A stretch of 64,000 nucleotides of DNA from Vicugna vicugna (taxonomy: Eukaryota). Location of the stretch: NCBI GenBank assembly GCA_013265495.1, contig MU057615.1, forward strand, positions 1 to 64,000, in the 5' to 3' direction. The translations under genes were made by a program, and so were the position numbers. The notes under the pieces are model-generated. The model was not told where the DNA came from. It worked only from the letters and a program-made list of their open reading frames with translations, and searched no databases. Within the stretch, counting starts at the first letter, position 1; the number at the start of each line of letters is the position of its first letter. This document shows positions 1 to 64,000 of this stretch, piece after piece.

Positions 1-241
1 TTCACAACTGCCTCTCCCAGATCACTAAACTCGGTAGCAGCCTGACAGCAAATACAGTATTATTTCCTTTTTTTTTTTTTTTTTAAAACAGAGCCTGGCC
101 ATGATTCTCAGAAGCTAAAAACAAGGATGCTTGCAAAGTATGAATATGCACCACTTTAAAATCTGGCATTGCCAGAGATGTCTCAATAAATGGAGTATGA
201 TGCAAAGGGAACTGCCCTGAACTTTTCACGTGCAAGAAATA

Positions 242-892
242 TGAGATCTGAGAATCACAAACGCAAAACGAGGCCATACATGAGCCCCTGTGTCCCTCTC
301 CTCGGAAGTACAAGGCTTTTCCTTTAGTCTCGCAGGCCTCCCCTGAGTCTCAAAAGGCTGACTCAAGAGCGAACCATCAGGAAATGTGAGGATTTAGAGA
401 CAAGGAATACCTGCTGGACCCGGAAACTGGTAACAATCTGAACTACAGACCTTCACACAGCAGAGTCACTGAACTCCCAGTTTCCTGTAAGATACAGATA
501 AAGGCCTGACGCACACTCCTAACTTCCTCTTACAGAAAGCAGATCCCCCACCAGGTGAAAACTACCATCTGCAAGCACGCAGACCCCAGACAGGCAGAAA
601 CCAGAAGACTGGGGATGCTCGACACACCACCATGATGCCAGCCATCCGAGAACTGAGCACTGATCATGAGAACCGAGAGCTGATCACGCACCCTGCAGCT
701 CCCTCCCTCACACTGCCTTTAAGAACCTTTCCCTGAAAGCTATCGGGAAGTTGGGGTCCTTTGAGCATGAGCTGCCCATTCTCTTTGCTTGGCACCTGCA
801 ATAAACGCTGTACTCTGCTTCACCATGACCTGGTGACAGAAGACTGGCTTTACGACGTGTGGGTGAGTGGACCCAAGTTTGGTTTGGTAACA
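242..892 (+). mobile_element. ERV1-class solo LTR
   Basis: Ends ...GACCCAAGTTTGGTTTGGTAACA (892), a typical ERV1 U5 terminus. AATAAA at 800-805, TATA-like TTTAAGAA at ~718. 5' boundary approximate; no clear TSD. Confidence 0.8.
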
Positions 893-1116
893 ACTTCTGA
901 TCTGTATGGCTAATTATGGTAAGTGCTTATGGCTCCCTCTAAGCCAGGCCACAGGTGTGACAGTCGTGCCTAAGACTCACAGTGATGGAGGTGCTCACAC
1001 TTCTCCAGTGAGTCTACACACGACTGTATGAGCCAGGAGCCAGGTACAGGTCTTCTACCCAACTTGGGATAATGTGCACTCCTCGGCTTTTTATTCCTCA
1101 GTAGTGCCAGTGATGT

Positions 1117-1580
1117 TGTTAGAGCAGGCAGATAGCCAGGTACGAGCAGAGAAAGGGGGATGCAGGCCAAATGGCAGGAAGTGGACAAAAAGGAGGGGAA
1201 CAGGCCAAATGCAGGAAACCATACATCATGCAAACAACAGGGGTCCCTGGACACAGAAAGAAAACCAGGACCTCTGGGCTGATAAGCGGTCACACATTTT
1301 GGGGTGACAAGTGGCTGGAGGCTGACAAAAAAAGGTGAAAAAAGGCAGGAATCTCCAGTGTCCAAATGTAACCTTTTGCTCATTATGCCCTCATTTCAAT
1401 AAAATGAGCCTTGCAGATTAGAAGTACCCATCATGCACCGATGCCATGACACTTCCGAGCCAGACTAAATAAGGACAAAAATCCCTCCTCCCCTCTGGAA
1501 GGTGGAGCTGGCGTGGAAATCAGGGGATGTGACCCCAAACCCCTCCCTCCCCAATGAATATTCCACCCATTCAAACTCAG
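1117..1580 (+). mobile_element. ERV1 LTR, 5' (U3) portion, 3'-truncated
   Basis: Starts TGTTAGAGCAGGCAGATAGCCAGG, resembling MER61/LTR27-like LTR starts. Internal duplicated CAGGCCAAATG(G)CAGGAA motif. No U5 end seen. Confidence 0.6.
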
Positions 1581-3714
1581 TGCTGGGAAGGGCTCCTTTT
1601 CACATCCTCACACCACGGCCATCCCAGGGGCTGGCTCGGGCCCCCACCCGGTGCAGTGGTTCCTTACACGTGACTACTGAGCAGCCGGGAGCAGGGGTGC
1701 CGGCCAGCAAGGTGAGGCTGGGGATCAGGTGCGTCTCCACAGTGAGGGGCCCCTGCCCTCCTGTACCTAGAATCACGATTGGTCTGGTGTAGGAATCCTG
1801 TATTTAAAAATAAACAATTTCAGTGTTGAATTAATTCTCAACATTTATTAGTCTTTCCAGTTTGAAGGTTACTGTCTTACAAGTGAATTTCACAAACGTC
1901 TTCCACGTGCACGGAACCCCTGGAAATCGCAGCGGGTGACACAAAGCACAGCTCCCAGGCAGCGACCTCCAGGAGCAGCTGAAAATGTCTGGGGTCAGAC
2001 GTACATTCAGCCTACAGGATACACGGAGAATATGATCTGAGTGCCACCACTGAAGGGCTTGTTCGTCTTGTCTGTTTTAACTCCGACAGTAGCTGAAAAA
2101 AGGCACCAACTGAACGATGGTGGTGTCTTGTGGAGTCAGGGAGGGCATCAACATGAGCCTTGGAGAGTCAATATCATGTTTATAGAAGGATAAACTAGAC
2201 AGTCATCCCAGGAGAGGACCAGGATGAGCGGAGGCGTGGAACATAAGGGAAGCTGGGGGCAGGCTGCTGGTCCTGCACGCCCAAGGCATCGTGCTTCTGA
2301 CAGCACAGTGCGCAATGAGGCTGAGGGAGGCTGGAGGCAAACCGCAGGAGGACCTTCTACAGGCACCTGGGACCCCACAAGGTTTCTGAGCAGAAGAGCA
2401 CTGAACTCAGACCTACCTCCAGGAAGACAGCGGTACCTACAGTGAAGACGGCATGGAAGAGAGAGTATTTCACATGGGAAAGCCAATTAGGAAATTATGA
2501 CACAGCCCAGGCAAAAGACAGCGCAAGCCTGAAGAAAGAGCAGGAAGAAATTAAAGATACAAAGGAAAGCGCTCCTGGAGCAAAGTTCCAAGGGGCAGAA
2601 GACAGCTATCAATGCAGGAGAGAGGAGCAGAGGGGCAGCTGGGGGCCAGCGAGGACACCCCTCCCCAGCAGGGCAGGGCTGGGAGACGAGACGCTGGGTG
2701 GACAGGGGCTGCCAGTCTGGGATGCACCTGGGAGCGTGGATTGCCAATGTCCCCACGAGCACAAGGCGCCCGCCACCGCCACCGCCACCCACAGTCCGGG
2801 AAGCAGAGGGAAGTGAGTGTCTCCACGAAGGCCCGCCTCCCTCGCTCAAATCCTCAGTGATCACCAGTGAGGGGCAGAAGATACACGCGTTGTTCATTCT
2901 TTCTCGGGAAAGATCACTGTTTCCTTCCCTCCCTCCCGTGTGAGCCCTTGGCCTTCCTGGGGTCCTTCCTGGGGTGGCTCTGACACTGTCCATCCCCCCT
3001 TGCACCTGTGCTCGGCACTTTGGAGGGCGTGGCCCCACACACTCCTGAGCGGCCAGCTGCATCTGGGAAAGTTCCAGGCAGGTTTCCTGCAGCTTCTGTG
3101 ATCCCGGCCACTGCAGCTCTCTGACGCCAGGGACCAGGTGATGCCGGCGATATCAAAAGCTCAAGAAAGACAGCAGGGGCGTGGTACCACAGGATGGCTG
3201 AGAAGGTGGGGACATGGCCCATGTTCGTGGGGCTCCTTCCTCTCCGAAGAGTGCCTGGGTTTGGGGAGTAACGGGACCCCATGCAGAGCCCCATGTCTGG
3301 GGGTGATGCCCTGGGATGCTCACACAGGGCCCGGCAGTGTCTGTGCACTCGGGAAACCCCAGACACAGCAACGTAAGCCACTTCCACTGGAGTCAATCTG
3401 AAATGACATGTGTGGTCATCTCTATGAAAACAATGTTGTCAAAACATCAGACACTTGGGTGGGGAAATAATCCCCACTTACAGCATCACCGCTCGACAGA
3501 AAACATTACCTAACTAGCGTGCTTTTAAACTGCAGTATCTTTTCCAAAAAACCTAAATCATTCCAGCAGTTTGAGTGACTGAATCACATCTGGACAGAAC
3601 TACAGACGAACACATTTCTTTTCATTCTCTTCTATATTAGGCACGTTGCTGATCTCCCGTTCGGACTTGGGGCAAGGTGTACACACACCTGCCTGGCTAA
3701 ACAGACCTAACAGA

Positions 3715-4315
3715 CTGGAGTGGCTGAGACCGAGGAGCAGAAGACCCTGCTCACCTCCTCCCAGGGGCCCCCCGAAACTGCAACTATTCACAGGGCTTCT
3801 GTCTATGAGAATGAATAAAGACAAGCAGAAAAGATTTTCCAGAACTAAAGATATAAAGAGGGAACCACGATGAGACAGGCAGGAGGAGCAGAGACGGGGT
3901 GTAGTCAAGACCCCAGCTCCAGGTGGAGGGTGGGAGGAGAACCACCAATGGGGAGACAATCACAACTGCAGAGCCTCCTTCAGGAGCAGGAGGCTCAAGG
4001 CCCCCATCAAGCTCCACTGCACGAAGGTCCTGCACCAGGAAGATGAGACCCCAGACGTCTGGCTTTGAAAGCCTGAGAAGCTTCCTTTCTGGAGAGCTAG
4101 CGGGCGGTGGGAAGTACTCCACACTCACAGGCTCACACAAAGTCTCACGTGCTCCAGGACCCAGGATAGAGCAGGCACTTGAAGAAGCCTGGGTCAGACC
4201 TACCTCTTCATCTGGGAGTCAGGAGGCAACTGGAGCTCACCTTGGGAACATGGACACTGACAACAGCCATTTACGGGAGCTTCTGCTACCACGTGGACAT
4301 TGATGCTGGCAATCC
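3715..4315 (+). mobile_element. L1 5'UTR fragment (cetartiodactyl type)
   Basis: Homologous to the reverse complement of 20100-20680, e.g. GGTCCTGCACCAGGAAGAYGAGAYCCCAGA..TGGCTTTGAA and CTACCACGTGGACAYTGRTGC. Confidence 0.8.
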
Positions 4316-4884
4316 TCAGTTTACAATGTTGTGTCAATTTCTGGTTGCCAGCACAATGCTTCAGTCATACATGAGTCTACATACGTTCACTTTCATATTC
4401 CTTTTCACCGTGAGCTACTGAATATGGTTCCCTGTGCTTTACAGTATAAACCTGTTTATCTTTTTTATATATACCAGTCGGTATCTGCAAATCTCAAACT
4501 CCCAGTTTACTGCTTCTCAACCCACTCTCCCCTGGTAACCATAAGTTTGTTTTCTATGACTGTGAGTCTGTTTCTGTTTTAGATATAAGTTCATTTGTCT
4601 TTTTTTTTCTTTTAGATTCCACATATGAGTGATCTCATACGGTATTTTTCTTTTTGTGGCTTACTTCACTTAGAATGACGTTCTTCAGGTCCATCCATGT
4701 TGCTGCAAATGGCATTGCTTTTATCATTTTTATGGCTGAGTAGTATTCCACTGTATAAATATACCACATCTTCTTTATCCAGTCATCTGTGGATGGACAT
4801 TTAGGTTGTTTCCATGTCTTGACTATTGTAAATAGTGCTGCTATGAACATTGGGGTGCAGGTGTCTCTTTGAATTGAGGTTCCC
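4316..4884 (-). mobile_element. Young L1 3' end (ORF2 C-terminus + 3'UTR), terminal poly(A) missing
   Basis: ORF 4635-4895 encodes the L1 ORF2 C-terminus TCTPMFIAALFTIVKTWKQPKCPSTDDWIKKMWYIYT. 3'UTR matches other copies in the window. Confidence 0.95.
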
Positions 4885-6030
4885 AATAAAGACATTTTCT
4901 GATTGGGTTCTTTGCTTAGCTGGGTCAGGACAAGTCATCAGACACACAGTTTGTATGGGATTAAATCATTTTTGGCCTGGTGGTTCCAGTAGAGAATGAT
5001 TTTTGAATGAGTTAACAAGAAGGCTTCAACATCTATAGTCATTTATGCTTTTGGTTTTTAGGAGAAAATGGCGAATGACAAATAACTGGAGTGTCTGAGA
5101 CTTATTAAAACCAAAGGTTCCAGAGGATGTGTCTTGGAGTCATTTGAGGTTTCCGCCGTTGTCTGTGCCTTACACAGCTCCAGGGCTGCACCACCCACGA
5201 GGATGCAGGTTTGCTGCCTAGAAAGACTGGGCGGCAGAGGGTGCTGGTGATGGAGAAAGTGAGTCTTGGTCACCAGGTTATCCTCAGTGCTCCCTCGGCA
5301 TGCCCTTTATGAGTTCCGTATGTATTCATTGGATTCTCCTGTGTGCTTATTCTTTGGAAACAGCATCCTGGTTGGTAGGTGTAAGACAACGTAGTTTAAG
5401 ACATTTGCCATCTAATCTAAAAACAGGCCAAATTCACTTGCCTTAAAGAAGTCCCAGGGGCAAAGAAATAAAAAAGAAGTGTCCACATGTGTCCAGAGAG
5501 AGTCACAGCTTCCACTGCAGGACCAGGAGGGCCTTTGCCCTGACCCGTGCGGCCGGGCTTGTTGCGGGACGTGAGAGGGTGTGGGCTCCAATGGCAGCTG
5601 TCTGTTTACTCATGTCACAGTGAATCTTAGGGACAGTTCCATGCAGAATTTTACTGTTGGCATGACAAGGTCATGGACTATCTGTGAAGACAGCCTTTGA
5701 ATTTAAAGTCCTATCTGATTGAATTCCCCTGATGACTCAATGGTAAGATATCAGACCACATAGATCTTACCTATGCCAGAGTTAAATGAGGGAAATTTTG
5801 ATTTCTGCAGGAAGTCCAGGGTTTCAGGTTTACCACGCATCTGAGAACGGAGCAGGTGGTGACAAGAGTGTACCCAGATCTCTCGGCAGAGCTGTCCTTA
5901 GCTTGGTGTGGTAGGTCGTAGAGTCTGAGTACTTATGGATAAAGGCAAAGATTTTTGTGCTTCATTTCTTCATTTTATGTTTTAGATGCGCCCTTTAGTG
6001 TGAAAAACTCAGCAGAAGTCTAAGTCATTT

Positions 6031-6544
6031 TGTTACCAAGTCCAAACTTGTTCTGCTCACTGCACAACAGGCCAATAAATTGGGAGACGAGGTGTTGGGG
6101 CAAGGAATAGCGACTTTATTTGGAAAGCTGGCAGACCCAGAGGATGGCAGACTAATGTCTTGGAGAACCGTCCTACTCAAGTCAGAATTCAGGCTCCTTT
6201 TGTATTATAAAGGGGAGGGGGTGTGGTTGGTTGTTGCAAACTTCTTGGTGTAGGAACCCTTTGTTCTTGCAGCTGCCTATGTGGGTCAGGTCATGGTGCC
6301 CCTGTAAAACCTCTAACACAACAAATGTTTATTTTCTATTCTGCAACTTGTTATGTTTGTATAAGTACAAAAGTGTTAATATCCTTAAAGGTTAGAGCCT
6401 TGAGAACAGGCTCTCCTGTATATTTCAGGCTAAAGGCAACATTCCTTTATCAAAGATGCAAGACTAAGCCTAGAAAACAGGGTGCAGGGTTAAAGCCAAA
6501 GATACAGATCTAACATAGAGTCAGATTCGTTCTTTGCTGTTACA
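6031..6544 (-). mobile_element. ERV1 solo LTR, family A copy 1
   Basis: TGTTAC...TGTTACA termini, perfect 4-bp TSD ATTT (6027-6030 / 6545-6548), minus-strand AATAAA at 6115-6120. Homologous to the copies at 11.1, 14.7 and 45.6 kb. Confidence 0.95.
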
Positions 6545-6949
6545 ATTTGATTAAGTTCTGAGAAACCTGCTGAACAGGAAATGAGCTATATTATGCTCAC
6601 CTACAGGTCGCAGTGTCTTTGGAAAATTATGTATCCCAAACTTTATGGCTATACATGCAGTTTCTGGTCGTTGTTTTGATCTGTTGCTGTTTGTCAAAGT
6701 ACTTAAAAAAATCGAATTGCCGTAATGGAAACGAAGAGCTCCCATCTCATAAATAATCAGAGTAACCATAGAGATGTGCTGTCTGAATGTATCCTTGTTG
6801 TTCAGAAGACTAATTGAGCCTATTAGATTGAAGTATGTTCCTTGACTTGATCAAAATTGATAAGTGATCAGCACTAAGTCTGAAACTATGCCACTTTGTC
6901 TAAAATAAAATTGCTTTTTAACTGCTTTTGTATTGCTCAAGTGTATATT

Positions 6950-7095
6950 TTCTTTTTTTTTTCCATCTTTATTGAGATATAATTGACACATAGCATCATG
7001 TAAGTTTATGATTTACAGTGGGTTGAGTTGATACATTTATAAATTGCAAAATGATTACCACAACTCTTCATCCCATCACATAGTTACCATTTAAA
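6950..7095 (-). mobile_element. Old L1 (L1MA-type) 3' end fragment
   Basis: Poly-T followed by TTTATTGAGATATAATTGACACATAGCATCATGTAAGTTT...AATGATTACCACA, a typical L1MA 3'UTR in antisense. Confidence 0.75.
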
Positions 7096-7214
7096 ATGTT
7101 TTTGAAAATCTCTTAGGCTAAGTGCAACCATTGTCCCCAATAAAACCATTTGTGAAGTCTACACACAAATGAATTTTGGATCTCATGGCCACTGTTAAAA
7201 TAATTTTAGACCTC

Positions 7215-7560
7215 TGTTTATTGGCTAGGGAACACTAAGCTGCTGTAATGAGAGACCACCAGTGACTTGAAGAGTATGGAAATTTCTTATTAGGAATTCC
7301 GAGGCGAACATTCTGGCCCCTCAGGTATCCAGGGAAGCAGGCTGACAATGGATGCTCTGTCATTTTCAGCATGTGACCGCACAGCCTGGAGGGTGCTGCC
7401 TACTCTGTTCACATTTCCCTCGGGGGGAACTGAGTTCTAGGGCTACAGGTAGCTGCAAGGCAGTCTGTGAAATGGGTCCTTGTCTGGCACCCACTTCCCA
7501 CCTGTAACCCTGCTGTTCCGGAAAATTGGGAGAATGGATTTTGGTGGGCATAGATAAGTT
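7215..7560 (-). mobile_element. Old MaLR LTR (MLT1J/K-like)
   Basis: GCTGCTGTAA, CAGGGAAGCAGGCTGA and AGCTGCAAGGCAGTCTGTGAAATG motifs typical of antisense MLT1. Confidence 0.55.
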
Positions 7561-8058
7561 TCTATTGAGAACTGGGATAACTTTAACCTTTATTCCAGTT
7601 TGAAAATATGGCTCCATAAATCCAGAGTCAAGGATGTATTTCCAGACTGAGTTTTTATTACTGTGTTGCAACAGTTTCTAAATGCAGATGCCCAGTAGCG
7701 TTTCTGTCACTGTCCGCACTCATGGTGGCGTTGTCCCCACTGTGGAGTGACAGTGACAGGGTGGACTCGCCTGGGAGGACTGAGCGCTTACCATTTCTAT
7801 TGACTGTCAGTCAGTTATTTGGACACTGACTACATTCTTCTCTTGCCCTGTCAAGAAACCTGAAGTTCGGCAAAATACTCCTTTTCATTTTGAACTTAGA
7901 TATCCCAGAGAGGAGATGTGTTCCAAGACGATGGTCTTGAGATGCTATGAAGGTAAGCTATGCAGAGTTAAAGGATTTGCCACCATGTGTCTAGCTTTCA
8001 CCCACCTGATGTTGATGCCCTCAGATGGTCTCTGTATAAAGATGCAGTTTCCACGATA

Positions 8059-8077
8059 GAACCACTAGGTGGCACCA
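8059..8077 (+). promoter_or_regulatory. Candidate CTCF site
   Basis: CCACTAGGTGGCAC (8062-8075) fully matches the CCASYAGRKGGCRS core. Confidence 0.55.
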
Positions 8078-8912
8078 CAGAGAACATAAATATCCGTACC
8101 AGTGACCAGGGTGCAAAGGTTTGTTCTTTGCTTGAGCATCTGTATTTCATAGCAGCAGAACTTGGTCATTCCTAGAACCTCCGTGAGGCCAAAGCTTATT
8201 AACGTTTCCCCTTCTAGTTCATTCCCTAAAATATGTACGAACAGCTATTACATGTTAATGACAACCGTTTATCAATGTTAGAAATTAAATGCTTAGAATA
8301 TGGACAGTGCACTATGGTTAAAAACCGACAGATGAAGAATAGTGGAAACTGTCTAATTTTTAAATGTGTGATCTAATTTACATGACATTAAGGGCAGTTT
8401 AAGATCCAGTCAGTTTTAAAAATTTCCAGTGTTGAACCACTTGTGGTCATGAACTTTCACAAGAGGAGAACCTCCTCCAGACGTGAACCTTGTTTGTTCC
8501 AGGAGGGGCAGGGTGGTTACTGACCCGGGCACGTCCCACGGCCTGTCGTGGTGCTTCCCCGCTGGCTGGCTGCGCCCCTGGGCAGGACTGAAGCTCCATG
8601 TTGTTGGTTCTACAAAGTCATGACTTACTGCCCTGAGAAACAGCTCTTCAGCAAACAGCTGGCAGCACCCCCCCCCCAGCTTTTAGAACTCACAGACTGT
8701 GCCCTGGCCACATGCTGGCAAAGAGTCCCTGCCCACAGGACTCAGCTCAGCTTCAGGAGGCCCCTGAGATTTCTAGACTGGCAGGAGGGAAGTGTGGGAA
8801 CGAGCAGTGCGGCCCCCCGAACCCTGGCATTCCCCGGTGCTAAGTGTGGGGTGGGGTGAGGGTGCTGCAGAGGCCATTCCTGATGAGTGCCTGGCCCACA
8901 GGAGCATCAGAT

Positions 8913-9476
8913 TGTTACCCCAAGACGGGAAGGGGAAAGACCCCAGTTCTTGTCTTACCCAGAAGATAAGAATTCAGACGGGAGATGGAAGCATTATGTA
9001 GCAAAATATTTTAAAGGTTTTATTAGCAAAGAGAAAGTACACCCCCGAGAACGGGAGGCGGGCGGATCCAAGGAAGATCTCCAAGGGAGAGGGCAGTGGT
9101 CTTTGTTTGCCCCCTTCTCTTATACCCTCGCTTAACGGTGGTCTCTTGATTGACGGCTCTTGTCCCTGGAGTGCTTAGTCATGCTTGTCCCCTTTTGCAC
9201 GTGTCCTTTCCCATGATGCACACAGAAAAATCCACGGAGGTGGGTCCTAAACTGCAGTGCTAATTACATTACAGTGAGCGCTGGGTCATGTCCAGTTGGG
9301 TCCTTGTTGCTGCCATGCCGTTGGGGCTGTCGGGTTCTAACCAGTTTCTTGCCGGCACTCATTTAGAAGAAGTAAAGCCCCTTTGTGCTGGAGACGGGCA
9401 TAGCACCATCTCCTGGACCATCCTCCCTCCCCACCACCTATCTGCCCGGTGTCCCCTCTTACCTAACTAGCTAACA
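8913..9476 (-). mobile_element. ERV1 solo LTR (family B)
   Basis: TGTTA...TAACA inverted termini, perfect 4-bp TSD AGAT (8909-8912 / 9477-9480), minus-strand AATAAA at 9019-9024. Confidence 0.92.
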
Positions 9477-11143
9477 AGATGACAAGGGAGCAGAGCCGTG
9501 CTGGGTAGAAGCGCATGTACAGGCTGTGGGCAGTGAGGACGGAGTCACTTTCTTCCTCTGCCAGCCCTACTCTGCCAGTCTCACCGAGCCCTTTGTGCAC
9601 CTGAAAATACAGTGAACTGATAGCCCCAAAGCTCCCTCCTTTCCATAGAAGGGCTGATGCCTTAGGTCTGGCTTTTTGTATTTCTCTTCAGCAACTCTGC
9701 CTTCTAGAATTTCCCACTCTAGTCCCATCGTTTCTTCTGTGTGGTCCTGGTAGGACTTTGAGTATCTAAGGAAGCTGCTAAATGCCACTAAATATTCTGG
9801 AGTTTACTTCAGGAGTCAGTGCCTCAATAGAATTCAAATGAATGAAGCCATAAATAAAGCACGTTGAGTTTAATTGAGGAGAAGGTCATGATACGAAGCA
9901 GGGATATAATAGGAATCAGGCAACTGGAGATTGCTCTCCTGTGTTTAATATGCATTTTTTTCCTACTGAAGGTAAATAACTTCCAGACAAAGGCATCTGT
10001 GCTGGCAGGAAATGAAAGGCCACCCAGTAGAGGTGCCATTGTGTGCTTTTAATGGTGGTGGGAGCTTTCAACAGACAGATGTTCTCCATTGCTGGTGCAA
10101 TAAACTCTCCGGTTTCATGGGTCCCTTAAGGAACCCCGAATGTGGTTAAGCCACACAGTTTGGTCTTACCTTATTCTGGGCTGGCTGGATTCTGAACTCT
10201 GGCCATCTAACTGAATGGGGCTTTTAGTAAGTCTGTGATAACAAGACAACATTCCATTTAGGAAACTTCTCTTTTTGTTGTTGACACGTATCAGATTTTA
10301 CCATTTAACTAGAAAACAAACTGTTCTGCTGCATAAAAACTTTCAGCTGCATCACAACTCTAGATACAATCGCAACTCTCCCCAGTTTAATCCATGTACT
10401 TATTAGTTACGGTCTTGCATGCCAGTCAGATGCAGCTAAAGATTTATAATCAGTACCATTTCAAAGAAAACGCTAGGATTGATTTATGGGGCCAGCCTCC
10501 CGATCTTCTATCTTCCTGCTTTCCCCTCCCACCAATTTTTTTTTTTAAAGGAGAAAACGACTATTTCTTCTGCAAACTAAGAACTCCAGCCCTGACCCCA
10601 GCTTCGTTGATAACCTCAAGTAAATTGCTTTCCGGCAGCAAGCCCGTTTTTAAAGAGTACCCGGGGCCTGGTGGAATACGGGAATCAGTTCTCCCTGAGC
10701 AGAAAACATTCAGAAGAATTGCTTACCCTCCATGTTTGCATGTTTACTCGGAGATACTTCCATTTTTGAACAGTCCTAATTCTTGAAAAATTCCTCTCAT
10801 GCAGCTACAATCTGCCCCTTTTACTTTTGTCCACTAACCCTGCATTTGCCCTCTGGAGTCTCATAGAAGTCTGACCCATCACCCACGGATGCTTTTCAAT
10901 GTTGAAAGCAGTCTCCGCTTTCGTGTGCACGTGCTCAGCTGCCTCTGCCCCTCAGCATGGCTGGGGCTCCCCCGGACCACCTAGCTGCCTCCCCTGGGCT
11001 AGGTGAGCCTGGCCACTTCAGAAACACTGTGACTATTTCAGCCTTTAGCTTGAGAGTATGAATAGATTTTTTTTAACTAGATTTGGATAAATAATTTAGT
11101 TAAGTATTTCATACTGGTTTGTAGACTCCATTGGGAGCAGATA

Positions 11144-11631
11144 TGTTCAGTTAATATTTACTAAGATGAGGTGTTGGGGCGAGGAATAGCAACTTTATTC
11201 AGAAAGCCGGCCTACTGAGAGGATGGCAGACTAATGTCTTGGAGAACCATCTTACTCAAGTCAGAATTCAGGCTCCTTTTATACTAAAAAGGGGAGGGTG
11301 TGTGGTTGGTTGTTGGAAACTTCTTCCTGTAGGAATTCTTTGTTCTTGCAGCTGTCCACGTGGGTCAGGCCATGGTGCTCCTGTAAAACCTCTAACACAA
11401 CAAATATGATTTTCTATTCTGCAACTTGTTATCTTTATAGGAGGGCAAAAGTGTTAATATCCTTAAAGGTCAGAGCCTTGAGAACAGGCTCTCCCGTGTA
11501 TTTCAGGCTAAAGGCAACATTGCTATACCAAAGGTGCGGAGCTGGCAAGACTGAGCCTAGAAGATGGGGCACAGGGTTAAAGCCAAAGGAACAGATCTAA
11601 TATGGGGTCAGATTTGTTCTTTTCTGTTATA
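11144..11631 (-). mobile_element. ERV1 solo LTR, family A copy 2 (U5 end damaged)
   Basis: From ~11164 it is collinear with 6085-6544. Probable TSD GATA (11140-11143 / 11632-11635). Confidence 0.9.
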
Positions 11632-12469
11632 GATATGCAGTAGAATTGTGAAAGGGTAAGACATTGAAGGGGGTGAACTGTAACCCTTTCAAAAAAGTGA
11701 GAAGTCTTTACATCAGAACTATAGTAAAGGCAAGAAAAGCTTTAATTTCCTCAGCACTCCCTAACCCCTCACTCCGCTGGGCTTGTGAGTCTCCTGAGAT
11801 AAACGGTGCTCAGGGGTTTGGCTGCCACCTTCCAGTGTTTTCCAGCAAACACACAGCTTAGGCATCATTGCAGAAACTCCTCACTTTAAACAAGACATTG
11901 TTTCCCCCCTGGTGAGTGGGATTCCCAATGCCAAGGTCAAGCAGCATCTAAGAGGAGACTTGCAGACTCTGTGGATCAGATTCTTTTGTTTCTGCTCCTC
12001 TTCTTGCAGGCTTGCAGTCCTGTACCCCGGATGTCACAGGAGCAGCTGAATGGATACAGTGTTCTCTTGAGCACTGGAGCTGCTCCTAGAACCTCTAAGC
12101 AGCTCCGTGCTTTTTAGCAATGTGTCATACTTGTGCATATTTTTGCTTTTGTGGTTTTTCCAAGGTCTGGTGGCAAGTTGTGAGGAACGCTGGTCCTGGA
12201 CTTCCAGGGGCACAGTGGGGAGAGATCATGGCACTCAGAGGCAGACTGGTTCCCTCCTGATGGAGCCGGGTCGCTGTGAAAATCCTCTTGGGGCACCTGT
12301 CTCTGCTGCTGCAGCCATCGAATGAGTCAGTTACATTAAAAAGCTCTTAAATACCATGTATTTCTGCAGTTCCGCTGTGTATCAAAGATTTGGACTCTGT
12401 TAGAGAGCGTCATGCAGCAATACGAACTGTGGACATACAACCATCTCTTCCCTCTCCCTCCTCTCTGCC

Positions 12470-12665
12470 TATGTGTATGTCTGATTGTGTTTCTGTGTAA
12501 ATATGTGAGGGCAAGACCGGCAGGGGATAGACAAAAATGTTCACTGTCATTATTCCAGGGGGTTGGATTATGGATGGTTTAAATTTCCTTCTGCATACTT
12601 TACCAAGTCTTAGAAATGTTGCACAGTTTGAGTGCATTACACTTACAAGTGGGCAAAATAAACCT
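12470..12665 (+). mobile_element. Ancient L1ME-like 3'UTR fragment
   Basis: AAAATGTTCACTGTCATTATTCCAGGGGGTTGGATTATGGATGGTTT pattern typical of L1ME 3' ends. Confidence 0.5.
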
Positions 12666-12775
12666 TATTGGAAGTATTATTCACCTCATCATTCTATAGA
12701 GGACATATCCCAGGGTTACACGTGGGCAGAAATGGACCGTCTCTGCAGCCCACACTCACTGTTCATAGTTGAGTC

Positions 12776-12918
12776 TTTATTTTTTTTGAAGAGGGGAGGT
12801 AGTTAATTTTTTTTTTCCTTTTAAGTTTATCTTTTGTAATGGATGTCCTGGGGATTGAACCCAGGGCCTCACGCATGCTAGGCATGCGCTCTCACCGCTG
12901 AGCTACACCTCCCCTCCC
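12776..12918 (-). mobile_element. Camelid tRNA-derived SINE (Vic-1 type)
   Basis: Reverse complement GGGAGGGGAGGTGTAGCTCAGCGGTGAGAGCGCATGCCTAGCATGCGTGAGGCCCTGGGTTCAATCCCCAG has Pol III A box (TAGCTCAGCGG) and B box (GGTTCAATCCC) and an A-rich tail. 15-bp TSD AGCCCACACTCACTG (12747-12761 / 12920-12934). Confidence 0.9.
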
Positions 12919-14654
12919 TAGCCCACACTCACTGAAGGAGGGCGCGCACACGGCGTGCGTTCTGTGGGTCCGTGCGTTCTTGCAGTGCTCTTCCGTCTGC
13001 TGGACCGAAGCCTGTTTTCAGACATCCTCAACTGTTTCTGATCACTCTGGTAATTCTATTATTGGCAGGCGATTCAAGCTGCCCTTCTCAGAAGCAGGAA
13101 GAGTTTTCTAAATGTGTCGGGGAAACCGGAAAGATCAGAGGCAGAGAGTGGATATGCAGACCCCCTGGAGGGGAATCATTTGTCCATTTGAGGTGTGGGG
13201 GGCAGTGTCCAGGTTACACTTACACCATCTTCTCTGCGAAACAGAACATTTCTGCAGCGTCCCGACTGCAGTTTAAACCTTGCTTTGTGCCTTTAGTGCC
13301 AGTAGAAAAAGAGGCAGAAAATCTCTTGTGGGTGTTGCTTCCCATTGGTAACAAATGCATCGCTGCATTTGGTGCGGCGCAGGGGTTGATGTAGGTCAAT
13401 AGCGCGTAGTTACAACCCTCTGTCAGATGGTAAATACCTATTTTTCATTATTGAGAGTGGCTGAGGCCACGTATCACCTGTGACCATGTCATCCTTCCCT
13501 CCTCTGTTCCATCATACTACATCCTTGATGATGAATGGAACCGGTTTTAAAAGAAGTCTTTGTGGATAACAGCAAAACGTCTTCCCTGCATCTTTGGGAA
13601 TGGAATTGCACTTAGCAACAGTCTGAAGAGTTCATGGTCAATTCATATCCTTGTCCTTTCTTGTCTTAGAGATGAAGGTTGTGAATTTGCTGAAACTTTA
13701 AGGTTCAGGATAATTGGTATAAAGGTAGAAGCTAAAATCTGTTTCTGGTTGGCCTGGAGCAAGCTGTGACCTGGAGTCTCCTGGGAAGCTAGGAATGGAG
13801 TGACCAGGTAGGATGTGTTTATTTAATAAATAGGAGTCTTTGAAATAAGGCACTGAAGTAAATGTCTCAGTGATAAATGACCGTATTTTATTCTGAGTTT
13901 AGAGTAAGAGAGCTTCCCAATTAATTTTTCTTTGTATTCAGATCTTTCTGCTCAGTCTCCCCGTGGCTGGCTGCACCCAGCTTCACTTTGCAAATGCAGA
14001 TGAACCTGCGAGGCCCTTTGCCACCTTCTACCTCCAACCTCTGACCCGCCGTGGCACCGTCCTGGCTGCTGTAGTCTAACTTTTCTTCCGTCTGACTTAA
14101 CTTTTGAAAGATGTCTGATCTTGCATTCAAAATCTGAGCTCCTTTGTCTTCTAGGCAACCGTTTAGAGCAGAGGTAACCTGAAGTGGGAGACTGCCTGTG
14201 TTTCCGTCCCAACCCCTAGTCCCAACTAGTAGTAACTATTGTGGCATTGTCATTTTGACATGTGGCGTCGAAGCTTTCAGTAGCCAGTGGCATTTGGTGG
14301 CACTGCATTGGGCTGAGGCCACGGTGGGAATATTTCCATCCCTTTACCCCCTGAGCCCTCCCTGCCCTTTTTTCTCTTAGGCTAGTCTGCTTGGACAGAA
14401 TTGTGGGGAGGTGGGCCTGTGCTAAATATACAGTTTCTAATTCACTGCCCAATTGCTGCTTTTTGTCTTTGCTGCTGCAAACTTGAGTGTTCTTAATTAG
14501 GGAAGCCTATTTACCCAACCCAATTTGGTGCCAGAAGTTGATAAATCTCTGACTTGCAGTACTGTGTCCAGAAACATGATTGCTTTTCATTTGCTGGGCA
14601 GGCTGCACTGCGGGAAAGCCAGGGCAAACATTCCACGTCTTCCAGGTCTAGTGT

Positions 14655-15184
14655 TGTTACCAAGTCCAAATTCATTCTGCATGCTGCATGACAGGCCAAT
14701 AAATCGGTAGACGAGGTGTTGGGACAAAGAATAACGACTTTATTCGGGAAGCCAGCAGGGTAAGAAGATGGCTGACTAATGTCCTGGAGAACCATCTTCC
14801 CCAAGTCAGAATTCAGGCTCCTTTTATGCCAAAAAGTAGGAGCGGGTGTGCTTGGTTGTTGCAAACTTGGTGTAGAAATTCTTTGTTCTTGGAATCCTTT
14901 GTTCTTACAGCTGTCCACGTGGGTCAGATCACGGTGTCCCTGTAAACCTCCAACAAAACAAATGTTATTTTTCTATTCTGCAACTTGTTGTCTTTATATG
15001 ATGGAAAAGTGTTAATATTCTTAAAGGTCAAAGCCTTGAGAGTAGGCTGTCTATTTCAGGCTAAAGGCAACATCCCTTTACAAACGGTGCAGAACCAGCA
15101 AGACTAAGCCTAGAAGACAGGGCACAGGGTTAAAATCAAAAGAACAGATCCAATATGGAGTCAGCTTTGTTCTTTTCTAGTACA
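14655..15184 (-). mobile_element. ERV1 solo LTR, family A copy 3
   Basis: TGTTACCAAGTCCAAA...TACA, TSD GTGT/ATGT (1 mismatch), collinear with copy 1. Confidence 0.95.
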
Positions 15185-17269
15185 ATGTGGTGACAGAGAG
15201 TCGTCCTCTGCAAAGTAGTTCCCACTCTAAATATGCTGGAGACCTGTTTTCTGGAGATGCCAGAACCATCATGTTTGTAGTCAGTTCCGTATATTTACTC
15301 TGAATTTTGGTTGTTAAGGCATCACCTTCTTAAAGTATATCTCAGAGCTTGAGCAGCTTATTTGGGAGCTCTAGAATAAGTTTCCTGGTGAATAGCAATT
15401 GCATTTCTCTTTCACAGTTGTGGGAGCAAGGAGAAATAGTCTCGACACCTCCTCTCCGGCTGTACCAATTCATACAAATAAAAACCCCACCAAGTTTTCT
15501 CTGCCGGTGGGCCAGCCTCAGGGAGTAGGCAAGAAAGCTGGATCACATGTAATAAATCAGGACAGTGTTTAAGCCAGATGCAAAGCTGGACCTCAGTTCA
15601 TACAGCCTGGCTTTTCTCATCCTGCCCATAGAAATGCGAACCTATTGCAACAGTCCGTCTCCAGCCATGCTGTCTGTGATGACAGCTCCCTGCCTCTCCT
15701 TGTCTGTGTCCCAGAAGCCTAGATCCTTTCCTCATAAGCCTTCCTGAAGACTCTTACCTAAAGACATTATTTGTTTTTCATTTTGTAAATTGAATTCCTC
15801 CTCCCAATCCATTTTCTAATACTGTGAAGTAGATTAAGTTTGCCTTCATATCTTATCACCTTCTCTTGAAGCACCCTTCTTATTCTGGAAAACTCATTCA
15901 CAGCCAGCCAAGTATTCATCTTATTTTAGGATTCTATAAGACACTCAAAGTAAGCACTCAAATATCACCTCTCTCAGGGGACATGCTCATCAATTTCCAA
16001 GGACAGTTGTACCCTGTGGAGTGGAAGATGCGGGCTTCTGGTGGGTGTGAGAGAGGTGGCCAGGCAGGTTACTGACGCTGGCTGATTAACAACAAGGGAA
16101 AGAAAGTGCCAGGCTATTGAACAACAGGTTGTTTCTCTTACCCCACAGCTGGCTCCTTGGTTCCAAGGACACAGCCGTACAACAGGATGTTCTGTGTTGC
16201 ACCACTGCTGCATCAATTCCGAGGACATCCCCCAGGATCTCTTTCTTTGTTCTCTTTCCTGCTGAAGTTTCTGTTTTAGGGATGAGTTTTACAGGAGGAA
16301 GGAGTCTGTAACAAAAGGTGATTGGCACCACCAGAATGAAGATATGATGGCCAAACCTTCCAGTAAAGCCGTGTGGCCCCGTCAGGTTATGGAGCTCCCT
16401 CAACTGGCCACCTAAGCTGACGGCTCCCTGATCGAGCACTTTCTTTCCTTTTCCTCTTTGGAGTAGTAAGGCAGACTTTTGCTTTGTCCCTCTGCTTCTG
16501 CTGAGAATTCTTTCTCAAATGGAGGGCAAGGACCCACACATTTGGTGGGCTTTCCAACTGGGGGAGGTGGGCTGTGTCTGTGTCCAAAAACAGGTGGTTA
16601 GCCATCTCTGCAACAATCTACCCTTCTGGTCACTGAATAATTTTTGAAATGGAGAACAAACACATTCACCGCTGTCCGAAGCAGATAGCCACATTCCTGC
16701 CAATGACTGTGTCCAGCTCAGTATGCGGAGTGTTTGGACTGTTTGTCTAGTCTGGTGTGTCTCTGGGTCCAGAGATTGATGAGTCCTGCAAGGTCTGGGT
16801 CGTTGGACACACCCACCTATATGTCGGGGAGAAGCAGAGCCAGAACCATCTCATAAAAAAACACCTGTTGAGAAGTGAAGAAGGGTGCACACAACCAGCA
16901 CAACCACCATGAATCCGGCCTCAGGAGGCCCCACCTGGCAGATGCTGCATCTCTGCCCTGGTGAAGGAGAGAACCCGTGGCACTGGCTCTGCCTTCTGGA
17001 CGTGCCGCCTTGTCTGTGGTCCCCCAAGGTCTCAAGCCGGTTGGAGATCAGCAGGGTGCCTTCCTTGGGGTGGCGCGGCCTGAGCGCTTTGTTTCTGATT
17101 CGTGGTAGGTTCTTTGAAGCCATGTGAAACAAACTTGGTTGTTAAAATTAGTTTAAAGACAACAGTGTTGCCTGATCATCTATGAAGTCTTGAATCCCTG
17201 TGTTTGAGAATTATTACTAGATTATTTTTTGAAGTGAAAAGGTTTTCTTTATTGAAATGGTTTTGTTCT

Positions 17270-17780
17270 GGTTTTATTGAGACAGAATTGGCATAAAGCA
17301 CTGTATGAGTTTAAGGTGTACAGCATGATTTGACTTACATATGTGATGAAATGATTACCACAGCAAGGTTAGTGAACATTCACCATCTCATAGAGATACA
17401 AAATTAAAGAAAGAGGAAAAAAGGTTTTCCTTGTGATGAGAACCCTCTTAAAACCTTTCACATGTAACATACGGCTGTGCTAGTTTTCATTCATCACGTT
17501 GCATGTTGTATCACTTGTACTTCCTTACCTTGTCACTGGACGTTTGTGCCTTTCGACCACCTTCATCCAGTGACCCCTCTCACCACCCCCTGCATCTGGT
17601 AACCACAGATCTGATCTTTTCTTCTGGGAGTTTGTTTCTTTGACGTGTAATTGACCTACAGCACCATGTTAGTTCCTGTGATACAACATAGTGACTTGAT
17701 ATTTCTGTACATTTAAAAATGATCATCACTGTTGTCTACTCACAACATGTCACCATACGTAACAGACACCGTACATAACA
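17270..17780 (-). mobile_element. L1 (L1MA9-like) 3'UTR
   Basis: TTTATTGAG..GTTTAAGGTGTACAGCATG..AAATGATTACCAC..TGTGATGAGAAC, antisense L1 3'UTR. Confidence 0.85.
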
Positions 17781-18049
17781 TTCTGTGCGATGGTTTTAAG
17801 TTGCTGATCTCAAAGTTCACGTGCTTTTTAACAACACTGCGTTTTCGCTCCACCCATCCTGTTTACTGTTCTTACGTAATTTACATCTTTTTGTTTTTTG
17901 TGTATCCTTTAACTGCTGATTGTGCACATAGGTGACTTTACTACTTTTCTGTTTCTGCTTTCCTTCCAGCTTTGTGCATGGCTGGTGACTGCCTTTACTG
18001 GGCATGTGTCTTTACCAGTGAGATTTTCACTTTGGTCATTTGCATGTTT

Positions 18050-18950
18050 CTAGCTGGAGCCTTTTCTTCTTTGCTTACAGACGTCCCTTTAACATTTCTC
18101 GTAAAGCTGGTGTGGTGGTGCTGAATCTCTTTCAGATCTGAAGGAGAGCCTTGCCAGGTAGTGTGTTCTTGGTTGTAGCTGTTTCCCTTTCCCCACTTAA
18201 ATGTGTTGAGGCAGTCCCCTCTGGCCTGAAGAGTTTCTGCTGGAAAGTCAGCTGGAAGTCTCACCGCAGCGCGCTTGTGCACCACTTGCTGCTTTGAATG
18301 TTCTCTCTTCAGTTTTCATTTTTGCCATTTTATTTACAATGTATCTTGGTGTGGTCCTGGTGGGGCTGATCCTGTGGGTCTCTGCACTTCCTGGTCCTGA
18401 ATGTCTGTTTCCTTTCCAGGCTAGGGAAGTTTTCAGCTATTATGTCTGCAAGTATGTTCTCTGCCCTTTTCTCTCTCTCTCCTTCTGGGACCGCTATAAT
18501 GAGAATGTTAGCACCCTTGATGTTGTCCTGGAGGTCTCGTAAACTGTCCGCATTTATTTTTATTCTTTTTACCTCTCTCTGTTCTGCTGGGGTGATTTCT
18601 CCTACTCTGTCTCCCAGCTCACTGATCTGTTCCTCTGGATCATTTAATCTACTGTTGATTCCTTCTAGTGTCTTCTTCATGTTAGTTGTTGTATTCCTCA
18701 TCTCTGGTTCTTCTTCATGTTTCTAACTCTTTGGTGAAAACTCCTGACTTCTCACCCAGTGCATCCATTTGCCCCCACATTCTCTGAGCATCTTTATGAC
18801 CATTACCTTGAGCTCTTTACTTGGTAGGTTGTCTGTCTCCACTTCACTTAGTTCTTCTCCTGGGGTCTTTTCTTGTTCCTTTGTTTAGAGTGTGTTACCT
18901 CATTTTGCCTAATTTGGTGTTTTTATGTCTGAGTGTCTGGTAGGTTGATT
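18050..18950 (-). pseudogene. Frameshifted L1 ORF1p remnant
   Basis: Coiled-coil/RRM/CTD motifs of ORF1p split across frames. Confidence 0.85.
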
Positions 18951-19209
18951 ACGTTTTCCAAGCTTAGCGGAATGGCCTTTTTGTGGAAGACATCCTGTGT
19001 GTTTGAGCAGCACTGTCCCCTCTCGTCACCAGAGCAGAGTGCCCTAGGGCTGCCTCCCCAGTGGGCTGCGTGTTCCTTCTGCTGTGGTGGGCCGGGAGGC
19101 GTGGCTGGCCCCAGACTGGCTGGCTGGTTGTCAGGCCCTGCCTTGTTCAGAGGCTGCCATCTGTCAGTTAGCACGGCTGGGTCCCTAGGCAGCTGGCTGT
19201 GAAACACCA

Positions 19210-20075
19210 CCTGGCCCAGGGTTGGTGCTGGCTCGCTGGTGGGCAGTCAGGCACTGGGTTGGGTGACTGTGGGGCCTGGGTTCCCAGACCTGGTGTCTGC
19301 CTGATGGTGGGTGGGGCTGGTTTCTGAAATGGCTGGCTTTGGGTTCCAGGGTGTCCCAAGGCTGGTGCTGGCCTTGGTGAGTGGGGCTGCATTCTGGGGT
19401 GGCTGGCTGAGGACTCCAGGGTACCTTAGAGCAAGTGTTGGCCTGCTGGTGGGTGGGGCCAGTGCGTAGGGGGTCCCAGGGCTGGTGCTGGCTCATGGTG
19501 GGCAGACATTTCCTGGGGCCTCTGGCTACAAGGCCCTAGGGGTCCCAAACCTGATATAAGCCCACTGGTGGGTGGGACTGTTTCCAGGGCTGCTGGCTCG
19601 TGGGCCCAAAGTGTCCGAGGCTGGTGCTGGCCTGCGGGTATGTGGGCTGAGTCCTGACAAGGCCGTCTGCGTGGCTGCAGTGGTCCCGGGGCAGGGTCGG
19701 GTCGCAGCGGATCCTGGTGCTGGTGCCCCCCCCCCCCGTGGGAGGAGCTGAGGTCTGGGGCTAGTGCCAGGGCCCTGGCAGGCAGAGCTGGGTCCTGGAG
19801 TCTCTCACTGTAGGGCTCTGGCTGTCCCAAAGCCTGTGTCGGCGTGCTGCTGGGTGCGACTGGATCCCAGTGCAGCTGGCTGGGAGCCCCGGTGTCTCAG
19901 AGCTGATGCTGGCCTACTGGTGGGGGGGGGGCAGGGCCAGGACCGCAGGAGGCTTGTGGCCTCAGGGGGTCTTAGGGCAGCAGGCCTGCTGGTGGGCGGG
20001 GCTGTGTCTCTGCCCCGCTAGTTGCTTGTCCTCAGGTGTCCCTGTGCTGGTGCTGACGAGCTGGTGGGTGGTCCT
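19210..20075. repeat. Degenerate ~70-bp tandem array within L1 5'UTR (~13 units)
   Basis: CTGGTGCTGGC..CTGGTGGGTGGGG-like anchor at ~19222, 19290, 19362, 19432, 19482, 19551, 19621, 19720, 19761, 19833, 19903, 19975, 20047. Confidence 0.8.
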
Positions 20076-20689
20076 GGCTATCGGCATCAGTGAGCTCGAG
20101 GGAGGAATCCAGGCACCAGTGTCCACGTGGTAGAGCAGGCTCCCCAGAAAGGCTGCCACCAGTGTCTGTCCCCTCCAGCCTCTCCGGGAGACTCACCAAG
20201 ATCAGCAGGTGAGCCTGACCCGGACTCCTTCAAAATCAGTGCGTCTGCCCTGGGTCCTGGAGCGTGGGAGATTTTTGTGCACCCTTAAAGAGAGGGGTCT
20301 CTGTTTCCCACAGCTGTCACCCCCCACCCCTGCAAAGTGAGCCCCACTGGCCTTCAAAGCCAAATGTTCTGGGATCTCGTCTTCCTGGTGCAGGACCCCC
20401 AGGCTGGGGAAGCCCAACGTGGGGCTCGGACCCCTTGCTCCTTGGAGAAAACCTCCGCAGCTGTGAGCATCCTCCTGTCTGTGGGTCGCCCACCCGGGGG
20501 TGTGGGGCTTGACTGTGTGGAGTCTCCACCCCCGCCCCCCACCTGTGTCTTTCTGTATAATAATCTTTAGCTGTAGATCTTTCCTGCTCGTCCTCTGGTC
20601 TTTCTCATCCATAGCTGCTCTGCAAACAGCTGTCATTTTGATGTCCCTGTGAGAGATGAGCTCAGGGCCTTCCTACCTATTATTATTTT

Positions 20690-20940
20690 TTGATAGTGTT
20701 TTTAATTGAGATGTAAGTCGACATACAACATTTTTATCAGTTTCAGGTGTACATCATCTTGATTTGATATTTGTACACGTTGTATAATGATTAGCACAAT
20801 AAGTCCAGCCAGCATCTGTCACCCCACATAGTTACAGCTTTTTTCTTGTGATGAGAGCCTTTAAGGTCTGTGAGCAATTTTCAAATATACAGTACAGTAT
20901 TGTTCACTGTAGTCACCACGCTGTGCATTACAGCCCCTGG
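20690..20940 (-). mobile_element. L1MA9-like 3' end
   Basis: TTTAATTGAGATGTAAGTCGACATACAACA..GTTTCAGGTGTACA..TTGTGATGAGAGCCTTTAAG. Confidence 0.85.
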
Positions 20941-21135
20941 GGCAGAGGAATTCTTAATGGAATTTTCTTGTTCCACATCTTTAATAATTTTTCTTCCTAT
21001 CATTGAGTTCAGAAGCTCACAGTTTCACCTCCCTACAGGCTTCCACATTTGTGGATTCTCTTTCTCCTCTGCCATTTATTTCTGGTTTTGCCCAAGTCAG
21101 TATTTGCCTTAGCTCAGCTCTGTCTTACCATAGCT

Positions 21136-21570
21136 TGTCAGTTAGTGAGCTGTGTAGTTTTGTTACCACACACTCAGTGACTTGGAACTTCTGCATACTG
21201 AGGGACAGGAGCCCAGGCGAGATCAAGGTGTCAGCAGAGCTGGGTTCTCACCTTGCAGCTCGACTGAGGAAGACCCCACTCCCAAGCTCACATGGTTAAA
21301 ATTCACACACAGTTTCTTGCGAGTCATAGGCTGCTGTCAGCCCCCGCTGCGTGAACCCGTCCAGTGTGGCTGTTGGCTTCATCAGAGCCAGCCGAGGAGA
21401 GTGTCCCAGTGAGATGGACATGACAGCCATACAGCAGTGACTTCACTGTACCGCATGTTCTTTGTTAGAAGCAAGTCGCAGATTCTGCTTACACTCCAGG
21501 CTGAGGGATTACACAAGGACTTGGGAACTGGGAGGTGGGTGTAATTTCAGGTCATCCTCAAGCCTTTATG
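21136..21570 (-). mobile_element. MaLR LTR (MLT1E/F-like)
   Basis: AGATCAAGGTGTCAGCAGAGCTG, CTCCCAAGCTCAC, GTTAGAAGCAAGTC and GGGATTACACAAGG motifs; similar to 37871-38444. Confidence 0.75.
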
Positions 21571-21736
21571 GAGAACTGCTGTTTGTGAATGTAGCACTCA
21601 CTTTGCACAGCAAAACTCAAGGCAACTGTTAAATCCTTGTCTCACACGTAAGGACATGGAAGTTCAGATCGATTAGTAACCTAATAGTATAAGTGGTGTA
21701 GCAAGGGTTCAAGTCTAGTGTTTAGTGTAACAGTCT

Positions 21737-21740
<4 letters not shown>

Positions 21741-21776
<36 letters not shown>
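21741..21776. repeat. (TG)18 microsatellite
   Basis: Perfect TG dinucleotide run. Confidence 0.98.
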
Positions 21777-21777
<1 letters not shown>

Positions 21778-23168
21778 TAAAAGGAAGAGACAGGTAGAAG
21801 AAAGTGGAGCTGAAAAGATAGGTTTGGGTTGGTTTGTAAAGGACTTGGTTATCACACTGAGGCTTCATCCTGAAGTTTCAGGAGGAGCTGTTGTGGTTGA
21901 AAGGCTGAGAATATGTACCCGCTTCAGGCAGTCTTCAGTATAATCATAGTCCTACCTAGCAGCTCATGCGCAAAGTCGATATTAGAAAAAGATGTTTACT
22001 GATAGCAATGTGTGACTCCTAGATAATCAACTTCAAGTGAAGTTAAACCACTTTTAAAACCTCAGTTGGCTGTTCTGGTTAGTTTCTTCTCATTTGTTTA
22101 GAGTAACATCACTGGCTACTAATAGTACTTGAGGTTATGGAAAAACTATTTAGCAGAAAGACTGACTTCTTTTGTTTTGAGCAAAACATCTTTAAGTGTT
22201 TAGTAGGGTAGGTTTATGTTAATTTTAAGGCATATTAAAGTTTTAAAACAAATATATTTTACTTGCAAATAGTTAAGTGTGCAAGGCTATATCTTGATTG
22301 AGCAGCATCATGGGTTCCGGAGGAAGGAAACGGAATCCTTTGTACTTTGCTAGCCCAGCACCAAGGACAGGGCTCACCACAGAGCAGGAGCTCGATGCTG
22401 ATTTTCAGAAAAAAATGAGTTTTATAATCATTCTCAACCCTGTGCAAAAATGAAGGCAGTTCCCAGGAGATGACGGCTCTGGGCAGCCAGCGGGGAGCTC
22501 TTACTATGCTGTTTGTACAAGAAATCCCTTCTCTCCTCTGAGTAATTCATTGCAGATTAAAGAGTCAAACAATTCAAAACACAGAAGGTGAGCTGGAAGC
22601 AATGTTGAAAGTTACAGAGCTTAGAATATTTTTTTAAAGTCACATGATAGGGAAATGTCATCTTTGCCGTTCAAAGGATGTACATGTCATTTTGTTGAGC
22701 CTAGTTTTTTATGGAAGAGCCAGGCTGGCTTCTTGGTGGAGGTGATATTTGTGCTGGAAGGAAAAGTCCCTTGTCTGTCAGCCAGTGAATGACGCGAAGG
22801 ATTCCAGGCTAGGGGAGCCACGGTGCGAAGGTCCTGATGCAGGGGGTTGTCACTCAGATGTGTGTGTATCTGGTCTACCTTGTGCCACTCCCTTCAAGAA
22901 TGGAATGAGACTCCTAGAGTCTTTCAGTGTTTATTCAGCTTGGAGACCTTCTGCACTGAATGTCTTGGGCGTTTTTATCCTTGAGGGCTTTTCCTGGTCT
23001 GGAGCTGGCTAGTCTGAAGCCCTGGGATGCCTTTCTTGTAGACCCTGTCTGCATTGCCAGATCTGTCTTGGTTTCACAGGAACAATTGCTGGAACCACAC
23101 CGCTTTGTTCTTGTTGATTCCGCATGTTAGAACCGGACGGGCCTTGTAGAGGTTCCCCCTGGCCCTTC

Positions 23169-23610
23169 TGTGGGAGAGTGAAAACCAGCTCCACAAAAGA
23201 TACCACATCCAGCCCCTGGGTCCTGTGAACAGAGTTGCCTTATTTGTACAAAGGGCCCGTGATGATGGGGTTAGATTGACAGTCTTGAGGCGAGATCATC
23301 CTGGGTTACTGGGGGGGAGCTCCTAAATCGACTGAGAAGTGTGCTTATGAAAGGGAGGCAGAGGGGGATTTGAGACAGGGAGGGTATGGTGCGAAGAGGA
23401 GGCAGAGACTGGAGTGATGTGGCCACGAGCCGTGGAACCTGGCAGCTACCCTGCACTGGAAGAGGCAAGAGGGGGCTCTCCCCTTGAGCCTCTGCGGCAA
23501 GTGAGTCCCCGCCAACACCTGGATTTCAGACTTCTGACCTTTCTTCAGAAAGACCCTGTTGCTTTAAGCCATCCTGTGTGGCAGTCAGCAGTCACAGGAA
23601 GCTTCCTAAC
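23169..23610 (+). mobile_element. MaLR LTR (MLT1C/D-like)
   Basis: GAGATCATCCTGGGTTA..GAGGCAGAGACTGGAGTGATG..CTGGAAGAGGCAAG..CACCTGGATTTCAGACTTCTG..TTTAAGCCA. Confidence 0.85.
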
Positions 23611-23635
23611 TGGCAAATGAGAAAACTGATTTCAG

Positions 23636-24251
23636 TGACCCAGAAGTCATGGGCATGTGTCCAGAGGGAACCTTAGTTCAGAAAGACACCTGCACCCCAG
23701 TGTTCATAGCAGCACTATTTACAATAGCTAAGACATGGAAATAGCCTAAATGTCCATTGATAGATGACTGGGTAAAGAGGCTGTGGTATATTTATACAAT
23801 GGAATACTACTCAGCCACAAAAGTAATAAAATAATGCCATTTGCAGCAACATGCATGTCCCTGGAGAATGTCATTCTAAATGAAGTATGCCAGAAGGAGA
23901 AAGAGAAGTACCATTTGATTCATATGTAGAATCTAAAAAAAAAAAAAGACAAATGAACTTATGTATAAAACAGGAACCGACTCAGACATAGAATAGAGAC
24001 TTGTGGTTGCCAGTGGGGAGGGGATAAACTGGGAGTTTGAGATTTACAGATATTGCCTGGTGTATATAAAATAGATGAGCAAGTTTATACTGTATATATA
24101 GCACAGGGAAATATATTCAATATCCTGTAGTAGCTTATGAAACAGAATATGAAAACGAATATATGTAATTCATGGATGACTGAAGCACTGTGCTGTTCAC
24201 CAGGAATTGACACAGCATTGTAAACTGACTACACCTCAATTAAAAAAAAAA
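23636..24251 (+). mobile_element. Young L1 3' end with poly(A)
   Basis: ORF2 C-terminal and 3'UTR sequence, A-tail at 24242-24251, TSD-like CTGATTTCAG on both sides (23626-23635 / 24254-24263). Confidence 0.95.
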
Positions 24252-24854
24252 CCCTGATTTCAGAAGGTTCAGATGGCCGCCCCCCCATGGGCCTCCTCAC
24301 GAGGGTTTTCTTCCAATGAGCATCAGGACTGAAAGTCCCACGTGCACCCAAGGGCTGGCGCAGCCCCACGCGGGCTTGTTAGGTTCGTTCAGGCCCTGCT
24401 GCCTTTTCCAGAGCAGCTGTTCTCTCATTCTCTCATTATTATCTTTTTTCATCTCCTGTTCTATTCTGGAGTGCACTAATTTTAGAAATGCCAAGACAAA
24501 TAGGGAGTAATCTGCAAATGCCCCTTACGGCTTAATGGATTGTTTCCTGCGCTGACCTCTGTGGGCAGGTGGCAGCCGGCGGAAACCCGCGCATCCTCCC
24601 CGTGTTCTCCATGAGCCTTCCTTCCTGCTGCCTGTCAGCTTCCTGGACACTCTGAGGAAATTGGGGAAGAAGGAGAGGAACCGCTTGCTGAGGTGGCCAG
24701 TCATTTACCCAGCTGGGTCATGATCAGCCGATGTCTTCTCTTACTCAGCTGAAGACACCTCTGGAAACCAGAGGAAGGCATTTTCTCCCTTGTCCTAAGC
24801 AGTGTTTCAAGCTGAGTCCTGCGGGTCAGAGAGGAGATGAACTCTAGGGCTGAT

Positions 24855-24873
24855 CTCTCTGCAGGGGGCGCTG
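24855..24873 (+). promoter_or_regulatory. Candidate CTCF site
   Basis: TCTGCAGGGGGCGCTG matches the CAGGGGGCGCT half of the core, with CpG retained. Confidence 0.4.
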
Positions 24874-25035
24874 AGTGGTGCCACCGCCCAGCACACCCTC
24901 GTGCAGCAGCCGGGCAGCCCTGGCCCACAAGCTGGGGCTTCAGGTCAGGTGATGTCAAGGGCTCAAACACGTGCCGTGTTACTGTGTCCCTAGGCTCTGG
25001 GAGGTGCTGAGCATGCAGAATGTGGGTTTTCCTTG

Positions 25036-25886
25036 TGTGCTGGTGAATTTTAGGTGTCAACTTGAGTGGGCACAGGGTATACAGATACTCAGTCAAACTT
25101 TATTCTAGGTGTGTCTGTGAGGGTAATTTTGGATGAGGGTAACATTTAAACGTGTGGACAGAGAAAAGCAGGTGGCCCTCCCCAATGTGAGCGGGTTTTC
25201 TCCAATCACTTAAAGGCCTGAATCCAGCAAAAAGCTGACCCTCCTTGAATATGAGAGATGTCTTTCTGCCTGGTGACCTTCAAACTGGAACATCAACTTT
25301 TCCCTGATTTTTTATTTGAACTTAAACATGGAGTCTTTTTCTTTCTTTCTATTTTTAAATTCAAGTACCATCAGTTACAATGTGTCAGTTTCTGGTGTAC
25401 AGTACAATGTCCCAGTCATGTATATATGTACATATGTTTGTTTTTGTATTTTTTTCATTAAAGCGTTTTCATATTTTGTTGTAATAACCATTACAAGATA
25501 TTTAACATAGTCCCTGCTCTGTACACCAGGGCCTTTTTTTTAAATCTATTTTTATATATAGTGGCTAACATTTGTAAATCTCAAACCCCCAAATTGATCC
25601 CCTCCCATCACCTTTCTCCTGTAACCATAGGATTAAACCTGGAGTCTTGATGCCTTGAGCCTGCAGCCTTCAAATGAGAGTGACACAGTTGTATCTCCTG
25701 AGGCTAGGCCTTCAGACAGAGACTACAGCTGTACCACCGGCTCTCCTGGGTCCACACCTGACCCACCCACCCTCCAGATCTTATGACTTGCCAGCCTCCA
25801 TGATCCCATGAGCCAAATCCCTTTGGACAAATCTCCATGTAAACATCCTATGGGTTCTGTTTCCCTGGAAAACGCTGACTGATACA
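25036..25886 (+). mobile_element. ERVL solo LTR (MLT2), interrupted by an L1
   Basis: Starts TGTGCTGGTGAATTTTAGGTGTCAACTTGA, ends GGTTCTGTTTCCCTGGAAAACGCTGACTGATACA. 5-bp TSD CCTTG/CTTTG. Confidence 0.92.
25338..25632 (-). mobile_element. Young, heavily 5'-truncated L1 3' end nested in MLT2
   Basis: 16-bp TSD TTAAACATGGAGTCTT (25322-25337) / TTAAACCTGGAGTCTT (25633-25648). Homologous to 35310-35565. Confidence 0.93.
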
Positions 25887-26462
25887 CTTTGTTTCATCAT
25901 TTGGTATTTTGATCATTTATTCAATTCTTCTTACAATATTTCTAACTTTGGGAAACCAGGTTCTTAGCTTTTCTCTTTGCTATGGGGGGAAAAACATATT
26001 AATAAAAGGAGAATTATACTCTGACTATAACACATGAAGAAATCTGTAAAAGTAAAGTAAAACCATATTAGAGAGACTGGAACACGTACCACGCTTAGCA
26101 TACGGAAGTGACAAGGAAAATACCTCTTCTGGAGGACCTGACACCAGATGTCGCTGGGTCTTGCCCAGGGTCTCCTCCCCTGGAGCTAAGGATAACTCTA
26201 TGACCAGGCAACACGGGAGGCGGTACGTCCACATTTCGAAGGAGTCAAGTCTATTTGGAAGAAAGTAATCTCTTGAGGAAAGATGCATTGTCTTTGAGTC
26301 GTCCCAAGGCCCCCAAAGCTTCAGGGGCCCTTCTTGCTACAGAAATATTCCAGGAATAATCATAGTCTGTCCCTGACACCGTTGTTGTCCAGATGAAAAT
26401 ATCTTCTGTATGATGACCTTGTTAAGGATTCAATAAAAATCAGTGGATTAAATAAAGAGGCC

Positions 26463-26822
26463 TATGCTGGGTTGGATAGCGTCTCCTGGTAATTCATATC
26501 CTTCCTAGAGCCTCAGAATGTGACCTTATTTGGAAATAGGATTGTTGCAGGTGTAACTAGTTAAGATGTGGTCACGCTGAAGCAGTAGAGTGGGCCCTGA
26601 ATCCAGCGTGACTGTGTTTTCATAAGAAGAGGAGAGACCAGAGACAGAGACGTACAGAGAGAGAGCCATACGGTGATGGAGGCAGAGACTGGAGTGATGT
26701 GTCTATAAGCCAGGGAACACCAAGGATTGCTGGCAACACGAGGAGCTGTGGAAGTCATGGAATGATTCTTCTCTTGGGCCTTCAGGAAGAGAACGGCCCA
26801 GCCAGCACCTTGATTTTGGACT
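26463..26822 (+). mobile_element. MaLR LTR (MLT1B/C-like), 3'-truncated
   Basis: CCTCAGAATGTGACCTTATTTGGAAATAGG..GGCCCTGAATCCA..GAGGCAGAGACTGGAGTGATG..CACCTTGATTTTGGACT. Confidence 0.9.
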
Positions 26823-27764
26823 GTAGGCAGGATGAGGGGGGAGCACTGCCAAGGCGCTTTTGAGGTTGGTGGGGTGAGCAGTGAGGACAGCCACTAACAT
26901 CCCCAACCGGAGGACTGGCAATGCTGAAAGAAAATGCAAAGGCAGCAACTGGAAAGTACTAAGAAAAGGCATAAAAAACCCTGTTCTTCTACAAAATGAA
27001 AGAACTTCTGGAAGTTAGAATGATACTTACAAGAAAATGAATGCAATTTAAAATTAAACGGGAGCAGGGAAGGTATTTGGAGAAACATGTCTTTGTTATG
27101 ATTTAAGTATAAAAGCTGTAAATAGAGTAAGTTCAGAAAATGCTTCATGGGGTGCGTACATTGTGAGTGGGTGGGATTTCCCTGGAAGATGGATTTAAAT
27201 CTTGGCAAGGGCTTGCAATCTGTCAAGGTGCGGGAATAAAAGGGGACAAGATGGCAGCTCAGCGGTTTCATGAAGAGGCCTTGTGGGAGGTTGGCAGCAA
27301 GCCTGTTAGCCTGTGGGACCAGGCCCAGGGCCTGCTAGAAATAAACATGATTGAAAAATAACAGACACTCCCATCACCTTGCTTGAAAGTACGGCAAACT
27401 GAACATACAGCCTCCAGCACAATCCCCAGACAGCTCTGAGTTCGGGTTCCTGCCAGCCGCAGACGTGGCATCCTCAAGACCTTTAATGGCAGAGGATGGA
27501 TTGGTGGAGAATGAGGTAAAAATTGGCCCTTACCTTCTCAGGCTTACTCATCTCTTGATTATGTTCCTAGCAGAATGCTGTCCTCCCCAGATAACTCCCA
27601 GTTCGCTCTCTGCAGGCAGAGGTTGAGTTTTGGGGGGCTGGGTTTTAGCTGAGAACAATGTGTAGGAAGCCCACTGGGGATGAGTGAGGAATGAGAGAGC
27701 TGTAAAGCCAGAGGACACCTTGAATGATTGCTCACAGGCAGTAGTTCTAGTAATGCCCCTTTCT

Positions 27765-28230
27765 GTGCCACATCCCCTCTGCCTCCACAGTGCGACATTA
27801 TAACCCCTGCCATTCAAAGATGGAAGCTCTTTCTCCATCCTTTGCATCAGGCCTGGACTTACTTTGAACTTTAGAAGGAGGTCAATGTTATTACCCTTCG
27901 GCCCCAAGCCTGGGAGGCAAGACGCCTTGTTGTTTCCACTTAACTTCCTTGAGACCCTTCCCAGTCACCATGGAAACCAGGTATGCTGGCTAAGAACAGA
28001 TGTGTCAGCTAAGGGCTGAGAGGCCAGGCGGAACAGAGCTGGACCACTCCAGCTGAGACACCTCCTTGTGGGGGCTGATGGCACCCACCCTAGAGAGCTC
28101 AGCTGAAAATAGCTAAGCCTGGCCACATCAGCAGGGCCAGCCCGCTGACCTACGGACTCATGAGCAATAATAAATGGTGGGTATTTTAAGCCACCAAGTG
28201 CTGGCTGTAGTGAAAGCCAGCAGACACAGT
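27765..28230 (+). mobile_element. Old MaLR LTR (MLT1G/H-like)
   Basis: GCTGACCTACGGACTCATGAGCAATAATAAATGGTG..TTTTAAGCCAC terminus typical of MLT1. Confidence 0.65.
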
Positions 28231-28527
28231 TGCTAACATCGACAAACTGGAGGACGGAGGCCCCGAGGGATGCTGGATGCCTAGGGTTAGAACCAGGGTC
28301 TTTTTATTCTGGTGGTAGGCTGAGGGCCTTGCCTGCTTAATCAGGCTGCTTTGGGTTGGGAAGTTTGGGGTTTGAGATGAATTGTAACAAACATTCCGGT
28401 AGAATTGGTTTCTTTAACTATCACACTTTTATAAAAAAAATTATTTAAAATTCATTAACTGTTCACTCATTTGCTGATTCTAAAATAAAAACAAAAGGAT
28501 AATCAGTAATCCAGAAATACATTTCCA

Positions 28528-29201
28528 GAGATTCCTCAAAAAAACTAAAAATAACTTACCATATGATCCAGCAATCCCACTCCTGGGCTCTATCCAGAGG
28601 GAACTCTAATTCAAAAAGACACATGCACCCCAGTGTTCATAGCAGCACTATTTACAATAGCCAAGACATGGAAACAGCCTAAATGTCCATCAACAGATGA
28701 CTGGAGAAGAAAGTTGTTTTATATTTATACAATGGAATATTACTCAGCGATAAAGAAGACTAAAATAATGCCATTTGCAGCAACATGGATGGACCTGAAG
28801 ATCATCATTCTAAGTAAAGTAAGCCAGAAAGAGAAAGAAAAAGTACCATGTGATATCACTCATATGTAGAATCTAAAAGAAAAAAGAAAAAAACAGGATG
28901 CTAATGAACTCATCTACAAAAGTAACAGACTCGCAGACATAGTAAATAATCTTACAGTTACCAGGGGAAAGGGGGTGGTAAGGGATAAATTAGGGAGTTT
29001 GAGATTTGTAAACATTAATCACTATATATGAAAATAGATTTAAAAAATTTCTTCTGTATAGCACAGGGCACTATATTCAATATCTTATAATCTTTAATGA
29101 AAAAATATGCAAATAAATGTGTATATATGCATGACTGGGACATTGTGCTGTACAGCAGAAACTGATACAGTGTAACTGATTATACTTAAATTTAAAAAAA
29201 A
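28528..29201 (+). mobile_element. Young L1 3' end
   Basis: ORF 28633-28869 (MFIAALFTIAKTWKQPKCPSTDDW...) is the L1 ORF2 C-terminus, followed by 3'UTR and A-tail. Confidence 0.95.
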
Positions 29202-30554
29202 TGAGATAAATTTCCTACCATTCTTCACCCCACAGTCATGTCTTACATGGACCTTCAAAGCACGTATGGGCTAAGGGGGGGCTGGTCCCCACATGGATGT
29301 TGAGATATATGCGGGAAGTGCTCCTTGGCTCTGTGAACAGGGAGGAAAGGGCTGTACGTGCTAATGACTGCAGAACTGAGGTCCCTCCCATCCTGTTACA
29401 GTATGAGTAGCTCATGCCTCCCGAAGTCAGTGTCTAATCGCCTGTAATTGAAGCCATCTGCTTATGGTCGACCCTGCTCACTGGGGGACACATGCTTTGA
29501 ATGCGCATGGCTTGACTGTGTGAGTTTTAAATAGATTTTTAATATTAAAGGCCTTTGGAGCTATACTTGCTGGTGTTGCGGGTCCCTCCGGTGGCTGTTA
29601 CCTGGGCACATTTCCGTGAACTGAGTATTAATCCACAGTGAGGGTTCTCTGGGGAACCCAGAATGTGCTTAAGCTATAGCCTTTATCTGAACACATCCTG
29701 GTGAATTTTTAGTTTTGAGGCAAGGCAGACAGTCACACCGAATTACAAATGAAATACCTACCTGTCATTATGAGAAGCTCTGTTTTCCCCGATTGTGAAG
29801 ATTCCCCGTGGCCAGTTCTGGCCGAGACTGTCTGGGTACGACGCCTGTGTCTGCTGCTCTGTGCTCCCCGCCCCCCTACCCCCCAAGAGGATGACAGAAG
29901 GAGGCCGTGTACTCCCTTACAGTGGTGGATGGTCTCAGGCACCGAAAACACTTCTGAAGAGGTTGCAGGGCATCTGGCTTCTGATCCGGCAACCTGCTTA
30001 ATTCTCAAAGGAGGTGGAAGCTACGATTCTGATTTTAGTCAAAGGGGATGAAGGTGCAGGGATACCAATAGCCAGAAGGGGAAGCGTCCAAACATTGGAA
30101 TCTGTAACTTTTGATTTCTTTGGGGGAATAAATGAACGTCTCTGACATTCATCAGGATTCTTAATCGAATTTTCAAAATAAGAGAATAAAAAACTTCTGT
30201 CGGCAAGGTTTCAGCTCAGAAATATTTTAGGAGGGATCACGATGGACGGGTGCCCTGCGTTCAGTGGGACCTGACTCAATCTCTAATGCAAGGGCGAGGT
30301 CTGCTTCTCATTCCTGCAACCGAGGAAGGATGTCTCAGAGAATTTAAGATCAAGGGAAAGCCCGAACATCATTAGATAGTTGGCAGAAAATGTGATTTCT
30401 GTGGAGAGCATAAAGCCAGACAGCTTGCTTAGCTTACGGACAGAAGGATGAGAGGAAACCCTCAGAAACCACGGAATGCCCTTTAAAGCGCCCTGCAGTG
30501 AAAGCTGGGGGGCCTTGGCCTGGCGAATGAAGATCAGAAGAAGCTGTGGCAAGC

Positions 30555-30675
30555 TGGGTAGACCCCCGCCCGCGCAGCACCTGCTCCCATCACTTCCCGC
30601 CTCCTCATCCGCCCCAACGCCCCTCTCCTCCGCCCCCCCAGCGAACTCCCCGAATCTCTGTGCCCCCGCAGGGTC
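30555..30675. promoter_or_regulatory. GC-box cluster (candidate promoter/enhancer)
   Basis: CCCCGCCC, CCCGCCTCC and TCCGCCCC x2, an ETS-like CACTTCC and an E-box CACCTG within ~110 bp of non-repetitive DNA. Confidence 0.4.
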
Positions 30676-32769
30676 CTCCCTCAGTACTGCAGGTTTTTCT
30701 CCACTAACTGTTTTTGATGTGAGAAAACTTTGTGTGTATGTGTTGTGCAATTTAGGTTTTATCATTATACTCTACGATAGGAGGAAGTGATCAAACGAGT
30801 TTAAATTATATAAAATACGTTTTTCATGATAACTTACAAGCTGGGCTTGTGAGCATAACATAAATGGGGCAGAGGAAAATAACAGTTTTCATTACTAGAA
30901 CAGCACTTGCAGGCAAGCAGACTGACCCCCATGAACAAGGGCTAAGACCATTTGTCCCCTGACTTTTAGTCACAAAGGAAGCCACGTAACTACATAAAAA
31001 TTTTAGTCATCTGAACTGATGGCAAAATTTGAAATTACTGACAAAAAGAGCTATTTTTAAAGAAAATTTCATGTCTTCCAAATGCTTTCAGATAAATGCA
31101 AAAGCCAGTCTCAGCTTTCAGCCTCAGCAAGGGCGAGGCTGTCCCCACCACGTGTCAAAGTGTCCATGTAGTTTCTCACAGAGCCCCGGGCCCTGTCTGC
31201 AGTCTCATCTTACCATACATGGCTGCTTTAAAGCTCCATGAATGGAGTTTAAGAACATGTTTGCATTCCTGACTTCTTTTTCATTATATTTATTCAACAA
31301 GCCTCATTCTTTTTTTTTTTTTTTTTGACGGTGTGAAAGTAAACTGCTAAGCTTTCTCTGTCTACACCATCACATATCCGCTTGCTAATGACTTGTGCAT
31401 TACACTGTCCACAAGCGAAGAGGGTGTGGGGGAGCCTGGCTTGGTTTCTGGGCTGCAAGTGCAGGGGAGAGATTCAGCTTGTGCCCCCACCACACCCTGA
31501 GGACCCTGGATCCCGGTGGCACCACGTCCTATCTGTCTAACCCAGCCCTGTCTTGCCTCGTGCACTCTGTTGATGCTCCCCTCCAGAACCTGTCCAGATA
31601 AACCAACCTCTCTCAAAATGCTCATTCTTTTGTCCGAATCCAAATGCTGGCTTGTCCTGGAGCTTGTCTGCATTATCTCAGGTGTCTGAATTCCTGCAGT
31701 CCTTTGTGTCTGTCTGAGATCTTTTGTTGCAACCTCTTCTTTTTTTTTTTTTTTAACTCTTTGTTTCCCATGCATGTTTCTCATTCTCTGGATAGGAGGA
31801 AATTCAGGGAAAAGCCCTGAATGTCTGTGTCTCCCCTGCACCCAGTAGGATGCCTTCTGCAGTCCCTCCGAAATGGGAAACGGCTGTTCTGCCCTGGCCC
31901 TGGCCCAGGACATTGGCGTATAATAGAGATTACTTCCGTCTTTAATCCAGGGGGCTTTTGTAATGAGAAGCACCAGGAGACACTTAGAAGACAGCGTCCT
32001 AGTACAACAGTGAAGGTGCACACAGGCCCTTTAGGGTAGCCTGGGGCTGGGGGGGGCAGAGTCAGGGAACCTTCTGGAAAGTTTAAGGTACACCTGATAA
32101 ATGCTTATCAGTCAATCAATTGCGTCTGTTTTAGATTATGGAAACCAAAGAATTAAGTAACAAATTTGGGTACACATGGGCAAAAAAATCCTCAGTTTTA
32201 TGGAACAGACAGGAAGCTAGTTACAACTGGACGAAGTTAGCAGCTCAGCCCATCATGGGTCAAGTCATGAAGCCTGAGCATCTCCAAGGAGAGCTCCTTC
32301 CTTTGCTTCCTAGCAAATAACATGGCCGCAAAACGCGAGTCTTGTTTTGATGTTGGTGTCTCCGAACTGTCTTTTGACTGCTCAGCACTTGAGACTCTTT
32401 CACAGAAAAGAGGGTCTCTAATCTCAGCTGTTCATGGAAGTGCTCTATGTTGAGAACTGCTTCAGGGTGACTGCATACTCCGTAGGTGCGTTTTTGAATG
32501 AGAGCAGGACATGCTGCCTGAGAGGCACATAAAGAGTGTATTTTGAGGCTGATTTGCATGGTCAGCATCGCAGGATTCTGAGAGGCCTGAAGGAAGAGCT
32601 GGAGATGAGTGGAGTCCAGCCCCATGGAATACCACATCTCTAGGCTGTGGTTTTGATTCCTGTAAAATTTTTTTTGCATCAAATTTTTAAGTCTCATTTG
32701 GTTCTAGAAACAATAGACCACCTTTTACATAAAGTTAACAGTTGTGCCCCATTCTGCTCAATTGGTGCA

Positions 32770-33090
32770 AAATCCTCTGTCGTGTGGATATGTGGTCTGT
32801 TTTTTCACCAATATGCTTGATGGCGTCCCTCGTTTTTCTCTAAACAAATCATGTGGGAAATAAGTTTATTTGGACATTCGCTCTTACATACATGTGGGAT
32901 ATTTTTGTAGGATACAAACCTGGAAGTGCAATTGCTGTTCTCAAGGTCTATGCAATTAAATTTTTACGGTTATCGCCAAATTGCACTGGAAAAAAAGTTT
33001 TAATATGTTGTCTCAGATTGCTACCATCAGTAGTGTAGAAGGCTCCTTTTCCCCTCATATGCACTGGGTATTATTCATTTTAACTTAAAA
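32770..33090 (-). mobile_element. Ancient L1ME fragment
   Basis: TTTTTGTAGGATACAAACCTGGAAGTGCAATTGCTG..GCCAAATTGC..CCATCAGTAGTGTAG, decayed antisense ORF2 3' sequence. Confidence 0.6.
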
Positions 33091-33304
33091 CTTTCAAGAT
33101 TTGCAGATACTGACTGGTGTATATAAAATAGATAAACACATTTATATGGTATAGCGCAGGGAAATATATTCAATATCTTGTAGCAGCTCATGGTGAAAAA
33201 GAATATGAAAATGAATATATGTATGTTCATGTATGACAGAAGCACTGTGCTGTCCACCAGAAATAGACACAACATTGTAAACTGACTATAACCTAATTAA
33301 AAAA
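33091..33304 (+). mobile_element. Young L1 3' terminal fragment
   Basis: Homologous to 24035-24251 and 58030-58240, with A-tail. Confidence 0.92.
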
Positions 33305-33486
33305 TTGCTCATCTAGTGATTACAATTTTTTTAATGATGTACAGTAGGGAGAGACAGAGTGAGGGAGTATGTGTATGTATATTAGAGGAAATGACAGTAA
33401 GCTTTAGTTAATTTTAAACTATTAAAATATTAATTTAATAATTTAATTTTAAAAATCCTCTATTCTGTTTTCTTATTTATCTTCTG

Positions 33487-34010
33487 TTTTTTTTTAATAG
33501 ACTTTATTCTTTTAGAGCAGTTTCAGGTTCACAACAGATTTGTGCAGAAAATACAGAGTTTGCACAGAGCCCTCCCCACCCACACATATATACTCCCCTA
33601 CCCTCAGCATCCCTCATCCGTGTGGCATGTTTGGTACAATTGATGAACCAACATGGGCACATTATTATCAACCAAAGTCCATAGTTTACATTAGGGCTCA
33701 CTCTTGATGTACATTCTATGGGCTTTGACAAACGCATAACAACATGTAGCCACCACTATAGTATCACACAGAGTAACTTCATTGCCCTAAAAATCCCTTG
33801 TGCTCCATCTATTCACCCCTCCCTCCCTCCCTCTCCCCAAACCCCTGGAAACCACGACCTTTTTATTGTTTCTGTAACTGTGCCTTTTCCAGAATGTCAT
33901 TTGGTTGGAGTCGTACAGTTTGTCGCCTCTTCAGACTGGCTTCTTTCATTTAGTGATAAGTCTTTTAAATTTCTTCCATGTCTTTCACGGCTTGATAGAT
34001 CTTTTTTTTT
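33487..34010 (-). mobile_element. L1MC/MD-type 3'UTR
   Basis: TTTAGAGCAGTTTCAGGTTCACA..CAATTGATGAACCAACAT..AAGTCCATAGTTTACATTAGGG. Confidence 0.88.
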
Positions 34011-34109
34011 TTTTTTACTGCCCATGTATTTTTTAAATTTATATATGTGTACTGTTGATTGTTTCTAAGAACGTTTAGAGTTTAGCTTTTTAAACTTACA
34101 TAGTTATCA

Positions 34110-36630
34110 AACTGTGTTCCATACGTTATTGTGAGTGGGGCTGACATCTCCAATGGTAACTATTAAACTATTTCTCTCCTTAGTTCTACCAGTTCTTGTT
34201 TCTATATTTCCATCATCTGTCATTAGGTGTATATTTAAATGGTTATAACTGTTACATCATTCTGCTGTATTAAAATTTTTATTCATTTTTTTCTTTGTTG
34301 CTTATTACCTTTTTTGATTTAAAGTCTTGTCTGGTATTAGTATAGCCACTTCTCCTATCGTTTATTTACTGCTTGCATGGATTATCTTTTTCCATCTTTT
34401 CACTTTATATTTGTATCTTTGGATCTCAGGTGCATCTCTTAGAAGGCATATAGTTGAATCCTGTGTTTATCCATTCTGTCAATCTGCCTTTTGATTGAGT
34501 TTAATTATTTGCATTTAAAGTAATTACTGATAAGGACAAACTTACTTCTGCCACCTTGCTGTTTATTTTCTGTGTGCTTTATAGCTCTTTTGTCCCTCAC
34601 CTCCTGCACTACTGTCTTCTTTTGTGTTTTCAGTTGATTTTTTGTAGTGAAATGTTTAAATTACTTTCTCATTTTGTGTATATTCTATAGCAGTTTTCTG
34701 TATAATTACCCTGGTGATTACATTTAGCATCCTACCATTATAACACTCTAATTTGAATTTACAACGGCTTACCTTCAGTAACATACAAAATCTTTGCTCC
34801 TTTATAGCTCTGTTTCTGCTCTTTTAGTTCTGTATGTTACATAATTACCTTTTTATACATTGTGAGCCCCAAAATATAAACTATTAATTAAAAAAAAAAC
34901 ATTAGTCTCAAATTCTGTAGGAAATGTATTAACCCATTAAATCATATAAAAAACAAAAGTGCAGTCACTAATGTTTGTTACAAGAATACTAGCTTCTATA
35001 ATTGGCCATATATTTACCTTTATTGAGACCTCCCCTCACCCAGGTTCAGGTTAGTGTGTAGTGTATTTTCTTTTCCTCTTATGGGACTCCCTTGAACATT
35101 TCTTGCAGGCAGGTCTAGAGGCAACAGACTCCTTCAACTTTTATTTATTTGGGAATGTTTTAGCATATCCCTCTCTTTTCTTTCCCAGTTTTATTGGGAT
35201 ATAATAGTTGTACAACATTGTATTCATTTTAGATGTATTCTCTATCACTTTTGAAAGACAGTTTTGCTGGATATAGAATTCTTTGTTGACAGTTTTTTTT
35301 TTCTTTTTTTACTTGAAGTACAGTCAGTTACAATGTGTCAATTTCTGGTGTACAGCATAATGTCCCAGTCATATGTATACATGCATATATTCACTTACAT
35401 ATTCTTTTCATTAAAGGTTATCACAAGATATTGAATATAGTTCCCTATGCTATACAGAAGAAATTTGTTTTCTTAATCTATTTTTATATATAGTGGCTAA
35501 CATTTGCAAATCTCAAACTTCCAAACTTATCCCTTCCTACCCCCTTTCCCGTGGTTACCATAAGTTTCTTTACTAAGTCTGCAAGTCTGTTTCTGTTTTG
35601 TAGATGAGTCCTCTCTTTCCTTTTTTTAGATTCCACATATGAGTGATATCATAAGGTATTTTTCTTTCTCTTTCTGCCTTACTTCACTTAGAATGATGAT
35701 CTCTATTGGCATTATTTTATTCTTTTTTATGGCTGAGTAGTATTCCATTGTATAAATGTAACACAACTTCCTTATCCAGTCATCTGTGGATGGACATCTA
35801 GGTTGTTTCCATGTCTTGGCTATTGTAAATAGTGCTGCTATGAACATTGGGCTGCAGGTGTCTTTTCAAATTAGAGTTCCCCCCAGATATACACCCAGGA
35901 GTGGGATTGCTGGTTCATATGGTAAGTCTAGTTTTTTGAGGGATCCCCATAGTGTTTTCCATAATGGCTGCACCAAATTACATTCCAAACAAGTGTAGGA
36001 AGATTCCCTTTTCTCCACAGCGTCTCCAGCATTTATTGTTTGTGATGGCCATTCTGACTGGCGTGAGGTGATACCTCATTGTAGTTTTGATTTGCATTTT
36101 TTCCTTTAAGCACTTTGAATATATTGGCACACTACCTCTGGCCTCCAAAGTTTCTGGTGAGAGATCTGATAATCTCATTGAGAATCCCTTGTATGTGATG
36201 ATACGATTCTCTCTCTTGCTGCTTTCAGTGTTCTCTCTCTGTCTTTGTCTTCTGAAAGTTTGATTATAATGTGTCTCAGTGTGGGTCTCTTTGAGTTCAT
36301 CTTATTTGGAATTCATTGAGTTTCTTGGATGTTTAGATTCATGTCTTTCATCAAATTTTGGAGGTTTCAGCCATTATTTCTTCATGTATTCCCTCTGCCT
36401 CCCTCTCTCTCTCTTCTTCTTCTGGTATACATTGCTCTGCTTGACAGTATTCCAGAGCTCACTTAGGCTCTGTTCACTATTTTCCATAATTTTTCTTTCT
36501 GTTCCTCAAATGATCATTTATGTTGTTCTGTCTTCAGCTTACCTGATTCTTTCTTCTTCTTGCTTAAATTTGTCTTTGAACCCATCTATTAAATGTTTTA
36601 ATTCAATTAATGTACTTTTTGGCTCCAGAG
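34110..36630 (-). mobile_element. Old L1 (ORF1, inter-ORF and start of ORF2), interrupted by a young L1
   Basis: Antisense EN-domain and ORF1 sequence. ORF 35978-36178 begins [14 protein letters not shown] (ORF1p CTD). Confidence 0.85.
35293..36098 (-). mobile_element. Young L1 3' end nested in old L1
   Basis: ORF 35626-35847 encodes the ORF2 C-terminus; [17 protein letters not shown] motif; poly-T at the left end. Confidence 0.95.
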
Positions 36631-36632
36631 CT

Positions 36633-36770
36633 CATAGGGGGGTTTAGACTTGTTTCAAGGAAAGATCACAAAGTCTTTCCTGCACATACCATTTCTCAAA
36701 TTCCTTCTGCTTGAAACATTCAGGATGCCAAGGTGCCGCATTTTAGGGGCATATGTCCTGAACCCCATCA
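36633..36770 (-). mobile_element. ERV1 LTR 5' fragment (MER34/MER39-like)
   Basis: Reverse complement starts TGATGGGGTTCAGGACATATGCCCCTAAAATGCGGCACCTTGGCAT..AAGGAATTTGAGAAA. Confidence 0.75.
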
Positions 36771-37870
36771 CCAGGGTGCCATCGTCACAAACTGTAACTC
36801 CCAGCACATCATCTCTCCTGGTTTGAACACTTCCTTTTTTTCAAACTCTTTCTCAAGGCTTTAAAGATTATTGTCACTCAATCCATAATGTACTAATTCA
36901 GTAAACATTTGAGTGTCAACCATGTACCAGGCACCACGCTGTTCGGACTCCTCTAAGTAGGCTCCAGCTGGTGATACTTGTCAAAATAGAACATGGTTCT
37001 CCAAGGCCTGGAATTGAGATGAAGTGAGATGAGAGCAGCCTGGCTCATGTGTGTGTTTCTAACACAATAAATACAGTAACAATAATGGCGTTGACTAATG
37101 CGGTGTTTCTTTCAGTTCACAAAGAATGGGCACGTAGCCCAAGAAATGGGCCTTTTCCATGTCTGGTACCTTGTAATACCCCATTTGATCGGTGTGTAGT
37201 TTAAGCTTTTCAGCTTAAATTAGGAGTTTTTAATTTGTATATCAGTAGACCTGGTGTGTCATTCTGACCTTTTGAATCTCTTTTGTTGTATCTTTCAGCT
37301 CACTTGCTTTCCCTTCAGAGAACAATGTCATTCATGAATTTGGCCTCCAGACCCTCTGTTTTGTTCTTAGTTACTAGTTCTCCCATTGTAGGGGAACAGC
37401 GCAAAGGCAGGCACCTGCGGCCCGCCAGGGGAGCACCTGGTATTTAAATGCCGTTCGTTTATTCATTTAGCATGTAATTATTCTGCATCTAGTTTTGTTC
37501 TAAATGTCATTTGGTGAGTCACCCAGTCCCTAAAGAATCCACCTCTGAGGCCAGTTATGTGATTATCTAGGCCACACTGGTTCAGTAAAAATGATCATAT
37601 AAGTCTTTGTGATGGCAAAATCCAAGATTGTGTCTCAGTCATCTTCCTGTTTCACTATTGAGGAAATGAAGTAAAGAAAAAAATGTACCTTGCATGTATT
37701 ATGATGACACTTGGGGCTCATCTGTTTCCTCCAGATGCTCTGAACTTTCAGCCTAGATAGTCTTGTAATTTTGGCAAATATTGATGCCAGGTTTAATAGA
37801 ATACGGCAGATATTCTTCGTTGTCTATGGCAAAATATGTCCTTTAGATGTGATTTGTTCCTTTTGCATAG

Positions 37871-38444
37871 TGTATTAGTTACATACTGCTGTGTAACAAA
37901 TGAGCACAAGCTAGTGGCTTAAACAGCACTGTAATTTCATAGTCTCTGTGGGTCAGGAGTCTGGATATGGCTTAGCTGGGTCCTCTGCTTATGGCCTGAT
38001 GAGTCTGAAATCCAGCTATCACCTGACTGTGTTCTTATCTAGAGGCTCAGCTGGGGAACTGGATCACTCAGGTTTACAGAGTTCGCTTCCATGTGGTTGT
38101 AGTTACTGAGGGCCTTGGATTCCTTGTGAGTGTCGTCTGTCAGCTGCCTACAGCTCCTGGAGCCCGCTGTGGGGGAACCACATTTCCTAGTGGCCACCCT
38201 CAGCTCCTTGGCATATGGGCTCTTCTCTCCTTGGCTGCTCACTTCATCCACCCACAAGGAGAGCCTCTAGACTCCTACGCAATGTCGCAGAATCACAGGG
38301 GTGATGCCCCATCACCTCTCCATGTTTTACTGGTTATAAGCAGGTCACAGGTTCTGCTCACAGTCAGGAAAGGAGATTAAACAAGAATGTGAACACCAGG
38401 AGGCAGGGATCATGGAGGACCACCCTTAGGTCTGTCTGTGACAC
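37871..38444 (-). mobile_element. MaLR LTR (MLT1E/F-like)
   Basis: TGTATTAGTTA..GCTGTGTAACAAA..AGTGGCTTAAACA..TCTGTGGGTCAGGA..GGCTTAGCTGGGTCCTCTGCT. Confidence 0.88.
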
Positions 38445-39869
38445 TCATGTTTAAAGGGTTAAACTCATTGTTACCATTTAAATGTTAGGACATTATTTAT
38501 TAAAAACCAGGTGTTTCCAGATTTTAAGAAGCCTGGTACCAGGTGGGTTTTTACACGGCAGTTTTGGCAGGGACTGAGGAATCGCTTCCCCCTTTGAGCA
38601 GGTCGGTTGCTCCTCCGTTTTTCCCAGCCCCCTCTTCCCCTTTGTGTGTTACCGTTTATCATCGTGCACGCGTAGTGTTTTTTCTTACACCTAGGCACTT
38701 CTGTTGTTTGTATTACCTGGCCAGTCCCTGTTGGCATATAAGTTTTTGTAACTCCTGGTCTAAATATGTGCTGTTGCTCTCTCTTCTTTAGAGGTGTACG
38801 CTCTTTTTGACTGCTCTCGCCACTTGTGGAGTTCTGGCCATCATTTTGTGCCAAAGACTGTAGAGCATCATGATATCCTGCCTCTGGCCACTGACGTGTC
38901 TCATCACTGATGGGCCTTGGGCTTGTCAGTTGCTGTTCTCTGATCAGGCTTCCAGGATCCAGACGGCTGGGTGTCACTGCGAACTAAATTCCTTTGCTGA
39001 TGCCAGATCCTGAAGCCACACCTTGGCTGTCGTCAGAATGTAGACTTGTAGGAAACTTCTTAGAATCTCTAACTTCTCTGACTGTGTCTCACATAATACA
39101 GCTGTTCACCGTGCTCAGTGGTGGCTTAGATCATAGCTTCACTGTCATAAAAATGTCAGTTAACATGGCCAGTTGTCGATATCTCAACACCCTTGGGAGG
39201 CTCTGCTCATTTTAAAATTGATTTTTGCTCAAGTTCATGCCAAACTGGTCACTTAGTTGTCTTAAAAGAAACAAAGTAAATAATCTGAGGTCATCCACAC
39301 AGCCTAGAACTCAGAGAACGTGCTGCCTCAGGGAAGGACGGCTCCTCAGCTTGGAGTGACATTTTTCACCCTATTGATTGTGTCTCAGAGTACAATTCTT
39401 ACAGACAACAGGAGGATGGCATTCCTACAGAATATTCTGTGGAACAACACATAAAAAATCAAATGTCTACTGATTTTGGAAGCTGGTGAACTTTCTCACC
39501 AGTAGAATGGAGCTTGCATCTTGGTTCAGTGTTTGAAGCTGAAATGAGAGCCTCACGATTGTTCTAAAGCAGGTATTCACAGACTCCGGATGCCGTTGCC
39601 TGTGGAGAGGACTCAGATTTGCGGCTCATGGCTTCAGGGAGTCAGAATCTTAAAGACTAATTCAGCTTCCTTTGGGGAATAACGCATCCTGGTTCCATCG
39701 TTTCTAATTTTCCTTTGAGCAACTGGTACCTGAGTTACTCGATCAGTGGCTGTATCTGTAACAACTGAGGGGACCCCAGGGCTGTGCAGCTTTTGTAGCC
39801 GCTCTGGGATGGGGGTGCTCAGCCATCCACATCCCAGTAACACTGGGCACTGGGGGAAATTCTGTGCTG

Positions 39870-39975
39870 CCTGCTGTTCTAAGCACTTTACTTAGAAAAG
39901 TTATGTAATTTGCCCAAGGTCATAAAGCTAGAAAACAGTTGAGGCAGGGTGTGAACTCAGGCAGTCTGATTTCAC
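39870..39975 (-). mobile_element. MIR fragment
   Basis: TGTTCTAAGCACTTTAC..AATTTGCCCAAGGTCA..GAACTCAGGCAGTCTGA. Confidence 0.7.
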
Positions 39976-40722
39976 TACAATATTATGAAGAATCCTAGAT
40001 GCACGGTGTATGAGATTTGCTCTGGCTGATGAATATAGATAGTACATGTCTGGCACAGAAGTGTTTCTAAGTGCTTCGTATAGTACTCCGTATGATTATT
40101 AGAAAGGATTGTTACTGAAAGAAAGCTGGGTAATTGTTTCAGTAATGTCAGAGGGTCCCAGCTGTCTAGCCTACCGCCAGTAAGATGCTGGGCACAGGTG
40201 AGCCGAGCTCACAGCGATGACTTGGAGCTCAGAGAAATTTCTTTTTTCTCTACCTTCTGAACTTCTTCTAAGAATAATCTTAACCTCACGTGCTGATCTT
40301 GTCTAATCGGGCACCTCTGAAATCTTTCTTTTCCTTTCTTTGTGAGTAAAGCTTTGAGTGTTGGAATATGCTAATGAATAAAATAGGTATGCTAATGTGT
40401 TCATGAACAACAGGTGGGGTTTTGTCCTTTTAGCTGTCAAATATCTTTTGCCTGGTTGAATGTCTTGGCGCATTTCTTTTCCATGGCCTGCACTGAGGTG
40501 ACATATTTATTAAGCATGGCTCACGTAGTTTTGAATGATTTGTACAGTGGGGGAAATAAAGAGAATCCAGCCTCTGCTCTCAAATAGCTTAGTGTCTGGT
40601 TGGGGAGAAATACAGCCACGAAAATGATAACTTAGAGATTGAACAGGACCCAAAAGAGTGATTGTAGACAAGAGAGGAAGGTGAGGTCTCTGTGGGGTGA
40701 TGAGATCACTGAAGGGGTTACG

Positions 40723-40790
40723 ATCCATCCATCCACCCAGCCACCTTAACTATTGATCCATCCATCCATCCATCTATCCATCTACCCATG
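40723..40790. repeat. Degenerate (ATCC)n microsatellite
   Basis: ATCCATCCATCC.. runs. Confidence 0.8.
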
Positions 40791-42544
40791 TGTCCAGACA
40801 TTTGCTTAACACCCATTTGGCTGGATTCTTTTCTGTTGACTAACATAGAGCTGCCTGGGAAGCCTGCATTTTAGTGGATGAATTAAAATCCAGGCTGAGG
40901 TATTTGGAGGCCAACCTTCAGAGCAGTTTGACTCTCATAACTTCACAGTGGAATGGCCTGTGTTTATATCTTTTGGGGGCTTGGGAATAAATTGCCAAGT
41001 CGACGATTTCTGCTGAGATAGTGATGGACAGTTTTGGATATAAAACTGTGGTTTGACCTGTTAAACACAGCTTGTTGAACGGGATCACTGAAACAGCTGT
41101 GGTGAGAAGCCATGCTTATCTCATTTGTGTCTAGTTCCCTGGCCCTCTGTCTCCTGGGAGCCCAGGGTAGCCAGCCCTGTGAGGAAACAGAGCTTGGGGG
41201 TGCCCTGCACTGAACCACACCAAAAGCCCAGTGGCCCCAGTTTCTGGCTCCGAGTCTGGGCTGAAGATGGCTGAGCCCTCCTGTCTCTGATCATTTTGCC
41301 ATAAAGACAAGATGCCATTGCTGTCTGGTGTGAACCAGGGAGCAGAAGAAGAAACGCCCGTGCTGTAGCCTTGACCATGGGTCATAGCTCAAGTTCCACC
41401 CCCCATGACTGATTTTCATGGGCTTTTTGGTTTCGTCTCATTAAAGGGAAAACATTTCTAGAAACGTGGCAGTATCAGTCCTTCTGTGTGTGAATAAACA
41501 CCCCATTTGGGGTAACATCTCTCGGAGGGGAGGGGAGGAGAGGGGAGAGCAGCTCTGCTGGGAGCGGCTGTGGGTCCGTTGAGTGAATTCAACCCGCGGC
41601 GCCAGCTCCTTGCCCCAGGCGCTGCCAGCTGCAGCTTCTCTCCACATTTGCAGGATCCTGGAGGAGCTGTTCTGGTTCCTGTGGGGAGAAACACACTTTG
41701 AAAGCTTGCCCTACGTTTTCTTTTTCTCTTTCACAGATGTTGCAGAGACTACCTGTTTGATGCCTCATAATTACACGCTTGCTCTAATTATAGGAACTAC
41801 CTTCTAAAAAATTCAGTTCCTTCCAGTATGATTCTTAATGCTTGCTTGGTACTCAGTGTGTGCTTGTTTTTCCCCAAATGTTCATCAGACTTTGGCTTTT
41901 AATGGCAACAGCTGGTTGCATTTCCACAACATCGTCATTTAATTATATTACCTTTTTTCATCCCAAAGAGATTAAGTGTGATGATACACCAAAGGACTGT
42001 TTTTTGTTTGTTTGTTTTTTTAGGAAAAAAGCTGAAATCTGTCACTGATGGACAGATTCAGCAGCCACTGTTGTGCAATAAAAGATAATTCAAAGATAGG
42101 TAAAGAAATCGCCTTGTTAGCTGCAGGGCTGTGCTCCTGAGAGGGAGATTGCCTCTCAAAATGAAACGTGGTGGCAGGCAGCCGTCGCTGCATGTGCCAC
42201 GTGGGCGGGCCGTGTGGATGGTGTGCTGGCATCCCCGAGCCTGCTTGGGACTGTCAGAAACACCAAAAGCAACACCAGAGCTGACGTTGTGTTGAATGCC
42301 CCTTAGCAGAATCAAAGGCAGATGATAACAAGGTGAATTAGGAGCTTGAAAATGGCATGTTCCAGTGAACAGAAAGAACCCGCAGAAGTGATGCAGCTGA
42401 GTGGTTAGAGACAGTTGTCCCTGATCACAGTGGAATGAAAAGTGCCTTTTCTTAGGCCAGGTCCACTGGGAGAAGCAGAACCCCACATTGCTGTGGAGCT
42501 GGCTGGCACCCTCTGGAGTCCTAAACCCCGACTCCCGGGCTCTC

Positions 42545-43008
42545 TGTGTGCAGGGAGCCATTGACACCTTAATCCCAGCTCCCCGCTGCAGGACCCTCCA
42601 CAGACCTGCATTTCTGCAGGATAAAAACATTTCTTGTTGTGTATTCCTCCTGGCAGGGCTCATCGCCCGAGGAGGAAGCCTGGCTCACAGTACCCTAGGT
42701 GGGCAGGCTCACATCCTGCCCTTATCAAAGCTGTAAATCCTACAGTTCAGAGACGTCCCTGACAGGTCTTACAACCAGTCAGGGGTCCGTGGACGAACTG
42801 ATTTCACAGTCCCTTGTGTGCACAGCCCCCCACGTAAAAGACCCTGCACGGCCGCCCTCAGGGCTCACACAGGCACCTGTCGTCAGTGTGGCCCGCTCCT
42901 GTCTGCGTCAGTGTGACCTAGTAAACTCCTTTCCTGTCCTCACCCTCTGCCTCGGGTAAATTCTTCCACGGCGCGTGTCACCGCCCCCCCGCGTTGCGTC
43001 CCGCAGCA
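42545..43008 (+). mobile_element. ERV LTR (solo or near-complete), CpG-rich U5
   Basis: TG start, TATA-like CGTAAAAG (~42833), AGTAAA at 42920-42925, U5-type CTGCCTCGGGTAAATTCTT..CCCGCA end. No TSD confirmed. Confidence 0.65.
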
Positions 43009-43089
43009 GCCATCAGCACAGCGGAGGGCCGGTGAGCAGCGGGTTGAGAGAGGACAGGGCTTTCCGTTTTACGCTCCCTTTACTGAACC

Positions 43090-43230
43090 TTTGCATGCAT
43101 TACCCCACTGCATCCTCACAGAGCCCTAGAGAGAAATGTTAGTGTCCCAATTTACAAACGAGAAAACTGGGGGTCTGAGCGGCTTAAGTAAGCAGCACAG
43201 AGACAGAGGTGGAACTCCGGAGCAGGTGCT
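43090..43230 (-). mobile_element. MIR fragment
   Basis: ATCCTCACAGAGCCCT..CCCAATTTACAAACGAGAAAACTG core. Confidence 0.7.
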
Positions 43231-44689
43231 GGCTGATGTGGTGAATCCACCTTAACGTTTAACTTAAAAATGCACTGAGGTACCTTCAGTCATCTGGTCT
43301 TTGATGCCGCGCCGAGGGTGGTAATTACCGTGCCGTTCTCGCTGTACTTCTGGGTGTCTGCCCTCTGTTCGCCCACAGGAGTGCACCTCCTGACTGCGGT
43401 TAGGTCATGGATTCTCCACAGAAGCAAAGGGGGTCAGTTCCAGATTTGGGCATCTGATGGCTGGTGCAAAGCCTTCTGAGCTCCCTCCCCGCTGCTTGCA
43501 GTGAGTCAGCCCTGTAACGAAGCAAGTCCACCACGAGGAGGGCACAGCGCTGTGCCCCACCCACCTGCTGTGGACACTGCAGAGGAAGAGAAGTAACGTT
43601 TGTTGCTCCAGGCCACCAAAACTGTGACACTGTCTTTTGTGACAGTTTAATATAGCCCAATATGTTTGAGTCAGAATTTGGTACTAGGACTGAGTGACAT
43701 CATAACTCAAAGCCTAAAATGTGCAGCATTGATTCGGGGGCTGACAGTGGGTAGCAAGGGAGCCATTCTCCGGGGCTGATGGTGATACAACATTTGATTT
43801 TGATGGGCATCAACTTGGAAGGCGAATAAAGTGCCACAGACCTCATGGGCAGGGGACAGATCAGAAAACATTGTCCATGGTCCATGTTTCTTGGTGGTGT
43901 TGATTGCATTTGATAAGACATTAAAAGAAAGAGATGGTCCTCCCAAACGCAGTTGTTTGCGAGCCAGAATATCCGACTCTAAAGGGAGTTCACAAATTCA
44001 GGGGCTTAATGGGTGGGGAAAAGGCACTTATCAATTCCAGTCTTGAAAGGATAAAACCAAGACTCATCTCAATCAGCAAAGTAAGATTATAATAAGCTGG
44101 CAGCCACCGCAGAGTGGGGAGTGTGGCCATTGAACTCACTGCTCAAACTGGCACTCAGTGTGCCTTCCAGCGGGGCATGGAGCCTCAGAGAAAGGACCAG
44201 AACCATACATGGGGTCCTCCCAGTGGAGCACGACGGGGCCAGAGCACCTACGCTGAGAGTGCCCAGAGCAGAGAGGAATTGTTGGAGAGAAAGTGGAGAC
44301 TGAAGGCCTAGGGACAGGGGCAGAGAAACAGGATGTGTGTAACCAGTGTGTCTAGAAAGAGAGCTGGGGACATCGTGCCCCTGAAAGAAGCCTCCCGGGT
44401 TTCAGGAGAGTCACACCGCCAAAATAGACACCAACACATAAACCAGAAGTCATTGTGTGTGTCAGTCAGTCTGCAACTTAAAACAACCCGTGAAATGTCT
44501 ACAAGCTGGACTAAGAATGCTCAGCCCCTAAGGAGGAATACTCTCCAGTGCCTACTTCAGAAGGGCCCAAGGAAGGCGACAGAGGAGAAAGCTCATTCCA
44601 AAAGCCACGTGGCACAGTGGACTGGGGAGACACTCCCTGAGACCAGCATGGACCCTTCCTAGAGCTGACGGCCCCCACAGCACCGGTAT

Positions 44690-45152
44690 TGTTACCGAAG
44701 GCAAGTTCGTGTGCCTGACACACCCTGAGGACAAACTAACTAAAACGTCAGAGTTTGGAGCAGAGAAAGTTTATTGCAGGACCAAGCAAGGACGGGGTGG
44801 CTCATGTCCAAGGAAACCCCGAACTCCCTGAAGGGTGAAGCATATCTAAAGCATATTTAAAGGCCACGTAAGCGGGGGTGGGGTCCCAGGGCAGATGATC
44901 AGCTCGTGCACAATCTTCTGATTAGTTGATGTTAAGTTAACAGGGCATCCACACTGTCAGCCCCTGGGCGCCAGGAGGTCTGGGGGCCATGTGCTCTCAA
45001 TCATCAAGTAGTTAATTTCTTCCTTTGGTGGTTTCTAGCATCTGAAAAACACAGGAAATTTTCATGAGATACTATTATCAGAGAGGAACTACAGCAGAGG
45101 ATACGGGGAGAGGTCTGTCCCAGGAAGGCCCCACAGGGTCCTCTCAGTTACA
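44690..45152 (-). mobile_element. ERV1 solo LTR (family C)
   Basis: TGTTACCGAA...CAGTTACA termini, minus-strand AATAAA at ~44771. No clean TSD. Confidence 0.85.
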
Positions 45153-45614
45153 GCAGGGACCTCTACTGCCCATGTTTTTTGCAGCTACCCAGTGGGTTGG
45201 AGACAAGGCAGGTAACTTGTTCTTTGAGCTCTGAGTCTCCAGATCAAGAGGAACTGCAGCAGAGATTTGAGAGAGAGACTCGCACATTACACATAAATGC
45301 TGGAGCTTTGACCTGGATGCCATGAAAAAAAAGGCCTGTGGGTTGACCCCCTGGGATGGGGGGGGCGAGTGTTTTCCTGTGGGAAGGAGAGGAGGCCAAA
45401 TACCTTGTGACTTGAGTGTCTTTCATGAAGCATTGTTGCCCCTGCTTTCTCGGTACATGTTGGGGTCACATTTCCTAGAGCCGTAGGTTGGGTAGGGACA
45501 GGGAACTAGTTCAGACCAGGAATGATACCACTTTCACATTTAATGGTCAGCTGGGGACCCCTCAGAGTCACTTTTCCTCTGACCTAGGAGGCAACCCTCA
45601 AGCTAGTGTGGTCC

Positions 45615-46124
45615 TGTTACTGAGTCCAAACTCATTCTCACCGCACGACAGGCCAGTAAATTGGGAGATGAGGTGCTGGGGCAAGGAAGAATGACTTTAT
45701 TCAGAAAGCTGGCAGACTGAGAAGATGGCAGACTAATGTCCTGGAGAACCATCCTCCCCAAGTCAGAATACAGCATCCTTTTTACTAAAAGGGGATGGAG
45801 TGTGGTTGGTGCAAACTTCTTGGTGTAGGAATCCTTTGTTTTTGCAGCTGACCTGGGTCAGGTCCTGGTGCCTCTGCAAAACCTCTAACCAAAAAAATGT
45901 TATTTTCGATTCTGCAACTTGTTATCTTTATATACGTGCAAAAGTGTTAATATCCTTAAAGGCCACAGCCTTGAGAACAGGCTCTCCTGTATATTTCAGG
46001 CTAAAGGCAGCATCCTTCTACAGAAAGTGCAGAGCTGGCAAGATGAAGCCTAGAAAACAGGGCACAGGGTTAAAGCCAAAGGAACAGATCTAATGTGGCA
46101 TCAGGTTTGTTCTTTTCTGTTACA
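45615..46124 (-). mobile_element. ERV1 solo LTR, family A copy 4
   Basis: TGTTACTGAGTCCAAA...TGTTACA, TSD GTCC/GCCC, collinear with copies 1-3. Confidence 0.95.
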
Positions 46125-46551
46125 GCCCCAGAGCCTGGGCCCCTGTGGGCAGCCCCTGTGGTTCTGGGAACACCAGGAGACCCCTGGGTTGTACTATGTC
46201 ACTGAGGTGCTGACCACGGCCAGCCCTTGGAGGGTGGTTCTTACCAAGGCTGGTCCCTGGATGCAGAGTCTTGGTGGAGGTTGTGTCTTCTTTTTTTTCA
46301 GAAATTACAGCTTCTTCTATACATTTTAATCTCTACATTTTAAAATGAAGTGAGAATTTAAAGACACTGGTACACAGAGTGCCAGAAACTAGGCCTCTAC
46401 ACTCGTCTGGCCAACACGGGTTTAGACAGTGCTTGTTTGGTGAACCATCACTGGGCTTGTCCCTAATTCATTAACTTAGTTTTCAAGGAAACAATCATTC
46501 ATTCTTTTTTTTTTAAACTTATATTTCATGTGTATTTTAAATAACAGTACA

Positions 46552-47730
46552 ATAAGTCATAGCAGTGTTTTCTTAGGTCAGCCTCCCAAGGCAATAGAAA
46601 TAAAAGCAAAAATAAACAAACGGGACCCAAAGAAATATATAAGCTTTTGTACAGCAAAGAAAACCATCAACAAAGTGAAAAGACAACCTAGAGACTGGGA
46701 GGAAATACTTGCAAATTATGGACCAACAAGGGCTTAATTTCCAAAAATACACAAATAGCTCATACAACTCAATTCCAGAAAACAAACAGCCCAATCAAAA
46801 TATGGGCAGAAGACCTGAACAGATATTTCTCAAAGAAGACATACAGATGGCACATGAAAAGATGTTCAACTTCACTAATTATTAGAGAAATACAAATCAA
46901 AACTACAATGAGGTACACTGTTCAGAATGGCCATTATTAAAAAGTCCACAAACAATAAATATTGGAGAGGGTGTGGAGAAAAGGCAACCCTCCTACACTG
47001 TTGGTGGGAATGTAAACTGGTGCTGCCACTATGGAGGACAGTATGGAGATTCCTTTAAAAGCTAAAGATAGACTTACCATATGATTTGTCAACCCCTCTC
47101 CTGGTCATGTATCTGGAGAAAATGCTAATTCAAAAAGATACATGCACCCCAGAGTTCACAGAAGCACTATTTACAATAGCCAAGTCATAGAAGCAGCCTA
47201 AATATCCACCAACAGATAAATGGATAAAGAAGATGTGGTGGGTATAATATACATATACGCACTATGGAATACTACTCAGCAATAAAAAATGCAGTAATGC
47301 CATTTGCAGCAACATGGATGGACCTAGAGATTATCACACTAATTGAAGTAAGTCAGACAGAGAAAGTACAAATATCATATGATATCACTTATATGTGAAA
47401 TCTAAAATATGATATAAGTGAACTTATTTACAAAATAGAAATAGACTCATAGGCATAGAAAACAAATTTATGGTTACCAATGGAGAAAGGGAAGGGGAGA
47501 GATAAATGAGGAGTTTGAGATTAGCAAGTACAAACTACTATATATAAACAAGATAAACAGCAAGGTCCTACTGTGTAGCACAGGGAACTAGATTCGATAT
47601 CTTATAATAATCTATAATGAAGAAGAATATGGAGAATATATATGTGTATAATTAAATCACTTTGCTATATACCAGAAACTAACACAATATTGTAAATCAA
47701 CTTCAATAAAAAAAGGTAATAAATAAATAA
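46552..47730 (+). mobile_element. L1 3' 1.2 kb (ORF2 3' part + 3'UTR)
   Basis: PKAIEIKAKINK..TINKVKRQPRDWEEILAN in ORF 46528-46737, A-rich tail, TSD-like ACAGTACA on both sides. Confidence 0.95.
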
Positions 47731-49132
47731 ATACAGTACATGTGATAACAATAAAAATTTGACCTTGGCATATTTGGACAGTACAGAAGTCTCACTGAGA
47801 CTAGGCATCTCAGCTGGTGGGCAGGTAAGCACGGAGGGACTGTCGCATCCTGTGAGCTGCTCCAGGAGAGGCCAGTTAAGGAGAAATATACATGGATAAG
47901 AAATTGTGAACGGAGAAACAACAGATGAGACTTGGATATGAAAGACAATGGCATTACACATCTGATGGCGCGTAGAGGGGAAACTTTCCTTCCATCCTTT
48001 TAAATCAGATTTGTTATGGTTTATTATGTGTTATCCATGGCTGATGGAGGAGACTACAGTAGTTGTAATTAACTGTCAGCAGAACAGTATCTTGTAGCTC
48101 ATTATTTTAATGAGGTTGGTTTGATATTTTTAATTGATTTTGAGTTTTGTATTTTGTTTATAATTGAGTGAAAATTAGAAGATAGGGAATTTGTATCTAC
48201 TTTTAAGTTCCCATATATTTAAACAAAATTAAAATAATTTAAGTCAATATTGGAATTTGAAAGACATTTATTGGGGGGGCTTTTTCTTTTACCTGTGTCA
48301 AAATATACATAAGACAAAATTTTTATCATTGTCAGTATTTTAAGTGTACAGTTCATTGAGTACATTCAAATTGTAATACCATTACCACCATCCATCCAGA
48401 GAATTTTTATCATTTCCCCAAACTAAAATTCTGTACCCATTAAACAGTAACTTGTCCAGTTCCTCCTTCCCTTAACCCTGGCAGCCGCAATCTGTCTCCA
48501 TGAATCTGACTGCTGTAGATGGCTGGTGTCCATGGAACTGTCCAGTCTTTGTCCTTCCATGACCAGCTTAATTGCACTCAGCATAATGTCTTCAAGATTC
48601 AGATGTACCATGTGTCAGAAATTACTTTCTTTTTTTAAGGATGAATACTGTTCTGTTGTGTGGATACCACAGTTATTTATCCATTTATCTCTCCATGGAT
48701 AGTTGAGTTGGTTCCATCTTTGGCTGTTATGAACAACGCTGTTATGAACATGTGTGCACAAGTACCTGTGTGAGTCCCTGCTTTCAGTTCTTTGGGGTAT
48801 ATACTCAGTAGTTTATTTGTTGGATCATATGACATTCTATTCTTAATTTTTTGAGGAACCATCATATTGTCTTCCATAGTAACTCCACCATTTTTCATTC
48901 CTCAGCAGTGCACAAATGTTCCAACTTCTCCACATCCTCATTAACACTTGTTATTTTCTGTTACGATTTTTTTTTAGCTTAAAGCCATCCTGCAGCGTAT
49001 GCAGTGGTTTCTCTGCAGTTCTTTAGTGGTTAGCGATAATGAGCATCTTTACATATGCTTATTTGCCATTTATATATCTTCTTTCAGAAATAGCTACTCA
49101 TGCTCTTTGCCCACTTTTAAATCAGGTTGGAT

Positions 49133-49265
49133 TCTTCCTCTCTTTCTCTCTCTCCCTTCCTCTTTCTTTCTTCCTTCCTTCCTTCCTTCCTTCCTTCCTT
49201 CCTTCCTTCCTTCCTCCCTCCCTTTCTCCCTTTCTCCCTCTCTTTCTCTCTGTCTTTCTTCTTTC
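49133..49265. repeat. Polypyrimidine tract with (TTCC)11
   Basis: TTCC repeats 49171-49214 flanked by TC/TTTC repeats. Confidence 0.95.
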
Positions 49266-50238
49266 ATGTTGGGTTATAGTTCTTTATCAAGTGTATGATT
49301 TGCAGACATTTTGCCCCATTTGGTAGATTGACTTTTCACTCTGTTGATAGTAACCTTTGTTGCATAAATGTTTTTAATTTTGATGTAGTCCATTTCATCT
49401 ATTTTTTTCTTTTAATGACTGTGCTGTGGTGTCATATCCAAGAAATGATTGTCAAATCCAATACATGAAGCTTTCCCCCTCTGTTTTCTTCTCAGAGTTT
49501 TAGCTCTTACATTTAGGTCTTTAATAACTTTTGAGTTTATTTTTTGTATATGGTGCATGATAAGGGTCTACTTCATTTTCCTCAAATAGAGATCCATTTT
49601 CTCAGCATTCACTGGAAAGACTTTCCTTTTCCCCATTTAATAGTCTTGTTGAAAATCATCTGACGATGTATGTGTGGCTTTATTCCTGGGCTGTCTTTTC
49701 TGTTCCTCTGATCTGTATCTGTTGTTATTCCAGTACTGCACTATTTTGAAGACTGGACTTTGCAGTAAGCTTTCAAATTAGAAGGAGTGAGACCCCCAAC
49801 TTTGCTCTTCTCAAGATTGTTTAGGGTATTTGGGGTCTTTTGAAGTTCTGTATAAATTTGAGGATTTGTTTTTCCTATTGCTGCAAAAAAAAATTGTTGG
49901 GAATTTGACAGCTGTTGCATTGACTCTGTGGGTCACTTTAGGTAATGTTGGTATCTTAACAGTATTGTCTTTCAATCCATGAACATGGTATTCTTTCCAC
50001 TTTTATTAGTGTTTTCTTTAATTTCTTACAGCAACATTTTGAGTTTACAGTAGCTTAAGGTTTTTGGCCTCTTTGGTTAAGTTTAGTTAACTTAATTCTT
50101 TTTGATATTATTGTAAATGGAGTCATTTTCTTAATTTCATTTTTGGATTGTTCAATGCTAGTGTATAGAAACACAACTGATTTGGTGGTATTGATTTTGT
50201 ATCCCATAGCTTTGCTGAATTTGTAGCTCCAGTAGGTT

Positions 50239-50248
50239 GTGTGTATGT

Positions 50249-50282
<34 letters not shown>
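50239..50282. repeat. Interrupted (TG)n microsatellite
   Basis: TG run inside L1. Confidence 0.95.
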
Positions 50283-50285
<3 letters not shown>

Positions 50286-52017
50286 CTTGACATTTTCTAC
50301 ACATAAGATCATGTTATCTGTGAACAGAGATAATTTTACTTTTTTGTTCAAATTTGGCTGCCTTTTAAGTTCTTTTTCTTCCCTAGTTGCTCTGGCTAGG
50401 ACTGCCAGTACTACATTGAATAGAAGTGGTAAAGTGGGTAATCCTCATGTGGTTCCTGATCTTAGAGGAAATACTTTCAGTCATTCATTATTGAGTATGA
50501 TGTTAACTGTGGGCTTTTCAGTATATGACCTTTATTATGTTTGGGTTGTTTCTTTCAAATTCCTAGTCTCTTAGTATTTTTGTCATGAAAGGGTGTTGAG
50601 TTTTATCAAATGCTTTTTCTACATCAATTGCAAAGATCATATGATTTTTTTTTCATTTCTGTTAATACAGTGCATTGCGTTAATTGTTGTATGTTGAAAC
50701 ATCCTTGCTGTTCAGGAATAAATCTCACTTGGTCTTGTTGTATAATCCCTTTGACGTACTATTGAATTATGTTTGATAATATTTCATCGAGGATTTTTGT
50801 GTCAGTATTTATAAGGCTATTGTCTAGTTTTCTTCCAGTGTCTTTGTCTGGTTTTGCTCTCAGGATAATGCTGGCATCATAGAATGACTTTGGAAGTGTT
50901 CCCTCTTCTTTGAGTCTTCTGGAGGAGGCTGAGGAGGAATGATGATTCTTCATTAAGTATTCAGTAGAATTCACCAATGAAGTCATGTGGTCCTGGGCTT
51001 TTCTTTTTGGGGAAGTTTTAGGTTACTGATTTAGTCTCCTCAGTAGTTAGGGATCTGCTCAAGTTTTCTATTTCTTCATTATTTATTCTTAATTGGTTAC
51101 ATTTCTAGGAAGTTCCAATTTCATTTTAGTTATCTGACTTGTTGGTGTACATTTTTTCATAGTTTTTTCTAGTAATCCTTTTTATTTTGGTAACATATGT
51201 TATAATGTCCCTCTTTCACTTTTTTATTTCGGTTATTTGAGTTTTCTTTATTATTTCTTAGTCAATGTAACCTAAAGGTTTGTCAATTTTGTTGACTTTT
51301 CGAAGAACTAACTCCTGGTTTTGTTGATCTTGTTTATTGTTTTCCTGTTCTCTGTTCCGTTTACCTCTGTTCCGATTTTTATTTCCTTTCTTCTGCTAGC
51401 TTAGGGTTTAGTTTGTTTCTGTTTTTCTAGTTTCTTCAAGTGTAAAGCTGGTCTGTAGATTTGAAATCTTTCTTCGCTTTTAATGTCATTGTTTACAACT
51501 CTAAATTCCCTCTTAGCCCAGATTTTGCTGCATACTGTAAGGTTTTGTATGTGGCATTTTCATTTTCTTTAGTCTCAAGATATTTTCAAATTTACCTTGT
51601 GATTTCTCTCTTGACCTGTGGTTGTTTAAGAGAATGTTGTTTAATTTCTACATGTATGTGAATTTTCCAGTTTCCCCTCTGTTTTCAATTTCTCATTTCA
51701 TTGCAATTGTTGTGGTTTCTCTCCCTCAAAAACAGTAGAGAACAGAAAAATATATAATTTGCTTTCTGAAATCCCAATGCAAACCCCTCTGGGAGAGCTT
51801 TTTATTAATTCTTATGACAATGGAGCTTTTCTCAGTTGGGCAATTTGTGGTGAATTATTTGGATTTATCACCCGCAAAGTTGAACGGCAGATTGTTATAA
51901 ACTGCAAATGCATTTGGGCTGTTAACTTGAGCATGATAAATGATTTTTCTTAAGGTAAATATTTAGGTTTATCTATTTCACACATTTACAATGCCTCCCA
52001 TTTCAACAAGATCCATC

Positions 52018-52570
52018 TGTTACCAAACTCAGGTCTGCCTATTTGCTGTTGGAAAATCAGTCCCTGAGAGGCAATCGTTGGTAAAATGGAAAATTGTTTT
52101 TCATCAGAATGCCAGCAATCTGGGGAGATAGTGGACTTGGTGCCCTCCAAAAACCGTCTCCGAAGATTCTGCTCACCCATGGAATTTTAAAGGGGAAAGG
52201 GGAAGTGATCTCAGGTGATCACTGAGATGGGGGTCAGAGTTGTCATCCCTGAACTGCATGCAGGCTTGTCAACTTCTCGTGATGCTTCCTTAGATGCCGT
52301 CTTGTTCACACAGTTTGTTCAGGAGAGGACTGAAGGGGAAGTTAGGCAAGAGATCTGGTCATCTGTCAGTTACTTAGTCTTCGTTTCTACTTCCTTGCTC
52401 TAGGAAAGGACCAACAGGTCAGGCCAGGTACTGTGTGATCAGAAGATTGGAAAGGTGTGCTAAGGCCAGAGATGAGTAGGGCACGGGGGCACCTGGTTTG
52501 TTAGTGACAGTACAGATTTGCTAAAGTGACGATACAAAAGGGGCTTCCAGCAGAGAGCTACTTTCACATA
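52018..52570 (-). mobile_element. ERV1 solo LTR (family D)
   Basis: TGTTACCAAAC start, minus-strand TATA-like TTTTAAA at ~52185, flanking CATC (52014-52017 / 52571-52574) as a probable TSD. Confidence 0.8.
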
Positions 52571-53269
52571 CATCTCAGTAGTTCATATAGTTCTCACAGA
52601 ATACCAGACATTTGAACTTCTTTGAACTGCTTGCAGTTTAAGCATTAAATTGCAGAAAATCAGCACTTCTTTACTTGTGAACCAGTGAAATTATTACACC
52701 ATTTGCTCCTGATTCTTAAGGCCCCCCCCTAAAATTAAGTGTTTTACTGTTTACCTCCTGTCACCTAAGGAAAAGCCAATTCCACATCTCCTAGCTTGTC
52801 CACAGATAGCAGAGAAAACTGTCCTGCAGCTCATTATCTCATTTCTTAGGAAACTGCTAATGTAGGAGATGGCCTTGGCTATGACCATAACGATTGGCCT
52901 AGAACAAGGTGGAAAATGTGTATCATCAACATGTACATGTAAATAAGAGTAGGTGTCACGTACTAGACACAGATTTATCTGAGAAATGCACAGCCTTTGT
53001 CCTTGAAGTGTGTCTGTTTGCTGGCACTCCCTCTCCATACTGTATTCAAAGGGCGTCCCTCCCGCACCCCCCCCCCGCTGGAAGCTCTCTGTGGGGCAAG
53101 CCCCTAAAGCCATCTTAGTTGGCACCACCCTTCTGTGCAAGACCACCAGCATGGGGATCATCTGCTCACTTCAGGGGTAACCTCCTCTGCTTGGCTTCTG
53201 GGGACTCTGCAGTGTGACACCCCACCGTCTGCCCAGATGCCCACTCTCTGCTCTACCTGCTGAAGTCCC

Positions 53270-53520
53270 TGTGGTCCCCACACTGGCCTCTGGCTTATTC
53301 CCACCCCTGCATGACTTGTCCTCTTACCTCTGCCCTCCCTTCCCCCCACTTCCAGCTGTGCATTGTCTTCCTCAGAATGACCACAGGTACAAGTTGTCCT
53401 GGCTCCAGAGCCCTCTCTCAAACCCCCTCTTCCAGGAAGCCTTCCTGGACTTCTGCTCATGTTGGTCTCACCCTCCACGGAGACCCAACTGCACTCATAG
53501 CTGCCGTTGTGTAATTTAAC
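53270..53520 (+). mobile_element. Probable L2 remnant
   Basis: CACTGGCCTC..CCTCTTCCAGGAAGCCTTCCTGGAC resembles L2 3' consensus. Confidence 0.45.
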
Positions 53521-56500
53521 ATTTTTTCCAAAGTAGATGACAATGCAAAAACAACTTCCTCTGTCAGAGAATCAAAACTTCCTTGAAGATAGACATCATT
53601 TCTGAAGCCTCAGTGTTTTGCTTCAGAACCTCGTAGGGCTGGTCCTCAATTGATTAAAAAAAAAGATAGAAATTTCCAGGGATTCTTTAATGGTGTCCCC
53701 CAAATTAGAGTTTATTTTCCAAAGTGTGATGAGAATAATTATCACCGTGAGTGATAAAATGAGACTTTGAGACATCACACAAAGCAGGGTCAGTAATTTC
53801 CTCTAAGAATTTGTATTCTAAAACCTTATTACACTGAAAAATGAATGTGTGTTTTCAGCTATGGTGATGAGAGGTAATCAGTTGCTGTGTAGGTAGAGAT
53901 GCTTCTTTTTTATTGGGGTAAATTCCACTAGTTTAGATAAGTGTGATTGAGGGGTGTGTGTGTGTGTGTCTGTTCCTAAGCAAATACTCAGTAAACTATC
54001 AGCCAGTCTTAATTAAGGGAGACATTAAATAACGTTGAGAGTAACAGGAAGTGTGGCCAGTAGAGTTGCTTCTTTCAGTGAATGGATAATGGCTGTTTTC
54101 CTAAGGGGCTGCTCTTAGGTGCGGGAAGACAGCTGGTTCCCGTAAGCAGTGCAGGAAATTCTGTGCACCGTCTGCATTTCTTCAGCAGCTACTTCCCAGT
54201 AGCTCCAGCGCTCCAGCACTTGGTTTAGATACTCAAGGGGGATCTTTTGATGGGTCAGGGAAACCGTATCTCAAGCATGCTAACTGCGTGAGCCAGGGCG
54301 AGCCGTGTGAGTCGAGCACTGACATTCGGTCTCCTGCAAAGCTGTATGAGAGGAGGAGGAAAACTTCAGTGCTGTGCCCTGAGCTGATGCTCGGTGAGCC
54401 TGTCCCCTGCTTCCCTCTAACTGGGAGTTAGGACGGGCTGGCCACGCCCTGGGGGTGGAGAGTGTGGAGTCCACTGCCGCACGATGTCCTGAAGCCAAAG
54501 AAATGTCTGAAAGATGCTGTGAGCATTAAATACGACTGCAGTGATTTAAGCATTTTATTCTTCTTAAGGCTCTTCAAAGTGCTATTTAACAAATTGGCTT
54601 CTGCATTAGAGAACCATCTAGATTGGCCTTCAAAGAGCGGAAATGTGGACTGAATTTTATAATGGCTGATATGGAATACCAAAGTGACATACACAAACCT
54701 GGAGAGAGTGGCTTTCAGGAGAATCTTTTTCACTGCATGTCCTAACGCTCCTGAGTTATATCTGAATATAACTGAGAACAGCTTCAGTAGAGTGTAGGCC
54801 TTAACTTTAGGGGTTAGAGTGTGACTGTGCGAAGCCACGTCTTTCCTTGTGTTGCACCAGGGGGTGATAATGTTAAATGGATGCGACAGTCATGCATAAT
54901 AATTTCTCAGTCATATGATCTCTTGTAATGTGAACTTCGTTTAGCTGCCTTATGTTCTTATTATGTGGAAATGGATATAAATTCTTTAAAAAAATTTTAA
55001 ATGGCATTTTTATTTGTATGCTCTTGGGTATAATATTCTAAATTTATTCCCCAGTCTAGAAAATGTGAATTAATCTTAGGCTCCCTGCATCGTGTAACTG
55101 AGTCAGCTGGTCACAATTACACCACCTGAATTCTCCCAAGTGCAGACCACCCCACTCCCATTTCCCCTTCCTCTTGCCATTTCTCTTCTGGATGACTACT
55201 TATGGGTGGGGCAGCCTCCACACTGCCCTTCCTCTGGGTCACTCCGCTGATTAAAATGCTATAATGATCCCACTTGCCTCTTCTCTGTGGAAAAGGCCCA
55301 ATGCCCTCCTGGGAGATGCCAGACCCCAACACCCGATCCCAGCCTCAGCTCCACCACTCATAGCAGCAGCAAACTCAAGACTGTCTGTTGAGGGCCTCCT
55401 CTGTCTTAACACCTTAGTCTTCTATCCGGGTGGCCTCCCAGATTCAGTAATTGACACCCCAGGAAGCCTCTTGTGTGATCTGGCCCCACGTCCCCAAGGT
55501 TAGTCTTTTACAGATCTTTCATAGTAGTCATTAATCTGTCCTATGGTAGCTGTCTTTGCCACCTCCTGAGCTAGAACTCAACCCTGCAGATTTGTTCCAA
55601 CCGCTGTCTCCAGTCAAGGGCGTGTTGCCTAGTACTGTGCACGAGTAGCAGATGTGTGGATAAGTGAATGACCCAGAGAGCTGGAGGAAAGTCGCAAAAG
55701 AATTGTGATGAAGCAAAGCAACTGATCCAAAGTCTCCAAACAAAGGCCGAGATCACAATGTTCAAATGAATTCAGTAAGGAGAAGTACATGTAGTGGCGT
55801 GGCTTGGGACCACGGGGAGGCATGTCACTGCAGCGGAGGTGAGAGGAAGCCTAGGGCCTTGTCCTAAAAGGATGTCCCTTCCTTGGCTGAAATATGTGTG
55901 GGAGCATGTCTTTTGGAATATTAAAGCAGAATTTCCCTCAAGGAACTCCAAGTCAGATTCTGGATGGGTGTGAGGCAGTGAACACAAGCCCCAAGGTTAA
56001 AGGGGAAAACAGTAGTCCAGTAACGCTGTTGCTTGATTGCTTCTGCTGCGAGTTCTCCAGGCCTGAAGAAGGAGCAGTGGCTGGAGAAGCAGATCATGCT
56101 GTCATGACCGTTGAACCCTTCACTCGTGTAAGAGCAAAGGCATGTGATTTTTTTTCTTTCACTGTAATAACTACATCTATAATCCATCAAATATTTGGAT
56201 TTCTAAGTGCTCTGTGCACCTCCTTTCTGGACGGCCAGACCTAATGTGTAATACACTGGGGCGAGCACGGCTCAGAAGCCTGTGGCTCATCTTTTTGTAA
56301 CACAGACTCTTTGTTTTTCTCTTTGTTCCAAGCAGGTTTACAGGAGTTTAGTATCTCTATTTGAAGGACTTTATGCCTAATCTGGGGCATATTTGCTTTC
56401 CCTTTTACAAAACCATAGGTATTCTGTGACAAATGAACCCATGCTCATGTTAATTTTTCTTCTTCTGTTTCTCTTTATTGGTGATGTTGGTGTCTGGGGA

Positions 56501-57629
56501 GGGGTGCTTTTGTCCTCAAGATATCTATCTATCTGCCTAGAGACAGATAGACAGAGATACCAATATCGAGATCGATGTAGTTTTTTTTTTCTTGCTTTCT
56601 CCTTGTTGGTCTACAGCTCTGGGCTCTGTGACAAAGTCCTTTATCTGGATTTGACTAGCACCTGGTGCACCCATAAAGCGAGATAGTTCAACAGCATTCT
56701 TGAAAACATATTTACTTGTCTAAATTTCATTTTGTGTTCATTCAATTTGTTTTTCCTATCCTTATATTATTTGTAAATCCTTTAAGACATAAAAAAACAT
56801 GCCTCTCTCTCTTTACCTGGAGTATTTGTGGAAAAGAGCTGTTTACTGTGACACCTGCCTGAGATGAAAATAAAAGTTGGGGGCAAAGGTGACCAAAATA
56901 TTGAAAGGAAAAGCTGAGGAATGAGGTGTTTATAGCCGACTCTGAAAAGAACCAGCATATTCTTGAGACTCTAGAAGGGCACACATTTGTCAGGTACAGG
57001 GCTTTGAGCATGCCCAGTGCTACATGCATGACTAGGAAAGACCTGAGAACGCCCTAAGCTCTGAGTAACTCTGGGGCTTTGCACAAATAGGAAGTGAAGG
57101 CTAAAGCAGAGCTATAATATGTTTACCGGAGCATTGAAGGTGGACCCGAACATGCACACAAAGCCCTTTGCCAAAGGCTGGGAGATTAATTACTTCCAAG
57201 CACTTGAGAAAATCACTGTCCAGCCAGTAAGCTGTTCCACCAGCTAACTGAGCAGAGGCGTGGGTGCCTACACAACACGAAATACAGCAACAAATACAGT
57301 AACAAGAAAAGGAACAAAACAAACCCTGGGAGGAAAAGAAATTTGATTTCCAGACTTTTATCACATTATGTTATTTTAAATGTCATGTTTTCACAACAAA
57401 TAAATTATGAGGCATGGAAAGGAACATGAAAGATTAGACGATACTCGGGAAAAAGCAGTCAGTAGAAACTGGCCTTGATGTCTTTGGACTTGATAGAAAA
57501 GGACTTTAAATCATGTATATAAAATATGTTCAAAGAACTAACAGAAACCATGTCTAAAAAATTAATGAAAGACATATCTCACCAAATGGAGAATGTAGAA
57601 AAGGAGATAAGACTTTATATAAGAAATGA

Positions 57630-57665
57630 ATCAGAGGAGATCAGGCGTGTTCAGTGTGGTATGGC
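57630..57665 (-). pseudogene. 5S rRNA fragment (nt ~8-43), antisense, at the 5' junction of an L1 insertion
   Basis: ATCAGAGGAGATCAGGCGTGTTCAGTGTGGTATGGC vs reverse complement of mammalian 5S ATCAGACGAGATCGGGCGCGTTCAGGGTGGTATGGC: 32/36 identical by manual alignment. Confidence 0.85.
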
Positions 57666-58240
57666 ACTATTTACAATAGCAAAGACATGGAAACAGCCTA
57701 AATGTCCATAGACAGATGACTGGGTAAAGAAGATGTGGTTTATTTATACAATGGAATACTACTCAGCCATAAAAACCGACAACGTAATGCCATTTGCAGC
57801 AACATCGATGCTCCTGGAGAATGTCATTCTAAGTGAAGTAAGCCAGAAAGAGAAAGAAAAATACCATATGAGATCGCTCATATGTGGAATCTAAAAAGAA
57901 AAAAGAAGAAGAAGAAAGAAAGAAAAAGAAAGACAAATGAACATAAATACAAAACAGAAACAGACTCATAGACATAGACTACAAACTTGTGGTTGCCAGG
58001 GGGGAGGGGGTAGGAAGGGGCAGACTGGAAGTTCAAAATTTGTAGATACTGACAGGCATATATAGAATAGATAAACAAGATTATACTGTATAGCAAAGGG
58101 ATATGTATACAAGATCTTGTGGTAGCTCAAGGTGAAAAAGAATGTGACAATGAATATATGTATGTCCATGTATCACTGAAAAATTGTGCTCTACACTGGA
58201 AATTGACACAACATTGTAAACTGACTATAACTCAATTAAA
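57664..58240 (+). mobile_element. Young L1 3' end (5S-L1 chimeric insertion)
   Basis: GCACTATTTACAATAGC.. ORF2 C-terminus + 3'UTR. Perfect 13-bp TSD AAGAAATGAATCA (57621-57633 / 58241-58253) encloses both the 5S and L1 parts. Confidence 0.95.
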
Positions 58241-59444
58241 AAGAAATGAATCAAAACAAGATTCTAGAATTGAAAAATACTATAATTGAGATGAAAACAT
58301 CACTAGAGGCACTGAACAGCAGATTCAAGTAATAGAAGAAAGTGTCAGTGCACATGGATATGGGTCAGTTGGGATTTTTCAGTCCAAAGGACAGAAATTT
58401 TGAAAAGTGTAGATAATCAATAGAGCCTCAGAGACTTGTGAGTCATTTAGGTGATCTGCATAAATGTATATACATAAGGGGAGTCCCAGCAGGGGAGAAG
58501 TGGAGACATAAAGAATATTTAAAAAATTAATGGCCCCAAACTTCCCAAATTTGATGAAAACAATTAATTCACACATCTAAGGAGCTCAAAGGACACTAGG
58601 TAGGAAAACCTCAACAGATCCATAGCAGACACAAATTAGTCAGCCTTACTGAAGCCAAAGAGAAAGGAACTTGACATTGAAGAGAAGCTTTCCTGCTACA
58701 AGGGATCCTCAGTAAGCTTGCCAGTCAGTTTCTCAGGAAGCGTGGAGGTCAGAACGTAGTGAGAAAATACATAGAGTGCTAAAAACGTATACATACAAAC
58801 GTATACTACAGTGCTGTACTATATAAGAAGTCTATATGCAGTAAAACTAGCCTTCAAAAATAAAGGAGAGATTCAGACACTCCTAGGTACACAGAAACAG
58901 AGAAAATTCATTATTTGTGGACTTGCCCATAAGAAATACTGAGAAGAGTCCTTCAGGACTAAATGAAAAAACACTGGAGAGTAACTGGACCTACGTGAAG
59001 AAGTAAAGAGCCCCAGTATAAATAACTAAATAGGTAAATGTAAAAACTATACAAATGTATTTCAGTTTTGAATATTTTCCTGCTATCTAAATTAAAAGGC
59101 AGTGGCATAAAGCAAGAATTAGTCATCTGTGTTGATACAATAATGCAAAAAAGTGCAAATTGTCATACTTGACATAGCACAAAGGGGCAGGGAATGGAGC
59201 TGTGTATGTGCATAGCTTTGGCATATTATTGAAATTAAGTTAGACTTGATGGGAGCTGGATGATTATAATTAAGAAAATAATTCAAAAATAGAGTAAAAG
59301 AAAGAACAAGGGAATTAAAATGGTGCACTAGAAAATATCAACTTAATGCAAAAAAAGGCAGCAATGGAAGAAGAAAGGAACAAAGAAGACATAAGATATA
59401 TACAAAAACACAAATGGCACACTCAAATCCTACCTTACTAATTA

Positions 59445-59640
59445 TAACTGCTATACATAAAATAAGAGAAACAGCAAGATCCTGCTGTACAGCACAGGGA
59501 AATATATCCAGTGCCTTTTAATAGCCTATAATGAAGACAAATATGAAAGGGAACATACGTAAATATATATATATCTGAATCATTATGCTGTGCACCAGAA
59601 ATTAACACAACTATACCAACCAACTATACTTCAATAAAAG
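59445..59640 (+). mobile_element. Young L1 3' terminal fragment
   Basis: CAGCAAGATCCTGCTGTACAGCACAGGGAA..CAACTATACTTCAATAAAA. Confidence 0.88.
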
Positions 59641-60179
59641 TTTTTTAAAAATACACATGCTGAATTATTGAAAAAATCATTTAAACACTCCAATCAAAAG
59701 ACAGAGATTGACAGAATAGATTTAAAAATTTGATCCAAATATATACTGTCTGTAAGAGACAGAGTTTAGATTCAGAGACACAAGTTTTCTGTAAGTGAAG
59801 GGATAGAAATAATACATAACATGCAACCAGTAACAGAAAGCAGGCTAGGGTGGCTGTATCAGACAAAACAGACTTTTTGAGAAATATTATTAGAGTCAAA
59901 AAAGGATATTTTATAATTATAAAAGAGTTAATCTACCAAGCAAACATATCAGTTGTGAGTATACTTAGACCTAATAAGAGAGCCCTAAAATGTATGAAGT
60001 GAAAAAACAGACAGCGTTGAAAAGAGAAATAGGTAATTCAACAAGAATGGTTGGCGCCTTCGATACCTTACCTTCAACAATGACTAGAACAGCTAGACAG
60101 AGCAACAAGACAATAGATTTGAGTGCTGTGAACTATCTAGGCCTAACTGACATCCGCAGAACTCAACAATAGCAGAACA

Positions 60180-60497
60180 CGGGCAGGCCTCGATTTTTTG
60201 CACTTTGCTTTAATGTACTTTGCAGATATTGGGGTTTTTACAAAATGAAGATTTGTGACAACTCTGCGTTGTCAGGTGATGGTTAGCATTTTTTAGCAAT
60301 AAAGTATTTTTTCATCAACGTATGTACATTTTTAAAGATATGTTACTGCACACTTAAGAGACTACAGTATAATACTAGAGTGCTTAACTTTTATATGCAC
60401 TAGGAAACCAGCAGTTTCCTGTAAGTCATTTTACTGTAATATTTGCTTTATTGTGGTGATCTGGAACTGAACCCGCAGTGTCTCTGAGGTATGCTGG
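60180..60497 (+). mobile_element. Tigger1 internally deleted derivative (DNA transposon, Tigger1a-like)
   Basis: Tigger1 5' end (..GCAGATATTG..TTTTTACAAAATGAAG) joined to 3' end (TGATGGTTAGCATTTTTTAGCAATAAAG..GGAACTGAACCCGCA..GAGGTATGC), TA at the right flank. Confidence 0.9.
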
Positions 60498-61251
60498 TAC
60501 ACATTCTTCTCAAGTACACACGGGTCATTCTCCTCCATTCTTCAGGGAAAAATGTCTATATTAGGCCATTAAATAAATTTCAGTAAATTTAGAAGATATG
60601 AAATCATACAAAATATCTTCTCCATTCATAATGGAATGAAATTGGAAATCAGTAACGGAAAAAAATTGGGGGGAATTCACAAATATGTGGAAATTAAATT
60701 AAACAGTACACTCCTAAATAACAAGTGGGTCAAATAAGAAATGGGAATTAGAAAATACTCTTTTGAGTTGAAAAAACAGAAACACAGTGTTCCAGAACTT
60801 ATGAGATGCTGCACCAGCTGTGCTTGGAGGAGAGTGGATAAGTGCAAATGCCTGTTCTGAAAAAGAGTACCTCAGATAGGTAACTTGAATTTCCCATCTC
60901 AAAAAAGTAGAAAAACAAGAGAAAAATGGCCAAAAAAGGAGAAGGAAGGAAATAATAAAGATTACATTAGAAATAAATTAAAAAATGAATCAAAAACAAC
61001 AGAGAAAATCAACAAAACCCAAAGTTGGTTCCTTGAAAAGATCAGCAGAATTGACAAACCCTTAGCTACACCAAGGAAAAAAGGGAGAAGATGCAAATTA
61101 CTAAATTAAGGAATGAAAGAGGAGACAGCACAACTAAAAGGAAAAAAAAATGCTTATAAAGAAATACTAAAAAAAATTGTATGTCAACAAATGAAATAAC
61201 CTGGATGCAATAAACAAATTCCTAGAAAAATTTCCAAAACTGACTCAAGAT

Positions 61252-62125
61252 TCATACCAGTTAGGATGACTAATATAAAACACACAAAACAAAACAAAAC
61301 ACCTACAAGAGATAATAAGAATTGTCAAGGATGTGGAGAAATAGGAATCCTTGTACACTGTGGTGGGAATATAAAATGGTGCTGCTGCTATGGGAAACAG
61401 TATGGAAGTTCCTTAAAATATTAAAAATAGAGCTATCACATGATACAGCAACCTCACTCCTGGGTGTACGATCACAAAGAGGTCTCTGTACTCCCATGTT
61501 TATTGCAGCATATTCACAATAGCCAAGATCTGGAAATAGTCCTAATGTCCATAGATGGATGAATGGATAAAGAGAATGTGGTATATACACACTGGAATAT
61601 TATTCAACCTTAAAAAGGAAGGCAGTCCTGTCATTTGTGAGGATTGACTTCAGAGAACTTATGCTCAGTGAAATAAGTCATTCACAGAAGGACAAATACT
61701 CCATGATCCCACTTATATGAGGAATCTAAAATAGTCAGACTCATAGAGGCCGAGAATAGATGGTCATTGCCGGGGGTGGGGGGAGAAGGAAATGGGGAGT
61801 TGTTGTTCAGTGGGTATAAAGTTAGTCATACAAGAAGAGTAAGTTTCAGAGATCTGCTGTACAACATAGAGATGATAGTTAACAATACTGTGTTGTGCAC
61901 TTAGAAACTTGAGGGTAGATCACATGTTGAGTGTTCTCACCACCAATGAAAATCAAAGAGACACAAGAAACATTTCGGAGGTGATGGATGTGTTTATTAC
62001 CATTTTTGTGTGTGTGTGTGGTGATGGTATCACAGATATATGCATATGTCCTAATGCATCAAAAAGTGTACATTAAAATTGTGAAATATTTTTATATTAA
62101 ATTTATGTCGAAGTATTGTTTTAAA
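61252..62125 (+). mobile_element. L1MA9/10-like 3' end nested in old L1
   Basis: ORF2 C-terminus (..GLCTPMFIAA) and 3'UTR GAGATCTGCTGTACAACAT..TGTTCTCACCAC. Confidence 0.88.
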
Positions 62126-63604
62126 GAAGTAAAATCTGAGTAGACCTATCATGTGTAGGGATTTAATTAGTAATCAAAGGTCTTCCCATCAAGGAAAGGA
62201 CAGACCTGGATGGCTTCACAGGTGAGTTCTATCAAAACTTTAAGGACAGATCAACACCATTCTTTCACAGGCTCTTCAAAAATTTGAAGAGAAGGAATAC
62301 TTCCAAACTCATTCTATGAGGGGAATGTTATCTGGACACCAAAACCAGACAAAGACAGCACAAGAGGATGAAAACTGGAGAGCAACATCCCTTATGAACA
62401 TCTCTTCAAAGGTCCCCAACAAAGTAGTGGTAAACTGAATGCAGTAACAAGAATTTGATTAGACACCAGTGAGCAAGTAGGATTTATCCTAGGAATGGAA
62501 GGATAGTTCAAAGTATGAAAGTCATTCAATGTAATATTCCATGTTCATAGGATATTTATATCCATATGAATATTTGTAGAAAATCCATAGACCAACAAAT
62601 CGAATGATCATCTCAACAGATGCAGAACAACCATTTGACAAAATCAAGCATGCTTTTATGATAAAAATATCCAACAAACTAGGAATGGAAAGCATCTTCA
62701 TCAACTTGATAATCTATGAAAAACCCACAGTTAACATAATACGTAATGATGAAAGATTGACAGCTTCCACCCTGAGAACAGGAGCAAGACAAGGATATCC
62801 ACTCTCAACCGTTTCTATTCAACACTGTGCTGGATGTTATATCTAGAGAAATTAGGCAAGTTAATAATAAAAATAATGAAAGACTTCTCATTGGAAAGAA
62901 AGAAGTAAAACTGTCTTTGAAGATGACACACTCTTGTACATAGAAAATCAAAGGAATCTACAAAAACTATAGAACTAGTAAGTCCAGCAGTCACAGGATA
63001 CAAGATTAATATACGAAAACAATTGCATTTTTGGTATTTGCAATAAATAATAAATTAATAAATAAAATTAAATTAAGAAAACCCGTTTATAATAATATCA
63101 AAAGTAAAATATTTGCCAATAAATTTAACAAGGTAAGTTTAAGATTAATATACTGTGAATTACAAAGCATTGTTGAAAGAAATTAAGTATCTAAATAAAT
63201 GGAAAGACAACACATGTCCATAGATTGGACGACAGCATTCTTGAGATGGCAGTATGCCCAGACTGATCGACAGATTCAAAACGGTCTCTGTCAAAATCCC
63301 AGCACCCTTTTTGCATAAATTGATAAGTTGCTGAAAACATTTATATGGAGATTGCAAGCAACCGAGAAGAGTAAAAACAAAAACAGAACAAAAGAGGACT
63401 GACACTTCCTGACGTCTGAATCTACGGCAAAACTACGGTAAACAAGACAGAATGGTACAGGCGCAAGAATAGACATACATGTAAATGGAATATAATTGAG
63501 CATCCACAGATAAACTCTTGCATTTGTGGTCAATTGATTTTTTTTTGTCAGTTGATTTTTGACAAGGGTTGCAAGACAATTCAATGAGTAAAATAAAAGT
63601 TTGC

Positions 63605-63850
63605 CTTCATTCTGGGCTTCAGTTTCCCTTGATACAAGGATGATGACAGCACCCAGCCTCACAGGGTGGTTGTAAGTAACTGGAAAGGAGAAGTTTATAA
63701 GGCGTTCGGCTCAGAATGGTCACTTATTACTGTTGCATGTTGTTGGGCAGGTCAGTTAATCTCCTTGACTTTCAGATTCGTTATGTGTAAAAGGAGCATT
63801 ATCACATCCTCCTCACAAGGAGGGATGTGACGTAATGTTCGGAAAACCAG
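63605..63850 (+). mobile_element. Two MIR fragments
   Basis: CTGGGCTTCAGTTTCC..CTCACAGGGTGGTTGT and GGGCAGGTCAGTTAATCTC..TGTAAAAGGAG cores. Confidence 0.7.
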
Positions 63851-64000
63851 TACCTGCCCCTTTTTCCTTCTCTGCGGTCTAAATGTGATACAACCATTAT
63901 TGAGATTTCTCTTGTGGTAGATATTGTGTTCCTTTCTTTCCTTTTTTAAGAACATTTTTTTTCTAATTATAAAAGTGATGCATTTTTAAATACAGGAAAA

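Follow-up and report, generated by a model that had tools for sequence, protein, structure and literature searches.

The window, by which we mean the whole stretch of DNA that was analysed (64,000 nucleotides), carries a composite insertion in which a short antisense fragment of 5S rRNA directly precedes the truncated 3' end of a LINE-1 (L1) element, with a single TSD around both parts. The features of the locus are as follows, with positions counted from the first nucleotide of the window.

57340-57620, plus strand: left flank, an old dispersed repeat hit by the insertion (60-70% identity to paralogues)
57621-57633, plus strand: upstream TSD copy, the 13-bp AAGAAATGAATCA, an exact repeat
57630-57665, minus strand: antisense 5S rRNA fragment, nt 8-43 of the host 5S, 32/36
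57664-57665, plus strand: GC overlap, microhomology at the 5S/L1 junction (5S nt 9-8 in antisense, which are also the first L1-homologous bases)
57664-58240, plus strand: 5'-truncated LINE-1 3' end of about 577 bp, ORF2p C-terminus and 3' UTR
58241-58253, plus strand: downstream TSD copy, the 13-bp AAGAAATGAATCA, an exact repeat
58254-58553, plus strand: right flank, the same old repeat continued, as given by the paralogue alignments

Both TSD copies are the only exact occurrences of AAGAAATGAATCA in the 64-kb window, and with up to one mismatch allowed, 4 matches were found against 0.30 expected, a number reached in 0/100 shuffles. The length of 13 bp compares with a range of 7-17 bp for the class. 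ATCA (57630-57633), with which the upstream copy ends, also opens the antisense 5S segment, where it corresponds to nt 40-43. At its other end this segment adjoins the L1 5' end directly, the 5S match stopping at 57665 and L1 homology setting in at 57662-57666. The two parts lie in opposite orientations, with the 5S match on the minus strand and the ORF2 remnant on the plus strand. A preliminary description of this DNA had reported the perfect 13-bp TSD around both parts, the ATCA overlap with 5S and the GC shared at the 5S/L1 junction, and all three are present as it had them. The cleavage site, written in L1 orientation, is AT/AAGA; this is L1 endonuclease-like and agrees with the 1T/3A rule of Table S2 in a recent survey of human insertions (PMC13174262, Cell Genomics 2026), under which CT/AAGA and TT/AAGA are scored 'Yes'.

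The best genomic 5S copy, which scored 109.8 bits against RF00001, was taken as the host 5S reference. Aligned without gaps, window positions 57630-57665 and the reverse-complemented nt 8-43 of this reference agree at 32/36 positions, and a blastn-short search of the host 5S against the 64-kb window returned this minus-strand match with E = 5.7e-6, the next best match having E = 1.3. As a control, the 30 nt that separate the TSD from the L1, with neither of these included, were scored against antisense 5S, giving 22, and against the 200 nt of pre-junction sequence from 19 L1 copies, giving 5-8. None of 5000 shuffles of this segment attained 22 (maximum 14), and within the window 30-mers that agree with 5S at 22/30 or better are confined to positions 57625-57643. 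The antisense 5S match (nt ~8-43, 32/36) of the preliminary description is thereby found to be significant, while its suggested check with Rfam RF00001 did not bring the fragment out: cmscan reported no 5S on 3 kb or on 101 nt at E ≤ 10. The fragment lies below the RF00001 gathering threshold of 38 bits and is to be read as a fragment, not a gene; silence of this kind is expected when 36 nt are set against a structured model 120 nt long. Three of the four mismatches fall in CpG dinucleotides of 5S, two of these being CpG-to-TpG/CpA transitions, and since such sites decay fast, a canonical 5S template suffices to account for the segment.

The L1 part codes for the last 57 residues of LINE-1 ORF2p according to a PDB search, in which window positions 57712-57891 matched residues 1217-1274 of human LINE-1 ORF2p chains (E = 6e-16), in agreement with the sense L1 3' end noted earlier. 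The last 75 or so codons of ORF2 are present, with an in-frame TAG at 57709-57711 and the stop codon TAA at 57892-57894, followed by a 3' UTR with a purine-rich tract. Pfam searches with translated pieces of the L1 tail and flanks yielded no family for three pieces and a single match at chance level (E = 0.13), and no Pfam family was returned for the 143-aa ORF2 C-terminus of a relative. Compared with 19 other copies, the L1 part shows 94-96% identity over its first 97 nt and 76-86% overall; it differs from the majority of 16 copies at 19 positions, or about 4%. It is a young L1 tail inserted into an older repeat.

All of the other L1 copies retrieved (39/39) begin to match at 57662-57666, most of them at 57664, and at the junction point they read ...CATAGCAGCACTATT; the possibility that the 36-mer is a piece of the host L1 is ruled out by these boundaries. 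A search of the 2.03-Gb assembly allowing up to 3 mismatches gave no second copy of the 22-mer spanning the junction: the 15 further matches, all with 3 mismatches, look unrelated. The L1 3' terminus, ...CTCAATTAAAA, has an A run of at most 4-5 nt, and no poly(A) tail was found there, AAAA alone standing before the TSD, whereas most of the 16 aligned relatives have a further A-rich tail past an AATAAA-like run before their flanks. It is canonical target-primed reverse transcription that a poly(A) tail marks out; the chimera class as such is not defined by one.

The insertion site was compared with paralogous loci of the flanking repeat. Both flanks match in 22/29 of these, and 21/22 of the loci with both flanks are colinear to within 19 nt (5 of them exactly), without the insert of about 600 bp; the target site is present there once. 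The left flank may derive from the ORF1 region of an old L1; its translation, searched as short pieces against PDB and Pfam, gave no match. Because the paralogues run straight through the site, the 5S and L1 parts most likely arrived as one insertion. This single-event reading draws on paralogues and on parsimony, since the empty-site comparison was made with paralogues rather than orthologues, and it is in the same paralogous, not orthologous, sites that the 36-mer is absent. The 5S piece has no separate TSD, its nt-8 end adjoining L1 and not a target copy. The ages of the two parts agree, the L1 being about 4% off the majority of its relatives and the 5S having 4/36 differences, 3 of them in CpG. 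The structural reading of the preliminary description, namely one insertion with antisense 5S and an L1 3' end inside one TSD, is accordingly retained. Among 24 sequencing runs, 20 contain at least half of the words sampled from the locus (organisms A-E); the word shares in organisms A-E are 0.76-0.89, figures compatible with presence as well as absence of the insertion, the insert making up 31% of the queried stretch and some insert words occurring in other L1 copies.

Elsewhere in the genome, 46 RF00001 matches were found, and a pattern survey allowing up to 3 mismatches over 5S nt 8-43 gave 67 matches, a lower bound given that the survey missed the window's own copy with its 4 mismatches. 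Among 40 truncated 5S copies fetched from the genome, the end falls at nt 39-51 in 31 and at nt 88-93 in 8, and in 35/40 their own direct repeats adjoin both ends. Solo tailless 5S retropseudogenes with these breakpoints number at least 35. Some of them lie inside repeats, L1 included (e.g. L093 and L108). Two truncated copies, L083 and L085, lack a neighbouring direct repeat, and the sequence to the right of each was unmatched in a reference set covering about the last 2 kb of L1. A 5S-derived SINE was considered and is unsupported, the genomic 5S-like matches being pseudogenes and truncated solo copies. The window fragment, 3'-truncated at nt 43, ends inside the recurrent breakpoint (about nt 40-50, or about 90), and this breakpoint is the one used by the solo tailless copies. 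The window segment differs from them in that direct repeats do not stand at both of its ends. A second antisense 5S/L1 chimera is present in the same genome (C5155, loci L089 and L110). It combines nt 1-46 of 5S, in antisense, with an L1 3' end and an A-tail, and it has a TSD whose 3' end, GAGGTCAGA, overlaps 5S nt 38-46, 8/9 bases being complementary.

According to the preliminary description, the two parts of a 5S-L1 chimera normally share one orientation, and the present configuration is rarely documented. Neither statement is supported by the published record. Human 5S/L1 chimeras number 27 in Table S2 of PMC13174262, and that paper describes the 5S as 'typically in antisense', truncated, commonly at position 46, and attributes it to twin priming. 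By our own count from that table, 23/27 are antisense by strand, 12/23 antisense cases end at 5S nt 40-50, one of them spanning 5S:8-45, and in 16/23 the coordinates of the 5S and of the upstream TSD have 2 nt or more in common. A model for snRNA/L1 chimeras had moreover been in print since 2015: inverted U5/U1/U2/U6-L1 chimeras were there ascribed to top-strand priming with complementarity at the junction (Doucet et al. 2015, PMC4476161). The chimera in the window belongs to a class for which a human catalogue and an attribution to twin priming already exist.

With the human antisense cases of PMC13174262, as tabulated, it shares a 3'-truncated antisense 5S directly 5' of a truncated L1, one TSD of 7-17 bp, an EN-like site and a breakpoint near nt 40-50; the human cases nearest in span are 5S:8-45 and 5S:10-45. 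It departs from those listed in being non-human, in having a 5S that stops at nt 8 and in having almost no A-tail. The main text of PMC13174262 contains no 'microhomolog-' or 'anneal-' word, whereas the overlap between TSD and 5S is explicit in the window case. The inverted 3'-truncated snRNA/L1 chimeras of PMC4476161 are similar in that a top-strand 3' end copies a second RNA, starting internally in a single-stranded loop of an RNA complementary to the insertion site, and in that the EN consensus is found only in L1 orientation; the captured RNA there is U5, U1, U2 or U6 and not 5S. Tailless 5S retropseudogenes, for which a target-site complementarity of 2-18 nt is given (Noll et al. 2015, PMC5322556, citing Schmitz et al. 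2004), have in common with the window case internal priming in single-stranded 5S and the lack of an A-tail, and their breakpoints recur in this genome, but they are solo first-strand events with their own TSD, whereas the window case apparently arose at the second-strand nick. The U6/L1 chimeras listed in PMC13174262 likewise have a small RNA at a truncated L1 5' end within one TSD; there, however, U6 is full-length and sense and is ascribed to template switching or RNA ligation. This sense route is excluded here because the 5S is antisense to L1.

The best explanation of the locus, to which we assign a probability of about 0.7, is one LINE-1 integration that copied two RNAs, i.e. twin priming in trans. 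L1 endonuclease would have nicked the bottom strand at AT/AAGA (top-strand notation), and the freed bottom-strand 3' end would have primed reverse transcription near the 3' end of the L1 RNA. A cut of the top strand 13 bp downstream would leave the 3' end ...GAATCA, whose last bases may have paired as ATCA:UGAU with 5S rRNA nt 40-43, a site placed in loop C by PMC13174262. Reverse transcriptase would then have extended the top-strand end by 32 nt, to 5S nt 8, the resulting antisense-5S cDNA would have been joined to the L1 first-strand cDNA at the GC microhomology, and second-strand synthesis would have completed the insertion. That the steps ran in this order, that the top-strand 3'-OH served as the primer and that the template was mature 5S rRNA is inferred; the sequence by itself is compatible with either 3'-OH having primed on 5S, and with either full-length 5S or a pre-cleaved 5' fragment having been copied. 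Like classical twin priming, which Ostertag and Kazazian are said to have proposed in 2001 for L1 5' inversions, this scheme has a top-strand 3'-OH priming a second reverse transcription and two cDNAs joined by microhomology; unlike it, the RNA copied second is foreign, whereas copying of the same L1 RNA gives an inverted L1 segment. The second-strand priming on 5S put forward in the preliminary description fits the geometry and is also the published explanation of such chimeras.

Complementarity between the captured RNA and the top-strand 3' end extends over 4 nt, ATCA with 5S nt 40-43. This is short, roughly 1 in 256 by chance at a fixed junction, and the GC overlap is weaker than ATCA, at about 1 in 16; both count against twin priming. 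So does the halt of the 5S copy at nt 8 instead of nt 1, the 5S start being commonly at the junction in the cases described in PMC13174262. The near absence of an A-tail from the L1, unusual for canonical target-primed reverse transcription, is a further point on that side.

A template switch during first-strand synthesis would yield an identical final sequence with the same two microhomologies, and we nevertheless regard it as unlikely. In such an event L1 RNA would be copied to the GC and the enzyme would jump to an antisense-5S template, either a transcript through an antisense 5S pseudogene or a 5S cDNA; the sense 5S would be made on the bottom strand and its end joined to the top-strand overhang via ATCA. 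The 5S pseudogenes that might be transcribed in antisense are numerous (46 RF00001 and 67 pattern matches), yet 5S rRNA should by far outnumber any antisense-5S templates. The switch also leaves unexplained that the segment ends in the nt 39-51 hotspot of directly primed solo tailless copies, and that the C5155 chimera has its 8/9 complementarity. Less probable is a source L1 that was chimeric beforehand, with an antisense tailless 5S nested in ORF2, whose RNA was retrotransposed and 5'-truncated within the 5S. Solo tailless 5S copies do insert in L1, L093 and L108 being the repeat-nested examples, but the assembly holds no other copy of the junction 22-mer at up to 3 mismatches, a source with its ORF2 broken by 5S would be non-autonomous, and the truncation would by chance have to fall at 5S nt 43, inside the hotspot, and at 4 nt common to the target.

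Marginally less probable again is that a solo tailless antisense 5S retropseudogene and an L1 fragment were inserted independently and lie side by side by chance. Events of the former kind are common enough, own direct repeats having been seen in 35/40 truncated copies; here, however, the 5S piece is without one, its nt-8 end adjoins L1, the sole TSD pair encloses both parts, and one element would have had to hit the exact boundary of the other without making a TSD. The likeness to 5S could lastly be a chance property of filler or of diverged L1 sequence, which we consider scarcely credible. Rfam does not call the fragment, and L1 has ATGTTCA near the junction where the fragment has GTGTTCA. 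The 32/36 match nevertheless has E = 5.7e-6 in the window with its score attained by 0/5000 shuffles, upstream L1 sequence scores 5-8 against 22 for 5S, which together with the L1 boundaries rules out diverged L1 as the origin of the 36-mer, and the matched interval is one recurrently captured among the human cases tabulated in PMC13174262.

The locus alone matters little, and it is of use as a clean, well-preserved non-human example. It places the antisense 5S/L1 class in a non-human genome, where C5155 is a second case. The two junctions of the window insertion are resolved to single nucleotides, the overlap being 4 nt with the target and 2 nt with L1. Its breakpoint, common to the solo tailless 5S copies, links second-strand chimeras to internal priming by the L1 reverse transcriptase. 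We tentatively suggest, with rather more doubt than confidence, that the L1 integration complex may have a conserved property, guided by sequence, of priming in the loop-C region of 5S, the breakpoints of solo tailless copies at nt 39-51 and 88-93 (first-strand) being then common to the antisense 5S/L1 chimeras (second-strand). If this holds, such chimeras would be natural records of the position of the second-strand 3'-OH and of the RNAs beside ORF2p, and could be mined across mammals for the study of second-strand synthesis.

Breakpoints are shared between solo copies and chimeras at nt 39-51 in this genome, and at both breakpoints in human. The 3' end of the TSD is also often complementary to 5S, over 4 nt and over 8/9 nt in the two chimeras described here, alongside the overlaps of at least 2 nt in 16/23 human antisense cases of Table S2.

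The sequence AAGAAATGAATCA, a 13-bp target-site duplication (TSD), occurs exactly twice in the window and brackets a 607-bp insert made up of two parts, an antisense 5S rRNA fragment and a sense L1 3' end. The locus thus reads as the preliminary description had it, and its features on the forward strand are as follows:

57621-57633, forward strand: upstream TSD copy
57630-57665, forward strand: reverse complement of host 5S rRNA nt 8-43
from 57662-57666 to about 58240, forward strand: L1 3' end
57712-57891, forward strand: remnant of L1 ORF2
58241-58253, forward strand: downstream TSD copy

The 13-mer also occurs with one mismatch at 5958-5970 (minus strand) and 60980-60992 (plus strand); both matches may belong to further copies, within the window, of the old repeat that makes up the insertion's flanks.

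A check against Rfam RF00001 had been suggested for the 5S match, and Rfam did not report the fragment, either with 3 kb of the locus or with 101 nt at E ≤ 10. Because Rfam reported nothing here, the host's own best RF00001 match in the assembly (109.8 bits) was taken as the 5S reference. The ungapped alignment to this reference has 32 of 36 identical positions (blastn-short E = 5.7e-6 against the whole window; runner-up E = 1.3), and three of the four mismatches in the blastn alignment fall in CpG dinucleotides of 5S, two of them being the usual deamination transitions. Strictly between the end of the TSD and the first base that resembles L1 there are 30 nt; their score against antisense 5S is 22, as opposed to just 5-8 for the 200 nt of L1 that would be expected ahead of the junction (19 copies). 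None of 5,000 shuffled sequences attained 22 (maximum 14), which together with the E value in the window argues against a chance resemblance. Elsewhere in the window, no 30-mer reaches 22/30 identity to 5S.

The 36-mer is likewise foreign to the host L1. In all 39 other genomic L1 copies retrieved (94-96% identity), the match to the window begins only at 57662-57666, and none covers the 5S-like bases. These copies read ...CCCAATGTTCATAGCAGCACTATT at the junction, and therefore only GC is common to the L1 and 5S segments, the overlap that had been proposed. Translated, 57712-57891 gives the 57 C-terminal residues of LINE-1 ORF2p (E = 6e-16 against the solved human protein). Compared with the majority of 16 relatives, the inserted L1 differs at 19 positions inside L1, about 4% (24/521 with the TSD columns counted). 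Its final bases, CTCAATTAAAA, immediately precede the TSD, with no real A-tail (region 58230-58253), and most of the 16 relatives carry further A-rich tail sequence beyond the corresponding end; first-strand priming may also have been internal, within the run of A that follows the AATAAA-like signal. The ORF2 remnant has an in-frame TAG at 57709-57711, which is a serine codon in an intact relative (the ORF of locus L012). Another locus of this genome, L013, has a sense L1 3' end on the plus strand from about 1501 and, upstream of it in inverted orientation, an RT-coding L1 segment (1-342, minus strand; Pfam RVT_1, E = 6e-7). The pair may have arisen as a 5' inversion by classical twin priming, or as two elements independent of each other.

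On the top strand the upstream TSD runs without a break into the antisense 5S sequence, and the final four TSD bases, ATCA, are able to pair with UGAU at 5S nt 40-43, as had been noted. The cleavage site in L1 orientation, AT/AAGA, is endonuclease-like. This geometry fits top-strand priming on 5S RNA, a reading of the preliminary description that we judge reasonable. The bottom strand would have been nicked and L1 RNA reverse-transcribed from there; the top strand would have been cut 13 bp away, its new 3' end priming on 5S RNA with extension to nt 8, and both cDNAs would have been joined at GC. We consider this the most likely course of events (probability about 0.7).

A rival course is that the first-strand cDNA switched to an antisense-5S template. 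Two further rivals divide the history of the locus differently. The first is an already chimeric source element; a search of the 2.03-Gb assembly (12,405 contigs) with the junction 22-mer, allowing up to 3 mismatches, revealed no copy beyond this one, which argues against a propagating chimeric source or a duplication. The second is a pair of abutting insertions; the 5S piece has no direct repeat of its own, and its nt-8 end adjoins L1 rather than a target copy, in keeping with the original claim of a single TSD. The flanks of the insertion belong to an old dispersed repeat. Among 29 paralogous loci searched with both flanks, both matched in 22; the flanks were colinear to within 19 nt in 21 of these (exactly in 5). 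These 21 loci, none of which has the 600-bp insert, stand in for an empty site. For the orthologous site, sequencing runs of five coded organisms share 76-89% of the words sampled over 2 kb, figures that fit presence of the insertion as well as its absence.

Top-strand priming on 5S has been proposed before, and the configuration, described earlier as rarely documented, is neither rare nor undocumented. PMC13174262 (Cell Genomics 2026; preprint 2025) describes the 5S in 5S/L1 chimeras as typically in antisense orientation and cut short, often at position 46; TSDs of 7-17 bp accompany 20 of 27 chimeras, and the paper takes an antisense bias as pointing to twin priming. By our own count from its Table S2, 23 of the 27 are antisense; 12 of these 23 end at nt 40-50, including 5S:8-45 and 5S:10-45, and in 16 of the 23 the 5S coordinates and the upstream TSD have 2 nt or more in common. 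For inverted, 3'-truncated chimeras of U5, U1, U2 and U6 with L1, Doucet et al. 2015 (PMC4476161) put forward a model in which the top strand primes on a second RNA, and remarked on insertion-site complementarity and loop breakpoints. The present locus adds a non-human example to the known class of antisense 5S/L1 chimeras.

A pattern search of the assembly for antisense 5S nt 8-43 with up to 3 mismatches gave 67 matches, against 0 for the reversed control. By our own comparison 27 coincide with RF00001 matches, and the remaining 40 were fetched (loci L070-L109). All 40 are 3'-truncated: the last 5S position is nt 39-51 in 31 copies, nt 59 in one and nt 88-93 in eight. Direct repeats of at least 8 nt (8-18 nt) abut both ends in 35; many of the repeats reach into the 5S-like sequence by a few bases, and several lie at TTTT/AA-like nicks. 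These 35 are tailless retropseudogenes. Noll et al. 2015 (PMC5322556) described this class, reporting 555 human examples with breakpoints in single-stranded regions of 5S and target complementarity of 2-18 nt, and made a case for internal priming. One fetched locus (L089, also L110; G000:C5155:5029400-5030277, minus strand) is a second antisense chimera, which combines 5S nt 1-46 with an L1 3' end and an A-tail. Its TSD is A[G/A]AAGATGAGGTC; the 3' end of this TSD, GAGGTCAGA, overlaps 5S nt 38-46, eight of the nine bases being complementary. Truncated copies L083 (nt 1-41) and L085 (nt 9-42) have no adjacent direct repeat, and their nt-1-side flanks are without a match in the L1 reference set; each may be a chimera with some other sequence. 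Two further 5S matches, L005 and L008 (locus positions about 1480-1640), are sense copies that break near nt 88-92 without an A-tail and are each flanked by a direct repeat of about 15 bp, GGAAAGAGAAATCTC and GAAGGGGGCCTGGAG; the Rfam match is nevertheless given over model positions 1-120.
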